Made by a program: the position numbers and the translations under genes
Shown: one piece after another, positions 1 to 64,000 of the stretch
Position numbering within the stretch: position 1 is the stretch's first letter
How the letters are laid out: each line of letters starts with the position of its first letter
DNA from: an uncultured Gammaproteobacteria bacterium
GTDB lineage: Bacteria > Pseudomonadota > Gammaproteobacteria > Xanthomonadales > Rhodanobacteraceae
Direction: 5' to 3'
DNA: 64,000 nucleotides
NCBI GenBank assembly: GCA_963824525.1
Contig: CAWGPI010000004.1
Coordinates: 458,222-522,221 of the forward strand
The notes under the pieces: generated by a model
Database searches by the model: none
What the model saw: the letters and a program-made list of their open reading frames with translations, nothing else
Told to the model about the DNA's origin: nothing

Positions 1-431
1 TTGGTCTTATCGAAGTGCTGGTGGCTGTGCTGATTCTGTCGATCGGCTTCCTCGGCATGGCCGCGTTGCAGGCCAAGTCGCTGTCCACCAATAACAGCGC
101 CATGGCCCGCAGCATGGCCACGATCGCCAGCTATTCGATCCTCGACGCCATGAGGGCCGATGTGAGTGCCGCCGCGAACGGAGCCTACAACACCGCGACG
201 CCTCTGAAGGCTAGCGCATGCCCGACCGTTGATGACACGCTGGTCAACGCACAGCTTAACGACTGGTGCAACCAGTTGGGTGCGACCCTGGGAAAGGCGG
301 ACACCACCACCGGCGCCATCAGCTGTTTGGGAACCCGCGGCGATTGCACGATCACCATCACCTTTGACGACAGTCGCGCGGGTAGCGGTGGCGCGAGCAA
401 TCAAGTCATGGTCACCAAGGGCATGCTATGA
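1..431 (+). CDS. pilV: Type IV minor pilin PilV (5' end outside window)
   Basis: Frame continues upstream of 15 as GLIEVLVAVLILSIGFLGMAALQ, a prepilin N-terminal helix with E5; first gene of a V-W-X-Y1-E cluster. Confidence 0.88.
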   Translation, partial: GLIEVLVAVLILSIGFLGMAALQAKSLSTNNSAMARSMATIASYSILDAMRADVSAAANGAYNTATPLKASACPTVDDTLVNAQLNDWCNQLGATLGKADTTTGAISCLGTRGDCTITITFDDSRAGSGGASNQVMVTKGML

Positions 432-1456
432 GCGCGCGGCCGGCCACGAAGCGCAGTCGCATGGAAAATGCAGCGCGGATGGTGTGCCGTCATGCGCGCG
501 GCTTCAGCCTGATCGAACTCATGGTGGCGATGCTGCTGGGGCTTGTGGTGACGGCCGGCGTAGCTAGCGTGTTTCTGTCCAACCAGCAGGTATATCGCGC
601 CCATAGGGCCTTGAGTGATGTGCAGGACAGTGCGCGCATCGCCTTCGAAATGCTTGCGCGGGATATCCGTCATGCGGGACTCACCGCCTGCAGCAACAGC
701 CATCGCGTGGGCAACGTGCTCAATGCGGGGCCAAGCAATGCGGGAACTGTCTGGTGGGCGGATTGGAACAACGCCATCCGCGGCTATGCCGGTAACGATC
801 CAGTGGTCCCCGTAGGCAACGGCCAGGGCGCTCGCGTGTCTGGCTCGCCCTCGCTCCAGGTCCTTGGCGGCGATGACCTGAGCTTTAGCGTCGCGTCGCA
901 CGACGCCTCCGCGGCACAGTTCGCCTTGAACGAAAGCAGCGCGGACCTGAATTCGGGTGACGTCTTTATCGTGTGCGATTTCGACCATGCGGCCATCTTT
1001 CAATCCAGTGCGTTCAGTCATTCGGCCAAAACGATGGGACACGGGACCAGTGGCGGTAATTGCTCGACTGGGCTTGGCTATCCCACGGTGTGCACGACCA
1101 CGGGCAACCGCTACAGCTTTGGCTCCAACGCGCTGATTACGCGTCTCAATGTGTCCGACTGGTACATCGGCAAGAGCTCGACTGGCGGCACCTCCTTATA
1201 TCGACTGGCGCGCGCGGGCGGCACACCGACCACGCAGGAGATGGTGACTGGCGTGACGAACATGGCCTTGGCGTATCGCCAATCGGGGCTCGCCACGGCC
1301 TTCGTGGATGCTGCCAGCATCACCGATTGGAGCGCCGTCACCGCAGTGAAAGTCACCTTGACGATGCAGGGTGATGATGAGCGTGCCGGCATGAATGCGA
1401 GGCCGATTTCCCGCTCGTTCACCGCGACCACGACGTTGCGGAACCGGGTGTTGTGA
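428..1456 (+). CDS. pilW: Type IV minor pilin PilW
   Basis: Prepilin motif RG/FSLIELMVAM; DSARIAFEMLARDIRHAG; ends TTTLRNR; ATGA overlap with pilV. Confidence 0.88.
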   Translation: MSARPATKRSRMENAARMVCRHARGFSLIELMVAMLLGLVVTAGVASVFLSNQQVYRAHRALSDVQDSARIAFEMLARDIRHAGLTACSNSHRVGNVLNAGPSNAGTVWWADWNNAIRGYAGNDPVVPVGNGQGARVSGSPSLQVLGGDDLSFSVASHDASAAQFALNESSADLNSGDVFIVCDFDHAAIFQSSAFSHSAKTMGHGTSGGNCSTGLGYPTVCTTTGNRYSFGSNALITRLNVSDWYIGKSSTGGTSLYRLARAGGTPTTQEMVTGVTNMALAYRQSGLATAFVDAASITDWSAVTAVKVTLTMQGDDERAGMNARPISRSFTATTTLRNRVL

Positions 1457-1457
1457 G

Positions 1458-2102
1458 ATGAAGCCCTTGTCTCGAGCCATCGAAGCGACAGCTACGTTCA
1501 TCGGCCGCGATTCGCGGGCGCGCGCGCGCCATCGAGGCAGCGCCGTTCTTCGCGCAGATCAGCGTGGCGTCGCGCTGCTGGTAGCGCTGATCCTGCTGGT
1601 CGTGATCAGCCTGGTGGGAATCGCTGCTATCCGCGGGACCATCATGCAGCAGAAGATGGCGGCCAATCAGTACGACAGGCAGATCGCGTTCCAGAGCGCC
1701 GAGGCAGCGCTGCGTGCCGCGAAACTGCGAATCGCGTCGAATCCTGGGGATATCGCGCGCCATTGCCGCACGAGTTCGACGGTGTGTTTGTCCAATCCAT
1801 TCAACGACCCGAACTTGCCTGCCAACAGTATCCATGACGTTGCCAAGGGTACGGCCGATGGTGAGTTCACCGCAGCCACGGTGGCTGCGGGCCAGCCGCA
1901 GTACGTCATCGAAAACATGGGCAACTGGGCGGATCCCACAGCCGATACTGGCTTCAGTCAGAACGCCAGTTCGCACAACTATGGCGTGTCCGGCGGTTCC
2001 ACTACAGCGGCCTATTACCGAATCACGGCGCGCAACGGCGACCCCGCCTTGATTGGGGACCGTGCAGTCGTCGTGCTCCAGGCAGTCATCAAGCAGCGCT
2101 AA
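1458..2102 (+). CDS. pilX: Type IV minor pilin PilX
   Basis: QRG/VALLVALILL without E5, AFQSAEAALR, PQYVIE, YYRITAR; ATG at 1458 just after the pilW stop. Confidence 0.88.
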   Translation: MKPLSRAIEATATFIGRDSRARARHRGSAVLRADQRGVALLVALILLVVISLVGIAAIRGTIMQQKMAANQYDRQIAFQSAEAALRAAKLRIASNPGDIARHCRTSSTVCLSNPFNDPNLPANSIHDVAKGTADGEFTAATVAAGQPQYVIENMGNWADPTADTGFSQNASSHNYGVSGGSTTAAYYRITARNGDPALIGDRAVVVLQAVIKQR

Positions 2103-2160
2103 GTCACCTTGACCCGGCGCGGGCTTGTCTCGCGCGGCTCACTTTCAAAGCGGAATCGTC

Positions 2161-5100
2161 ATGAAGAACACACCCTGTCTGCCCGGCAAGGCTGGCCGCT
2201 TCCTGGGTGGGGTGCTTTCCACGAGCGTGGTCGTCTGGACCCTTGGCGTGATCCATTCGCCGGCCCGGGCCGCAGTCACCGTTGATCAGCAGCCGCTGAT
2301 CATCCAGAAATCGCTGCCGCCGAATATCGTGCTGATGCTCGACGACTCCGGCTCCATGGCGTGGGACGTGATGCCCGATTGGGGTTATCTGAGCGCCACG
2401 ACAGCCGACGCGTTGACCAGTGGCGCGATCAACGGTCTGTACTACAACCCAACCGTCAACTATCAGCCACCGTACCTGGCGGATGGTTCGCAGTACCCCG
2501 ACGCTGCGTTCGCGGCGGCATGGATCAACGGCTTCAAGCAGTCGGCGGGAAGCGTGGACCTGTCTTCGTACGATGGCTCAAGCGATGCCAGTCGGAGTGG
2601 CGCGTCGAAAAGCAGTATTGGTTACTCACAGGCTTTTTCCGCGACTTCAACGTCGGCTTATGCGGCGACGACGGGCTGCAATCCGGGGGACTCGTTGGTG
2701 ACCACGGGCTCCTATAAGGGGCAGTGCAAGCAAAGCGGTCGTGGCTCGTATTACGCCCCCGGTCCCCAATGCAACACCGGTGACAGCTATAGCTCAAGTT
2801 CCGGGCAGTGCATCGCAACGAAGACGACCTATACGTACCTGTTCAAGTACACCATCAAGAACGCGGACGGTACCTATACGCGTTACTACGTCGGCAAGTC
2901 CGGCGCGTGCGCCGCCGCATCGCTCGATGCCTCCGTGTGTACCGAGAGCGACACGGCGCAGCAAAATGTGGCCAATTGGTTCTCGTACTTCCATACGCGC
3001 ATGCTGATGGCAAAGAGTGGCCTGATGAATTCGTTCGTAGGATTGGATGCCACGTTTCGCGTGGGCTTTGGCTCGATCGACGGCAACAACGATGCCAACC
3101 TGCCATCCGATCAAACCAAGAAGAACAGCATCAACATAGCCAACGTCAAGCCTTTTTCCGATCAAAAGACGGCGTTCTGGAACTGGCTGGCCGGTGAAAC
3201 GGCCAATAGCGGCACGCCACTGCGCGCGGCACTCGATGCCGTGGGCCAGTACTACCAGACTGCCCAGCCATGGTCGGCGATGTCCACCGATCCCGATTAC
3301 GGCACTGGTGCCGGAACAGGCGAGCTGGCTTGCCGCCAGTCGTACACGATCCTGACGACGGATGGCTTCTGGAACGGCGCAGCCGCCTCGACCAGCATCG
3401 GCGATGCCGATAGCACCAGGAAGACCATCACAGGACCGAATAACCAGTCGTACACGTTCACTGCGGACAAACCTTATAAGGACGGCATGTCCGGCACGCT
3501 TGCCGACGTGGCGATGTATTACTGGGTCAACGATCTCCGCAACACGGCCAACGAAGTGCCGACCAATACGGAAGATCCGGCGTTCTGGCAGCACATGACC
3601 ACGTTTACGCTGGGCCTGGGGTTCGCGCCAACAGGTATCAAGCCAAGCGGTACGACGGTAGACCAGATCTTCAACTGGGCACGCGGTGGCACGGCGATCG
3701 CCAACTTCAGCTGGCCGGCGCCTTCCGCCGACAGCATCAACAATATTGCCGACCTGGCGCATGCCGCGGTGAACGGCCATGGCGGCTTCTATTCCGCCAC
3801 CAGCCCCCAGGCGTTCACCAGCGGTTTGAAGGATGCACTCAAGCGCGCGACGGAACGCGTCGGTACCGGCGCCAGCCTTGCTGCCAACTCCACCCAGCTG
3901 AAGACGGGTACGGTGGCGTATCAAGCGAACTACTACACGGCGAAATGGAAGGGTGATCTCAAGGCATTGGCCATCGACCCCCATAGCGGCGCCATCGCTG
4001 CCAATCCCACCTGGACAGCCGCCACGGTGTTGCCGGCCTTTGGAAGCCGCGTCATCTATACGTATAACCCCTTGGCGACGTCGGCCGACGCGGCCGTGTT
4101 TCCATTCACCAGTGCGAATGTCGACCTGCTTTCGGCAGCGCAGAAGAGCGCCTTGGGTGGCGCCCCGGCAGACCAGCATCGCATGATCAATTACTTGCGA
4201 GGCGATGCCTCGCAGGAGTTGCGGAATTCCGGGGCGCTTCGTAGTCGCGACACGGCGCTTGGCGATATCGTCAACTCGCAGCCTGTCTATGTAGGAGCTC
4301 CGGACCCCAACCAGTTCGTGGGTCAGAGCTTCACGGGCTCGGGCACATTCGCCAGCTATGCCATCAACAAGAAAGCGCGCACGGGGCTCGTTCTGGTCGC
4401 CGCCAACGATGGGATGCTGCATGCCTTCCATGCGAGCACCGGCGTGGAGGCTTACGCGTATCTGCCGGGCGCGGTGATCACGAGCCAACTCAAGCAGTTG
4501 TCCGATCCCAACTATGGCGGCAACGATATCCCGCACCAGTACTTCAATGACGGAGAACTGACGGTTGCGGACGTCTATTTCGGTTCCCCTGCCAGCTGGC
4601 ACACCGTGGCGGTGGGGACCACGGGGCGTGGTGCGGCGAAAGCGGTCTATGCGATTGATGTCACCGATCCGGCCACGTTCAAACTGCTGTGGGAGCGCTC
4701 TGCTGCAGATGGTGGCATCAACAGCGGCTATATCGGGCAGATGACCGGCAAGCCGGTGATCGCACAAACGGCTGGCGGAGCGTGGTCGGTGTTGATGGGC
4801 AATGGTTACAACAGTAGCCATGGGACAGCGGCGCTGCTTCAGTTCGCACTGGCCGACGGTACGCTGAGCGTGCGCGCCACGACGGATGCGAATGCGGGCA
4901 ACGGCCTGGCGGCGCCGGCCGTGTGGATCGATGACAACGTCAAAGGCATAGGCACGGTGGCATATGCAGGCGATGCAAAGGGGCAGGTGTGGAAGTTCAT
5001 TCTCAACGATGGAACGGACGCCAAGCCAAGCAGCACGGGTAGCCTCGTATTCACCGCGCAGGATAGTGGCGGCGTTGCGCAACCCATTACCGCCGGCATG

Positions 5101-5811
5101 CTGATAGGTCGTGATCCGGCGACCAGCAACCTCTGGTTGTTTTTTGGCACCGGCAAGTACCTGGCGGCGACCGATCTCAGCAACACCGCCACGCAGTCTT
5201 GGTACGGGCTTATCGTGCAGTCGGGCACCGATGCGCTGGTCAGCAACCTTGCCGCCAATGGGCGCCGCGCGTTGGTAGAGCGCAACATCATCGTCGAGAC
5301 GGCGGGTGATTCGACCGCCACGCCTCCGGTGTCACCGGGGCGTGCGATCACGGCGGCGTCCACGCTGAGCGATATGGTGGGCAAGTCGGGTTGGTATATG
5401 GATCTCACGTCGCCACTCCACGGTGCAGAGGGCGAACGCATGGTCTCGCCCAGCCAGTTCCAGGGCAGTCTGCTGTTGGGTACCACGCGTATCCCCCAGG
5501 CCACCGATGTGTGCAACCCGTCGGGTCGGGGCTGGATCATGGCCATCAATCCGTTTACCGGCAATGCGCCATCGTCGAGCTTCTTCGATCTGAACGGCAA
5601 CGGCTCGATCAACGACGGCGATTCGCTCGTCTCCGGCGAGAACGCCTATGGAAACAGCGGCATCGGCTTCAGTTCGTTGCCGAACAATCCGATCTTCGTG
5701 GGCGGCGTGATGCTGGTGAGCTTCGATAACGGTGCCAACGGCAGCGTGAATACGGCAGGTTCCGACGGCGTCTCCATGCGGGTGTCCTGGCGTGAACTGG
5801 CCAATCCCTGA
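2161..5811 (+). CDS. pilY1: Type IV pilus tip adhesin PilY1
   Basis: Signal peptide; vWA-like PNIVLMLDDSGSM, GTPL, LTTDG; C-terminal propeller motifs LGDIVNS, AANDGMLHAF, FGTGKY. Confidence 0.92.
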   Translation: MKNTPCLPGKAGRFLGGVLSTSVVVWTLGVIHSPARAAVTVDQQPLIIQKSLPPNIVLMLDDSGSMAWDVMPDWGYLSATTADALTSGAINGLYYNPTVNYQPPYLADGSQYPDAAFAAAWINGFKQSAGSVDLSSYDGSSDASRSGASKSSIGYSQAFSATSTSAYAATTGCNPGDSLVTTGSYKGQCKQSGRGSYYAPGPQCNTGDSYSSSSGQCIATKTTYTYLFKYTIKNADGTYTRYYVGKSGACAAASLDASVCTESDTAQQNVANWFSYFHTRMLMAKSGLMNSFVGLDATFRVGFGSIDGNNDANLPSDQTKKNSINIANVKPFSDQKTAFWNWLAGETANSGTPLRAALDAVGQYYQTAQPWSAMSTDPDYGTGAGTGELACRQSYTILTTDGFWNGAAASTSIGDADSTRKTITGPNNQSYTFTADKPYKDGMSGTLADVAMYYWVNDLRNTANEVPTNTEDPAFWQHMTTFTLGLGFAPTGIKPSGTTVDQIFNWARGGTAIANFSWPAPSADSINNIADLAHAAVNGHGGFYSATSPQAFTSGLKDALKRATERVGTGASLAANSTQLKTGTVAYQANYYTAKWKGDLKALAIDPHSGAIAANPTWTAATVLPAFGSRVIYTYNPLATSADAAVFPFTSANVDLLSAAQKSALGGAPADQHRMINYLRGDASQELRNSGALRSRDTALGDIVNSQPVYVGAPDPNQFVGQSFTGSGTFASYAINKKARTGLVLVAANDGMLHAFHASTGVEAYAYLPGAVITSQLKQLSDPNYGGNDIPHQYFNDGELTVADVYFGSPASWHTVAVGTTGRGAAKAVYAIDVTDPATFKLLWERSAADGGINSGYIGQMTGKPVIAQTAGGAWSVLMGNGYNSSHGTAALLQFALADGTLSVRATTDANAGNGLAAPAVWIDDNVKGIGTVAYAGDAKGQVWKFILNDGTDAKPSSTGSLVFTAQDSGGVAQPITAGMLIGRDPATSNLWLFFGTGKYLAATDLSNTATQSWYGLIVQSGTDALVSNLAANGRRALVERNIIVETAGDSTATPPVSPGRAITAASTLSDMVGKSGWYMDLTSPLHGAEGERMVSPSQFQGSLLLGTTRIPQATDVCNPSGRGWIMAINPFTGNAPSSSFFDLNGNGSINDGDSLVSGENAYGNSGIGFSSLPNNPIFVGGVMLVSFDNGANGSVNTAGSDGVSMRVSWRELANP

Positions 5812-5814
5812 GGA

Positions 5815-6324
5815 ATGATGATGCGTGTGACTCGTTCGTTCGATGGGCCGCTCGTGGTCTGCATGGGTGCTTGCAGTACCCGACGGGATCGTGGCCATCA
5901 TGAGCGTGGAAATTCCCGCGCGAAGCTGGGTTTCACGCTGGTTGAGGTGATGATCGTGGTGGCGATCATTGCGATCCTCGCCGCGATTGCCTACCCCACG
6001 TACACCCGGCACATCGCCAAGGCGAACCGCGTCGCTGCACAGGGATGTCTGGGGGAGTACGCGAACTATATGGAACGGTTCTACACGACCCATCTGCGTT
6101 ATGACCAAACGTCTTCGGGCGTGGAGAACACCGATCCGCACCTGGATTGCCAGGGCAGGAGCGCATCCAGCTACGTCATCACACTCGCCATGGCGTCGAC
6201 GAGCTACCGCATTACGGCGACCCCACTATCCGTCCAGACAGCAAGGGAGGGTGGACAGTGCGGAACGCTGACGTTGGATCAGAAGGGCGCGCGCACGCCA
6301 GGTGGTTCTGGCTGCTGGCCGTAG
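5815..6324 (+). CDS. pilE: Type IV minor pilin PilE (start may be ATG 5863)
   Basis: G/FTLVEVMIVVAIIAILAAIAYP; MERFYT; CGTLTLDQKG...CW C-terminus. Confidence 0.9.
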   Translation: MMMRVTRSFDGPLVVCMGACSTRRDRGHHERGNSRAKLGFTLVEVMIVVAIIAILAAIAYPTYTRHIAKANRVAAQGCLGEYANYMERFYTTHLRYDQTSSGVENTDPHLDCQGRSASSYVITLAMASTSYRITATPLSVQTAREGGQCGTLTLDQKGARTPGGSGCWP

Positions 6325-6402
6325 CGCGTTCGTCTTTGTTCGGGACAGAGCCACGCATGGCGGCCTTGGCTCCACTCACACGCGGCGCCATGCTTGGCTG
6401 CG

Positions 6403-8385
6403 TCACCCGTTGAAGGCTTCCCAGTGCGTATGCAACCCCGAATGGCGGCGTACGGATTGCTGCGTTATGTGGGCGATGATCGGCCCAGGCGCAAGCAGAC
6501 TAAACCATCGCCTTGCCCGCGTGATGCCGGTATAGAGCAGTTCGCGCGTAAGTACCGCGCTTGGCTCGTCCGGCAGGACGAGCGCGGCGTGGTCGAACTC
6601 GGAACCCTGTGATTTGTGCACGGTCATGGCATAGACGGTTTCCCGCTCGCCCAGGCGTGAGGGAAGCACGAAGCGGATGCGAGTATTGGCATCGTTCGTC
6701 TCGCCCGCCACTTCGAAGGCCACGCGCAGATGCAGCCTGCCGTTTTCGTCAGGCACGCGTAGCGTGATGCCGACGTCGCCGTTCATAAGGCCCAGGTTGT
6801 AGTCGTTGCGTGTCACGAGCACGGGGCGCCCTTCGTACCATTCACGGCTCGCGTCGATCAGTCCGGCGCGGTGCAGGATATCGGTCACCTGTCGATTGAG
6901 CCCCTCGGCGCCCATCGGGCCCTGACGCAGCGCGCATAGCAGTTGGAAGCGGCCGAAGCTCTGCAGAACGCCACGTGCCCACGTGTCGAAGGCCGCCGCG
7001 TCAGCTTCAGTGGCGGGGCGCTCGCGGCGTACCCATTCAAGATAGTGGCGATAGCCCTGGGGAGAGGCGTTGTCGCCGCGTGTGACGAAGCGCTTGGCGC
7101 CGCCCTCGAGCACGAGTTCGGCCAGGCGTTGCGTTTCGACGGCCGAGTCCGTCCATGCAATGTCGCTATGGGGCCGGTTCAGCAGCTGCCGAACCCGGGC
7201 GACATGACCTTCGTTCGTCGCCTGCGCGAGCATGCCGATGCCACTCTCGGCACCGAAGCGGTGGCTGTGGCGCAGCATGGTGACGTGTTGGTCCAGTGGA
7301 GAGGCGTCGGCACGCACCCAGGCATCGACATTGTCGCCCGTGGTCTGACGCAGCCAGTCGGCCGTTGCCGGACTGTAGTGCGCGATGTCCGCGCGGCGGC
7401 ACAGGTCGCCCAGCACGGCACCCGCTTCCACCGACGAGAGCTGGTCTTTGTCACCGAGCAGGATCAGCTTCGCCTCATCAGGCAGCGCGGCCAGTACGGC
7501 CGACATCATCTCCAGATCGATCATCGAGGCTTCGTCGATGACCAGTACGTCCAGGTGCAGCGGATGACTGCTGTCGTGACGAAAGCGGCGCGTATCCGGC
7601 CGTGCGCCCAGCAACCGGTGCAAGGTATCGACCTGGCCGGGAATTGTCGCGCGCACATCGCTGTCGACATCAAGCTGTGCGATCTGCGCGCTGATCGATG
7701 CCTGCAGTCGCGCCGATGCTTTGCCGGTGGGTGCGGCCAGGCGAATGCGCAGCGGACGGGGAGAGTGGTTGCGCTGCAGGGTTTGCAGCAGGCCAAGCAG
7801 GCGCACGACGGTGGTGGTCTTGCCCGTGCCCGGGCCGCCCGTGATGACGGTAAAAGCGCCGCGCGCTGCCAAGGCACAGGCGATGCGTTGCCAGTCGGGG
7901 CGGTGGGTGGCCTCGGCGGGAAACAGGCGCGCCAGTTGTTCGGCCAGCTGTGGCGGCGCGCTGGGCGACTGGCTCAAGCGGAGGTCGATGGCCTGCGCGA
8001 CGCGTTGCTCGTGATTCCAGTAACGGCGCAAGTAGAGCCGCTGGCCGTCGAGTACCAAGGGCGAGCTGGAGCGATCACCCGCGTCGGGCGTGGCGATGAG
8101 TATCGAATGGCTCAATGACGCGGGATCGGCCGTTGCGGTCGCGATGAGTGCACGCCAGCTCGATGGCCACGCGAACTCTTCGGCCAGTGGCTCCCACGAT
8201 GCCAGATCGAGGCAGAGATGCCCGTCGGCCTGTTGTCGACTCACCAGTGCGCCAAGCAAGGGCAGCACGGCCGGGGCATGCGCATCCTGCGCCGCGAGGA
8301 AGCGGGCGAACGCGACGTCAAGGGCACGTAACGTGCCACGCTCAGTGGCCTGGTCCAGCAGGTCGAGCCGGGAGTCATGCCGCAT
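6403..8385 (-). CDS. recD: Exodeoxyribonuclease V alpha subunit
   Basis: GGPGTGKTT, APTGK, DEASM, GDKDQL, YAMTVHKSQGSEF, YTGITRA. Confidence 0.97.
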   Translation of the reverse strand: MRHDSRLDLLDQATERGTLRALDVAFARFLAAQDAHAPAVLPLLGALVSRQQADGHLCLDLASWEPLAEEFAWPSSWRALIATATADPASLSHSILIATPDAGDRSSSPLVLDGQRLYLRRYWNHEQRVAQAIDLRLSQSPSAPPQLAEQLARLFPAEATHRPDWQRIACALAARGAFTVITGGPGTGKTTTVVRLLGLLQTLQRNHSPRPLRIRLAAPTGKASARLQASISAQIAQLDVDSDVRATIPGQVDTLHRLLGARPDTRRFRHDSSHPLHLDVLVIDEASMIDLEMMSAVLAALPDEAKLILLGDKDQLSSVEAGAVLGDLCRRADIAHYSPATADWLRQTTGDNVDAWVRADASPLDQHVTMLRHSHRFGAESGIGMLAQATNEGHVARVRQLLNRPHSDIAWTDSAVETQRLAELVLEGGAKRFVTRGDNASPQGYRHYLEWVRRERPATEADAAAFDTWARGVLQSFGRFQLLCALRQGPMGAEGLNRQVTDILHRAGLIDASREWYEGRPVLVTRNDYNLGLMNGDVGITLRVPDENGRLHLRVAFEVAGETNDANTRIRFVLPSRLGERETVYAMTVHKSQGSEFDHAALVLPDEPSAVLTRELLYTGITRARRWFSLLAPGPIIAHITQQSVRRHSGLHTHWEAFNG

Positions 8386-11300
8386 GAGCGTGCGCTCCTG
8401 TCGCGAACAGGCGATCCATCGCGTCGATCAGCGCCCGTGGCAGACGCTCCTGGTGAACACCATGGCCCGCGCCGTCGATGCCGCGCAGATACAGATACGC
8501 GACGCCGCCCATATGGCGGTCGTAGTCGTAACCCGGCAGGCGTGCGCGTAACTGGCGATGCAGGGCCAGCGTGTAGATGGCGTACTGCAGGTCATAACGT
8601 TCACGCAGGATCGATTCGCGCATAGCCGTGGGTGTATAGGCGCTGGCGTCGTTGCCGAGCTTGTTCGACTTGTAGTCGATCACGTAGTAACGCCCCTGGT
8701 ACTCGACGATCAGGTCGATAAAGCCCTTGAGCAGTCCATTGATGCGTTCGGGCAACAACGGTGTGCGCGATTGGCCATTGAGCGAGTGCTCGGTGACCAG
8801 CCGGTCGAGCGCGAGTGTGTCGACATGCTGGGCCTCGAACCAGAACTCCATTTCGGCGTAGTAGCCATCCACGCCGGCAAGGCTGGCCGATGCGCCATCG
8901 GGGAGGGCCAGGGGTGTGCGAAGCATGGCGGGCATCCAGCGCGACAGCAGGGGAATGTCGGCTTGCCAGCCGCGCCGTTGGCAGCGTCGGGCGATTTCCT
9001 TTTCGAGTCCGCTGGCGTCATCCGCGATCGCCGCGAAACCCTCGTCGGCCGCCCATTCGAGTAGGTCGTGCAGGAACGTGCCAGCCTCGGCGCCGGCGTG
9101 AAAAGCGTGCATGCCCTGCGCGTGCGTAGGCAGGAACTCTGCCATGGCCGGTTGCTCGTTGCCCAGCTCGACAAGCACGTCCTGCGTTGCCGTCTCCGGC
9201 GCGGATATCGAAACGAGTTCCCCCTCTGCGTATTTCAACGAGCTGTAGCTCGCGACCCACCAGCGTTCCTGGGCTCCGCCGGTATAGGTGCGCGCATCCC
9301 ACAGCGGGGTGATGTCTCCCTCGGAGGTCTTGAGCAAATGCTGCTCTGGCTGCAGCAACGTCTCGATGGAAAGGTCCGGATGGCCTCCACGCAAGGTATC
9401 GAGGCGGTGCATCAGCTCGCCCGGCTGGATCGCCTCGCCACCAGACAGCACATGGCCAAAGGCGGACTTGTGCAGAGGTGTTGTCCTGGCCCCGCCCACG
9501 CCAGCAATGCCCAGCCAGCAGGCATAGCGCGCGCGGGTCAGTGCGACATAGAGCAGGCGAAGATCCTCCTGCAGGCGCTCGCGATCGGCGAGCGCGCGTG
9601 CCGCGTCGTCGGCGCGCAGGTCCATCTGGGGTTCGCCTTCCGCGTCATGCCACAGGAAGCTGTCCTCGCGCTTCACCTCTCGTGCGGAGCAGATGAAAGG
9701 CAGCAGTACGAGCGGGTATTCCAAACCCTTTGACTTGTGGATGGTCACCACCTTGATGAGCGCGGCCTCGCTTTCCAGGCGCACGATCTGCTCTTCCGCG
9801 GTATCCGCCAGCGGGTCGACGGCCGTGGCCATCTGCGCGGCCAGGTAACGGATCAGTGCATGATCGCCGTCCAGGCTCGCGGCGGCGTGCTGCAGCAGTT
9901 CGGCCAAGTGCAGCAGATTCGTCAGTGCGCGTTCGCCGTCGGGCTGGGCGAGCAAGTGGGCGGGGAGATCGAAGGCGTGCAGCAGATCGTGCAGCATGGC
10001 CAGCACGCCATGGCGCTGCCAGGTGACATGCAATTGGCGGAAGCGCTCGCCGCAGGCTTCCCAGTGATGCTCGTCGAGATTGAGGCGGTCCAGCGCCGCG
10101 TCGCTCTGCCCCAGCGTCGGCGTGGCCAAGGCTGCACGCATGCTGCGGTCGGACCCTGGATCAGCACAGGCTTGCAACCAGCGCAGCAGATCGGCGGCCT
10201 CGGCCGAGGCATAAACGGAATCGCGATCGGACAGATAGACACTCTTGAGACCACGCCGCTGCATTTCAGCACGCACCCGCGCCGCCTCGGTGCCGTTGCG
10301 CACGAGAATCGCGATATCGCCCGGCTTCAATGGCGTGATCTGGTCGTCCTGGCCCATGAAGCCGCAGCGTCCATCCGCTGCCGCGGTCAGCAATTGCACC
10401 AGGTAGGCAGCGGCGTGCCGGGCCATCAAGTCCACATAGGCCGAAGCGCTGATGGTTTCCGGTCTGTCTTCGACGGCCAGTTGCATCGGTGGCAGCGGTT
10501 GGCCATCGAGCACGAGCCGATCGCTTCGTCCACGCGCCGCGACGGGATGGAACGGCAGCGCGCTACTGCCATGTCCAAAGCCGAAGGCGCCCTCGGCGTG
10601 GGTGTCGGCGTGCTCGAAGATGCGGTTGACCGCGCTCACCAGCGCCCGGGTCGAGCGGTAATTGGTGTCGAGCGTCCACGTCGGCTGCTGCGCCGTGGCG
10701 CGGGCGCGCAGGTAGGTATGGATGTCCGCACCGCGGAAGCCATAGATGGCCTGCTTGGGATCGCCGATCAGCAGCAGGCCGGTGGACGCGCGTCCGGCGT
10801 AAATGCGGCGAAAGATGCGCCACTGCAGCGGGTCCGTGTCCTGGAACTCGTCGATCAAGGCGATCGGGTATTGCGTGGCGATCGTGTCGGCCAGCCTGGC
10901 GCCAGCATGGCTGTGCAGTGCATCGTCGAGGCGCTTGAGCATGTCATCGAAGCCGAGCTGGGCGCGACGCTGTTTGGTGTGTTCCAACCGCTGGGCCACC
11001 CAGGTGGCGGCATGGGCCAGCATGGTCGCCTGCAACGCAGCGAGACTCTTTTGCGTTGTGGCACACGCTTCGACGGCCACGAACGCATCGTGGATGAGCG
11101 GCGCGGCGTTCTTGTTCTTGGCCGCGGCCAGTGCGGACTGGGTGTAACGAGGCAGGGTCTCGCTGGCGTCGGCAAGCCCCAACGACCATTGCCGCAGAAG
11201 AGCCAGTTCGGCGACCACTTTCTCGCGCCTCATCTTGTTGCCGTTAAGCGCTCCCGACTCCAGTGCGACAGCAAACATGGTCTCGATCGGCTCCACGTTC

Positions 11301-12034
11301 TCCAGCCATTGCTGTCGTGCGGCGGCTTCAGCCGCGCTCAGTGCTTCGACGCCGCGAGTGAATTCACTGAGCGCGCGTGGGGGATCGGGCAGTGGCCTGC
11401 CATCCAGGCGCAAGCTTTGCAGCGGCTGGCGGAGCAGGGGGCGCAGCGCCTTCAGCAGCGAGGGCGGATCTTTCCACCAGTGCGAGGCGACCGCCGCACC
11501 GTGGCGGTCGAGTGGGAAGAAGTACGTGCGCCAGTAATCACGGACAGCTTCGGCGAGCAGCTCGCTTTCGTCGATCCCGGTGTCCTGCACGAAAGCGTGG
11601 CCGCTATCGAAGGCGTGTTGGCCAAGCATGCGCTGGCACCAGGCATGAATGGTGTGGATAGCCGCTTCGTCCATCCACTGCGCGGCCAGCTCGAGTTGCC
11701 TGGCGGCGCTTGCGCGCGCATCAGCATCGGGATAGGCAGCGATGAGTTCGCGCAGGAAGTCATCGGACGCGCGATCGTGACGGAACGCCTCGGCGGCTTC
11801 GCTCAGGCGTTCGCGAATGCGCTCGCGCAACTCGGCCGTGGCTGCCTTGGTAAAGGTGAGCACCAGGATCTGGGCAGGCAGCAATGGCTCGCCGTCAATG
11901 CGGCCGTGACCCAGCACGAGGCGCAGATATAGCGCTGCGATGGTCCACGTCTTGCCCGTGCCTGCGCTCGCCTCGATGAGCTGGATGTCGTAAAGCGGCA
12001 ACTGCAGTGGTTGGAGCGGTGCGCTGGTGCTCAC
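8375..12034 (-). CDS. recB: Exodeoxyribonuclease V beta subunit
   Basis: EASAGTGKT, DEFQDTD, TIHKSKGLEY, nuclease GFIDL...IDYKSN; GTG at 12034 overlaps the recC stop (GTGA). Confidence 0.97.
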   Translation of the reverse strand: MSTSAPLQPLQLPLYDIQLIEASAGTGKTWTIAALYLRLVLGHGRIDGEPLLPAQILVLTFTKAATAELRERIRERLSEAAEAFRHDRASDDFLRELIAAYPDADARASAARQLELAAQWMDEAAIHTIHAWCQRMLGQHAFDSGHAFVQDTGIDESELLAEAVRDYWRTYFFPLDRHGAAVASHWWKDPPSLLKALRPLLRQPLQSLRLDGRPLPDPPRALSEFTRGVEALSAAEAAARQQWLENVEPIETMFAVALESGALNGNKMRREKVVAELALLRQWSLGLADASETLPRYTQSALAAAKNKNAAPLIHDAFVAVEACATTQKSLAALQATMLAHAATWVAQRLEHTKQRRAQLGFDDMLKRLDDALHSHAGARLADTIATQYPIALIDEFQDTDPLQWRIFRRIYAGRASTGLLLIGDPKQAIYGFRGADIHTYLRARATAQQPTWTLDTNYRSTRALVSAVNRIFEHADTHAEGAFGFGHGSSALPFHPVAARGRSDRLVLDGQPLPPMQLAVEDRPETISASAYVDLMARHAAAYLVQLLTAAADGRCGFMGQDDQITPLKPGDIAILVRNGTEAARVRAEMQRRGLKSVYLSDRDSVYASAEAADLLRWLQACADPGSDRSMRAALATPTLGQSDAALDRLNLDEHHWEACGERFRQLHVTWQRHGVLAMLHDLLHAFDLPAHLLAQPDGERALTNLLHLAELLQHAAASLDGDHALIRYLAAQMATAVDPLADTAEEQIVRLESEAALIKVVTIHKSKGLEYPLVLLPFICSAREVKREDSFLWHDAEGEPQMDLRADDAARALADRERLQEDLRLLYVALTRARYACWLGIAGVGGARTTPLHKSAFGHVLSGGEAIQPGELMHRLDTLRGGHPDLSIETLLQPEQHLLKTSEGDITPLWDARTYTGGAQERWWVASYSSLKYAEGELVSISAPETATQDVLVELGNEQPAMAEFLPTHAQGMHAFHAGAEAGTFLHDLLEWAADEGFAAIADDASGLEKEIARRCQRRGWQADIPLLSRWMPAMLRTPLALPDGASASLAGVDGYYAEMEFWFEAQHVDTLALDRLVTEHSLNGQSRTPLLPERINGLLKGFIDLIVEYQGRYYVIDYKSNKLGNDASAYTPTAMRESILRERYDLQYAIYTLALHRQLRARLPGYDYDRHMGGVAYLYLRGIDGAGHGVHQERLPRALIDAMDRLFATGAHAHAA

Positions 12035-15000
12035 GCGAGGTCTCCCAGCGAGGCAACATCCATCAGGGGGCGATAGAGCTCCAGCCACGCCGTAAATCCC
12101 GCGGCTTCCATGCGGGCGAAGCTTGGCCACGCGCGAGCGAGGCAGGCGTCCTCCTCGACTTCGCCGGGAATCTGGCTGAAGCCGCTGCCTTCGTAGGCGA
12201 GTTCGGCCTGCTTGCGGGCCTTGTTCTCGTCCTGGGCATGCTGCAGCCAGGCATACGCGGCCTTGCGGGCGATCGGCAACGGCGCGTTCATGCCTTCGCG
12301 CAGTGCTGCCAGCAGGTGGTTGGTCCAGGCAACCGCTTCGGCTTTATCCAGAACGCGAAGCATCACTTGCGCATCCGCGCCAATGACGCGCGTCTGCAGG
12401 CGCAGGCCGTGGGCGTGAGCAAGCAGGTGGATCAGCCAGGCGCCGATCAGCTTGTCATGGCGAAGACCACCATCCTTTTGCCGCAGTTTTCCGGAGGCAA
12501 GCTCCAGGCGAACGAAGGCTGTCTCGTCACCCACACGCAGATCAGTCAGCCAGTCCTCGATGCCGACACCGTGCGCGGTGTACTGCAGCTCGATCTTGTC
12601 GGCAGCCTGCGGCCAGCGCCGGCAGGCCGCCAGCCAGGTGGCGGCGAGTTCACGGGTGTCCCGCGCCAAGGTCTCGCGCAGCAGTTCGCCGAATCCGCCG
12701 GGCGGCAGCGAGCCTTGTTCGGCGAGGTGGCGTGCGGCAAGGTCGACGGCTTGGCCGGCATCGTCCGCCTGCACGGCAGCACGTAGCACGGTCGCGTTGG
12801 CGACGTGGCGCTCCAGCGCGTTCAGCGCGAACGGCTCGGCATTGGCGGCTTCCTCTTCCAACTCGGTGAAGTGCACCTTCAGGCGGTGGTTGAAGAAGAA
12901 GCGCACCGGCCGGTTGAGGAAGCTTTGCAATTGGCCGATGCCGAGCCCGGCATCCGGCTCCCATTTCGCCAACGCGTTGTCGGCATGTGTAGCGATATGA
13001 GTGCGATGGGCCTGCCGCCATTCGCGCGCATAGGTGAATACATGCGTCTGCGTATCGGCGCTGAAGTATCGCCGGCTGAACGGTTGCAGGGGGTGCTCCG
13101 TCGTCATGGCCTGCATGAGCGCTTTGCCGGTCGAGGCGTCGTTTGCGTCATCGCCGTGGCGATGCCAGCCGGCGGCGACGTAGTCGCGCAGTTGGCCCAC
13201 GAGCACGGAGGGTGGCAGTACGCTGTTGTCGCGCACGTTGCGGCCCACCCAGCTGATGTACAGCGCATCGCGCGCGGAGATCAGCGCCTCGAGGAACAGG
13301 TAGCGGTCGTCTTCGCGACGGGATCGGTCGCCGGGCCGCGCGTGGCCGGGCTGCGCCATCAGGTCGAAGTCGACCGGCGCCTGGCGCCGCGGGTAATCGC
13401 CATCGTTCATGCCCAGCAGACACACCACGCGGAACGGAATGGCCCGCATCGGCATCAGCGTACCGAAGCTCACCGCGCCGCCCATGAAGCGTTGCGAGAG
13501 GCGGCTTTCATCGATCGCCTCGAGCCAATGCTCGCGCACGATGGCAAGTGGAATGGGCTGCGTAAATGCCGCGTCCGTGCAAGCTTGCTGCCAGGCGTCG
13601 AGCGCATCGCCCAGGCGTGCCAGTCGATCGCTGTCGGCCGCATCGTCGGCCGCGAAGAAGTCGCCGAGCAGCGCCTGTAGACGCTCATGCCACTGGGCCG
13701 GCGCGGCCGGTTCGCGCAGCAACTGCCAGTAGCGTTCCAGTTGATCGAAAAGCTCGGTGATCGGGCCAATCATGGCCGCGTCCAGCCCGCCCACTTCATC
13801 GTAGGGTGCGATGCCTTGCCAGGTGTCGGCATCGCCCGCGGCATAGCCGAGCAGCATGCGCTGCAGGCCGAAGCGCCAGCTGTTCTGCTCGATGCCGGGC
13901 AAGTCGAGGCTCTGCTTCTGCCTGCCGTGCAGGCCCCAGCGAATGCCGGAGCCTTCGATCCAGCGTCTCAGCGTGGGCAGTCCAGCCTCGTCGATGTCGA
14001 AGCGTGCTCGCAACGCAGGCACATCGAGCAGATCCAGCACATCGCTCACCGCGAAGCGCGAGTCTGGCAGCGAGAGCAAGTGCTCCAGCGCCACCATCAA
14101 AGGCACTGCACCACGCGACGGTTGGTCGGCCAGGGAGTAGGGCAAGTGGCGCGGGTCGTCGGGGGGCACCCTGCCAAATACTGCCTGCACATGCGGGGCG
14201 TAGGTCTGGATATCGGGCACCATCACGATCACGTCGCGCGGCGACAATGGGGTGCCTCGGCGGCGCGCGTCCTCGAACATCGCCAGCAGCTGGTCGTGGA
14301 GAATTTCCACTTCGCGCTGCGCACTGTGGGCGACGTGAAATCGCAATGAAGCATCGCCAGGGTGCCACGCCTTGCGTTGCGACGGCTGGGGCGGCAGCGG
14401 CTCCAGATCGAGAATGGCGTGCTGGATCTGACACAACAGCGTATCGCCATCGGTATCGGCGAACAGGTCGATGCTGCGGTTCCAGGCGGCGAAGCGCTGG
14501 CGATAACCCTCAGGCTTGTCGAAGGCGTCGAGTAGCCGAATGTAGTCGCGGCCCTGGCGGCCCCAGGCGGCCAGCAGTGGATTGGCGTGTAGATGGAGGT
14601 CTTCGTAGCGTGGCTCGGCCGGTAGGCCCGGCTTTCCGGCATGGCGCCGCTGGTGGGCCTTGAGCAGTTCGCGGTCCTCGATGATGTCGGCCCAGTAGTG
14701 GCGGCAGGGGTTGGCCACCAGCAGCATCACCTGACTGAAACGGGCCAGGGCGGTCAGTGCCTCGAGCGTCTGCTGCGGCAGCGAGGATATGCCGAACACC
14801 ACGATGCGTCGCGGCAAGGAGGCAGGCCGCGAAGTCATGCTGCCGATGCGATCGAGGAAGGCATGGTGGACCGCCGCGCGATGGTTGCGCCGTTCCTCAC
14901 CCACGTCGTCCAATACCAGCTGCCACAGCCGGGCCTGCCAGCGCTGGTCATCGCCCAACGGCGTATGGCGGTTGCGCAGGTCGTCGCGGAGTTGATAGCG

Positions 15001-15519
15001 GCCTTGTTCCCAATCGGCGAGCCAGTCGGCGCGATAGACCTGGTATTGGTCGAACAGATCGGCCACCCGCTCGGCGAGTTGGAAGCGCTTGCGTTCGTCC
15101 GGGTCGTCGCGGAGAAAATCGCGCAGCGGGGCGAAATCGGTTTCGTGCAGGTGTTCGGGCAGCAGTCGCAACAGTCGCCACGCCAGGCGCGATTTGTCGA
15201 ACGGCGAGGTGGTGGGCACCGCTTCGCGGCCCAGTACGCTGCGATAAGCCGCCCATAGAAACCGACCAGGCAGCTGCACGTCGATCGCGGCACTGATGCC
15301 GAGACCACCGTGGTCCGTCGGACGAGCCAGTGCCCATTTCAGCCACTGCGCGATGCCGTTGCTCTGCACCAGCATCAGCTCGTCTTCCAGCGGGCGTAGC
15401 GGCGCACGGGCCAGCCAGGCCGTCAGAAGGTCACGCAGGTCCTCCATGCGATTGCCATGGATAACCATCAGGCCCGGTTCGACGGGCGATTCAAGAGGCA
15501 AGTCCAGGGTGTGGCTCAC
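12031..15519 (-). CDS. recC: Exodeoxyribonuclease V gamma subunit (start placed at GTG 15519; ORF open to 15639)
   Basis: IHGNRMEDL, LVQSNGIAQWL, ANPCRHYW, REVEILHD, HPLQPF; upstream of recB. Confidence 0.95.
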   Translation of the reverse strand: MSHTLDLPLESPVEPGLMVIHGNRMEDLRDLLTAWLARAPLRPLEDELMLVQSNGIAQWLKWALARPTDHGGLGISAAIDVQLPGRFLWAAYRSVLGREAVPTTSPFDKSRLAWRLLRLLPEHLHETDFAPLRDFLRDDPDERKRFQLAERVADLFDQYQVYRADWLADWEQGRYQLRDDLRNRHTPLGDDQRWQARLWQLVLDDVGEERRNHRAAVHHAFLDRIGSMTSRPASLPRRIVVFGISSLPQQTLEALTALARFSQVMLLVANPCRHYWADIIEDRELLKAHQRRHAGKPGLPAEPRYEDLHLHANPLLAAWGRQGRDYIRLLDAFDKPEGYRQRFAAWNRSIDLFADTDGDTLLCQIQHAILDLEPLPPQPSQRKAWHPGDASLRFHVAHSAQREVEILHDQLLAMFEDARRRGTPLSPRDVIVMVPDIQTYAPHVQAVFGRVPPDDPRHLPYSLADQPSRGAVPLMVALEHLLSLPDSRFAVSDVLDLLDVPALRARFDIDEAGLPTLRRWIEGSGIRWGLHGRQKQSLDLPGIEQNSWRFGLQRMLLGYAAGDADTWQGIAPYDEVGGLDAAMIGPITELFDQLERYWQLLREPAAPAQWHERLQALLGDFFAADDAADSDRLARLGDALDAWQQACTDAAFTQPIPLAIVREHWLEAIDESRLSQRFMGGAVSFGTLMPMRAIPFRVVCLLGMNDGDYPRRQAPVDFDLMAQPGHARPGDRSRREDDRYLFLEALISARDALYISWVGRNVRDNSVLPPSVLVGQLRDYVAAGWHRHGDDANDASTGKALMQAMTTEHPLQPFSRRYFSADTQTHVFTYAREWRQAHRTHIATHADNALAKWEPDAGLGIGQLQSFLNRPVRFFFNHRLKVHFTELEEEAANAEPFALNALERHVANATVLRAAVQADDAGQAVDLAARHLAEQGSLPPGGFGELLRETLARDTRELAATWLAACRRWPQAADKIELQYTAHGVGIEDWLTDLRVGDETAFVRLELASGKLRQKDGGLRHDKLIGAWLIHLLAHAHGLRLQTRVIGADAQVMLRVLDKAEAVAWTNHLLAALREGMNAPLPIARKAAYAWLQHAQDENKARKQAELAYEGSGFSQIPGEVEEDACLARAWPSFARMEAAGFTAWLELYRPLMDVASLGDLA

Positions 15520-15813
15520 GGTAGGCAGGGGGCGGCTTTGCTCATGGGGGCATTCTCGCCGAGCGGCTGGAGGAAGTCCCGCATCCTGCCCGTTTGCTTT
15601 CTCACCGAGCGAGAAAGCAGCAGGCCTGGCGGGGAGCAACGCCTTGCCGCCCGGCGCGTGCAGTTGATCGCGTCAAGGCAAGCATCGGTACGGCGACTTG
15701 GCGTGCCGGCTTCTGCCCATCCAGCACGAGGGGTTTTACGTGATTTCAGATAAGTCTTATGGAGGCGGTCAGTGGCGTGCCGCACACTTGCGCCCAGCCT
15801 TACGAGAGTGATG

Positions 15814-16090
15814 CCGGGTCAGGCGGCTCTGACCCGGGGCGGTCAGCCCTCGGTGTGGTGGCGAGTTTCAAGGAGCCTCCTGCAAAGGGGGAGCGTGCCG
15901 CGAGGCACGCGCCAGGGTCCGTAACGGAGTGCGGACGCGCAGGGTGGCCATCCGTCCAGGAGGGACGGCCCACCCAATTTCCCAGCGCGCTGGAATGGCT
16001 ACACATGAGTCCGGCTCCCTGAGCATCCCTGTGCATGACCACGATCGTTCTGGTGGTCGATCCATCGAGCCCTGCCACGGCTCACCTTCG
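15814..16090. ncRNA. Candidate multi-branch structured non-coding RNA (family not recognised; + strand slightly favoured)
   Basis: Consecutive stems: CCGGGTCAG/CTGACCCGG (15814-37); closing stem TCAAGGAGCC/GGCTCCCTGA (15868-77/16013-22) enclosing TCCT-GCAA-AGGG, GCGTGCC-GCGA-GGCACGC, GTCCGTA-ACGGAG-TGCGGAC, GGGTGG..CCGTCC-AGGAG-GGACGG..CCACCC and CCAG-CGCG-CTGG; then GACCAC/GTGGTC (16037-58). No credible ORF. Confidence 0.55.
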
Positions 16091-16189
16091 TCGATGCGAT
16101 ACGCATGCGTCGATTTAGAAACGTCGTCGTTCAGCTCGGGGCGATGCCTCCGGGGGGCGGTGCTTTGAACACCGCGCGCCCGGGCTCGG

Positions 16190-16642
16190 TCAGTTGCGCA
16201 ACGTGACCGCCGGCATGTCGACCATGCTTGCCACCACGCTGGCTCCGGCCATCGATCGATCGGCACGTTCCAGCGCACTGCATGCCGATTCGGCGGCGTA
16301 GCGCATGAGATAGGCGAGGTGCGCGCGATACTGCGAACCGATGCCGTGGGCGCGGATCATGCCGGCAGCTTCGGCCAGGCATTCGAGATCAGAGTAGGCC
16401 CGATCCAGGTCGGTACTGATGGAGCACTGCGCGAAAGCGTGGGCAACGGCGGCGTCATGCAGGCGGGCGCCGACCACGTCCTCTACCAGCTTGGCTGCCT
16501 GGCGCGCGGCGAACACCAGTACGTCGGCGGCCGCATGCGAGAGTTCGCTGTCGGACACCGCGCGGTCTGTCAGTTCTACCAAGCTGCGCGTGACCGTAAG
16601 CAGTTGCGTCACGGGATACGCCGTAGCGTCGCTCTGACTCAT
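16190..16642 (-). CDS. Hypothetical alpha-helical protein (~150 aa) with internal repeat
   Basis: Ala/Leu-rich protein-like composition; GGGGGA/GGGA upstream of ATG 16642; no family motif recognised. Confidence 0.7.
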   Translation of the reverse strand: MSQSDATAYPVTQLLTVTRSLVELTDRAVSDSELSHAAADVLVFAARQAAKLVEDVVGARLHDAAVAHAFAQCSISTDLDRAYSDLECLAEAAGMIRAHGIGSQYRAHLAYLMRYAAESACSALERADRSMAGASVVASMVDMPAVTLRN

Positions 16643-17033
16643 GATCCCGATCCCCCCGGAGAAATTGATCGCGCATTCTCCACCGAGGCGGGCCATTTGT
16701 GTATCGGAAAATTCGGTCAATCAGCCGGAGGTGGGTGATGGCCCGAGGGCCGCGGGCCAGACACGCTGGCGCAGGAGCCCCACGTTGCCCCGAGTCGGCC
16801 GCGTGGCTTGCCGCTGAAGCCTTGGCCCTGTCTGGGCGGTCAATGGCTTTCGTAAATTCGATAGCTGGCTTCAATCGGAGGACGGTGCGTACCGGCGGGG
16901 CGGGCCTGGTGGGCCGCAAGCAGGAACGCTTGGTTGTGGATGACATCCGGTCCAGCGAGAGGCTGGACCGGATGTCGTCTAACGTGGCGGGCACGCGTTC
17001 GGGCGGCCGGAAGGCAGGCGAGACCGCGCTTGG

Positions 17034-19302
17034 CTAGATTTGCTGGGCTGCCACTCGGCCCAGCTTCACGCGGGACCGCCCAAGCAGCTTCAGCGCAAAG
17101 GTCGCCAGGCAAACGACGCCCAGGGTGAACACGATGTCGCCGGGAACGCGCAGCCAGACGAAGGCCTGCATGAGCGGGGAGTGCACGACCTCAGGCGAAC
17201 GCGCATACCACAGGCCGTATTCCACGCTCGTCCAGGCCTGGTAGATACCCGAAGGCACCAGGGACAGGAAGACCATCATGGCCAGGCCGATATTGAGCAG
17301 CCAGAACATCGGCTTCAGCCACCCGTCGGACCAGTTCCCGCTCGGCGCCAGGCCGCGCAGGCAGAACAACGTCAGGCCGATGCCAAGCATGCCGTAGACG
17401 CCGAACAGGGCCGCATGGCCGTGCGCGGGGGTCAGGTTCAGGCCTTGCACGTAGTACAGCGAAATGGGCGGATTGATGGTGAAACCAAGCAGGCCGGCGC
17501 CCGACTGTGTTCCAGAAGCCTACGGCGATGAAACACAGGATGGTCCACTTGTACGAAGCGACCCATGGCGCCGCCTTGCTGCGCTGATAGTTGCGATAAC
17601 CCTCAAAACCCACGAGGGCCAGCGGCACGACTTCGAGCGCAGAGAACATCGCGCCGAACGCGATCACCGCGGTGGGCGTGCCGGTGAAGTAGAGGTGGTG
17701 CAGGGTGCCGAGAATGCCGCCGAACAGGAACACGATGGTTTCGAGCACGATCGCCGTGTTCGCCGTTGCTGCGCGGATCAGGCCAAGGCGCGAGAAGATA
17801 AGCGCAATGACCGCGGTGGCGAAGACCTCGAAGAAACCTTCCACCCACAGGTGAACCAGCCACCAGCGCCAGTACTCGATCATGGAGTAGTGCGTGCGTT
17901 CTCCCCAGACCAGGGAGGTCGCGTAGAACAGGCCGATGCAGGTGGCGGCGACGAAGACCATGGCGATCAAGCCCCGGCTTTCCGATGGACGCATCAGTGC
18001 GGGCCACAAGGCGCGACCCATCAGCAAGAGCCAGAACATCAGGCCGATAAACAACAGGATTTGCCATACACGCCCCATGCTGGTGTACGCCAGGCCCTGG
18101 TTGCCGAACCAGAACGCGTAGTGGAAGCCCAACTTCTGCATGGTGCCGATCCAGCCGCAAAGCAGCGAGCCGACCACGACAAAGACCAGCGCGCCAAGCA
18201 GCACGTTGACACCGAGCCGTTGGTATTTCGGCTCATGCCCCGAGAGTGCCGGGCCGATATACAAGCCGGTGGCCAACCATGCGGTAGCGATCCACAGCAC
18301 CGCCAGCTGGGTATGAATCGTTCTGCTGGCGACGAAAGGAAGGATCGAGGCCAACGGAATGCCGAAGAAGCTCTGTCCTTCCACCGCGTAGTGGGCGGTG
18401 ATCACGCCCATGGAAATTTGCAGCAGCATGAGAGCGATCACGACGTAGAAGTACTTCATCGTTGCGCGCATGGAAGGGGTCGGCTTCAGGTCGAACAGCG
18501 GGTCCGATTTAGGTGCCACGGGATCGGTTTCTTCATGATGCGTCACGTGATACCAGACCATGCCGGCGATGCAGGCGATCAGGCCGATGATGCTGGCGAT
18601 GGACCACATGCCATTGGCGGTGCTGGGGACGTTGTCGACCAACGGCTCGTGCGGCCAGTTGCTGGTGTACGACAGATGCGCTTCGCCGGGGCGGTTGGTC
18701 ACGGCCGACCAGGATGACCAGAAGAAGAACGCGGGCAGGGCTTGCAGATCCTCGGCTTGCGTCAGCGAGCCGGGCATCATCGCGTACTGCTCGCGCAGCT
18801 TGTCCAGGGCCGGGTCATTGCCGAACAGCCCTTCGTAGTGGCGAGCCACTTCTTCAACCGCGGCGGCTCGATCGGCGCTTAGCGTCAGCGTGCCTGTGGC
18901 ACTGTCGTAAGTATTGGCGCGCATCACGGTCTTTAGCCGATGGCCGAGTGCGCCTTGCTCTTCCGCGTCGAGCTGGTCGAACGACGCGTCATGGCGTTGT
19001 TGCGCCCAGAGCTCGCGAAGCGAGAGCGCTTCCCGGTGCAGCCAGTCGGCGGACCAGTCGGGCGCGATATAGCTGCCGTGGCCCCACACGGTGCCCAACT
19101 GCTGGCCGCCCGCCTGAAACCAGGCTTGCTGGCCTCGCTCGATCTGTTCGCCAGTAAAGATCACCCGGCCATCGGGCGCCACCACCTGCTTGGGAATGGG
19201 GGGCGCTGCCAGGTAGATTTCTCGCCCAAGCCATCCCAGGACGGCGAAGGACGCAAAGAACATGATGGCGAGCCAGCGCCACAGTTTCCGCGTGGATTGC
19301 AT
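17034..19302 (-). CDS. norZ: Quinol-dependent nitric oxide reductase (qNor), one apparent frameshift near 17501
   Basis: GTVWGHGSYIAPDWSADWLHRE, YTSNWP, WWLVHLWVEGFFEVFAT, GTLHH, AHGHAALFGVYG; an extra C in the run at 17500-17502 breaks FWNTVG|AGLLGFTINPP. Confidence 0.93.
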
Positions 19303-19340
19303 CGGTTTTCTCCTGCTTGAAGATGGATCGGAGCACTAAA

Positions 19341-19363
19341 AATATGTATGAAAAATGCAACTT
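19341..19363. promoter_or_regulatory. NsrR operator 1 of the qNor gene
   Basis: AATATGTATGA-A-AAATGCAACTT resembles the 11-1-11 NsrR consensus AAGATGYATTT-N-AAATRCATCTT. Confidence 0.7.
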
Positions 19364-19369
19364 ATAAGA

Positions 19370-19392
19370 TAGATGTATTCGATATCCATGTT
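19370..19392. promoter_or_regulatory. NsrR operator 2 of the qNor gene
   Basis: TAGATGTATTC-G-ATATCCATGTT, 11-1-11 imperfect palindrome. Confidence 0.7.
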
Positions 19393-19401
19393 TTAGATCA
19401 A
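19388..19401 (-). promoter_or_regulatory. FNR-family box upstream of qNor
   Basis: Minus strand TTGAT-CTAA-AACAT; TAAGTT -10-like hexamer at 19364-19359 fits class II (-41.5) spacing. Confidence 0.55.
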
Positions 19402-19444
19402 TCTCTGAGATGCCGATCAGATCGGCGCGAAGGGGGCTTGTTGT

Positions 19445-19879
19445 TCAGGCGATCTGCAGTAGTGCTGCGAGGTGGCGTGGCTTGATGATGAGGTCGGCCA
19501 GCGTGTAGTTGTCCAATACCTTGTACATGGCCTCCATGGCTTCGCCGAGGATGCCCTTCAGGCGGCAGGCGGGGGCGATGCGGCAGCAGGATGTGGCAGG
19601 GTCGAAGCATTCCACCAGAGGTATGGAGGCTTCACTGGCACGAATCAGTTCGCCGATCGAAATCGCGTCCGCTACGCGCGCGAGCTGCATGCCGCCGCCC
19701 TTGCCACGCACGGTGTCGATATAGCCCTGGCGGCTAAGCCAGTTCACGACCTTCATCAGGTGGTTGTCCGAAATACCGTAAGCATCGGCAATGTCACTGC
19801 GTGTCGTCAGTGAGTCTTCGTTGATACCGACGTACATGAGCGTGCGCAGGCAATAGTCGGTGAATACGTTCAGGCGCAT
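19445..19879 (-). CDS. nsrR: NO-sensing Rrf2 repressor NsrR
   Basis: MRLNVFTDYCLRTLMY, NHLMKVV, RGKGGG, Fe-S Cys cluster LVECF..CCRIAPAC; adjacent to qNor. Confidence 0.88.
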   Translation of the reverse strand: MRLNVFTDYCLRTLMYVGINEDSLTTRSDIADAYGISDNHLMKVVNWLSRQGYIDTVRGKGGGMQLARVADAISIGELIRASEASIPLVECFDPATSCCRIAPACRLKGILGEAMEAMYKVLDNYTLADLIIKPRHLAALLQIA

Positions 19880-19892
19880 CGGAGGGGCCATT

Positions 19893-19915
19893 AAGATGTC
19901 TACGAAATACATGTT
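19893..19915. promoter_or_regulatory. NsrR operator upstream of nsrR (probable autoregulation)
   Basis: AAGATGTCTAC-G-AAATACATGTT, 13 nt before the nsrR ATG. Confidence 0.7.
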
Positions 19916-20132
19916 ATATTGAACCGACCGCTACGAAAAGCCCTGCGTGCATGCGCCTAGCCTCGAAACATCGGCTTCCGGACGTTGGCCCCAACCGACC
20001 GGACGGGCCATTCCGGGGCGCGGCCATGACGACTGTGGCACGAGGCCGCAGGTCAGGAACCGAACGCCGCGCTGGGTAGAATGGCGCGCTCCAGCAAGAC
20101 TGTTTTCCACCAAGACCAGCCAACGCATCCTT

Positions 20133-20891
20133 ATGCATCCCATTTCGCAGGTACCCGCTGGTGAAGCGACCGCCCATGTCGATGCGCAGGCTTTTTGCCA
20201 AGCCTGCGCGTTTTCCCGCGCATGCACCGCCATGGGCTACGGCAAGCGCGATTTGGCGGCTTTGCAGTGCCTCGTGGAGCATGCGCCGCCTTTAGCGGAA
20301 GGCGAGTACGTGGTTCGGCGGGGTGAGCCGTTTCGCGCGATCTACGCCGTGCGCACCGGCAGTGTGAAGGTGGCGCTGTTCAGCCGTGATGGCCGCGAAC
20401 AGGTACTCGGCTTCTATTTGCCTGGCGAAGTGGTGGGACTCAACGGCATTTATCCCGACTGCTATCCAAGCGATGCGATCACGCTGGAGCGGTCGACCTT
20501 CTGTCGCTTCTCGTTTCCCGCCATGAGCGATCTCGCAGCCACGGTGCCGGCGGTACGACAGCATCTGTTTCGCATGTTGAGCCGGGAGCTTGGCATGGCC
20601 AGCATGCTCGCAGGCGATCACACCGCCGACGAGCGAGTGGCGGCGTTCCTGTTGGACCTGGGGCAGCGTCACGGACAGCGCGGCCTGTCGGACACGGTCT
20701 TCCAGCTCACCATGTCGCGTAGCGACGTGGCCAGTTATCTTCGACTGGCACCCGAGACGGTAAGCCGGGTCCTCAGCCGGTTCCGCGCGAAGGGCTGGGT
20801 CTCTGTTGAAGGCAAGCGGGTGCAATTGCGTCATGTCGAGGCGCTGCGCGACACGGGTTTTGCGCTATGGCAGGTTTCCTCGGCGGCGTAG
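20133..20891 (+). CDS. fnr: Fnr/Anr-type Crp-family oxygen sensor
   Basis: N-terminal CQACAFSRAC, central STFC, HTH MSRSDVASYLRLAPETVSR; start placement uncertain. Confidence 0.88.
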   Translation: MHPISQVPAGEATAHVDAQAFCQACAFSRACTAMGYGKRDLAALQCLVEHAPPLAEGEYVVRRGEPFRAIYAVRTGSVKVALFSRDGREQVLGFYLPGEVVGLNGIYPDCYPSDAITLERSTFCRFSFPAMSDLAATVPAVRQHLFRMLSRELGMASMLAGDHTADERVAAFLLDLGQRHGQRGLSDTVFQLTMSRSDVASYLRLAPETVSRVLSRFRAKGWVSVEGKRVQLRHVEALRDTGFALWQVSSAA

Positions 20892-20901
20892 GCCGTACAC
20901 G

Positions 20902-21105
20902 TCAGCGTCGCGGTTCTTCGGCGTCAGTGGGCGTCTCGCTGCTGTTCGAAGGCCGTTCGGTGGCATCGGCCTCTTCCATCAGCGGCAACACGCCGGGACT
21001 CTCCAGGTCATCGAACTGCTGGTGGTTCACCGCCCAGAAGAAGATGGCGACCGCCACGATGACGATCAGCAAGGTGACGGGGATAAGCACCAGCAGAATG
21101 TTCAT
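20902..21105 (-). CDS. ccoS: cbb3 oxidase maturation protein CcoS/FixS
   Basis: MNILLVLIPVTL...FFWAVNHQQFDDLE; ATGA overlap with ccoI. Confidence 0.9.
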   Translation of the reverse strand: MNILLVLIPVTLLIVIVAVAIFFWAVNHQQFDDLESPGVLPLMEEADATERPSNSSETPTDAEEPRR

Positions 21106-23321
21106 GCGCGTACCGTGGGAGCTGGCGGACTGTCGCGACCGATGCGCCAGGCGTTGAGAACCACGACCAGCGAACTCGCCGACATGCCGATGGCTGCCAG
21201 CCACGGCGGCACCCATCCCAGCGCCGCGAAGGGCACGGCGCAAAGGTTGTATCCCAATGACCAGCGCCGGCCTTGGGCGATGACGTCGCGTACCTTGCAC
21301 GCCATATCACGTGCCACCACCAGTCCATGCAGTTGACCGTGCAGCAGGAGGAAGTCGGCGTGAGCCTGGGCGAGTTCGGTGCCTGAGGCCACGGCCGCGG
21401 AGACATCGGCACCAGCGAGGATCGGGGCGTCGTTGTTGCCGTCGCCCACGGCAAGCGTGATGTGGCCTTCGCGGCGTTTGCGTTCAAGCAGGGCGAGTTT
21501 GTCCGTGGGTGCTTGTTGTGCGTAGTGTTCATGCACGTTCAAAGCCGCGGCCATTTGGGTAACACGTTGCTCGGCATCGCCACTCGCGATCACCGTCGCC
21601 ATGCCTCTTTCCCGCAGCGCATCGAGCGTCTTTGAAGCATCGTCGCGCGCGGCTTCGTGCGCACGGAACGCGGCAATGGGGCCTTGTGCATCGGCAAGCC
21701 ACAGATTGTGGGAAGGGCATGAGGGTTCGGCTCCATCGAGCACGAACGCACCGCGCCCCAGCCGTAGCGTGTGGCCATCGACATTGCCGGAAATGCCTGA
21801 GCCGGGTGTTACTTCGACCTGCGTTGCCGTCGCCGGCCGATAGCTTGATGTTGCCTGCGCCACGGCACGGGCCATCGGATGTGAGCTCTCCCTCGCGAGC
21901 GCAGCGGCGAGAGCAGGCCACTCGGTGATGCGATCGGCGCGTACGTGGGTGGCTTCGCCGAGATCGATGTGGGGTACGGTCAGCGTCCCCGTCTTGTCGA
22001 AGACGGCGACGTCGACGCGCGCCAGGGTCGACAAGGCGGCGCTGTCCGCCACAAGCACGCCGCGCTGGGCGAGGACGCCTAGCGCCCGTACCATGGCGCT
22101 GGGTGCCGTGAGCGCAAAGGCACAGGGGCAGGCGATGACGAGCACCGCGACGGCCGACTCGAACGCCCGTGAGGGGTCGACGAGCAGCCACACTGCGGCA
22201 GTTCCAAGCGTAAGCAACAACACGCGAGCGACGAAGCGGCTTAGTTCCGCGTCATCCACCTGCATGGCGGCTTCACGTGCCAGACGCGTGCGCGTACTGA
22301 GGGCGCCGATGCGTGCGGCGGCGGTGTCATCGCCACTGCGCTCGACCCGAAGGCGCGCCGGTCCGCCGACCAGGACGCTGCCGGCCACCAGTGGATCACC
22401 ATGGTGCCGCGTGACTGGACGGGATTCGCCCGACAGCAAGGCTTCGTCCACCTGGATCGACGCACTCTCCAGCACACCGTCGGCGGGTACGGTGCCGCCT
22501 TCGGCGATATGCACCTGATCGCCGGGCAGCAGTTCGATCGCCGGCACGGTTTCCAGCTCGCCATTGGCGCGGAGGCGCTCTGCCAGCATCGGCGCGCCGT
22601 CGATCACGGCGTCGCCCAGGGCGCCACTGCGATGCCTGGCGCGAAGCTCGATGTAACGGGCCGCGAGCAGCAGAAATACAAACATGCTGACCGAATCGAA
22701 GTAGATCTCTCCCTGGCCGCGCACGGTATTGATCGCGCTGGCGAGAAACACCAGCCATACGGCGGCGGCGACGGGAAGATGGATACCCAGGCGTCGACGG
22801 CGCAGTTCCTGCAGCGCGCCCTGGACGAACGGGTGCGCCGAATAGAACACGATCGGTGCGGTGGAGATCAGGCCAAGCCAGCGAAACAGGCTGCGCGTGG
22901 TGAAGTCGACGAAGTCCACCACGCCGATGTAGATCACGAAGGCATACGTCATCACCTGCATGGCGCACATGCCGGCGACCAGCAAGCGCTTGAGCAAGTC
23001 GTGCGCCTCGCGCGAGCGCGTATCGTCGATGCTGTCGCTGCGCAGCGGTTGCGCGGCACAGTGCATGGCGGCGAGGGTTTGCAGCAGGGCGGGCAGGGAG
23101 GTGCGATCGCGATCCCAGATCACGCGCACGCGCCGCGACGGCGCATCGACATTGACCCGTCGCACGCCGGGGAGGGCATAAATGACCTGTTCCAGCCGTA
23201 GTACCTGACGCGCGCCCTGCAATCCGTCGACACGCAGCGCGACTTCGCTCTGCCCATCGCGCCGCGCGCGCAGCACCTGGGCCGCCAGCAGCGGATGTGC
23301 CCATGCTTCATACGTGTTCAC
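21102..23321 (-). CDS. ccoI: P1B-type Cu ATPase CcoI/FixI
   Basis: YFDS, SGES, CPC, DKTGT, HP, GDGNND, YN and MSASS motifs; located in the cco cluster. Confidence 0.88.
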   Translation of the reverse strand: MNTYEAWAHPLLAAQVLRARRDGQSEVALRVDGLQGARQVLRLEQVIYALPGVRRVNVDAPSRRVRVIWDRDRTSLPALLQTLAAMHCAAQPLRSDSIDDTRSREAHDLLKRLLVAGMCAMQVMTYAFVIYIGVVDFVDFTTRSLFRWLGLISTAPIVFYSAHPFVQGALQELRRRRLGIHLPVAAAVWLVFLASAINTVRGQGEIYFDSVSMFVFLLLAARYIELRARHRSGALGDAVIDGAPMLAERLRANGELETVPAIELLPGDQVHIAEGGTVPADGVLESASIQVDEALLSGESRPVTRHHGDPLVAGSVLVGGPARLRVERSGDDTAAARIGALSTRTRLAREAAMQVDDAELSRFVARVLLLTLGTAAVWLLVDPSRAFESAVAVLVIACPCAFALTAPSAMVRALGVLAQRGVLVADSAALSTLARVDVAVFDKTGTLTVPHIDLGEATHVRADRITEWPALAAALARESSHPMARAVAQATSSYRPATATQVEVTPGSGISGNVDGHTLRLGRGAFVLDGAEPSCPSHNLWLADAQGPIAAFRAHEAARDDASKTLDALRERGMATVIASGDAEQRVTQMAAALNVHEHYAQQAPTDKLALLERKRREGHITLAVGDGNNDAPILAGADVSAAVASGTELAQAHADFLLLHGQLHGLVVARDMACKVRDVIAQGRRWSLGYNLCAVPFAALGWVPPWLAAIGMSASSLVVVLNAWRIGRDSPPAPTVRA

Positions 23322-23533
23322 GGCTTGGCGCCCCGATGCTCATGGGTACTCGAAGGCACGCCGAACACCGCATGCGGTGCATCCACCGGATCATCGGCGT
23401 GTCGTGCGCCAAGCACGATCATCCACACGCAACCGGCCAGCGAAGCCCCGAAGACAGCCACTCCGAGCCAAAGTACCGGCTGCCGATACCAGTTCGATGC
23501 GGCGTGGCGCCGGGGTTTATCGCGGGTAGGCAT
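23318..23533 (-). CDS. Short CcoH/FixH-like membrane protein
   Basis: WYRQPVLWL plus one TM helix matches the FixH N-terminus; only 71 aa; between ccoP and ccoI. Confidence 0.6.
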   Translation of the reverse strand: MPTRDKPRRHAASNWYRQPVLWLGVAVFGASLAGCVWMIVLGARHADDPVDAPHAVFGVPSSTHEHRGAKP

Positions 23534-24425
23534 GGTCCGGGTGTGACAGGTGATAAACGTAGGCAGCCAGTACGCGGATCTGGTCCTCGCTCAGGCGCGG
23601 GCTCCATGCCGGCATATGGCCCTGACGGCCGCCGCGGATGGTGGCTTCGATATCGGTCACCGTGCCGCCATGCAGCCAGATCTGATCGGTCAGGTTGGGC
23701 GCGCCCAGCGCCTGGTTACCCTTGCCATCGGGACCGTGGCAGGCAGCGCACGTCGCAAACAGAGGCTTGGCGGCTTCCGCACGTTTTTCGTCGTGCGGCC
23801 TGCCGGAGAGGCTCAATACGTATTGTGCGAGGTTCCTTACGTTTTCCTCGCCCAGGCTCGCCCACGGCGGCATGACGCCAGCGCGGCCGTCGTGGATCGA
23901 GGTGAAGATGGCCTTGCCATCGCCGCCGTAGAGCCAGTCGTTGTCGGTGAGGTTGGGGGCGCCAAGCAACTGATTGCCGTTGGCTGAGCGACCATGGCAC
24001 GCCGCGCAATTGTCCAGGAACAGCCGCTGGCCCAGCTGTTGCGCGGCAGGATCGCCGGCAAGCTGCTCGATCGGATACAGCGAAAAGCGCTTCATCAGCT
24101 CGTCGAGCCGGGCGTTGTTGGAAGCCACATTGGCGGCCAGCTCAGCGTGGGACGTCCAGCCAAGCAGGCCCTTGAAGCGGCCAAAACCCGGAAACAATGC
24201 CAGATAGGCGAAGCCGACGATAAACATGGCGGCCGACAACACGATCCACCAGAGCGGCAGTTTGTGCACCCCTTCGCGCAACACGCCGTGGGCCCACACA
24301 TGGCCGCTGGTGCCGTCCTGTTGAACGGGGATCTTGGCACGTGGCGCCCACAGGAACAGGAATAGCGTGATGCCGAGGTTGAGCACCACCAGGAACATGA
24401 TCCACAACGACCAGAACAGGCTCAT
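23517..24425 (-). CDS. ccoP: cbb3 cytochrome c oxidase subunit III
   Basis: Two CAACH haem sites, GAPNLTD repeats, LPLWW. Confidence 0.95.
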   Translation of the reverse strand: MSLFWSLWIMFLVVLNLGITLFLFLWAPRAKIPVQQDGTSGHVWAHGVLREGVHKLPLWWIVLSAAMFIVGFAYLALFPGFGRFKGLLGWTSHAELAANVASNNARLDELMKRFSLYPIEQLAGDPAAQQLGQRLFLDNCAACHGRSANGNQLLGAPNLTDNDWLYGGDGKAIFTSIHDGRAGVMPPWASLGEENVRNLAQYVLSLSGRPHDEKRAEAAKPLFATCAACHGPDGKGNQALGAPNLTDQIWLHGGTVTDIEATIRGGRQGHMPAWSPRLSEDQIRVLAAYVYHLSHPDHAYPR

Positions 24426-24616
24426 GGCTGTGCATCCTTCGCGTCGGCATCTACCTTCGAATGCTCACTGGCCGACTCATCTTCCATCGGAAGCTCCGCC
24501 ATTCGCGAGAATGCTTTCTTATGACGACCGCTCCATGCCCATGCCCAGATGCAGATGAAGGTAAACATCATCACGACGATGATCACGCCCGTGAGGTGAC
24601 CCCAGATCTCGTTCAT
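24422..24616 (-). CDS. ccoQ: cbb3 oxidase subunit IV
   Basis: One TM helix then [14 protein letters not shown]; between ccoO and ccoP. Confidence 0.85.
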
Positions 24617-25270
24617 GGCTCGCCTCCGTCGCTGGCCGCTTGGCCGTTCGCCGCCGCCGTCGGTTCGTTCTTGACGCCCAGACCTTGCAGGTAGGCGACC
24701 AGGGCATCCAGTTCCGTCTTGTCCTTGAGTGCGTCGGGTGCACTGGCGATATCGGCGTCGTTATACGGGTCGCCAAGTTTGCGCAGGCCGCGCATGCGCG
24801 CCTGGATGTCGGCGGCATCGAGCTTGGTTTCCGCCAGCCACGGATAGCCAGGCATATTGGATTGCGGCACGACCTTGCGCGGATCCATCAGGTGCAACTG
24901 GTGCCACTGGTCGGAATACTTGCCGCCGACGCGGGCGAGGTCGGGTCCGGTGCGCTTGGAGCCCCACTGGAAGGGCCGGTCGTACACCGACTCCTCGGCG
25001 ATGGAATAATGACCATAGCGCTCGGTTTCGGCGCGCAGCGCGCGGATCATCTGCGAATGGCAGAGATAGCAACCCTCGCGCACGTAGACATCGCGGCCGG
25101 CCAGGCGCAGCGGGTCGTAAGGCTTGACCCCCAGCGGCGCCCTGACCGAATGGGCTTCCATGAACAGCGGCGTGATCTCGGCAAGTCCGCCGATGCGACA
25201 CCATGACGGCGGTGAGGACACCAAGCAGCGCCGCGTGTTTCTCGATCATTTCGAAATGTTTGTAGGCCAT
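24613..25270 (-). CDS. ccoO: cbb3 oxidase subunit II, one apparent frameshift near 25196
   Basis: [33 protein letters not shown]; N-terminus [11 protein letters not shown] lies in another frame. Confidence 0.92.
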
Positions 25271-25281
25271 GGGTGCGCTCC

Positions 25282-26748
25282 TCAGCCTGCCACCGGCAGC
25301 GGAGCGGGCACCTGGTGCGGCTCAGGCTCGGGAATCGGCACCGGGATCGGCTTGATCAGGTGGGCACGCGCATCGGCCGCGGTGTGCCAGAGATTCCAGG
25401 CCATCACCACCATGCCCGACAGCACGAAGCAGCCGCCGGTCCAGCGGATCAGGTACATCGGCTTGATCGCGATCAGGCTGTCGAGGAACGAATAGGTGAG
25501 CGAGCCATCCGCATTGGTGGCGCGCCACATCAGGCCCTCCATGACACCGGCGGTCCACATCGAGCCGACGTACAGCAACAGGCCCGTCATGTGCAGCCAG
25601 AAGTGCACTTCCATGCCCTTGTTCGAATACATCGCCGGCCGGCCCAGTGCGCGGGGCGCCATGGCATAGAGCGAGCCGATGGTGATCATCGCCACCCAGC
25701 CGATCGAGCCCGAATGCACGTGGGCGATGGTCCAGTCCGTGTAATGCGACAGCGAGTTCACCGTCTTGATCGCCATCATCGAGCCTTCGAAGGTGGCGGC
25801 CGCGTAGAACACCAGCGACATCACCATGAACTTCGCGGCGGGATCGGTCTTGAGCTTCGACCACGAGCCGTTGAACGTGAGCAGTCCGTTGGCGGCGGAG
25901 CCCCAGCTTGGCATCAGCAGCACCAGCGAGAACGCCATGCCCACCGACTGCACCCAGTCGGGCAGCGCCGTGTACATCAGGTGGTGCGAACCGGCCCACA
26001 TGTACACGGAAATCAGTGCCCAGAAATTGACGATGGAGAAGCGGTAGCTCCACAGCGGCTGCTGCGCCTGCCGCGGCACGAAGTAATACATCATGCCGAG
26101 GAAGCCCGCGGTAAGGAAAAACGCCACCGCGTTGTGGCCGTACCACCACTGCACCATCGCATCCACCACGCCGGAGTAGACCGGATACGACTTGGTCAGG
26201 CTGATCGGCAGCGCGATGTTGTTGACGATATGCAGCAGGCCCACCGCAATGATGAAGGCGCCGTAGTACCAGTTCGCGACATAGATGTGGCGGATGCGGC
26301 GGCGCGCGAGGCTGGCGAAGAACACGACGCCGAACGAGACCCATACCATGGCGACAAGGATGTCGATGAACCATTCGGGTTCGGCGTATTCCTTGCTCTG
26401 CGTCATGCCCAGCGGCATGGTCGTCATGGCCAGCACGCAGATCAGCTGCCAGCCCCAGAACGTGAGCTCGGCCAGGCGTGGCAGGGCTAGCCGGGTGTGG
26501 CCGGTGCGTTGCACCACGTAATAGCAGGTGCCCATCAGGGCGGAACCGCCGAACGCGAATATCACGCCAAATGTGTGATCGGGTCGGATTCGGCTGAACG
26601 TCAGCCAGGGAATGTTGAAGTTGAGCGCGGGCCACATCAACTCGGCGGCGGCGTAAACGCCGACCGACATACCGATGATGCCCCATACGGCTGCGGCCAA
26701 CAGGAACAGGCGGACGACCTTGTCGTCGTAGTACTCGGTCACAGACAT
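25282..26748 (-). CDS. ccoN: cbb3 cytochrome c oxidase subunit I
   Basis: QWWYGHNAVAF, WAGSHHL, HYTDWTIAHVHSG, KEYAE. Confidence 0.97.
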   Translation of the reverse strand: MSVTEYYDDKVVRLFLLAAAVWGIIGMSVGVYAAAELMWPALNFNIPWLTFSRIRPDHTFGVIFAFGGSALMGTCYYVVQRTGHTRLALPRLAELTFWGWQLICVLAMTTMPLGMTQSKEYAEPEWFIDILVAMVWVSFGVVFFASLARRRIRHIYVANWYYGAFIIAVGLLHIVNNIALPISLTKSYPVYSGVVDAMVQWWYGHNAVAFFLTAGFLGMMYYFVPRQAQQPLWSYRFSIVNFWALISVYMWAGSHHLMYTALPDWVQSVGMAFSLVLLMPSWGSAANGLLTFNGSWSKLKTDPAAKFMVMSLVFYAAATFEGSMMAIKTVNSLSHYTDWTIAHVHSGSIGWVAMITIGSLYAMAPRALGRPAMYSNKGMEVHFWLHMTGLLLYVGSMWTAGVMEGLMWRATNADGSLTYSFLDSLIAIKPMYLIRWTGGCFVLSGMVVMAWNLWHTAADARAHLIKPIPVPIPEPEPHQVPAPLPVAG

Positions 26749-26804
26749 GCAAACCCCACCTTGAGCAATGGATGGATGGTGCTCTGATCAATCGACGCAC
26801 TTCG

Positions 26805-26818
26805 ATGACTTGGATCAA
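26805..26818 (-). promoter_or_regulatory. FNR box of the ccoN promoter
   Basis: Minus strand TTGAT-CCAA-GTCAT; CACCAT -10-like hexamer at class II spacing. Confidence 0.75.
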
Positions 26819-26919
26819 TTTTCCGCGATGATAGCCTTACAAACCCGCGGTGTGTTGCCGCGGTCTTCAGTGACCGGTGGCCGACCTTGCCCAAGGCGTG
26901 GCGACCAGCGGTCGATCTA

Positions 26920-26933
26920 TTGACCCGGATCAG
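26920..26933 (+). promoter_or_regulatory. FNR box of the fdxA promoter
   Basis: TTGAC-CCGG-ATCAG; CAGGCT at 26956-61 fits -41.5 spacing. Confidence 0.7.
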
Positions 26934-26988
26934 GGCGAAGGCTCGCTCGGGCTGGCAGGCTTTTCGTTCAGGTCGCTGGAGCGCTGGT

Positions 26989-27312
26989 ATGACCCACGTC
27001 GTCACTGAGAACTGCATCAACTGCAAGCACACCGATTGTGTCGAGGTCTGTCCCGTGGACTGCTTCCATGAGGGCGCCAATTTCCTGGTGATCGACCCGG
27101 ACGAATGCATCGACTGCACCTTGTGCGTCGAGGAGTGCCCGGTCGATGCGATCTTCGCGGAGGGCGACGTGCCGGCGGGGCAGGAGTCTTACCTGGGCCT
27201 CAATGCGGAGCTGGCCAAGCGCTGGCCAGTCATCGCCGCGAAGATTCCCGCGATGCCGGATGCCGCCGAGTGGGACGGCAAGCCGGACAAGTTGCGTCTG
27301 TTGATCCGTTGA
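26989..27312 (+). CDS. fdxA: 7Fe ferredoxin FdxA
   Basis: [26 protein letters not shown]...[12 protein letters not shown]; 107 aa. Confidence 0.93.
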
Positions 27313-27339
27313 GCGGTGTCCGGTCCGTGATGCCGAGGG

Positions 27340-29277
27340 TCAGGCAGCGCGTGCCCGCCAGCGATTGATGGCGAAACCGAGGGCCAGCATCAACGCAACT
27401 GCCAGCTGGGCCAGCAGCGATTGCCAGGTCGGATAGATACCCAGCAGTTCTATGGAAGGAACCGGCGCCACCGTGACCGCCGTCCAGCCGGCTTCCTGCA
27501 ACGCTGCCACGCCCTTGCCCGTCAAGACGATGGCCAGCGCGGCGATGATCAGCGAGCTGACCGAGAAGAACACGCCAAGCGGGAGGCGCCGGCTGGTCCG
27601 CAGCAGCACATACGCGATCAGGCCAAGGATGCCGGCACCCGCTGCGATGCCGGCCAACAGCCAATGACCCTGGCCTTCGTTCCACAGCGCCGCATAGAAC
27701 AGGATGGTCTCGAACACCTCGCGGTAGACCGAGATGAAGGTCAGGCCGAAGACGAACCAGGCGGACTTGCGATCGAGTGCCGTGGCCATCTTGGCCTTCA
27801 GATAGGACTGCCAGCGCCCACCGATGCTCTTCTGATGCATCCACAAGCCGACACCTAGCAGCACCGCCGCCGCGAACAGCGACGACAGCCCCTCGGTCAG
27901 TTCACGGCTTGCTCCGCTGATCGAAATGGCGTAGCTGGCCACGGCCCAGGTCAGTGCGCCCGCCAGCAGGGCGAGCAGCCAGCCCGCATGGACATAGCGT
28001 GTGGCGTCGTGCCGGTCGGCCTTGCGTAGAAAGGCGAGCAGCGCGACGACGACCAGCAGGGCTTCCAGGCCTTCGCGGACGAGAATGGTCAGTGCGCCAA
28101 GGAAGATGGTCAGCGGGCTACTCGCTGCTTCGGACGTCACCTCGCCGGCCCGCGCCAGCATGGTGTCGATGGCCGATGCCTGCGCGGCGATCTCATCGCC
28201 CGACGTATCGTTCGACAAGGCCGTGCGATACGCACCCATGGCAGTCTCGATACGCGCGCGCAGTTCGCCATTGCGGGTATTGAGCTGAGCCTCCACCGGC
28301 TCCACGCCATCCAGATAGGCGGACAACGCGAGTTGCCTGGCTTCGTCCACGTTTCCGGCGCGATAGGCGGCCGTGCTGGCGGAGAGGCGGGCGCGTGCAA
28401 GCGCAATACCCGTCAACGCTTGTTGAACGGCCTGGGGATGTGCGCGCAGATAACCGATGATCAGCCTGGCCTGTGCCGCACCGAGCGTGTCGGACAACTG
28501 GGTGACCCGTGCGCGGGAAAGCTCGCTGAGCGAGGCGATTTCGCTGCGCGCGGCGTCATTGTCATGCCATGCGCGCGCTCCCTTGCTGGCTGCGTCGGGA
28601 TAGGCAAGCGTGCCGACGTAGTACGCGAGCGCCCAGCGATCGTCGCTGGACAGCGTGCTGGCGAAGCTCGCCATGGGCGTACCTTCCACGCCCTGGGTGA
28701 TCACTTCATAGAGCGACAGCGCACTGCGTTGGTCGGCGCGTTGCTGATGGGTGAAGTCGATCGGGCGTGGCGTGAGGCTGAGTCCCACCGGGCCGTCGCC
28801 GTGGCCACCCGCGCCATGACACGCCGCACACTGGCTCTGGTAGAGCACGGCGCCGCGCGCGAGATCGGGTGCGTGCGTCGGAGCCGTAGGCACGGGATAG
28901 CTCTGTAGCAGCGCATCCGCGAGTGCGTGCGCTTCGCGCGCCACTTGAGCCTGCGACGCCTTGGCGTCGATCGACGCCACCAGCTGATCTGCCTGCTGCT
29001 GCAGTGCGGCCGACCCGGGCGAGGGGGGCAGCGCGCGAATGCGCTCGCGTGCATTGCGCGCGAACTCACGCATCTCATCATATTCGGAAGCGCTGACCAC
29101 GGCGCCGTTGTTTACCGCGCCGGCGTAATCAGTGGCGAGGTAATCGAGCATCTGCCATGTCTGTGACGCGCTCGCGGGCGCGTCCGCAGCGTGCAGCACG
29201 CTCGCCATGCCAAGGCAGGCCCACAAGGTCAGCGTGTAGCTGAGCGCGAGGCGCCTAAAAATGCGAGTGGTTCTCAT
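27340..29277 (-). CDS. Cytochrome c/FTR1-family iron permease (PbrT-like)
   Basis: Signal peptide, LDYLATDY, CAACH, REGLE and REVFE motifs. Confidence 0.92.
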   Translation of the reverse strand: MRTTRIFRRLALSYTLTLWACLGMASVLHAADAPASASQTWQMLDYLATDYAGAVNNGAVVSASEYDEMREFARNARERIRALPPSPGSAALQQQADQLVASIDAKASQAQVAREAHALADALLQSYPVPTAPTHAPDLARGAVLYQSQCAACHGAGGHGDGPVGLSLTPRPIDFTHQQRADQRSALSLYEVITQGVEGTPMASFASTLSSDDRWALAYYVGTLAYPDAASKGARAWHDNDAARSEIASLSELSRARVTQLSDTLGAAQARLIIGYLRAHPQAVQQALTGIALARARLSASTAAYRAGNVDEARQLALSAYLDGVEPVEAQLNTRNGELRARIETAMGAYRTALSNDTSGDEIAAQASAIDTMLARAGEVTSEAASSPLTIFLGALTILVREGLEALLVVVALLAFLRKADRHDATRYVHAGWLLALLAGALTWAVASYAISISGASRELTEGLSSLFAAAVLLGVGLWMHQKSIGGRWQSYLKAKMATALDRKSAWFVFGLTFISVYREVFETILFYAALWNEGQGHWLLAGIAAGAGILGLIAYVLLRTSRRLPLGVFFSVSSLIIAALAIVLTGKGVAALQEAGWTAVTVAPVPSIELLGIYPTWQSLLAQLAVALMLALGFAINRWRARAA

Positions 29278-29278
29278 T
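29260..29278. promoter_or_regulatory. Fur box overlapping the FTR1 start codon
   Basis: AATGAGAACCACTCGCATT on the minus strand, a 19-nt imperfect palindrome. Confidence 0.7.
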
Positions 29279-29346
29279 TGTATAGTGTGCGCCTGCACCC
29301 CCCCGGCATGGAAGGGGGCGGCGACAGGCTCTAAGCCACTGCGGCA

Positions 29347-29766
29347 TTACGACACGATGTGCAGCGGCCCGACGATGGCTGATGGGTGCTCCAGTGAAAG
29401 CCGCCCCAGGTTCATCCCAATACTCAGGCCTTGGGCGACGCGTTCCGCCGTGCCGATGAAGAGCTCGGCGGTCGACGCATCGAACACCTCGCGAGCCGTT
29501 TCCCGCCACAGTGCCAGCCAGCGCCGAAAGAGCGCCTGCGGAAACCGCGGCAGCTCACGATGCACGCCCATGGGATTGCCGCGATAGCGGCCCGAGCGCA
29601 GCACGATGGACGACCAGAAGTCGCGCAGGATGCGCTTGTGCGCGGTCCAGTCCGCGATGGCGCCGTTGAAGATCGGCCCCAGCTGCTCATCCGCACGAAC
29701 CTTGTCATAGAAACGATCGACCAGCGTGGCAATGCCGACCTCGGTGGCCTTAGGGAAAAGCGACAT
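29347..29766 (-). CDS. Group III truncated haemoglobin
   Basis: LVDRFYDKVRAD..LGPIF, DW..H...DFWS, GNPMGVH, F.RWLALW. Confidence 0.9.
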   Translation of the reverse strand: MSLFPKATEVGIATLVDRFYDKVRADEQLGPIFNGAIADWTAHKRILRDFWSSIVLRSGRYRGNPMGVHRELPRFPQALFRRWLALWRETAREVFDASTAELFIGTAERVAQGLSIGMNLGRLSLEHPSAIVGPLHIVS

Positions 29767-29794
29767 GGAAGGTCTCCGGGTATAGTGAAATCGA

Positions 29795-31027
29795 TCAGCC
29801 GGGCTTGCCGTCACGACGCGGCGTGAGATAAATCCACGACGAGCGCGCCACCCAGGGCATCAGCACCAGCAGCCACAGCGCGGCCGCCAGCACGTAGTAC
29901 GGCAGGGGACGCGCCGCGCATTCGGCCAGCACCCGAATCACCGCAACGAGCTGCATGCCGATAAACGCCATCCACGGCAGTGCTCCCATCACCAGAGGCC
30001 GGCCGGAATGGCCGTGCGTCACGCGGGTCACCATGGCCACCAGCATCGAGCTGAAGAAGCCGATGGTGAGCGCGTGCAAGGGTGCCAGCGGCCAACCGGC
30101 CGCACCTATCGCCAGAATTCTCAGGCTGTCGACCGTGAACAAGCCGAACGACAGCGGCAACCAGGCCAGCGCGATATAGAGCACCGTCAGCAGCCCCGGT
30201 CCGCGCGCTTTCCACGGTTGCCAGGCCAGCCATTGCCACAACAGCAGCGCCGTCAGCGGCAGGTCGGCCAACCAGCGCCAACCGTGGGCATCGCGCAGGT
30301 CGAAGGCAAGGTGGGCAAGGCTCAGCACCCACACGCCCAGCAGCGACCAGGCCGGGCGAACGACACGATAGCCGGCCAGCACATTGCTCGAAAAGAACGG
30401 CACCATGCGATGCGCCACGGTGAAATACACTGGCACCAGCAAACCGAACGTACCGATGCCGATGGCGATCGGCATGAATGCCGGCGATCCACCCACGGCA
30501 TAAAGCAGGGCTAGCGCAAGCCCAAGTGCACCCAAGACCAAGGCTGCAAAAGCCGATACGGACCACACATCCCGATACCCATGACGATGCAGCCGTGATC
30601 CCAGCGCGAACATCGCTGATAGCCAACCGAACAACATGGCGGCCAGGCCGACGGGCAGGACCATGGGGGCGCCACTTTGCGCGGCGATCACCAGCGCGGC
30701 GCCGCCGAACATGAGAGCAAAGACCGCGGCGTAGATGCGCTTCGGCACGGCGGCGAGATCGAGCCAACGCGGAAACACCGTCAGCAGAAAGCCGAGCACG
30801 AAGGGAGCGAGTGCGGCGTACTGCATCAGCAAGCCATGGGCCCAGCTGACCGGCATGGCATAACGCACGAACGGCCAGCCGCGCCACGAAGCCAGCAGCA
30901 CCCACGTCCACCATGCCATGCTGGCCAAAAGTGCGGTGGCGCCCACAAAGAACATCGCCCGATGCGGAGCCTCGAGCAGCGTCGTCAGTGGCTGGGAAAG
31001 CGGAGGAGCTGGGTTCGTGGATCGCAT
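29795..31027 (-). CDS. nnrS: NnrS family membrane protein
   Basis: APHRAMFF, WAHG, GFLLT, RMVPFF, HALTIG, RVTHGHSGR, ends RRDGKPG. Confidence 0.9.
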   Translation of the reverse strand: MRSTNPAPPLSQPLTTLLEAPHRAMFFVGATALLASMAWWTWVLLASWRGWPFVRYAMPVSWAHGLLMQYAALAPFVLGFLLTVFPRWLDLAAVPKRIYAAVFALMFGGAALVIAAQSGAPMVLPVGLAAMLFGWLSAMFALGSRLHRHGYRDVWSVSAFAALVLGALGLALALLYAVGGSPAFMPIAIGIGTFGLLVPVYFTVAHRMVPFFSSNVLAGYRVVRPAWSLLGVWVLSLAHLAFDLRDAHGWRWLADLPLTALLLWQWLAWQPWKARGPGLLTVLYIALAWLPLSFGLFTVDSLRILAIGAAGWPLAPLHALTIGFFSSMLVAMVTRVTHGHSGRPLVMGALPWMAFIGMQLVAVIRVLAECAARPLPYYVLAAALWLLVLMPWVARSSWIYLTPRRDGKPG

Positions 31028-31100
31028 GGAGAAGGCTGCCTAGGCAAGGGGCGCCAGGAGCGGCACACGATAGTCTGACGATGCCACTCTGCGTTGCGCC

Positions 31101-31114
31101 CTGATCTGAGTCAG
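31101..31114 (-). promoter_or_regulatory. FNR-family box upstream of nnrS
   Basis: CTGAT-CTGA-GTCAG imperfect palindrome; minus-strand CAGACT -10-like hexamer at class II spacing. Confidence 0.55.
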
Positions 31115-31387
31115 AATTTTCTTACCTGGCGCGTGAACGTCGCGACCCCATGAACGGCCCCGGCTGAGGGCCGCTCACTTGGGCATGGCAGACTGCCGCT
31201 GGTCGGCCTGGCGGCCGTGTGCGGCTGGGCGGCATCGGTTCGCGGTGGGCGCCATCGCCGACCTGAGCGGCGACGGGAGACGTGCGCCCGCAGCGCGACA
31301 AAACGGACTATGTAGACCTCACTTTGCCCGCCTGTCATTGATCGAGGCTATGGCCAGCGTGCCGGAACGGACCTTCTCAACGGCCTG

Positions 31388-32629
31388 CTAGAACAATAAA
31401 CCGAAGAGTTGCTTCAGCAATTCTTCCATCGGCATCATGGTCAGCGCCAACGGCACAATGGGCAAGAGCACCGCAACCGCCAGTTGCACTACGGCATCTT
31501 TGGTAATGGGCGCAATGCGCATGCTCCGCACTACCTCATAACTGTTGGCTAGATCGGCAAGCGACTGGATATCTTCACTACCCACCAAAGATTCATCAGC
31601 GGGTGAGCCGCTACGAAGCCACTTGACGTCAAACCCACGAACGTAGCGCTCCGCCAGAGTGCCATACTCATAAAGACCCTCGCGCTTGGCCTTCGCAAGC
31701 TGCGGCGCAAACACCAGCAATGGACCAAAGACCACGGCCAGCAGGAAGATGGCCATTGCCCCGATCTCCATTTTGAATTGCGGCAGTGCAGCCCCGAGGA
31801 AGAATATGTGGTTGGCCAATTGTGCGGCGACGATGACACCGTGCGCGACGAGCAGGATGGCAAAGGCGTAGACGGTTTGGGAAAGAAAGCCCAGTCCGCC
31901 AACCCGGTCGGGGTGTGTGGGAATAAGGCTCAGTTCAATACGTGATACCTGCCATAGAAACCTCGCCCAGATGAACAAGCGAAAGTACCAGCGGATCAGT
32001 AGAAACTGGAAGATGGGTAGGCTGATGTAGCCGTACCATATCCCGGAAAGTGAGAGATTCGAGCCGCCTGAAGATGGTATTGCGTACCAAGTCGCCGTTT
32101 GGAGGGCGGTGTATTGGCGCCAAACGATCAGGACACCGACGCCATACACCAAACCAAGCAATAACACCTCGGCGAGCACCGAGTTGCGCAGGCGATATGC
32201 TGATTTGATGGCCGCGGCGAATTGCGGCTTGGCCGTCTCAGGGATCAAATTGCGTTCGAGGAATGCCTGCCCGATGCGATGCATGCGCTTGTGCACCACA
32301 AGCTCGGAAAGGATTAGGAGAGGCAATGCGACCAGGAAACGAATGTGAACCTCAAGGTCCAGCAGGAACGGCACTGCCACACTGGTTCCCCACAAATGCC
32401 CTTCCAGGGCAGTCAGCACCAGAAGCGGAAGCCAGGCGAACAATGAGATGACAATGACGCGCTGGCGCACCAGCATCAGCGCATCATCGGACAAGTGTGC
32501 TCGACGCAATAGCTGAAAGAGTGGTCCGCCTAGAACGATCGAAAAGTTCTGCGCTTCCGGCAAGTTGTCGTCACCGGACATGGGTGTGCGCGATGTCTTC
32601 TTCGATTCCACGTTTTGACCGCCTTCCAT
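31388..32629 (-). CDS. Uncharacterised multi-pass membrane protein (HPDRVGGLGFL motif)
   Basis: 413 aa with several hydrophobic helices; GGAGG upstream of ATG 32629; visibly more AT-rich than its neighbours. Confidence 0.85.
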   Translation of the reverse strand: MEGGQNVESKKTSRTPMSGDDNLPEAQNFSIVLGGPLFQLLRRAHLSDDALMLVRQRVIVISLFAWLPLLVLTALEGHLWGTSVAVPFLLDLEVHIRFLVALPLLILSELVVHKRMHRIGQAFLERNLIPETAKPQFAAAIKSAYRLRNSVLAEVLLLGLVYGVGVLIVWRQYTALQTATWYAIPSSGGSNLSLSGIWYGYISLPIFQFLLIRWYFRLFIWARFLWQVSRIELSLIPTHPDRVGGLGFLSQTVYAFAILLVAHGVIVAAQLANHIFFLGAALPQFKMEIGAMAIFLLAVVFGPLLVFAPQLAKAKREGLYEYGTLAERYVRGFDVKWLRSGSPADESLVGSEDIQSLADLANSYEVVRSMRIAPITKDAVVQLAVAVLLPIVPLALTMMPMEELLKQLFGLLF

Positions 32630-33117
32630 CTTGTTGCCTCCCCGTTCGTTCCGCTGGGTTACCGTCCGCTCCCTGTCATGGAAAAACGCGCTGCATGTGA
32701 TTAATTGGACTCATGCAGCTATCTCGAATTGGTTGGCCCGGTTACTCCGGCGCGCGGCCCTGGAGTTCGTTCGACGTGAACCTTTTCATGTCTGGCTCCC
32801 AACAGCATTGGTGTCTGACTGCCATCGAGCGGTTCACCGTCCTATCGCGACAGGGGGCGATGGCTGTTACGGCCGCGTCAGCGTTGTTCGCGAATACGCC
32901 AATTGCCGGTTTCCGAGCCCTTGCGTCACCCGTTGGCGCCTCTTGGACTGATGCCGAGCACCCAGGGCGGAGGCGGAAGCAGACAGCGTTCGGTCGAAGG
33001 GTAGAAGCCGGGCTTATTACGGCGTGTGCAGAGGCGATAGCTTCAGCCCTGCCTGATCTGGTTTCGCTTTGCTGGTTGACGGCTTGTTCACGATAGGATC
33101 GCGACCAGGGATTGAAA

Positions 33118-33131
33118 TTGACCAGGATCAA
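33118..33131 (-). promoter_or_regulatory. Near-consensus FNR box with leftward -10
   Basis: TTGAC-CAGG-ATCAA; minus-strand TATCGT at 33095-33090 at class II spacing. Confidence 0.65.
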
Positions 33132-33368
33132 TCCACGAGGTGATCAGCCGCCAGGGAGGAGGCTTGCTAGCGACTTTACCCTGGGAAGAACATCGTGCGG
33201 TGTTGATTTCCGCCGAAAATAGAGCCGGGTTCTTCGTCGAAAAGTAAGCCACCCGTTTGTGCATCGGGCTAGCTCAGGTGATGAGCGCAGCCCTTGTATC
33301 GCGAAGTAGTGGCGCCACCTTTGCGGATGAGCGCAACAGCGCATCCACCGCTTCTCAGGAGAATTCCC

Positions 33369-34163
33369 ATGCATATTGACTTGACCGGCCGGGTGGCCGT
33401 CATAACCGGATCGACGGCTGGCATTGGCCTGGCGATCGCGCAAGGTCTCGCTGCCGCAGGTGCTCATGTCGTCGTGACCGGCCGCACCCAGGCCCGCGTC
33501 GACGAGGCCATCGCCAGCATACGCGCGACCGTCGCCGGCGCCACGCTCACAGGACTGGCCGCCGATCTGGGCACGCCTGATGGCGCACGGCAACTGATGG
33601 CCAAGATTCCCGATGCGGACATCCTGGTCAACAACCTGGGCATCTTCGAGCCGAAGGCGTTCTTTGATATTCCAGACGAGGACTGGTTGCGGTTCTTCGA
33701 AGTGAATGTGCTGAGCGGCGTTCGCCTGTCGCGGCACTACGCACAGGGCATGGCCAGGCGTGGCTGGGGGCGCATCCAGTTCGTATCCAGCGAGTCTGGA
33801 CTGCAGATCCCGGCGGAGATGGTGCATTACGGGATGAGCAAGACGGCGCAACTTGCGGTTTCTCGTGGGCTTGCCGAGTCGCTCGCGGGAACGGGCGTGA
33901 CGGTCAATGCCATTCTCCCGGGGCCAACCCGCTCGGAAGGTGTCGGCGACTTCTTCGGCAAGATTGCGGCCGAGCAGGGCATTTCGCAGGAGCAGGTCGA
34001 GCGCGACTTCATCCAGACGCATCGTCCATCGTCCTTGATCAAGCGGCTGGCGACGGTGGAAGAGGTGGCAAACCTCGCCGTGTATCTTGCCTCGGAACAG
34101 GCGTCGGCGACGACCGGCGCCGCCATGCGTGTTGATGGTGGCGTGGTGCGTTCGATAGCCTGA
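33369..34163 (+). CDS. SDR family oxidoreductase
   Basis: TGSTAGIG, LVNNLG, YGMSK, PGPT, DGG; AGGAG before ATG 33369. Confidence 0.93.
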   Translation: MHIDLTGRVAVITGSTAGIGLAIAQGLAAAGAHVVVTGRTQARVDEAIASIRATVAGATLTGLAADLGTPDGARQLMAKIPDADILVNNLGIFEPKAFFDIPDEDWLRFFEVNVLSGVRLSRHYAQGMARRGWGRIQFVSSESGLQIPAEMVHYGMSKTAQLAVSRGLAESLAGTGVTVNAILPGPTRSEGVGDFFGKIAAEQGISQEQVERDFIQTHRPSSLIKRLATVEEVANLAVYLASEQASATTGAAMRVDGGVVRSIA

Positions 34164-34239
34164 TGTCGTCAGTTCCAGAAAGGAACTGATCAAACGACTC
34201 CGATCGCTTCCGCAAGGCGGCCGGAGTCGTTCGGCCCGT

Positions 34240-35538
34240 CTATTGCGGGCGTTTCATCAGCGCGAAAAGTGGCGTCGTCAATAGGAGGACGATGAGCGCC
34301 CTGCGGTCCAGGAGATCGGATTGACCCACCACCACGCCAACGCAGTACAAGCATGCGATCACGCCGGCGATAAGCAGCACGCGGCTTCTTGAGGCTGGCA
34401 ATTCGATGGTTTGATTGAGGCGCCACATCGAAACCACCGAGTAGATGTAGGGAAGCGCCATCAACACCACGGTCGCGTTGGTGATGATCGAAAACTGCTT
34501 GGCAATGGTGGGGGATGTGGTGAGGGCCAGGAGCGCCGTCATCAACACGCCGGTGATGACGAGATTTTGTGTAGGCATGCCTACTTCGTTGGTCACGGCG
34601 AATCGGCGAACGAACATGCCATCCGCGGCGGCGGCCTGGGCGGACTGGGCAACGAGGAGTATCCAGCCAACGAGCGCGCCGGCTGCCTTCAGGATGGCGG
34701 CCACCGAGATCGTCACGGCTGCCCAGGGGCCCAGCATGAGGCGGGCCGCATCGGCGAAGGGAGCGGCCGAATTCCTGAGTGCGTCATTGGGAAGAATGCC
34801 CATGATCGCCGTGCAGCAGGACACATAGATCGCTGTTGAAATCGCGAGCCCGATGATGGTCGCCAGTGGTACATTGCGATTGGGATTCTCGATGACACCT
34901 GCCGAGACGGCGGCGCTCTCGACGCCTAGGAAAGCCCACAGCGCGATAGACGCGCTTTGGGCTACGGCGGAATGAGTGGGCAAAGAACTCGGATTCCATC
35001 CGGCGCTGAAGACTTCAGGTCGAAACCAATGCCAACCAAGCAAACCGACAAAGGCGATCGGGAGGATGCCGGCGAGCGTGCTGATGGCCGTGAATTCACC
35101 AATCGCCTTCGCACCACGTAAATTGAGCCCGATAAAAAGCCAGATCACGAGGGCCGTACAGCCATTCGCCAACCATGGGCTCTTCAGCATCGGAAAGAAC
35201 ACCGCCAGGTAGCCGGTGACCGAAATCGCGATGGCGACATTGCCGATCACGTTCGCGCCCCAGTAGAGCATATTGGTCTGGAATGCCGCGAACGGACCCA
35301 TATGGTCACGCGCGTAGGCATAAGGTCCACCGGCCTGTGGCGAAACCATGCCCAAATGCGCGAACACAAGGCCAAGCGCGCTGGCGCCGATGGCCGAGAT
35401 GATCCAGCCGAAAATCGAAATGCTGCCGATGTTGGCAAGGCTGGAAGGTAGCAGGAACACGCCCGTGCCGACCATGTTCGCCACGACCAGCGAGGAAGCG
35501 CCAATCAATCCCATCTTCTTCGCCTGTGGTGCCGCCAT
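34240..35538 (-). CDS. APC-family amino acid/amine antiporter (AdiC/CadB-like)
   Basis: NMVGTGVFLLP, GGPYAYA, LYW, WAFLGVESA, NPNRNVP, GALVGW, LPYIY. Confidence 0.9.
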   Translation of the reverse strand: MAAPQAKKMGLIGASSLVVANMVGTGVFLLPSSLANIGSISIFGWIISAIGASALGLVFAHLGMVSPQAGGPYAYARDHMGPFAAFQTNMLYWGANVIGNVAIAISVTGYLAVFFPMLKSPWLANGCTALVIWLFIGLNLRGAKAIGEFTAISTLAGILPIAFVGLLGWHWFRPEVFSAGWNPSSLPTHSAVAQSASIALWAFLGVESAAVSAGVIENPNRNVPLATIIGLAISTAIYVSCCTAIMGILPNDALRNSAAPFADAARLMLGPWAAVTISVAAILKAAGALVGWILLVAQSAQAAAADGMFVRRFAVTNEVGMPTQNLVITGVLMTALLALTTSPTIAKQFSIITNATVVLMALPYIYSVVSMWRLNQTIELPASRSRVLLIAGVIACLYCVGVVVGQSDLLDRRALIVLLLTTPLFALMKRPQ

Positions 35539-35705
35539 GGATACTCCCGATTGCGTTCTCTGTGCGGGTTCCCCGTGATTGAGCTGCAGGCAGTGGATTG
35601 AGAGTCATACCTCCGGCGATGCCAGGCCCGCAGCCTCCCGCGCGACGGCGACCATGCCTGACGTCTCGATCATGGCGAGGTCCTAACCGTGGGAGCAGCG
35701 GCGTT

Positions 35706-38039
35706 TCAACTCTTCTTGTGGGTCTTGCTTCCCTTGGCGGTTGCCGTCTTCTCTACGATCACGCGCACCCACATATCGCCATGCGCATCGGCGTGGACGT
35801 TTTGCACTTCGCGGCCAAAACCGGGGAATCGCCTGCCGTACTCCTCCACTGAGGTCAGGAATTTCACGATTGGTCCGCCCTTGGCATCGACCCGCTCGCC
35901 AGGCATCAAGACGGGAATGCCCGGTGGATACGGCACGATCATCAAGGCGGCCAGGCGGCCCGGTAGATCGTCAATGCGAATTTCCTCGGTGTCGCCGTGG
36001 ACGAGCTTCTGGTAGGCCTCCGACGGCGTCAGCACCTGTTCGGAAAGCACTTCGCCGGCCTCGTTGGCCATCGCCTGCAAGTCGAGATCCGTCATGACCT
36101 TGTGCATCTCGTCGCAAAGCTGCGGTAGCGTGATGCCGCGGTAGCGCTCGGGGTGTGCCTGTACGAGATCGGGCAACGCTTCTTCCAGGCTTGCATCCCG
36201 ATCGTAAAGGCGCTTGAAGGCGAGTAGCGTCTCGAGCAGGGTGCCCCATTTGCCCTGCGTCGTGCCCACCGAGAACAGGACCAGCACGGTATAGTCACCC
36301 GTGCGAGCAATGGCTTGCCTGCGCGCATCCAGAAACTTGCTGAGAATGGCTCCTGGAATGCCACGCTTGGCGAGTCGGCCCTGTGCATCGGTTCCCGGGC
36401 ACACGATGGTGACCTTGGTCGGATCGAGCATGCAAAAATCGTCGGCCACGACATCATTGGGCAGGCCGTGCCAGGTCTCGCCAACCCGAAGCGTCCAGCA
36501 TTTGGGATCGTTCGCCAGGGCATCGGCCGGTGCGGAAGAGAACTCCACGTTCTTACCACCGACCTTGACCGTGTCGGGCTGGAATAACGAAAAGAACCAT
36601 TCGTTATCCTTCTTCAGGCGCTTGGCCACCGACGCCACGGCCTGTCGGAACTCAACGGCATAGCCGATGGTTTCTCGCAGCAGGGCGCTTCCGGTCGGCT
36701 CGTCCATCATCGCCGTGGCGATATCCAGCGATGCAATCAAGGGATAGAACGGCGACGTCGTCCCATGCATCATGAACGCTTCCTTGAGCGGCGACCACGC
36801 CAGCTCACCACGTTTGCTATTGCTGACGTGAATATAGGAAGCCATGGAAAAGGCGGGCAGCATCTTGTGCGTCGACTGCACCGCCAACACCGTCGGACGG
36901 TTCTTCATGTCGTGCGGGATGCCCATCGCATAGCGATGCTTGTAGATCGGGTGAAACTTGCCGTAGGCATACCACGCCTCATCGAAGTGGATCCGAGGCA
37001 CACTGTCCGCGAGCAGCTCGGCCACCTTGTCGACGTTATAGATGATGCCGTCATAGGTCGGGTTGGTGACCACCGCGTAGACCGGCTCCTTGGAGTTGGC
37101 GCCCGCCGTCAGCGGCGACTTGGCGATCAGGGACCGGATATGTTCCTTGGTGAATCGCTTGGGTGGAATGAGGCCGATCATGCCGAGGCCGTTGCGGCTC
37201 GGCTGAAAATACACAGGCCGGGCTCCCGACAGCGTCATGGCGTGATTGAGCGACTTGTGGCAATTGCGATCGGCGATCACCATGTCGTTCGAACCAATCG
37301 CCGCCTGTACGACGATGCGATTGGATGCCGATGACCCGGCGAGCACATAGAGCGTCCAGTCGGCGCCGAATATGCGGGCGGCCATGCGCTGCGAATCCGC
37401 GGGTGGCCCTTCAATGTCCAGCCAGGAGCCAAGCTCGGCGTTGGAGATGCCGATATCCGCACGCATGATGTTTTCGCCGAAGAAACGATGGAACTCGGCG
37501 CCGGCAGGATGCTTGAGGTAGGCGGCGCCTCCCATGTGGCCGGGCGCATCCCATTGGTAGGTGCCTTCTTCGGTCAGCTTCTTCAGCGCCTTGAAATAGG
37601 GCGGAAGCAGATCGGAGTGGTAATTGTCGATGGCGAATTGAATTCGACGCGCAAGGAAATCCGGCGTTTCGCCCACCAGGTTGACGTACTCGCGGACCTC
37701 ACGGATCACGCTGAGTGGAATATCCTGGATAGTCGAGCCTCGGCTAAGCAGGAAGATGGGAATCCTGAGCGATTTCTCTCTCACCGCGCTGATGATCTTG
37801 AGCACCGCACTTTCGCTCATTTCAGCGGTTTCTCCGAGATCCCAGTCGACGGCGACGCAGGAGTAAGTAGCGGAGCCTTTCGCAATGGCGAGCCCATCCT
37901 CGCAGGTGAGTGCTCTCATCACCTCGATGCCGCGGGCCTGGATGGCCTTGCCGATGCGCTCCAGCGCAAGTCGGAAGGCCGAACCTTCATCCGGCGGGTC
38001 GCTCGTTATGTAAAGCAACCAGGGATTGTTCATCGACAT
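35706..38039 (-). CDS. Wing-domain PLP-dependent Lys/Arg/Orn decarboxylase, paralog 2
   Basis: Receiver-like wing; WDAPGHMGG, DRNCHKS, HFDEAWY, QSTHK (PLP lysine), PYPPGIP. Confidence 0.92.
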   Translation of the reverse strand: MSMNNPWLLYITSDPPDEGSAFRLALERIGKAIQARGIEVMRALTCEDGLAIAKGSATYSCVAVDWDLGETAEMSESAVLKIISAVREKSLRIPIFLLSRGSTIQDIPLSVIREVREYVNLVGETPDFLARRIQFAIDNYHSDLLPPYFKALKKLTEEGTYQWDAPGHMGGAAYLKHPAGAEFHRFFGENIMRADIGISNAELGSWLDIEGPPADSQRMAARIFGADWTLYVLAGSSASNRIVVQAAIGSNDMVIADRNCHKSLNHAMTLSGARPVYFQPSRNGLGMIGLIPPKRFTKEHIRSLIAKSPLTAGANSKEPVYAVVTNPTYDGIIYNVDKVAELLADSVPRIHFDEAWYAYGKFHPIYKHRYAMGIPHDMKNRPTVLAVQSTHKMLPAFSMASYIHVSNSKRGELAWSPLKEAFMMHGTTSPFYPLIASLDIATAMMDEPTGSALLRETIGYAVEFRQAVASVAKRLKKDNEWFFSLFQPDTVKVGGKNVEFSSAPADALANDPKCWTLRVGETWHGLPNDVVADDFCMLDPTKVTIVCPGTDAQGRLAKRGIPGAILSKFLDARRQAIARTGDYTVLVLFSVGTTQGKWGTLLETLLAFKRLYDRDASLEEALPDLVQAHPERYRGITLPQLCDEMHKVMTDLDLQAMANEAGEVLSEQVLTPSEAYQKLVHGDTEEIRIDDLPGRLAALMIVPYPPGIPVLMPGERVDAKGGPIVKFLTSVEEYGRRFPGFGREVQNVHADAHGDMWVRVIVEKTATAKGSKTHKKS

Positions 38040-38174
38040 GGTGTCTACCCTCAATTTCGGAAGTTCTGTCGCGTAGCGGCGATGGAGCGGGCTCGCGCGT
38101 TGCTTCGCATGGCCGCCGTGCGACCCAGAGCAAGCTCGGTGACCGATGCTTCTCCTTGTCAGGCATGCATGAGA

Positions 38175-40490
38175 TCAAGACGATCTCAGGCATTGCACGT
38201 AGTACTCGCCGTCCTCCACTTCGACGCCGTGCGTGTCGTGACCAAAGCCCGGGAATTGCTTGTCCCAGCCTTGCAGGGACTTCAGATAACCGATGTGTGG
38301 CCCGTTCGCCGCCCCGGCCGCCTCACCGGGCATCACCATCGGGATGCCCGGCGGGTAGGGCACGATGCTCGTGGCGAGCACGCGCCCGGCAAGCGCGGGT
38401 AGCGCCACCCGTTCCACTTGCCCGCGCACGAGTTGCTGGTAGGCATCGGCCGGGGACATCTTGATCTCGGGCAGATGCGAATAGGCGTTTTGCAGGTGAC
38501 TGGTTTGTCCGCTCTTCTTCAGCTCGGCGAACATTTGATCGCCCAGGCCGCGCAAGCCAAGTCCCCCGTAGCGATCCGGATGACTTTTCACCAGGGAAGG
38601 CATGACCCGTGCCAGCGAGACATCCAGGTCGTAGTCGCGCTTGAAGTCCAGCATGGCTGTCAGCAAGGTGCTCCACTTCGCCTTGGTGATGCCGAGGGAA
38701 AAAAGGAACAACACGGCGAAGTCGCTGGTCTTCTCGGCTTCGATGCCGCGCGCATGCAGATAGGCCGTGAGCAGTGAAGCCGGAAAACCCGTCTTGCCGA
38801 GCGAGCCATCGTCCTCGACGCCGGGTGTCAGTACCGACACCTTGATCGGGTCGAGCATGCAATAGCCGTCCTCGAGTTTGTCGAAGCCATGCCACGTATC
38901 ACCCGGATGCATCACCCAGCAGTCCGGATCCGTCGCCAGCAGCTCTTGGGGCGCGTCTTCGAACGCGATGCGCTTGTTGCTCTTGGGATCCTTGACCTTG
39001 TCCGGATTCCAGGTGCGGAAAAACCACTCCTTCTTCTTCTCGAAGTCGCGGCGCAGGCGACCTACGACTTGCCGGAAGGTAACCGCCTCATCGATGCTCT
39101 CGCGGGTCAACGCCGTGCCGCTGATGCCATCCATCATGGATGCGGCGACCTCGTTGGACGCGATGATCGGATAGAACGGCGAGGTGGAGCCGTGCATCAT
39201 GAACGACTCATTGAAGCGCTCGTGTGGAACGGCATTGCGGCCATCGCGGACATGGATGTACGAGGCCTGCGAGAACGCCGCCAACAATTTATGGGTCGAA
39301 TGGGTGGTGAAGACCGTGGGGCCCTTCGGGTCGTGTTCCGACGCCTCGCCATGCATGGCCAGGCGCCCGGCATACAGTGGGTTGAAGCGCCCATAGCCAT
39401 ACCAGGCCTCGTCGAAATGCACGCGATCCAGCCAGCCACCCACCTCTTCGAGTACGCGCTTGACGTTGTAGCAGAGGCCGTCATAGGTGGAGTTGGTCAC
39501 CACCATGAAGACCGGGCGCTTGTCCTTGAGACCCTTCGCCAGGGGATTGGCAGCCACGGCCTTGCGAATGGCGGCCTCACCGAAGCGCTCCGGATAGATC
39601 GGCCCGATCAGGCCATAGCGGTTGCGTGATGGCACCAGGTATTGCGGTATGCCGCCGGTCAGGGTCAGGCCGTGCTCGATGGACTTGTGGCAATTTCGGT
39701 CGCACAGAACGACCTGGTCACGCCCGACGCACGCCATGAAAATGATGCGATTGGAGGTGGACGATCCATTCGTCACGGTGTAGCTGCGATGCGAACCGAA
39801 GATGCGCGAAATGTACTTCTCGCTATCGCCGATCGGCCCGTTGTGGTCGAGCAACGAGCCAAGTTCGCCGACGCTGATGGAAAGGTCGGTGCGGAATACG
39901 TGCTCGCCGTAGAAATCATAGAACGCACGGCCAGCAGGATGCTTCAGGAAGGCCGTGCCGCCGGTATGGCCGGGCGTATGCCAGGAATACTCGTGCACCT
40001 GGTTGAACGACTGGAGCGCCGACGTCAACGGTCCGAACAGCGTGTTGAAGTAGACATTCATGGCCGCCTGGACGCGCCCACCCACGAAGGTGGCGACGTC
40101 TTCGAGGAGCCAGACCAATTCGTTGATGGACTGGATCAGCTCGACGTTGAGCGTCTTGGCCTTGTCGCGTTCGGTCAACAGGAAGATCGGCACGTTCTCG
40201 TTGCGCGAACGAATCAACTTGATCAGGCTAGTGGCGGCTGCATTGTCGTGAGATTTGCCGCCATCGTCCGGCAGCGACCAATCAATCATCATCGCGTGGA
40301 TCGCCGCGTCGGAGACGATGGTCGCGCGGGCATCCTCCAGCGCCGAGACCATCACGGTCTCGATATTGCGCTCAGTGAATTCTTCCGCCAGGGTTCGGCA
40401 GGCCCGGCCCCCCGCGCTATCGAGGGAACCCGCCTTGGCATGGACCAGAAGCGCGCGGAACTTCTGGCGCTGGTTGCGACGTTCAAGCAT
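38175..40490 (-). CDS. Wing-domain PLP-dependent Lys/Arg/Orn decarboxylase, paralog 1 (AdiA-like)
   Basis: WHTPGHTGG, DRNCHKSIEHG, HFDEAWYGY, THSTHKLLAAFSQAS, PYPPGIP, FPGFGHDTHG. Confidence 0.93.
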   Translation of the reverse strand: MLERRNQRQKFRALLVHAKAGSLDSAGGRACRTLAEEFTERNIETVMVSALEDARATIVSDAAIHAMMIDWSLPDDGGKSHDNAAATSLIKLIRSRNENVPIFLLTERDKAKTLNVELIQSINELVWLLEDVATFVGGRVQAAMNVYFNTLFGPLTSALQSFNQVHEYSWHTPGHTGGTAFLKHPAGRAFYDFYGEHVFRTDLSISVGELGSLLDHNGPIGDSEKYISRIFGSHRSYTVTNGSSTSNRIIFMACVGRDQVVLCDRNCHKSIEHGLTLTGGIPQYLVPSRNRYGLIGPIYPERFGEAAIRKAVAANPLAKGLKDKRPVFMVVTNSTYDGLCYNVKRVLEEVGGWLDRVHFDEAWYGYGRFNPLYAGRLAMHGEASEHDPKGPTVFTTHSTHKLLAAFSQASYIHVRDGRNAVPHERFNESFMMHGSTSPFYPIIASNEVAASMMDGISGTALTRESIDEAVTFRQVVGRLRRDFEKKKEWFFRTWNPDKVKDPKSNKRIAFEDAPQELLATDPDCWVMHPGDTWHGFDKLEDGYCMLDPIKVSVLTPGVEDDGSLGKTGFPASLLTAYLHARGIEAEKTSDFAVLFLFSLGITKAKWSTLLTAMLDFKRDYDLDVSLARVMPSLVKSHPDRYGGLGLRGLGDQMFAELKKSGQTSHLQNAYSHLPEIKMSPADAYQQLVRGQVERVALPALAGRVLATSIVPYPPGIPMVMPGEAAGAANGPHIGYLKSLQGWDKQFPGFGHDTHGVEVEDGEYYVQCLRSS

Positions 40491-40686
40491 GGCATCACAC
40501 CTCGAATTTGATTGACGCGGGCAGTCCCGTGAGCGGATCGAAAGGCCTGTCGGAGACGCCCGCAACTTTCTCCGGGGGCGGAGAGGTGTCCACCATCCAT
40601 CTGGGCGTCGCCGTGGTCTAGTTCGCGTTGATCCCTCGATGAAATGACGGTGGGTGACTAGTGGTTCTGGCGCAATTCGTCCGCGG

Positions 40687-42177
40687 TCATGGATTCAGGT
40701 CGTAGCGCAGCGTGGTCTGTATGCGCTGGCCCTGGCCGCGCATATCGGTGAGATCGATGTTCTGGCCCCACAGGTATTCGACGCCGAGCATGGCGCGCTC
40801 GCTGAACTGCCAGGCCAGGTTGAGCGACGCGAACTTGGTGCTCTTGGGCAGGGTCTGGTCGATCAACAGGTTGGATTGGGGGCTGATGCGAAGGTAGCCG
40901 TAGGACAGGCTGCTGCTGAGATCACTGTTCCATCCGTGGGTGTAGCCGGCACCCGCGCCGCGGGCCCGAATCCCCCTCAAGTCACCCTGAGTATTAAACG
41001 CGGCATCCAAGCCCAGACCGGAGATGTCCTGCAGAAAATTGGCGTAGCCCCGCCCATTGCTGACCCAGCCCTGCACGCTGTCACGCTCGAAAAGCTTGGT
41101 GGTGCCGGTGAGTTGCGTGGCGTAGCCGTTGGTGCCTCGGGTGCGTGCCGTGGCGCTTTCAACCCGCAGGTCGCGCCACAGGTTGGCCCATTGGATATGC
41201 CAACTGGGCGCCTCCCAGCGTAGGCCGAACACGAAGTCCGGCCGCCGGGAATACGTATTGAAGCCCTCGATGGTTGTGATGTCGGCGTTCGGTTTCTCCA
41301 TCGACAGCGGCAAGGTCAACAAGCTATCGCCGTGCTTATAGAGGATCGGCGAGAAGCGGATCTGGGGGCCGTATTTGAAGGTGAAGGAGTTCGGACCCTC
41401 GTAGTCGAGCGTGTTGGGAAACACGTCGATATCGGTAAAAGCCGAGATGTTGTAGCCCGCGAGGAGCGTAAAGCGCTCGTTATCAAGCTCGCCATAGAAG
41501 TACTGAAGGTTGTACGGCATGTCGCCGGTACCGCTGCCGAAGAAGTTGTTCTTGTAGACCACCTTCAACGTGCCGTAATCGGTGTCGCGGCGAAAATCCA
41601 TGCGGAAAACGCTCTGCTTCGCGCTCATATTGGAGCGCCAGCCGGTGCCGTAGAACGGCGCCCCGCGCACGGGGATGGATGAAGGCACGAACAAGTCCTG
41701 CGCGCCCATGTAGGTGTTGTCCGCCATGGCGTCGACCTGCGCGACGAGGTCAACCTTGAGCAGATTGCCGGTATCGCCGAGGCGTACATAGCCCTCGGGC
41801 AGCGGCTCGGCGACGCCGGCCGGCGCCGACGGCGGGTGATATTGCGCGGCCTTGGCGGCCGCAAGTTCGGACGTCGGCGTGACCACGGCCGGCTTGGGCG
41901 GTGGGCTGGGCGCTTGCGCGACCGCCTGCGGTTTCGGGGCCGCCTCCTTCGCTTCGAGCTCATCCAGGCGTTGTTGCATTTTTTGCATCACCTGCTGCTG
42001 CGCCTGCATTTGCTGACGCATCTGCGCGATCTCTGCCTTCAGGTCCGCGGATGAATCCTTCGACTGGGCTAGCGCAGCCGGCGCGGCCAAGCATGCCAAC
42101 AGCGCGAAGGCCATCGACACGAGCCAGTGGCATGCCAAGGCGCTCAGCCCCGTGCGACAACGCGATCGATTGTGCAT
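40687..42177 (-). CDS. DcaP-like outer-membrane porin
   Basis: Signal peptide, N-terminal Gln-rich coiled coil, Pro/Ala linker, PNTLDYEGP, GVEYLWG, RIQTTLRY beta-strand C-terminus. Confidence 0.8.
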   Translation of the reverse strand: MHNRSRCRTGLSALACHWLVSMAFALLACLAAPAALAQSKDSSADLKAEIAQMRQQMQAQQQVMQKMQQRLDELEAKEAAPKPQAVAQAPSPPPKPAVVTPTSELAAAKAAQYHPPSAPAGVAEPLPEGYVRLGDTGNLLKVDLVAQVDAMADNTYMGAQDLFVPSSIPVRGAPFYGTGWRSNMSAKQSVFRMDFRRDTDYGTLKVVYKNNFFGSGTGDMPYNLQYFYGELDNERFTLLAGYNISAFTDIDVFPNTLDYEGPNSFTFKYGPQIRFSPILYKHGDSLLTLPLSMEKPNADITTIEGFNTYSRRPDFVFGLRWEAPSWHIQWANLWRDLRVESATARTRGTNGYATQLTGTTKLFERDSVQGWVSNGRGYANFLQDISGLGLDAAFNTQGDLRGIRARGAGAGYTHGWNSDLSSSLSYGYLRISPQSNLLIDQTLPKSTKFASLNLAWQFSERAMLGVEYLWGQNIDLTDMRGQGQRIQTTLRYDLNP

Positions 42178-42237
42178 CACTAAATCCTCGCCAATTTGCA
42201 CGGTCCGGATCGCGCGCTCACGCTGATCCGGGGCGAA

Positions 42238-43188
42238 TCAGTCCGGCAGCGCCGTCTTGTGGAACCAATCGCGCATAGCCGCATCCGGCGCACCGAAAAA
42301 CTGACCATAGATGGTGTCGATCTTTCCCGAGCGGTACAGCCTGCTCAGCGTGGTGTCCACGAGCAGGCGGAAGTCGTCGTCATTGCGGCTCAAGACGAAG
42401 GAAAGCGACTGTCGATCGAAGACTCGATCCAGCACCATCACCTGGCTGCCAGCGGGATTATGCCGGGCCAGATCGAGCAGTACGGTTCGATCGGCGACGA
42501 ACCCATTGGCTCGCCCGTCGATCACTTGTTGAAAGCCGGTGGCGAGGTCGGGAACGACGGAGACAAAAGCGTTGACGTTGAGTTCAGCCCGGCGCTCAGT
42601 CAATAAACGCTGCGCCGTAGAGCCTCCGATGGCGGCAAAACGCTTTTCCTCGAGAACCTGCAGTCTTGGCGACCCACGCCAGAGCGGCCGCACGGCTGCT
42701 TCGCGACCTTCAAGCAGATCGCGAAACGCAGCGGGTGCATCCCGGCGAACCAGGATCCCGATGCCGCTGCTCAAGACAGGTATCGAATAGCTGACGTCTG
42801 CGCGCCGCGCCAGGGTAGCCTCCGACGGTCCGCAGACCAGATCGACGCGCCTGTCTTTCACCGCGTTGTAGCGCTCGGTGGCATCGACAGCCACGAATTC
42901 CGTCGCGAGATTTGGCAGGCCTAGCTTTGACTGCACGTCGGCGGCGATCAGTCGGCACAGCGCGATGGCATAGCCATCGACCTTGCCGGATTCGTCCCGA
43001 AACGAGATCGGTCTGGCATTCGCGTAGTAGCCGAGCGTGATTTTTCCCGATGCGCGGATTCGATCCAGGGTGCTTGCTGCCTGCGCCTGCGTTTGGGCGA
43101 ATAGCATCGATGGCGCCATGGCTGCAGCGATCAGCAGCATCAACGGCCAGGTGAATTTTTTGGAAGCCATCAAACGGGCGATCTGCAT
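42238..43188 (-). CDS. Periplasmic amino-acid binding protein (GltI-like, family 3)
   Basis: Signal peptide; TLDRIRASGKITLGY, GYAIALC, VDLVCG..EATLARR, DDDFRLLVD. Confidence 0.88.
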   Translation of the reverse strand: MQIARLMASKKFTWPLMLLIAAAMAPSMLFAQTQAQAASTLDRIRASGKITLGYYANARPISFRDESGKVDGYAIALCRLIAADVQSKLGLPNLATEFVAVDATERYNAVKDRRVDLVCGPSEATLARRADVSYSIPVLSSGIGILVRRDAPAAFRDLLEGREAAVRPLWRGSPRLQVLEEKRFAAIGGSTAQRLLTERRAELNVNAFVSVVPDLATGFQQVIDGRANGFVADRTVLLDLARHNPAGSQVMVLDRVFDRQSLSFVLSRNDDDFRLLVDTTLSRLYRSGKIDTIYGQFFGAPDAAMRDWFHKTALPD

Positions 43189-43219
43189 GTGCCTCTCCTC
43201 AATTCCGCCTGCCAGTGCG

Positions 43220-44551
43220 TCAGGCAGTTCGCGCTTCTTCGACCACCAACGGAGGCGGGAATCGCGGTGCCAGGAAGCCGTAGATCACAAAGGTGAGCGC
43301 CATCGCGATAGTGCCGCCGAGGACGGCCTCCTTGCCCGAGGCGTAGATGGCATAGGTGCTGTAAAGCATCGCAACGGCGGCGACAAAGGTGTTGATGCCA
43401 TAAGTGTGTTGGCTGACGCCGGCTTTCTTCATCATGAGCATCAGCGCCGAGAGGGAAATAATGTACGGCACGACGTTGGTGACGACAGCCAGATTGACCA
43501 GTACCGCGAACTGCTTGCTCAGGCTTGGGGAGGCCGTTGATAACGCCAACCCACTCTGCACGATGCCCATGACGATCATGCCGATCACCGGTGCCGTCAG
43601 GCGGTTGGTCTTCGCAAAGAACTTGGGAAACATGCGCCCCTCGGCGGCTGTCTTGGCCGTCTGGGCGATGGTGAACTGCCATCCGAGCAGGGAGCCCAGG
43701 CAGGCAAGAATGGCCAGCGCGCGTATGACCGCACCGATGGTGGGGTTGAACATCTCCGAATAGGCGAGAGCGAATGGCGCGGTCGACTCGGCCAATTGCG
43801 CATTCGGTACGATGCCCTGGATCACCGTGGTTGACAGCACGTAGATGACGGCTGCGCCGAGTGTCCCAAGCATGCACGCAAGCGGAACATTGCGCTTCGG
43901 GTTCTCCACGGCGTCCGAGTTTTGCGCAGCGGACTCCATGCCGAGAAAAGCCCACAGTGTGAGCGCGATGCTCGAGTCCACGCCTTCGAAAAGGCTGAGT
44001 CCCTTGGGATTCCAGGCGGCCGAAAACGTGGCGCTCTTGAACCAGAACCAGCCGATGATGGACAAGCCGGCGACGGGAATGATCACGCCCCAAACCGTGA
44101 TGGAACCGATGCGCCCGGTGATGCTTGGTCCACCGAAGTTCGCGACGGTAGTCAGCCAGAGCAGGCCTATGACGCTGACGCAGGTGGCGATGGGCGTTAC
44201 CGACATGCCAGGGAAGAACACCGCGAGATAGCCAACGGCGGAAATCGCGATCGCGACGTTTCCAATCGCCAGCGAAAGAAAGTACAGGAAGAACGTGAGG
44301 AAATACCCGCCTTTTCCATAGGCATCCTCGGCGTACGCGGCCATGCCGCCAATGCGCTGATTGAACAAGCCCGCCTGCGCAAAGCCGTAGGCGATGGCCA
44401 TCGATCCGATCGCCGTGACGCCCCACGAAAGCAGTGAAATGGCGCCGACCTGGGCCATGTTGGCCGGCAGCATAATGATGCCGGAGCCCATCATGTTCAC
44501 AGCGACCAAAACGGTCAGCTGCATCATGGTCATCTTCTTGGTGCCGGGCAT
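43220..44551 (-). CDS. potE: Putrescine-ornithine antiporter-like APC transporter
   Basis: QLTVLVAVNMMGSGIIMLP, TLWAFLGMESA, GSLLGWQFTIAQ, VNLAVVTNVVPY resemble PotE. Confidence 0.82.
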   Translation of the reverse strand: MPGTKKMTMMQLTVLVAVNMMGSGIIMLPANMAQVGAISLLSWGVTAIGSMAIAYGFAQAGLFNQRIGGMAAYAEDAYGKGGYFLTFFLYFLSLAIGNVAIAISAVGYLAVFFPGMSVTPIATCVSVIGLLWLTTVANFGGPSITGRIGSITVWGVIIPVAGLSIIGWFWFKSATFSAAWNPKGLSLFEGVDSSIALTLWAFLGMESAAQNSDAVENPKRNVPLACMLGTLGAAVIYVLSTTVIQGIVPNAQLAESTAPFALAYSEMFNPTIGAVIRALAILACLGSLLGWQFTIAQTAKTAAEGRMFPKFFAKTNRLTAPVIGMIVMGIVQSGLALSTASPSLSKQFAVLVNLAVVTNVVPYIISLSALMLMMKKAGVSQHTYGINTFVAAVAMLYSTYAIYASGKEAVLGGTIAMALTFVIYGFLAPRFPPPLVVEEARTA

Positions 44552-44934
44552 CTGATTCCTCCCCCATCCTTCGATGTCAAGGAGTTTCGTATCCGGCCGA
44601 TGGACGCTCGATTCCTAGCCGGTCCGTTTTTGTCGCACCTGCAAAGGCAATTGTTTGATCCCCATAATCTCGGAAGAGGCTGCGCGTGTTCTGGTCAAAG
44701 GCGTGTGAACACCGGCGAGCGATAAAACGTCTGACCAGCGCTGCTGCAGGGGGGCTTGCTTGCTCGCGAGCCATTCGCGTTTGGTGCGCAGGGCAATGAG
44801 CGATGTTGCATGATCGAAGCAAATACGAGGACGGCCGCACTATGGCTGGCATGCTCGTGGTTAGTTTGTGCTTGACCCGGCAGGCCACGCTTTCCGGCTC
44901 ACGCCGGCATGACCGAACAACGGCGGCTCAAGCT

Positions 44935-46665
44935 TCAGTGCGCGTCACCGAACGTGGTCGACGGGCTGCTCTTCGCGCTTTGCGCATTCCATGCGGCTAC
45001 CGCCTGATCCAGATTGAAGAACAGGCGTTCGTTTCCCAAGGTCGCGCCCAGTGGCGACCGTCGCACCATCGCCAGCACGCCGGGGTTAAGCCCGACCAGC
45101 CAGAGCGTGATGCCCCGCTCTGAAAGTTTCTCTTCCGCCTCGATCAGCATCTTCAGTGCCGTGTACTCGAGATCGAATACGGCGCGCAGGTGCAGCACGA
45201 CGATGCGGGCATTCGCCTGGGCCATGAGCTGCTGGATCTTTTGGCCGAGGTGCTCTGCGTTGGCAAAGAAGATGCGCCCCTCCGGCCTCAGCAGCAGGAG
45301 GCCGGGGAACGTCTCGTCCTGGGGGTGCTCGTCGGATACGGGGCGAAACACCGTCGTGCCAGGTTTGCGGGCCAGCACGTAAACCGGAGGGTCGGAGACC
45401 TGGTAAGCGAGTGCCGCAAGCGACACGACGATGGCCACCAGGATCCCCTGCAACGTACCGAGCAGCACGACACCTGCGCACGCAATGAGCGCCCATATGA
45501 ACTCCGTGCGCCGCACGGTGATGATGGCGCGAAATTCCGCGGGCTTGATCAGGCCGATCGAATACACAATGACCACCGCCGCGAGCGTGGCGTGCGGCAT
45601 CCGCCCGATGAAAGGGGCCAAGAGCAGCATGGTGCCGAGGGAAGCGGCGGCAGTGACTAGCGCTGCCAGTTGGCTGTGTGCGCCTACGAGCCGGTTAACC
45701 GCCGTCTGGGTGGTGCCCCCGCCGGCCGGCATGGACCCAAGCAACGCGCCGCCGATATTGGAGAGGCCGGTCGCCACCAGCTCCCGATTCGGTTGTGGCA
45801 TGGGTTCACCGCTCTTGACGAAGGCTCGCCCTGACGCAATCGTTTCGGTGAAGCTCATGAGTGCGATGCCCGCGGCGGCCGGCCAGAGCGACTCGATGAG
45901 CGATAGGTCCGGCTTGGTTACCGAAGGTAGGCCCGTCGGTACATGACCGACGATGTCGACCCCGTGAGACTGAAGGCCAAATAGTGCGACGGCGCCGATC
46001 CCGCACGCCACCGCAATCAGCGGCGCGGGCGCCCGCGGCGTAAAATGTTCCATCGCCACCAGGATCACGATGGTTACTAGTCCCACGGTCACGGTCGCCA
46101 CAGACGCGTGCGGAAGGCCGGTCGCGATAGCCAGCACGTTGTGGAAAAACGTGCCCTTGGGAAAGTGGATGCCGAGGAGCTTCGGCAACTGGTCGAGCAC
46201 GATGACGACCGCGATGCCTGCCTTGAAGCCGGTCAGCACGGGATCGGAGATGAAATTCGCGACAAAGCCGAGGCGCAGGATCGCGGCGAGCGTGAGGATG
46301 GAGCCGACGAGCAAGGTCAGCGTCGCCGAGGCGCGCAGTAGGTCGGCCTCGCTTCCGCCGGGCACCACCCGCGCCAGGGCTGTTCCGGCGAGGATGGCGA
46401 GCGTCGCGGTGGTGCTCACGCTGAGAGGGCGCGACGACCCGAAGAGCGCGTAAATCACCATCGGGAAGAGCGCCGTATAAAGACCGACCTGCACGGGCAG
46501 GCCCGCCACGGTGGCATAGGCCAGGGCTTTAGGAATGACGACGGCGGCAACAGTCACGCCCGCGATGAGGTCCGGCTTGATCCATTCCCGCCGATATCCA
46601 TTGAGCCAATCCAGCGGAGCTAACAGGCGGCCGGCTGCGGAGTTCGTTGACGAATGGTGTTGCAT
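44935..46665 (-). CDS. SulP (SLC26) anion permease with STAS domain
   Basis: DLIAGVTV...GLPVQVGLY...YALFGSS, NRELVA, C-terminal STAS IFFANA. Confidence 0.93.
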   Translation of the reverse strand: MQHHSSTNSAAGRLLAPLDWLNGYRREWIKPDLIAGVTVAAVVIPKALAYATVAGLPVQVGLYTALFPMVIYALFGSSRPLSVSTTATLAILAGTALARVVPGGSEADLLRASATLTLLVGSILTLAAILRLGFVANFISDPVLTGFKAGIAVVIVLDQLPKLLGIHFPKGTFFHNVLAIATGLPHASVATVTVGLVTIVILVAMEHFTPRAPAPLIAVACGIGAVALFGLQSHGVDIVGHVPTGLPSVTKPDLSLIESLWPAAAGIALMSFTETIASGRAFVKSGEPMPQPNRELVATGLSNIGGALLGSMPAGGGTTQTAVNRLVGAHSQLAALVTAAASLGTMLLLAPFIGRMPHATLAAVVIVYSIGLIKPAEFRAIITVRRTEFIWALIACAGVVLLGTLQGILVAIVVSLAALAYQVSDPPVYVLARKPGTTVFRPVSDEHPQDETFPGLLLLRPEGRIFFANAEHLGQKIQQLMAQANARIVVLHLRAVFDLEYTALKMLIEAEEKLSERGITLWLVGLNPGVLAMVRRSPLGATLGNERLFFNLDQAVAAWNAQSAKSSPSTTFGDAH

Positions 46666-47497
46666 GGTCGCGAATACTCCCGGTGATCCGCCAATCCACC
46701 CATCGCAGGTAAACCACGTTTTCCGTCTGATCCGCCTAGACGCCTTGAAAAGGCGGAGGGCGCATTCAACGAATGCTCGCTCTGGGTCGAAGATCCCTAG
46801 ATCAAGGCGGAATCAGTACGCGCGTGCGCAAGAAAGGGAAGTGACTGGTCGCACCCAACCGCTACGCTCAGTCGTTTCTAGCATGACCAAGCTTTTGGCC
46901 AAGCCGCCGGAAAAAGTCTACACCCTCAATTGGTGGGGGCGCGCTCGGCTAGTGCACGCTGAATGTTCTGGTTGCCTGATGCTGTTGCGCCTGCTGGTCA
47001 GGCGCAGCGGAACGATATGGCCAGCAAACAGCTTGAGCAATGAAGCATGACCGCGTCCGTTCACTGCGCCTGCATGCCAGTCGCAGGTTTCCTGCAGTGG
47101 CCCGGCCCTCGATCGCAGGCTGGTTTGCCTAGAGCGACTCAGGGGGCGCAGGCGCAGGACAACGGAGACGAGCTCCGTCAGCCAGTAAATTTACGATTCT
47201 CAAGCTCACTCGATTGGTGTGATATTGGCGGCGGTGCAGGCGGGGTAGGGAGCTTCGCTGCGCATGGTTTGCCAAGGTCGGTTGGCAAGCCAGTCATGAC
47301 GAGTAAGTCGGGTTGACCAGTAATGCAACGCACGCGGACCCACGTAGATCTACGGTCCGATCGAGCGGAGTCGAGCTCGAGATGCGGGACGAGGATTTGT
47401 CGGAGTCATCGTGGACACCAGCCCCTTGTCCGACACCAAAGGGGAGCCAGAGGCGTGCTGGGGCACGTCGGCAATGCTTGCCGGTGAGAAGGTCTGA

Positions 47498-49069
47498 ATG
47501 ATGCGCAGACTACATGCCTATGTTGCCGTGGCGCTCTTGTCCGCATCGTTGTGCGGATGCAGTGGGAGCAAGCCCGAAGCGGCTGCCGCCGCACCCACCG
47601 AAGTTGGCGTCCTTACCGTGTCGCTACGCGACGTCCCGGTGCTGTATGAATTCGTGGGGCAGACCGAAAGTTCCCAGCAAGTGGAGATACGCGCGCGCGT
47701 CAATGGTTTTCTGGAGGAACGTGTCTATACGGAAGGTTCCATGGTGCACACAGGTGACGTGATGTTCCGCATGGATCGCAAGCCATTCGAGGCGGCCCTG
47801 GAAGCCGCGCAGGCCGAACTTAGCCAGCAGCGTGCTCGCCTCGATACGGCGCAGGCCAACCTCAATCGGGTCCGCCCGCTCGCGGCCAAAAACGCCTTGA
47901 GCCAGAAGGACCTTGACGACGCGACCGGTCAGCAACAGGCCGCCGCCGCCGCGGTCGAGCAGGCGCGTGCCAATGTGATCAGCGCACAGCTCAATCTCGG
48001 ATACACCACCATCACGGCGCCCGTGACGGGACTGTCGAGCTTTGCCAAGAAGCAGGATGGCTCGTATATCGATGCCACCAACAGCCTGCTCACTTATGTG
48101 GCGAAGCTGGACCCCATGTGGGTGAATTTCTCCCTTTCCGAAAACGAGGTCCTGCGGTTACGCGATCAAACGGGTTCGGGCGCGCTCAAGCTGCCGGCGC
48201 GCGGCTTGCTCGAAGTGGAAATCGTGCTTGCCGATGGCAGCGTGTTCCCGGAGCGCGGTCATATCTCGTTCTCCGACGCCGCGCTCAACACGGAAACGGG
48301 AACGTATCTCGTGCGCGCGGTGTTTGAAAATCGCGAGGGTATCCTGCGACCCGGGCAGTTCGTGCGTGTGAAGGTGGCCGGCGCGGAACGAACCAAGGCC
48401 ATTTCGGTGCCCCAGCAAGCCGTGCAACAGGGTGAGCAAGGCGCGTTCGTGTGGACCGTGACCCCCGAAGGAAAGGCTCAGCCGCGACTGGTGGAAACCG
48501 GTGAGTGGAGCGGTATGGACTGGATCATCAACTCAGGACTTCACGCGGGGGACCAGGTCGTGGTGGATAACTTCATCCGGCTGGCACCCGGCGCGCCGGT
48601 AAAGACCCACCCTGCAAAACCTGCCGCCGCCGCTGCGCCGCAAGCCGTCGCGAAACAGGGCAATGCCGGTGCCGCAAAGGCTGCGCCATCCCTCGCTGGC
48701 GCCTCGCCTGGTCAGGCCCATGCGGGAGCGAAGGCCGAGGTGCTGTTTGATGTCGGAAGTGCCCAGCTCACGGAAGACGCGGCATCGAAGCTCGCGCCCA
48801 TCGCGACACAGTTGCATGGCCCGTCGCCAGGGCGCGCCGTGATCTCCGGTTACGCCGACGCATCGGGTTCGCATGCGGCCAATCTCAAGTTGGCCTCCGC
48901 CCGCGCGAAGGCCGTGCGGGCGGCCTTGATCGTGGCTGGTGTACCCGAAGGCCGCATCGAGCTTCGTCCGCCAACGGATATCACGGCCGGGACCAAGGAT
49001 GACGCGCGCCGGGTGGAGATCACGGTCGTCGCCGGCGGGCCAGCAGGGTCATCGAGAGAAGCGCGATGA
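47498..49069 (+). CDS. RND periplasmic adaptor lipoprotein fused to a C-terminal OmpA-like domain
   Basis: Lipobox-like LCGC, VEIRARVNG, ITAPVTG, LRPGQF; Ala/Pro linker, then VLFDVGSAQL...SGYADASG...NLKLASARAKAV...RRVEI. Confidence 0.9.
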   Translation: MMRRLHAYVAVALLSASLCGCSGSKPEAAAAAPTEVGVLTVSLRDVPVLYEFVGQTESSQQVEIRARVNGFLEERVYTEGSMVHTGDVMFRMDRKPFEAALEAAQAELSQQRARLDTAQANLNRVRPLAAKNALSQKDLDDATGQQQAAAAAVEQARANVISAQLNLGYTTITAPVTGLSSFAKKQDGSYIDATNSLLTYVAKLDPMWVNFSLSENEVLRLRDQTGSGALKLPARGLLEVEIVLADGSVFPERGHISFSDAALNTETGTYLVRAVFENREGILRPGQFVRVKVAGAERTKAISVPQQAVQQGEQGAFVWTVTPEGKAQPRLVETGEWSGMDWIINSGLHAGDQVVVDNFIRLAPGAPVKTHPAKPAAAAAPQAVAKQGNAGAAKAAPSLAGASPGQAHAGAKAEVLFDVGSAQLTEDAASKLAPIATQLHGPSPGRAVISGYADASGSHAANLKLASARAKAVRAALIVAGVPEGRIELRPPTDITAGTKDDARRVEITVVAGGPAGSSREAR

Positions 49070-52000
49070 ATTTCTCGCACTTCTTCATCGACAGGCCGAT
49101 TTTCGCATCGGTGGTGTCCATCATCCTCGTCGTCGCCGGCCTGGTGGCGATGGTCAATCTGCCGATCGCGCAGTTTCCCGATATCGCACCGCCGCAGATC
49201 ACCGTCAGCGCCACCTATCCTGGCGCCAGTTCGGAGATCGTCGCGCAAAACGTTGCTGCACCGCTGGAACAGCAGATCAACGGTGCCGACAACATGCTCT
49301 ACATGAACTCGACGAGCTCGTCGACGGGAAACCTGACCATCACGGGATTCTTCAATATAGGCACCGACCCGTCCCTGGCTCAGGTCGATGTGCAGAATCG
49401 CGTGAACCTGGCGCTGCCGTTCTTGCCTGACGCCGTCACGGCGCAAGGCGTATCCGTGCAGAAGCGTTCATCGGCCTTCATGATGGTGATTGCCATCTTT
49501 GCGCCCGACAACGCATTCGATCAGCCTTATGTCGCGAACTACGCCAATGTCTATGTACTCGATGCCCTGAAGCGCATTCCCGGCGCCAACCAGGCGTCGA
49601 TCTTCGGTTCCGCCGACTACGCCATGCGCATTTGGCTCAAGCCCGATCGGATGGCCAAACTGGGCATCACCGTGGGCGATGTCCAGCAAGCGATCGCTTC
49701 GCAGAATCAGCAGTTCTCCGCGGGCCGCATCGGACAGGCGCCCACGCCTGGGCCGGTGCTGCAGACCTTTCCGATTGCCACGAAAGGCCGCATGACGGAG
49801 CCGGCGGAGTTCGAGGACATCATCCTGCGCGGAGGGACCGGCGATGCCGCCGCCATGATCCGTCTGAAGGATGTGGCCAGGGCCGAGCTGGGTTCGAAGG
49901 AATACACCTTGCGCGGGCGCTTCAATGGCAAGACGGCCACCTTGCTTGCCGTCTATCAGCAGCCAGGCGCCAACGCGCTCGACGTCGCCAAGCAAGTGCG
50001 CAGCACGCTGGCGGAGCTGAAGAAGAGCTTCCCTCCGGGGCTCGACTATGAAATTGCCCTGGATACCACCGAATTCGTGAAGGATTCGATCGGCGAAGTG
50101 GTGCACACACTGGGCGAGGCGGTGATCCTCGTCATCGTCGTCGTCTACCTGTTTCTGCAGAGCTTCCGCGCCACCCTGGTGCCGATCCTGGCCGTGCCGG
50201 TATCCATCATCGGAGCCTTTATCGGCATGAGCGCGCTTGGGTTTTCGATCAACATGCTGACCTTGTTCGGCATGGTGCTGGCGATCGGCATCGTGGTGGA
50301 TGACGCGATCGTGGTCATCGAAAACGTCGAACGCAATATGACGGAGTTCAAGCTACCGCCGAAGGAGGCGGCCAAGAAGGCAATGGACGAGGTCAGCGGA
50401 CCGGTCGTTGCCATCGTGCTGGTCCTGCTTGCGGTGTTCATCCCGGTGGCGTTTCTCTCGGGCATCACGGGACAGCTCTACAAGCAATTCGCGGTGACGC
50501 TGGCTGTTTCCGTGCTGCTGTCGGGCCTGGTGGCGCTGACGCTGTCGCCGGCACTTTCCGCGATCCTGCTCAAGCCAGGTAGCCATAAGAAGAATCGCTT
50601 CTTCACCTGGTTCAACACCCAGTTCGACCGTTTTACGGAAGGCTATGGTCGCTCCGTGCAACTGGCGATCAAGCGAGTCACCGCTTCCCTGCTCATCATC
50701 GCGGGAATGATCGCGATCTCGGTCGGGCTGTTCAAGCACATTCCATCGTCCTTCTTGCCGACGGAAGACCAGGGTTACATTTTTGCCGCCGTGATGCTTC
50801 CTGATGCAGCCAGCCTGGATCGTACCAGCGACCTGTCCAAGCGCGCCGAGGACTGGTTCGCCAAGCAGCCTGGCGTGAAGTCGATCGCGGCGCCTGTCGG
50901 GTATAGCCTGGTCGACTCCCAGTACAAGGCGAATGCCGGCACCTTGTTCGTGACGCTGAAGAGCTTTGCGGAGCGCGGCGAAGGGCAGGGCGCGGCTGAC
51001 CTCATCCGTGAGTCGCACAAGGCCTTCTCCGCGTTCACCGAGGGTGCGGTGATCCCAGTCAATCCGCCGTCCATTCCTGGTCTTGGCACGACCGGAGGCT
51101 TCGAGTTCTGGTTGCAGAGCACGGGCAGTGGCAGCTACCAGATGCTCGAGGCGACCACCCGTGCTTTTCTTGCCAAGGCGAAGCAGCGACCGGAGCTGCG
51201 CGGCGTGAATTCACTCATCAACACGCGTTCGCGCCAGTTGCTGGTGGAGGTCGATCGCGAGCGCGCCGAATCGCAGGGGGTTGCCGTACAAGATGTCTAC
51301 TCGGTTCTGCAGACCATGTTTGGATCGCTCTATGTGAGCCAGTTTCCCAAGAGCAGTCGTCTGTTCCAGGTCATCTTGCAGGCAGAACCGCAATTTCGCA
51401 TGCGGCCGGAGGATCTCCAGCAGCTCTATGTGCGCAATAAGAGCGGCGTCATGGTTCCCATCAAGTCCATGACCACCAGCCGCTACGTACCCGGTGCGGA
51501 TATCGTCACCCGTTTCAACAACTTCCCCGCTGCCAAGATCACGGGCGACGCCGCCCCGGGCTACAGTTCCGGCCAGGCCATTGCGGCCATGGAGGACACC
51601 GCCCGTGAAGTGCTCGGCGCCGGCTACAGCTACGCCTGGAGCGGCCAGGCGTTCGAAGAAAAGACGGCCGGTTCGACGGCTGCTGCCGTGTTCGCCTTCG
51701 CGCTCGGCATGGTGTTCCTCATTCTTGCGGCGCAGTACGAGAAGTGGTCGCTGCCGTTAGGCGTGCTGATGGCCGTGCCGTTTGCGCTGTTTGGCGCGCT
51801 CGTCGGCATCTTGATGCGCGGCATGGAAAACGATGTGTACTTCCAGATCGGCCTGACCGTACTGATCGCGCTGGCGGCGAAGAACGCGATTCTCATTTTC
51901 GAGTTTGCCGTCGAGATGCGTGAGAAGGAGGGGCTGAATGCCTATGACGCGGCCCTGCACGCGGCCAAGCTTCGCCTCCGTCCCATCATCATGACGTCGC

Positions 52001-52251
52001 TGGCCTTCATTCTCGGCTGCGTGCCGTTGGCGATCGCCAGTGGTGCCTCCGCCGCGAGCCGCCGCTCACTGGGCACGGGTGTCGTGTTCGGCATGCTGGG
52101 TGCCACCGTGATCGCGCTGCTGTTCATTCCGATGTTCTTCTGGGGATTGGAAACGCTGTCGGCCGGCAAGAAGCGCGTCGAGGCTCAGCCATCCGGGACG
52201 GAGCCTTCCAAGCCCGACGATGATCATCCGTCGATCGGCCAGGAGGGTTGA
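49066..52251 (+). CDS. HAE1-family RND efflux transporter
   Basis: FFIDRPIFA, GIVVDDAIVVIEN, AAKNAILI, RLRPIIMTS. Confidence 0.97.
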   Translation: MNFSHFFIDRPIFASVVSIILVVAGLVAMVNLPIAQFPDIAPPQITVSATYPGASSEIVAQNVAAPLEQQINGADNMLYMNSTSSSTGNLTITGFFNIGTDPSLAQVDVQNRVNLALPFLPDAVTAQGVSVQKRSSAFMMVIAIFAPDNAFDQPYVANYANVYVLDALKRIPGANQASIFGSADYAMRIWLKPDRMAKLGITVGDVQQAIASQNQQFSAGRIGQAPTPGPVLQTFPIATKGRMTEPAEFEDIILRGGTGDAAAMIRLKDVARAELGSKEYTLRGRFNGKTATLLAVYQQPGANALDVAKQVRSTLAELKKSFPPGLDYEIALDTTEFVKDSIGEVVHTLGEAVILVIVVVYLFLQSFRATLVPILAVPVSIIGAFIGMSALGFSINMLTLFGMVLAIGIVVDDAIVVIENVERNMTEFKLPPKEAAKKAMDEVSGPVVAIVLVLLAVFIPVAFLSGITGQLYKQFAVTLAVSVLLSGLVALTLSPALSAILLKPGSHKKNRFFTWFNTQFDRFTEGYGRSVQLAIKRVTASLLIIAGMIAISVGLFKHIPSSFLPTEDQGYIFAAVMLPDAASLDRTSDLSKRAEDWFAKQPGVKSIAAPVGYSLVDSQYKANAGTLFVTLKSFAERGEGQGAADLIRESHKAFSAFTEGAVIPVNPPSIPGLGTTGGFEFWLQSTGSGSYQMLEATTRAFLAKAKQRPELRGVNSLINTRSRQLLVEVDRERAESQGVAVQDVYSVLQTMFGSLYVSQFPKSSRLFQVILQAEPQFRMRPEDLQQLYVRNKSGVMVPIKSMTTSRYVPGADIVTRFNNFPAAKITGDAAPGYSSGQAIAAMEDTAREVLGAGYSYAWSGQAFEEKTAGSTAAAVFAFALGMVFLILAAQYEKWSLPLGVLMAVPFALFGALVGILMRGMENDVYFQIGLTVLIALAAKNAILIFEFAVEMREKEGLNAYDAALHAAKLRLRPIIMTSLAFILGCVPLAIASGASAASRRSLGTGVVFGMLGATVIALLFIPMFFWGLETLSAGKKRVEAQPSGTEPSKPDDDHPSIGQEG

Positions 52252-52252
52252 G

Positions 52253-53713
52253 ATGCGACGCCCGTGGCTATGCTGGTCCTGGGTGGCATGCAGCGTGATC
52301 CTTTACGGCTGTGCCGTCGGGCCCGACTATCACCGGCCGACCGTCGAGACGCCGGTCACTTATCGTTATGCGGATGTCCAGGCCATGCAGACAAGCACGG
52401 CGGCCTGGTGGTCCCAGTTCAATGACCCCGTGCTCGACGCGCTGATTCAGCAGGCGATTGCCCAGAACAAGGACCTGATGGTCGCTGCAGCGCGCGTGGA
52501 CGAGTATTACGGCCGCTTGATGACCACCCGGTCGGCGCTCTATCCCCAACTCTCAGCCGGCCTTTCCGGTGGCCGCGAGCGTTACCCGGCCACGCCACTC
52601 ACGCGGGAATACGAGAGCACGCAAGTGCAGGCGAGCGTGATGGCCTCGTGGGAGATTGATTTGTTTGGTCGCTTGCGCCGCCTGCGCGAGTCGGCCCGCG
52701 CCGACCTGCTGGGCACCGAATACGCGCGCGATGCGACGCTGATCTCGTTGGAGGCCAGTGTCGCGACGGCCTATATCAGCTTGCGCGATCTTGATCAGCG
52801 CCTGGTGATTTCACGCGCCACGCTCGATAGCCGAGCCGGGGCGCTGACGTTGTACAAGGAGCGCTTTGAAGGTGGCGTAGTATCGCAGGTCCAGGTCAGC
52901 CAGGCGGACTCCGAATACGCCGTTGCCCTGGCAGCGGAGCACGACTTCGAGCAGCAGATTGCCCAACAGGAAAACGCCTTGTCGCTCCTGCTCGGCCAGA
53001 ACCCGGGGCCGATTCCCCGCGGCAGGCCCATCGACCAGATCGCCGTGCCGAGCATTCCGGCAGGCCTGCCTTCGGCGCTGCTGGACCAACGCCCCGATAT
53101 TCGCCAGGCGGAGCAAGCACTGGTTTCGGCAAATGCGCAGATCGGTGCTGCGCGAGCGCAATACTTTCCGGCCATCAGCCTCACGGGCTTGTTCGGTGCG
53201 GCGAGTACGGCGCTGTCTTCGCTATGGAGTGGGCCGGCGAAAATGTGGTCGTACGCGGGTGCGGCGTCGCTGCCGATCTTCACCGCGGGGGCCATTGCGG
53301 GCACGGTCAAGGAGGCGGAGGCGCGCCAACAGGAAGCGCTTTTCACTTATCAGTCAACGATACAGAGTGCGTTCGCCGACGTTGAAGATGCACTCGTGGG
53401 CGAACAGCAGACCAAGGAACAGCTGGCAGCCGTCGATCGGCAGGTCAGGGCGCTGGACCAGTATGCGTCGCTGTCACGTGCGCTGAACGAAGGCGGCTAT
53501 ACCAGCTACCTGGAGGTACTTGACGCCGAGCGCAGCCTGTTCAACGCTCAATTGTCGCAATCGAGCCTGCAAGGACTGCGCCTTATCCAGGTCGTGAACG
53601 TCTACAAAGCGCTCGGCTATGGCTGGCCGGTGGGCAATGCACCTGTGGCATCCAGTGGCGCGCCCGAGACTGGGGTGTCGGCGAATGGCCTGACATCGCC
53701 ACTGCAGAAGTGA
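52253..53713 (+). CDS. Outer membrane factor lipoprotein (NodT/OprM family)
   Basis: LYGC lipobox, VGPDYHRP, WEIDLFG, RPDIRQAE, YKALGYGW. Confidence 0.95.
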   Translation: MRRPWLCWSWVACSVILYGCAVGPDYHRPTVETPVTYRYADVQAMQTSTAAWWSQFNDPVLDALIQQAIAQNKDLMVAAARVDEYYGRLMTTRSALYPQLSAGLSGGRERYPATPLTREYESTQVQASVMASWEIDLFGRLRRLRESARADLLGTEYARDATLISLEASVATAYISLRDLDQRLVISRATLDSRAGALTLYKERFEGGVVSQVQVSQADSEYAVALAAEHDFEQQIAQQENALSLLLGQNPGPIPRGRPIDQIAVPSIPAGLPSALLDQRPDIRQAEQALVSANAQIGAARAQYFPAISLTGLFGAASTALSSLWSGPAKMWSYAGAASLPIFTAGAIAGTVKEAEARQQEALFTYQSTIQSAFADVEDALVGEQQTKEQLAAVDRQVRALDQYASLSRALNEGGYTSYLEVLDAERSLFNAQLSQSSLQGLRLIQVVNVYKALGYGWPVGNAPVASSGAPETGVSANGLTSPLQK

Positions 53714-53763
53714 AAGCTTCAACCGGGCAATTCTTCCTTGAGACGGATCGGATTGATGGCTGC

Positions 53764-54026
53764 CTGGAAGCGCCCTTGCAGGGCACCTGGAAGCCCTTGA
53801 ACTCGACATCGGTGTTTCTGCGGAAACGCGATCGGTTGATGCCAGCGTCGATCTTGTCGTGGGAGTATCGCGTGACGACGCCAAGGGGTTTCCACGGGAA
53901 GAACTCCACTCCGAGGCGCGCGTTATACAGGGTCGCGTCAATCTGATCGATGTTGGCCTCGAATGCACCGCCATCCGCCACAAGGCGCGCCCGATCAGCC
54001 ATTTGATAGCGGTACGACAAGCCGAT
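53764..54026 (-). pseudogene. 3' remnant of an outer-membrane beta-barrel gene
   Basis: Alternating beta-strand pattern GLSYRY...ARLGVEFFPWKPLGV...KGFQV, then LQGRF in a shifted frame; no 5' end or signal peptide. Confidence 0.55.
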
Positions 54027-54168
54027 ATTACTGTTTCCCGCACCGATGATCCCATTGATGGCATCCAGCTCAGTCTGGATCGCAAACCGCAGGCGGATCA
54101 ATGCATTTTGCTGATCGACGATGGGCAGGATCATTGCATGGATGTGCAACTTCCGGGCCGCGACCTAG
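54024..54168 (+). pseudogene. 3' remnant resembling the C-terminus of a GH94/NdvB-like (cyclic beta-1,2-glucan synthase) gene
   Basis: DITV...LSLDRKPQADQCILLIDDGQDHCMDVQLP resembles the LDG....IPLVDD...H.V.V tail of that family; lies directly upstream of zwf. Confidence 0.5.
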
Positions 54169-54288
54169 TCGAGCGAAAAGGACGTCACACCGTGGCCATG
54201 CCGTCCTTGCGTGCTCTTAACGTTATCTCAGCCAAGCTCAGTCTCTCTCGCCTGCCAGATAGTGTGGCAACGACACGGGTTTGTGTTC

Positions 54289-55674
54289 ATGAACGCCATT
54301 CACTCGGATGCCTTCGTCTTCTTCGGTGCGACGGGCGACCTGGCCTACAAGATGATCTTTCCGGCACTGCAGGCGCTCACCCGTGCGGGTGAGCTCGAGA
54401 TGCCGGTCATTGGCGTGGCGTATGCAAACTGGACATTGGAAAAGCTGCGCGCGCGAGCGCGCGACAGCCTCAAGGAGCACGGCGGTGTCGACGAGGAGGC
54501 CTTCAGCCGGCTCTCCGCGCGATTACAGTACATCGATGGCAACTATAACGACCAGGCAACGTACGACCGTCTGAAGCAGACATTGGGCGATGCCCGTCAC
54601 CCTCTGCACTACATGGCGATCCCGCCGAGCATGTTCAGCACGGTCGCCCATGGCCTGGCGAGTTCGGGCTGTGCCAAGGGTGCGCGCATCATCATCGAAA
54701 AGCCGTTCGGACGCGACCTCGAATCTGCCAAGGCCCTGAATCGCATCTTGCACGAAGTCTTTGCCGAGCCGGACATCTTTCGTATCGACCACTATCTGGG
54801 CAAGGAGGCCGTGCAGAACCTGCTGTATTTCCGCTTCGCCAACACCTTTCTCGAGCCAGTGTGGAATCGCACCTATATCGATAGCGTGCAGATCACCATG
54901 GCAGAGAAATTCGGTGTCCAGGGGCGCGGCAGCTTTTATGAGGAAGCAGGCGCCATCCGCGACGTGGTACAAAACCACCTGCTCCAGGTGACCACCTTGC
55001 TGGCGATGGAATCGCCGATCGGACGCGACGCGACGGTGATGAGCGCCGAGAAACTGCGCCTGTTCCGCGCGATGCGCCCGCTGCGCCCCGAAGATGTCGT
55101 GCGGGGCCAGTTTCGCGGTTACCACGAGGAGAAGGGTGTGGCGCCGGACTCCCAGGTCGAAACCTTCGCTGCGCTGCGCTTGCATATCGACAATTGGCGC
55201 TGGGCAGGTGTGCCTTTCTATATTCGTACGGGCAAGTGTCTGCCCATCACCTGCTCGGAAGTCTTCGTCACGCTCAAGCATCCGCCCTTGGCGGTGTTCG
55301 ACGATGTGCTGCCAACGCCGGCCAATCATTTCCGATTCCGGGTGAGCCCCGAAGTCATCATCTCCCTCGGGGCCCAGGTCAAGCGGCCGGGCGAAGCGAT
55401 GCGCGGAGAGGCGGTGGAGCTGGTGGCGCGGCATCAAACGCAACACGATGAGCTGCCTTACCAGCGCCTGCTAGGTGGTGCGATCCACGGTGACGTCGCT
55501 CAATTCACCAGCGATGAGTCCGTGGAGATCGCCTGGTCGGTGGTCGATCCGGTACTCGGCGACACGGTGCCGTTGGCCGCATACGACGCGGGAAGCTGGG
55601 GCCCGGCAGCGGCGGACAACCTCATTCAGGGCGGCTGGCATGACCCGCAGCCGGAGGAGGACAAGCCGTGCTGA
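54289..55674 (+). CDS. zwf: Glucose-6-phosphate dehydrogenase
   Basis: [42 protein letters not shown]. Confidence 0.96.
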
Positions 55675-56363
55675 CGACGGGGCCGGTGGTGTTCCTTCTC
55701 GATGTCGACAACACCTTGTTCGATAACGATCGCTTCGCGTCCGACGTGACGGCCACGCTTGACGCGCGGTTTGGCGAGGATGAGCGCAGGCGCTACTGGT
55801 CCATCTATGAGGAGCTGCGAGACAGGCTTGGCTACGCCGACTATCTTGGCGCGCTCCAGCAATTTCGACTCGGCCGCGAGGCCAACCCATCGCTGTTGCG
55901 GTTTTCCTCCTACCTGCTCGACTACCCATTTGCCGAAGGCTTGTATCCCGGCGCGCTGGAAACCGTCAGGCATCTTGGCACGCTGGGCACCACCGTCATT
56001 CTTTCAGATGGCGACATTGTGTTTCAGCCGCACAAGATCCATCGGTCGGGCCTGTGGCAGGCGGTCGCTGGCCGGGTGCTCATCTATGTGCACAAGGAAC
56101 ATATGAGCGAGCCCATGCAGCAACGTTTTCCCGCTCTCCACTATGTGATGGTGGACGACAAGCCCAAGCTTCTCGCCGCCATGAAGCGCATGCTCGGCGA
56201 CCGTCTTACCACGGTCTTCGTGCGGCAGGGCCACTACGCGGCCCAGGCCGAGTCTTCCGCGCTCGATCCCGTGCCCGACGTGACCGTCACTCATATTGGC
56301 GAGCTTACCCGCATTGCGTTGCCCGACTTTCGTGCCGATTCTGCCTATGCTTCACCGGAGTAG
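55668..56363 (+). CDS. HAD-superfamily hydrolase
   Basis: LLDVDNTL motif I, LSDGD, MVDDK; overlaps the zwf stop. Confidence 0.88.
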
Positions 56364-56365
56364 CC

Positions 56366-57455
56366 ATGAAGCCCACCCAGCAACTACATGAACTCGGCCA
56401 GAGCCTGTGGCTGGATAACATCACCCGGGACATCCTCGACGACGGCACCTTGCGCCGCTACATCGAGGAGTGTCGGTCACCGGCCTCACTTCGAACCCGA
56501 CCATCTTCGATGGCGCCATCGGCAGCGGCCATGCCTACGACGCGGGCATCCATGAGAAGGCCAGGGCCGGCCTGTCGGGCGAGGCGCTATTCATGGAGCT
56601 CGCGCTGGAGGATCTGCGTCGCGCCGCCGACTTGTTCCAGCCGGTGTTTGAGGCCAGCGAGCAGCGTCGATGGCTGGGTCTCGATGGAGGTGTCGCCCTT
56701 GCTGGCCAGCGACTCCGCCGGGAGCATCCGGCCGCCAAGGACATCCATCGGCAAGCCGCACGAGCGAATCTGTTCGTGAAGATCCCCGGCACGCCGGAAG
56801 GCCTTCCTGCCATCGAGGAGGCGATCTTCGCCGGCATACCGATCAACGTCACCTTGCTGTTCTCGCGTGAGCAATACCTGGCCGCAGCCGAAGCCTACAT
56901 GCGTGGCATCGAGCGACGAGTCAAGGCCAAGCTTGATCCGCGCGTCGCTCTGTCGCTTCCCTTTTCATCAGCCGCTGGGATGTGGCCATCAAGGACAAAG
57001 TGCCCGCCGAGTTGCACAACAAGCTGGGCATCGCGGTGGCTCAGGAGACCTATCAGGCCTATCGGGCGACTGCTGGCGTCGCCGCGCTGGCGTGAACTCG
57101 CCGATGCCGGTGCGCGGGCGCAGCGCCTGTTGTGGGCGAGCACCGGCACCAAGGATCCGTCCGCATCGGACACGCTGTATGTGGAGGCCCTGGCCGCACC
57201 CGACACCATCGACACCATGCCGGAAAAGACCCTGCTCGCGTTTGGCCGAGCATGGTTCGTTGAAAGGCGTCATGGCCGAAGACGGTGGCGATGCCGACCA
57301 AGGTGCTCGCTGCCTTTATCCAGGCCGGCATCGATCTGGACGCGCTGGCCAGCCAGCTGCAGAAGGATGGTGCAAAGTCGTTCGTGGCGTCCTGGCAGCA
57401 GCTGCTGCAGCGCATCGCGGACAAGACCTCAGAACTTGCGCGAGCCTCGTCATGA
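56366..57455 (+). CDS. tal: Transaldolase (multiple apparent frameshifts)
   Basis: GQSLWLDNI, GLTSNPTIF, VSMEVSP, FVKIPGT, INVTLLFS, RLLWASTGTK spread over several frames. Confidence 0.88.
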
Positions 57456-59148
57456 ACGCCGAGCCTGGCGGCCCCGCGTCCCCCAACCTTACGCGGCTGT
57501 CTTCATGGCATGCGCTCGAGCAGCATGTCGCGCAGATGGGAAAGGCACATCTGCGCGAACTGTTTGCCTCCGATGGCGCGCGCGGCGAGCGCATGCACGC
57601 CGAGGCGGTTGGCCTGTACGTCGATTATTCAAAGCAGCGCGTCACTGACGAGACGCTGCGCCTGCTTGCGCGAACTGGCCGAAGCCTGCGGCTTGTCGCG
57701 AACACCGGGCCGCGATGTTCAAGGGCGATCGCATCAACACCACCGAGAACCGCCCGGTGCTGCATGTCGCCTTGCGCGCGCCAGCGCGAGCAGTATCGTA
57801 GTGGACGGTCACGATGTGGTTCCCAAGGTCCACGCGGTGCTGGATCGCATGGCCACTTTCACGCAGTCGGTCCGCAGCGGTCAGTGGAAAGGGCACACCG
57901 GCAAGCGCATCCGCAACGTGATCAGCATTGGCATCGGCGGCTCGGATCTCGGACCGGTGATGGCTTATGAGGCGCTTCGCCACTACAGCCAGCGCGACAT
58001 GACGTTCCGCTTCGTATCGAACGTCGACGGCACCGACTTTGTCGAGGCGACGCGTGACCTGGATCCGGCCGAGACACTGTTCATCGTCTGCTCAAAGACC
58101 TTCACTACCCTGGAAACCCTGACCAATGCGCATGCGGCGCGCGACTGGTGCCTCAACGGCCTGGGTGGTTCCGACGCCGAACAGGGCGGCGCCATCGCGA
58201 AGCACTTCGTTGCGGTGTCGACCAATGCCAAGGGCGTAGCGGAGTTCGGCATCGATACCGAGCACATGTATCGGGTTCTGGGATTGGGTCGGCGGGCGCT
58301 ACTCGATGGATTCGGCCATCGGCCTGTCCACCATGCTGGCCATCGGTGACGAACAGTTTCCGCGCGATGCTGGCCGGCTTCCACGCCATGGACGAGCATT
58401 TCCTGAGTGCGCCGATGGCACAGAACCTGCCGGTGCTCATGGGGCTGCTGGCGATCTGGAACAACGAACTTCCTCGACGCCGTCGACGGTGGCCGTGCTG
58501 CCCTACGAGCAGTACCTCAAGCGCTTCCCAGCCTATCTGCAGCAGTTGACCATGGAGAGCAACGGCAAGCATGTGACGCTGGATGGCGTACGTGTGGATT
58601 ACGCCACCGGACCGATCTACTGGGGCGAACCGGGCACCAACGGCCAGCATTCGTTCTACCAGTTGATTCACCAGGGCACGCGGCTGGTTCCGTGCGATTT
58701 CATCGGTTTCCGCCAGTCGCTCAATCCCTTGCTCGATATGCACGGCCAGGACCAGCATGACCTGCTGATCGCGAACCTGATCGCGCAGGGCGAAGCGCTG
58801 GCCTTCGGCAAGACCGCTGCCGAGGTGCGGGCGGAAGGCACCGCGCCGCGCCCTGGTGCCGCAACGACGTTTTGAGGGCAACCGGCCCAGCACGACGATT
58901 TTCGCGCGGCGGCTCGACCCCTATGCGCTGGGTAGCCTGGTCGCTCTGTACGAGCACAGCGTGTTCGTGCAAGGCGTGATCTGGGGCATCGACTCGTTCG
59001 ATCAGTGGGGCGTGGAGCTGGGCAAGGCCCTGGCCAAGCGCACGGCCGCGCAAATCGACCGCTGCGGGCGAGCCCGAGCTGGCCCACGACAGCTCGACCA
59101 ATGCCTTGATCCGGCGGTACCGGCAAAGACGGACTGTGCAACTCGTGA
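57452..59148 (+). CDS. pgi: Glucose-6-phosphate isomerase (multiple apparent frameshifts)
   Basis: [57 protein letters not shown] across frames. Confidence 0.9.
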
Positions 59149-60799
59149 GCACCAGCATCAGTCCACTGGCCGGCAAGCCCGCGCCACGATCCTTACTGGT
59201 CGACGTGGCGAAACTGCTCGCCGCCTATGCCGATCTGCAACCCGATCCTGCCGAGCCGACCCAGCGCGTTGCGTTCGGCACCTCCGGGCATCGCGGCAGT
59301 TCGTTCGAGCGCAGCTTCAACGAGTGGCATGTGCTGGCCATCAGCCAGGCGATCTGCGAGTACCGCAAGAGCAAGGGCATCGACGGCCCGCTGTTCATGG
59401 GCATCGATACCCATGCGCTGTCGCAGCCGGCGTCAGGAAGCGCGCTGGAGGTGCTGGCCGCCAATGGCGTGGAGACGATGATCGCCGTGGGTGGCGAGTT
59501 CACGCCGACGCCGGCGATCTCGCACGCCATCCTCGGTCTACAACCACGGACGCTCGGCAGGGCTGGCCGACGGCATCGTGATCACGCCATCGCACAATCC
59601 GCCCGACAACGGCGGCTTCAAGTACAACCCGCCCAACGGCGGCCCGGCCGACACCGACATCACCGGCTGGATCCAGGACCGCGCCAATGCGCTGCTCGAA
59701 GGCGGCCTGAAGGAGGTCAGGCGAATGCCGTTTGCGCGGGCGCGCAACGCAGCCACCACGCATGAACATGATTACCTGGACGCCTACGTCGACGACCTGG
59801 GTGGCGTGATCGACTTCGACGCGATCCGCGGCGCCGGCGTGCACATGGGCGTCGATCCGCTCGGCGGCGCCGGCGTGCACTACTGGGCGCCGATCGCGGA
59901 ACGCTACAAGCTCGACCTCACCGTGGTCAGCGACGAAGTCGATCCGCAGTTTGCCTTCATGACGGTGGACTGGGACGGCAAGATCCGCATGGATCCTTCT
60001 TCGTCCTACGCCATGCAGCGGCTGATCGGGCTGAAGGACCAGTACGACGTCGCCTTTGCCTGCGATACCGATCACGACCGCCATGGCATCGTGACCCGCA
60101 GCAGCGGCCTGATGGAGCCGAACCATTATCTGTCGGTGCTGATCGACTACCTGTTCCGGCATCGCCCGAAATGGGGCGTCGCCGCCGCGGTCGGCAAGAC
60201 CGTGGTCAGCACCGCGCTGATCGATCGTGTGGCCAAGCGCCTGCAGCGCAAGCTCTACGAGGTGCCGGTGGGCTTCAAGTGGTTCGTCGACGGCCTGTTC
60301 GACGGCTCGCTCGGTTTCGGCTGCGAGGAGAGCGCGGGCGCGTCGTTGCTGCGCCGGGACGGCTCGGTTTGGACCACCGACAAGGATGGCATCGGTGCCG
60401 GCGCTGCTGTCGGCCGAGATCACCGCGCGCGGTGGCCGGGATCCCGGCGAGCTGTATGGCGAGCTCGCCGGCGAACTGGGCAAGCCGTTCGCCGATCGCG
60501 TCGAAGCGGCCGCCACGCCGGCCCAGAAAGCAGCGCTGGCAAGACTTTCGCCGAAGCAGGTGCAGAGCAAGCAGCTGGCCGGCGAGAAGATCGAGCAGGT
60601 GCTGGACCAGGCGCCGGGCAACGGCGCGGCGATCGGCGGCATCAAGGTGATCTCGGCCAGCGGCTGGTTTGCCGCGCGCCCGTCCGGCACCGAAGAGATC
60701 TACAAGATCTATGCGGAGAGCTTCAAGGATGAGGCCCATCTGACATCCATCCTGCAGGAAGCGCAGCAGATTGTGGATGCTGCGCTGAAGAGCTCCTGA
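59145..60799 (+). CDS. pgm: Phosphoglucomutase (two apparent frameshifts)
   Basis: [40 protein letters not shown]. Confidence 0.92.
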
Positions 60800-60832
60800 C
60801 AACCGCGTCATCGTGCCCTTTACAGGTGTCCC

Positions 60833-62884
60833 ATGGCCAACGATCTCGACCAACGATGCATCAATACACTTCGCTTCCTATCCGTCGACATGGTGCAAAA
60901 GGCCAATAGCGGCCACCCCGGGCTGCCGCTTGGCGCGGCGCCCATGGCCTATGTGCTGTGGATGCACTGGCTAAAGTTCAATCCGCATGACCCGCACTGG
61001 TTTGATCGCGACCGTTTCGTGTTGTCTGCCGGCCATGGCTCGGCCTTGCTGTATAGCCTGCTGCACATGACGCGGTTACGCGCTCTCGATGGACGACCTC
61101 AAGCAATTTCGCCAGTGGGGCAGCAAGACGCCGGGACATCCGGAGCGCGGTGACACACCAGGTGTGGAAACCACCACCGGGCCGCTGGGTCAGGGCGTGG
61201 CCAACGCGGTGGGCATGGCCATCGCCGAAGCTCAGCTGGCCGCCCGCTACAACCACGCGGGGCACGCGGTGATCGATCACTACACCTATGCGCTCGTCAG
61301 CGATGGCGACCTGATGGAAGGCGTGTCGCAGGAGGCGGCCTCGCATGGCCGGGCATCTCAAGCTCGGCAAGCTTATCTGCCTGTACGACGACAACTGGGT
61401 CACCCTTGCGGCCGGCACCGACATGACTTTTTCCGAGGATCGCGCGCGCCGCTTCGAGGCTTATGGATGGCACACCGTGAGGGTGGCCGACGGCAACGAC
61501 CTGGTCGCCATCGACGCGGCGTTGCACGCGGCCCGCGCGGAAGTCGACCGACCATCGCTGATTCTCGTGCGCACGCATCTCGGCTATGGCTCGCCCGAGC
61601 AGGACACCTTCAAGGCGCACGGATCGCCACTCGGGGTGGAGAGTGTGCGCAAGACCAAGCAGAACCTCGGTTGGCCCACCGAGCCCGATTTCCTGGTGCC
61701 TGACGATGGCGCTTGCGCACTTCCGTGCCGCGGTAGATCTTGGGAAACGCCAGCAGGCCGATTGGGATGCGCGGATGAGTGCCTACGCCAAGGCGTTTCC
61801 CGAACGCCACGCCGAGCTTCAGGGTGCGGTGCGTGGAGAGCTGCCGGCGGGTTGGGACGCCGATATTCCGAGTTTTCCCGCCGATGCCAAGGGCATCGCC
61901 ACGCGCGATGCTGCCGGCAAGGTCATGAACGCGATCGCCCCGAAGCTTCCCGCCCTGACCGGTGGCTCTGCCGATCTCGATTCATCGACCAAGACTGCGC
62001 TGAAGGGGCTGGGCGACTTCAATCCAGACGCTACCAAGGGTGAGGATCTGCAAGGTTCCGATCCGGCGGGTTGGAGTCGGCAGGGAAGAAACCTGCATTT
62101 CGGTTTGCGCGAACATGCCATGGGCGCCATCGTCAACGGCATCGCCGCGCATGGTGGCTTGCTTCCCTATGGTGCGACGTTCCTGATGTTTTCGGACTAT
62201 ATGCGTCCACCCATGCGGCTGGCGGCGCTGATGGGCTTGCATGTGATCCACGTGTTCACCCACGACAGCATCGGCCTGGGCGAAGACGGTCCCACGCATC
62301 AGCCGGTGGAGCACCTGGCCAGCCTGCGCGCCATGCCCAATCTGGTGCTGATCCGCCCCGCCGACGCGAACGAAACGGCGGTGGCCTGGCGGGTTGCCGT
62401 GGAAACACGCGGCGGCCCCGTGGTGCTCGTGCTGACGCGGCAAGACGTGCCCACGCTCGATCGCACTCGCTATGCATCCGCCGACGGGTTGCGCCAAGGC
62501 GCTTATGTGCTCGCCGATGCGAAAGATGGCAAGCCGGAACTGATCCTGATCGCCAGCGGCTCGGAAGTCAGCCTTGTCGTCAAGGCGGCCGAGCGGCTGG
62601 AGGCGGAAGGCATCGCCGTGCGTTGCGTGTCCATGCCGAGCTGGGAGCTGTTCGATGCACTTCCGCAGGCCAAGCGCGATGCGGTGCTGCCGCCATCAGT
62701 CGGTGCGCGATTGGCGGTCGAGCTTGGCGTGGAGCAAGGCTGGGAGCGCTACATCGGCGCGCACGGCGACATGATCAGCGTCGAGCGCTTCGGAGCTTCC
62801 GCGCCGATCAGCGTGGTGCTGCCCAAATACGGATTCACCGAGGACGCCGTCTACGCGCGTGCGAAAGCCTTGCTGGGCAGGTGA
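60833..62884 (+). CDS. tkt: Transketolase (several apparent frameshifts)
   Basis: [48 protein letters not shown]. Confidence 0.93.
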
Positions 62885-62912
62885 GGCGGCGTACGCGGTG
62901 AACGCGCAGCGC

Positions 62913-63818
62913 TCATTCCTTCTTGATCGGATGGCCGCCAAATTCATTGCGCATGGCCGATAGCAGCTTGTCGGAGAATGAATCGTTGTCGCGCGAGCGT
63001 AGTCTCTCGATCAGCGACTGGGTGATGATGGGGGCGGGCACATTGAGCTCGATAGCCTCGTCCACCGTCCAACGACCTTCGCCGGAGTCGACCACATAGG
63101 GCGCAATGCCGCTCAATTGCGGATTCTTCTGCAAGGCATCGGCAGTGAGATCCAGCAGCCACGAGCGAATCACACTGCCGTAGCGCCAGATCTCGGCAAC
63201 AGCTTGCAGATCCAGCGCAAACGCCTGCTTTTGCTGGAGTATCGCGAAGCCTTCCGCATACGCCTGCATCATGCCGTACTCGATGCCGTTGTGGACCATC
63301 TTCACAAAGTGTCCGGAGCCGACTGGGCCGACCCGACTCCAGCCTTTGTCCTTGTCCGGTGCAAGTGTTTCGAAGATCGACCTGAGGCGATCCACAACCG
63401 CCTCGTCGCCACCGACCATCATGCTGTAGCCCTCGGCGAGACCCCAGACACCGCCACTGGTGCCGCAGTCAACATAGGCGATGCCCTTGTCGGTGAATCG
63501 CTGGGCCCGGCGCAAGGTGTCCTTGTAGTAGGAATTGCCGCCATCGATCACGGTGTCGCCCGTTTTCAAGATGGGTAGTAGTGCGTTGAGAGTGCTATCG
63601 GTGATCTCGCCGGCAGGCACCATCAGCCACAGCACGCGTGGCGGGGCCAGTGCGGTCACCAGTGCGGGCAGCGAGTCGCGCGACTGGGCGCCCTTTTTCT
63701 CCAGCTCGTTACGCGCCTGCGCGTTTGGATCGAAGCCCACCACGAGGTGGCCACCCTGCATCAAGCGTTGGGCCATATTGGCGCCCATGCGCCCGAGGCC
63801 AATCATGCCAATGTTCAT
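62913..63818 (-). CDS. gnd: Short-type 6-phosphogluconate dehydrogenase, decarboxylating
   Basis: GLGRMG, IDGGNS, CGTSGG, GHFVKMVHNGIEYG, SGEGRWT, MRNEFGGH; 301 aa. Confidence 0.94.
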   Translation of the reverse strand: MNIGMIGLGRMGANMAQRLMQGGHLVVGFDPNAQARNELEKKGAQSRDSLPALVTALAPPRVLWLMVPAGEITDSTLNALLPILKTGDTVIDGGNSYYKDTLRRAQRFTDKGIAYVDCGTSGGVWGLAEGYSMMVGGDEAVVDRLRSIFETLAPDKDKGWSRVGPVGSGHFVKMVHNGIEYGMMQAYAEGFAILQQKQAFALDLQAVAEIWRYGSVIRSWLLDLTADALQKNPQLSGIAPYVVDSGEGRWTVDEAIELNVPAPIITQSLIERLRSRDNDSFSDKLLSAMRNEFGGHPIKKE

Positions 63819-63888
63819 ACGATGTCCTCGACTGAGATCTCGACGTGCTTCTTGGTGAATAGGCCGGGGAGGGCAGGCCGCGGTTTCT

Positions 63889-64000
63889 TCATCGCGTCAG
63901 CGAACCCCGGAACCTGGTTTGCACCCGTGGCGTGAAGCGTGTCCGGTAATAGGCCTCGGCGGCTTTTTGAATCGCCTCGGCCTGGGTGGGATAGGCGTGG
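63889..64000 (-). CDS. C-terminus of a pyridine nucleotide-disulfide oxidoreductase (Lpd/MerA-like), truncated by the window edge
   Basis: Reads HAYPTQAEAIQKAAEAYYRTRFTP...*, a variant of the class I H-x-x-P-T-x-x-E tail; absent from the ORF track. Confidence 0.75.
   Translation of the reverse strand, partial: HAYPTQAEAIQKAAEAYYRTRFTPRVQTRFRGSLTR

Follow-up and report, generated by a model that had tools for sequence, protein, structure and literature searches.

A Dyella unit of promoter-like elements and hairpins beside recC, predicted to give a small RNA with RsmA-type GGA loops

The DNA analysed was a stretch of 64,000 nt (the window), in which the region between recC and a gene for a 154-aa protein was studied (Table 1). 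The named relatives of the 154-aa protein were all from Dyella, and through them the host genome was taken to belong to this genus. The protein was present in 27 of 28 Dyella genomes (G005 gave no match), had distant paralogues at near 30% identity, and matched no Pfam or NCBIfam family significantly. Between the two genes a single-copy unit was delineated on the plus strand, composed of a palindromic box, a 23-nt gap, a −10-like hexamer and a 5' hairpin, with or without a module of four hairpins.

Table 1. Features of the recC-adjacent region and of related repeat sites (window positions unless a contig is named)
Feature	Position	Strand	Remark
recC	12031–15519	−	Divergent neighbour, outside the RNA unit
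Palindromic activator-type box, TCAGATAAGTCTTA	15746–15759	+	Fits the RcsB consensus TN(G/A)GAN4TC(T/C)NA
−10-like hexamer CACACT	15783–15788	+	23 nt after the box; placed by comparison of copies
5' hairpin domain	15798–15861	+	Genus-wide; degenerate and remodelled here; contains the 9-bp hairpin 15814–15837
Four-hairpin module	15866–15977
Linker GGA (AAGGAG)	15870–15875	+	Possible third RsmA site; read from the alignment
Hairpin A	15876–15891	+	GCAA loop here; loop varies among copies
Hairpin B	15894–15909	+	Tetraloop GCGA; both-side changes in 3 of 6 pairs
Hairpin C	15917–15936	+	ANGGAN hexaloop ACGGAG at 15924–15929, predicted RsmA site 1; both-side changes in 5 of 7 pairs
Hairpin D	15942–15975	+	Two stacked stems, AGGAG loop at 15958–15962, predicted RsmA site 2; both-side changes in 4 of 6 inner pairs
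Weakly conserved tail	15978–16090	+	Holds the 3' strand of the closing helix; from comparison of relatives
154-aa protein gene	16190–16654	−	Convergent neighbour, synteny anchor
Repeat sites with ANGGAU-type loops	G000 C1:373055, C7:646238–646359, C5:57388, C4:666957–667197

The initial annotation had described about 280 nt as a single multi-branch RNA closed by a 10-bp helix. The stems it listed were found in the sequence: the closing helix (15868–15877/16013–16022) paired at 9 of 10 positions, the 9-bp hairpin was perfect, and the GCAA and GCGA tetraloops, the ACGGAG and AGGAG loops, and the outer GTGGC/GCCAC and GGTG/CACC complements were all present. Compared with dinucleotide shuffles, the fold of the whole 277 nt was no better than chance, with z-scores of −1.20 on the plus strand (31 of 200 shuffles as good) and −1.53 on the minus strand (14 of 200). 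A core at about 15867–15977 stood out, with z-scores of −3.5 and −2.3 on the plus and minus strands, respectively. Identity of the core to the four closest relatives was 90–93%, versus 73–78% at recC third positions and 68–73% in the adjacent spacer. In the tail it was 65–80%, near the neutral level, and this tail holds one strand of the closing helix as well as the minus-strand GGA loops. The single closed fold was given up on this account; its closing helix kept only 8, 6, 7 and 8 of 10 pairs in the four relatives. Similarly, the 9-bp hairpin kept 8, 3, 4 and 4 of its 9 pairs, indicating local remodelling. Of three GGA hairpins proposed on the minus strand, the first was a full hairpin in one of the four relatives, and the other two kept stem and GGA loop in none. 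The preference for the plus strand was supported by the ratio of G-U to A-C cells (73:5 and 17:4). The idea of an undescribed structured RNA with RsmA-type GGA loops thus stood on conservation above recC third positions and on compensatory stem changes in the module, with an extent that was smaller and began earlier than proposed. That proposal had overlooked the most widely kept parts of the unit: its promoter box, its −10 element and the 5' hairpin found across the genus.

To sample the genus, about 6 kb beside the anchor gene was taken from 27 other genomes, with the whole contig used for G005. By blastn the region was matched in 4 of 27 same-genus genomes. The box, −10 element and hairpin (about 65 nt) were found in 26 of 28 genomes, all except G017 and G026, with the 23-nt spacing being part of the search pattern and the palindrome-bearing match kept at loci with two. 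The four-hairpin module was intact in 10 of 28 genomes (hereafter the long copies), of which five are close kin, leaving about six lineages. It was missing or decayed in 16 of the 26 copies, and decayed copies (L187, G007) kept the stem of hairpin C with the GGA lost. Among 15 metagenomic anchor-gene loci the unit was present in nine, with one cut by a contig end, and none of the nine had an intact GGA module. In a midpoint-rooted tree of the anchor gene, with 27 rows (none from G005) and 11 of 24 inner branches left open, long copies were placed on several deep branches; G011 was sister to three decayed copies (98/91), and the clade of the present genome was sister to two genomes lacking the unit (94/87). 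This distribution suggests that the long form may be ancestral and was lost several times. Beyond the genus, blastn against 300 family genomes gave strong matches only within Dyella, and models R2 and R3, each run on 150 family genomes, gave only weak partial matches of 19–25 bits in other genera. A hairpin D pattern found 11 matches in the GTDB collection, and the four clearly unrelated ones were without the rest of the module; a loose box pattern matched other genera near the control level. No second copy was found in the host genome (best other profile match E 1.9), phages gave no match, and plasmids gave five short chance matches. The element matched no Rfam model, either in the window or at 20 related loci; for the window copy this includes the models of RNase P, tmRNA, SRP, 6S, riboswitches and introns. 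Judged by these sequence comparisons, the unit is real, uncatalogued and restricted to Dyella so far, and it falls outside the known Csr/Rsm families.

In the module, hairpins B to D had 92% of cells paired and both-side changes at 12 of 25 pairs; none of 500 shuffles scored as high and slid controls reached 36–44%, figures that count as support rather than probabilities, since the controls ignore kinship and the structures were hand-drawn from the same alignments. Hairpin A was left out of this count because it was misaligned. Its GCAA loop was kept in only two of nine other long copies; the GCGA position of hairpin B was a GNRA loop in five of ten copies and GCCA in four. The loop of hairpin C read ACGGAG, AUGGAG, AGGGAU or AGGGAA, matching ANGGAN in all ten long copies, and hairpin D showed an A(G)GGA loop in all ten, while the stems of both hairpins changed. 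The letters of both loops differed at N positions only. The linker GGA occurred in eight of ten long copies, with an unpaired probability that varied with the fold window. By a stem-closed ANGGA hairpin test, defined after the sequences had been seen, each long copy contained two sites and the 16 others none or one; among 44,461 windows of 200 nt across the genome, 205 had two or more such sites. ANGGA hexaloops were mildly enriched genome-wide, at 0.6% versus 0.3–0.45% for control words. In the single-sequence ensemble for this genome the second GGA was partly paired (unpaired 1.0, 0.2, 0.19), and the open-loop form of hairpin D, at −19.7 kcal/mol versus −20.0 kcal/mol for the MFE, was 0.3 kcal/mol above the minimum. 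Through its two conserved ANGGA loops, the module would probably bind RsmA (CsrA). The proposed sponge function was retained as plausible for the two ANGGA loops in ten of ten long copies, and weakened by the loss or decay of the module in 16 of 26.

Of the 26 copies of the box, 13 (all ten long copies among them) agreed with the RcsB consensus given in PMC7913699 without a mismatch, three had one mismatch, and the ten short copies had three. One of its base pairs was changed on both sides. CACAAT, CACACT or a one-letter variant was found in all 26 copies at 23 nt, the spacing set in the search pattern. The E. coli rprA promoter has TACTAT as its hexamer, with the RcsB site 23 nt ahead of it and the RNA start 7 nt beyond it; because this layout is shared, transcription of the Dyella unit is predicted to start near 15795. 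A generic promoter scan found no promoter, and the −10 element is known from comparison of copies. No intrinsic terminator was found in 15400–17200. Across this genome, 4 of 74 oriented consensus sites had a −10-like hexamer at 23 nt, compared to 0–2 at other spacings, which is a weak signal. Other boxes of this kind were recorded at G000 C4:15783 (+), C4:71770 (−) and C7:77766 (−); one precedes a TonB-dependent receptor, another lies ahead of a protein that matched an Ig-like domain weakly, and such boxes may possibly define a regulon.

Candidate protein partners of the unit are encoded by the host. The host csrA product scored above the NCBIfam cut-off and was nearly identical to solved CsrA proteins. 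An RcsB-like protein had a recognition helix, LNRSVKTISRQK, almost identical to that of RcsB, LNRSIKTISSQK, and scored 146 bits, under the RcsB cut-off of 235. Its gene is divergent from that of a hybrid kinase of about 1,480 codons (G000 C7:259919–265159; L255, L156) with SBP_bac_3, PAS, HisKA and receiver domains, and an RcsB-consensus box lies between the two genes. RcsB-like relatives were present in 28 of 28 genomes; G026 has a close relative and lacks the RNA, and G013 has the RNA with a relative of only 43%. A GacA-like regulator also had relatives in all 28 genomes and scored 218 bits versus a cut-off of 280. Co-change of its recognition helix with the box type was considered and rejected, the helix being invariant in all of the 27 genomes, of 28, that were compared. 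The activator of the unit is more likely than not RcsB-like; a GacA-like activator is a distinctly weaker candidate, and some other regulator weaker still.

Based on these results, it is very probable that a structured RNA is made from the unit, and we infer that the plus strand is transcribed as a small non-coding RNA that would sequester RsmA. In the mechanism we propose, a signal would lead a phosphorylated RcsB-like dimer to occupy the box and drive synthesis of the plus-strand RNA. An RsmA dimer would then be held on loops C and D, perhaps together with the linker GGA, and be drawn off its mRNA targets, relieving RsmA control. With two stem-closed sites and a linker GGA, each RNA would take up about one RsmA dimer, which makes it a low-capacity antagonist rather than a sponge of CsrB size. 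The whole reading, a likely RcsB-type-activated small RNA acting as an RsmA decoy through two ANGGA loops, we regard as an even bet. The further idea that Gac/Rsm was rewired in Dyella, so that the RcsB-like protein and hybrid sensor kinase, not GacA, drive a dedicated, independently transcribed two-domain RNA that sequesters RsmA, is tentative and less likely than not.

The 5' hairpin bears on the most serious alternative to the decoy reading. Treated in the same way as the module and with the same limits, it had 90% of cells paired and both-side changes at 9 of 26 pairs, with none of 500 shuffles as high and slid controls at 26–53%. Twenty of 26 copies were aligned, leaving out the clade of five that includes this genome, and G024, as too diverged; the window copy scored 14.5 bits with model R2 and was still the top match of its locus. 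The loop GCCU(A/G)GG was nearly invariant in the 20 copies. Ten short copies and G016 have GGA in the loop of this hairpin instead, which may compensate for the module or be incidental. It is conceivable, at rather low probability, that this hairpin is the functional core, as a base-pairing or protein-binding small RNA under RprA-like control, to which the GGA module adds an accessory RsmA site for stability or tuning. Of the 28 genomes, 26 have the promoter and the hairpin and only ten the module, the loop is near invariant, and the promoter geometry is that of rprA. Moreover, the base-pairing RNAs McaS and GadY, which have two GGA motifs, are reported to bind CsrA in PMC7652899. These RNAs resemble the Dyella unit in combining two or more GGA motifs with a further domain, and differ in showing no sequence match to it. 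Against a hairpin core, the hairpin has eroded in the clade of this genome (68–85% identity) whereas the module is conserved (90–93%), and a U-rich terminator was not found.

The genes around the unit were compared for a role as a leader. A gene for a Sel1-like secreted protein lies on the same strand and 3' of the unit in 16 of 26 copies. Conserved promoter-like motifs of its own accompany it; gene and motifs are missing in this genome (window about 16170–16190) and present in close relatives. The unit occurs without an upstream membrane-protein gene (530 aa, no Pfam family) in ten of 26 copies, and without the Sel1-like gene in nine of 26, including this genome; one further contig ends at the start of this gene. 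In the long copies G000, G011 and G021 the Sel1-like gene is absent and both GGA loops are kept, and G017 and G026 keep the gene without the unit. Since unit and gene each persist alone, a stand-alone RNA gene is favoured over a leader or 3' UTR. A reading of the unit as a long 5' leader through which RsmA regulates the Sel1-like gene, left over in this genome, is accordingly improbable, even with the same-strand arrangement in most copies, the lack of a terminator found in this genome, and the binding of CsrA to two leader sites in flhDC as described in PMC7652899. Control of recC as the main role of the box was rejected because other genes intervene in 16 of 26 copies.

Repeats in this genome resemble the module in their loops. 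Hexaloops of the form ANGGAU and tetraloops that are GCCA or GNRA are found in REP-type repeats, without detectable homology to the module. Inverted repeats of the REP type that include cargo hairpins, and a tandem repeat of five units, have ANGGAU-type loops; they occurred in many copies (Table 1) and could bind RsmA on mRNAs. A GGA-rich element of about 380 nt (G000 C4, about 344400–344780) had terminal inverted repeats and was MITE-like. A classical multi-GGA sponge elsewhere in the genome was sought and rejected, the clusters being repeats, an insertion-like element or coding DNA. The loops of these repeats and the repeated loss or decay of the module would fit a hairpin cassette, portable or derived from repeats, in which the GGA loops were inherited rather than selected for RsmA. 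Its single copy, constant place and compensating stems around fixed loops, with no convincing copy outside the genus, make this origin slightly less probable than a leader. Chance stems in GC-rich intergenic DNA or in a small ORF are a very improbable explanation: the whole-region z-scores were not significant and no Rfam model matched, against which stand covariation, conservation above third positions and fixed promoter geometry, and a small protein was rejected as one-base indels leave no reading frame or length common to the copies.

The decoy reading was compared with known systems. CsrB/Rsm-type sponges contain many repeated GGA sites, about five or more, and CsrB and RsmX/Y/Z end in an intrinsic terminator. 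The Dyella unit differs in having two stem-closed sites with one linker GGA, an extra long 5' hairpin, and no intrinsic terminator found. It is like CsrB/CsrC and RsmX/RsmY/RsmZ (Rfam clan CL00106) in short hairpins exposing ANGGA and in the presence of CsrA in the host, and display of ANGGA in hairpin loops is reported for CsrA antagonists and sponges in PMC7366521. The Rfam Csr/Rsm models had no match on the element, even with E values as high as 10 allowed, and the sole RsmV match (E 2.4, L064:292–497) ended before the predicted start of that copy. By hand count, 10 of the 14 letters of the palindromic box recur in the central part of the UvrY site of E. coli csrB. That site is centred at −183 according to PMC4682653, whereas the Dyella box adjoins the −35 region, spans about −49 to −36, and is an exact match to RcsB, better than to UvrY. 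RprA of E. coli is alike in an RcsB-type box 23 nt before the −10 element, directly upstream of a small RNA. The Dyella unit differs from it in having a GGA-loop module and no Rfam match, visible sequence likeness or U-rich terminator. Xanthomonas campestris, the source of RsmU, and Dyella belong to the same bacterial order. RsmU (sRX061) is described in PMC7694677 as cut from the comEA 3' UTR, with a terminator and no promoter of its own, and as having three to four GGA motifs, no Rfam family and a range of one genus. The GGA motifs, lack of an Rfam family and single-genus range are shared by the Dyella unit, which has its own promoter-like elements and other neighbours (recC, the 530-aa protein, the Sel1-like gene and the 154-aa gene versus comEA).

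In xanthomonads, RsmA is reported to control virulence, motility and secretion, and CsrB, RsmY and RsmZ homologues are reported to be lacking (PMC3300014, PMC7694677). A literature search, with few subscription papers covered, did not find Dyella, CsrA and a small RNA together. Nor did it show, among the papers listed, a stand-alone Rsm RNA for the order; the only xanthomonad RsmA antagonist found in this search was the mRNA-derived RsmU. If the rewired cascade proves real, the order would have its first RsmA antagonist encoded by a separate gene; the sponge module of this RNA could be lost while the 5' hairpin retains another task. An antagonist made from its own promoter in a relative of the xanthomonads, under RcsB-like control, would reveal a way of turning RsmA off that needs no canonical Gac/Rsm RNA. 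The reach is limited to one genus, and that of the GGA part to about one third of its genomes. The unit also defines a new family of RNA marked by a conserved 5' hairpin.

Three minor observations were made at these loci. Loci L051, L053, L063, L068, L054 and L062 of relatives carried tRNA genes and SymR-like matches upstream of the 154-aa gene; at 54 and 41 bits, these matches did not reach the gathering score of 61. The NorB-like gene (17034–19302) and the cytochrome oxidase subunit gene (24613–25270), both on the minus strand, each appeared split over two overlapping frames; these splits are possibly assembly indels, and single-base differences in this genome are to be read with care. On the minus strand at 15516–15545, a nine-codon ORF (MSKAAPCLP*) has a stop overlapping the recC GTG start and follows a conserved hairpin in 21 of 28 loci; translational coupling with recC, or an N-terminal extension in the recC frame, is possible.
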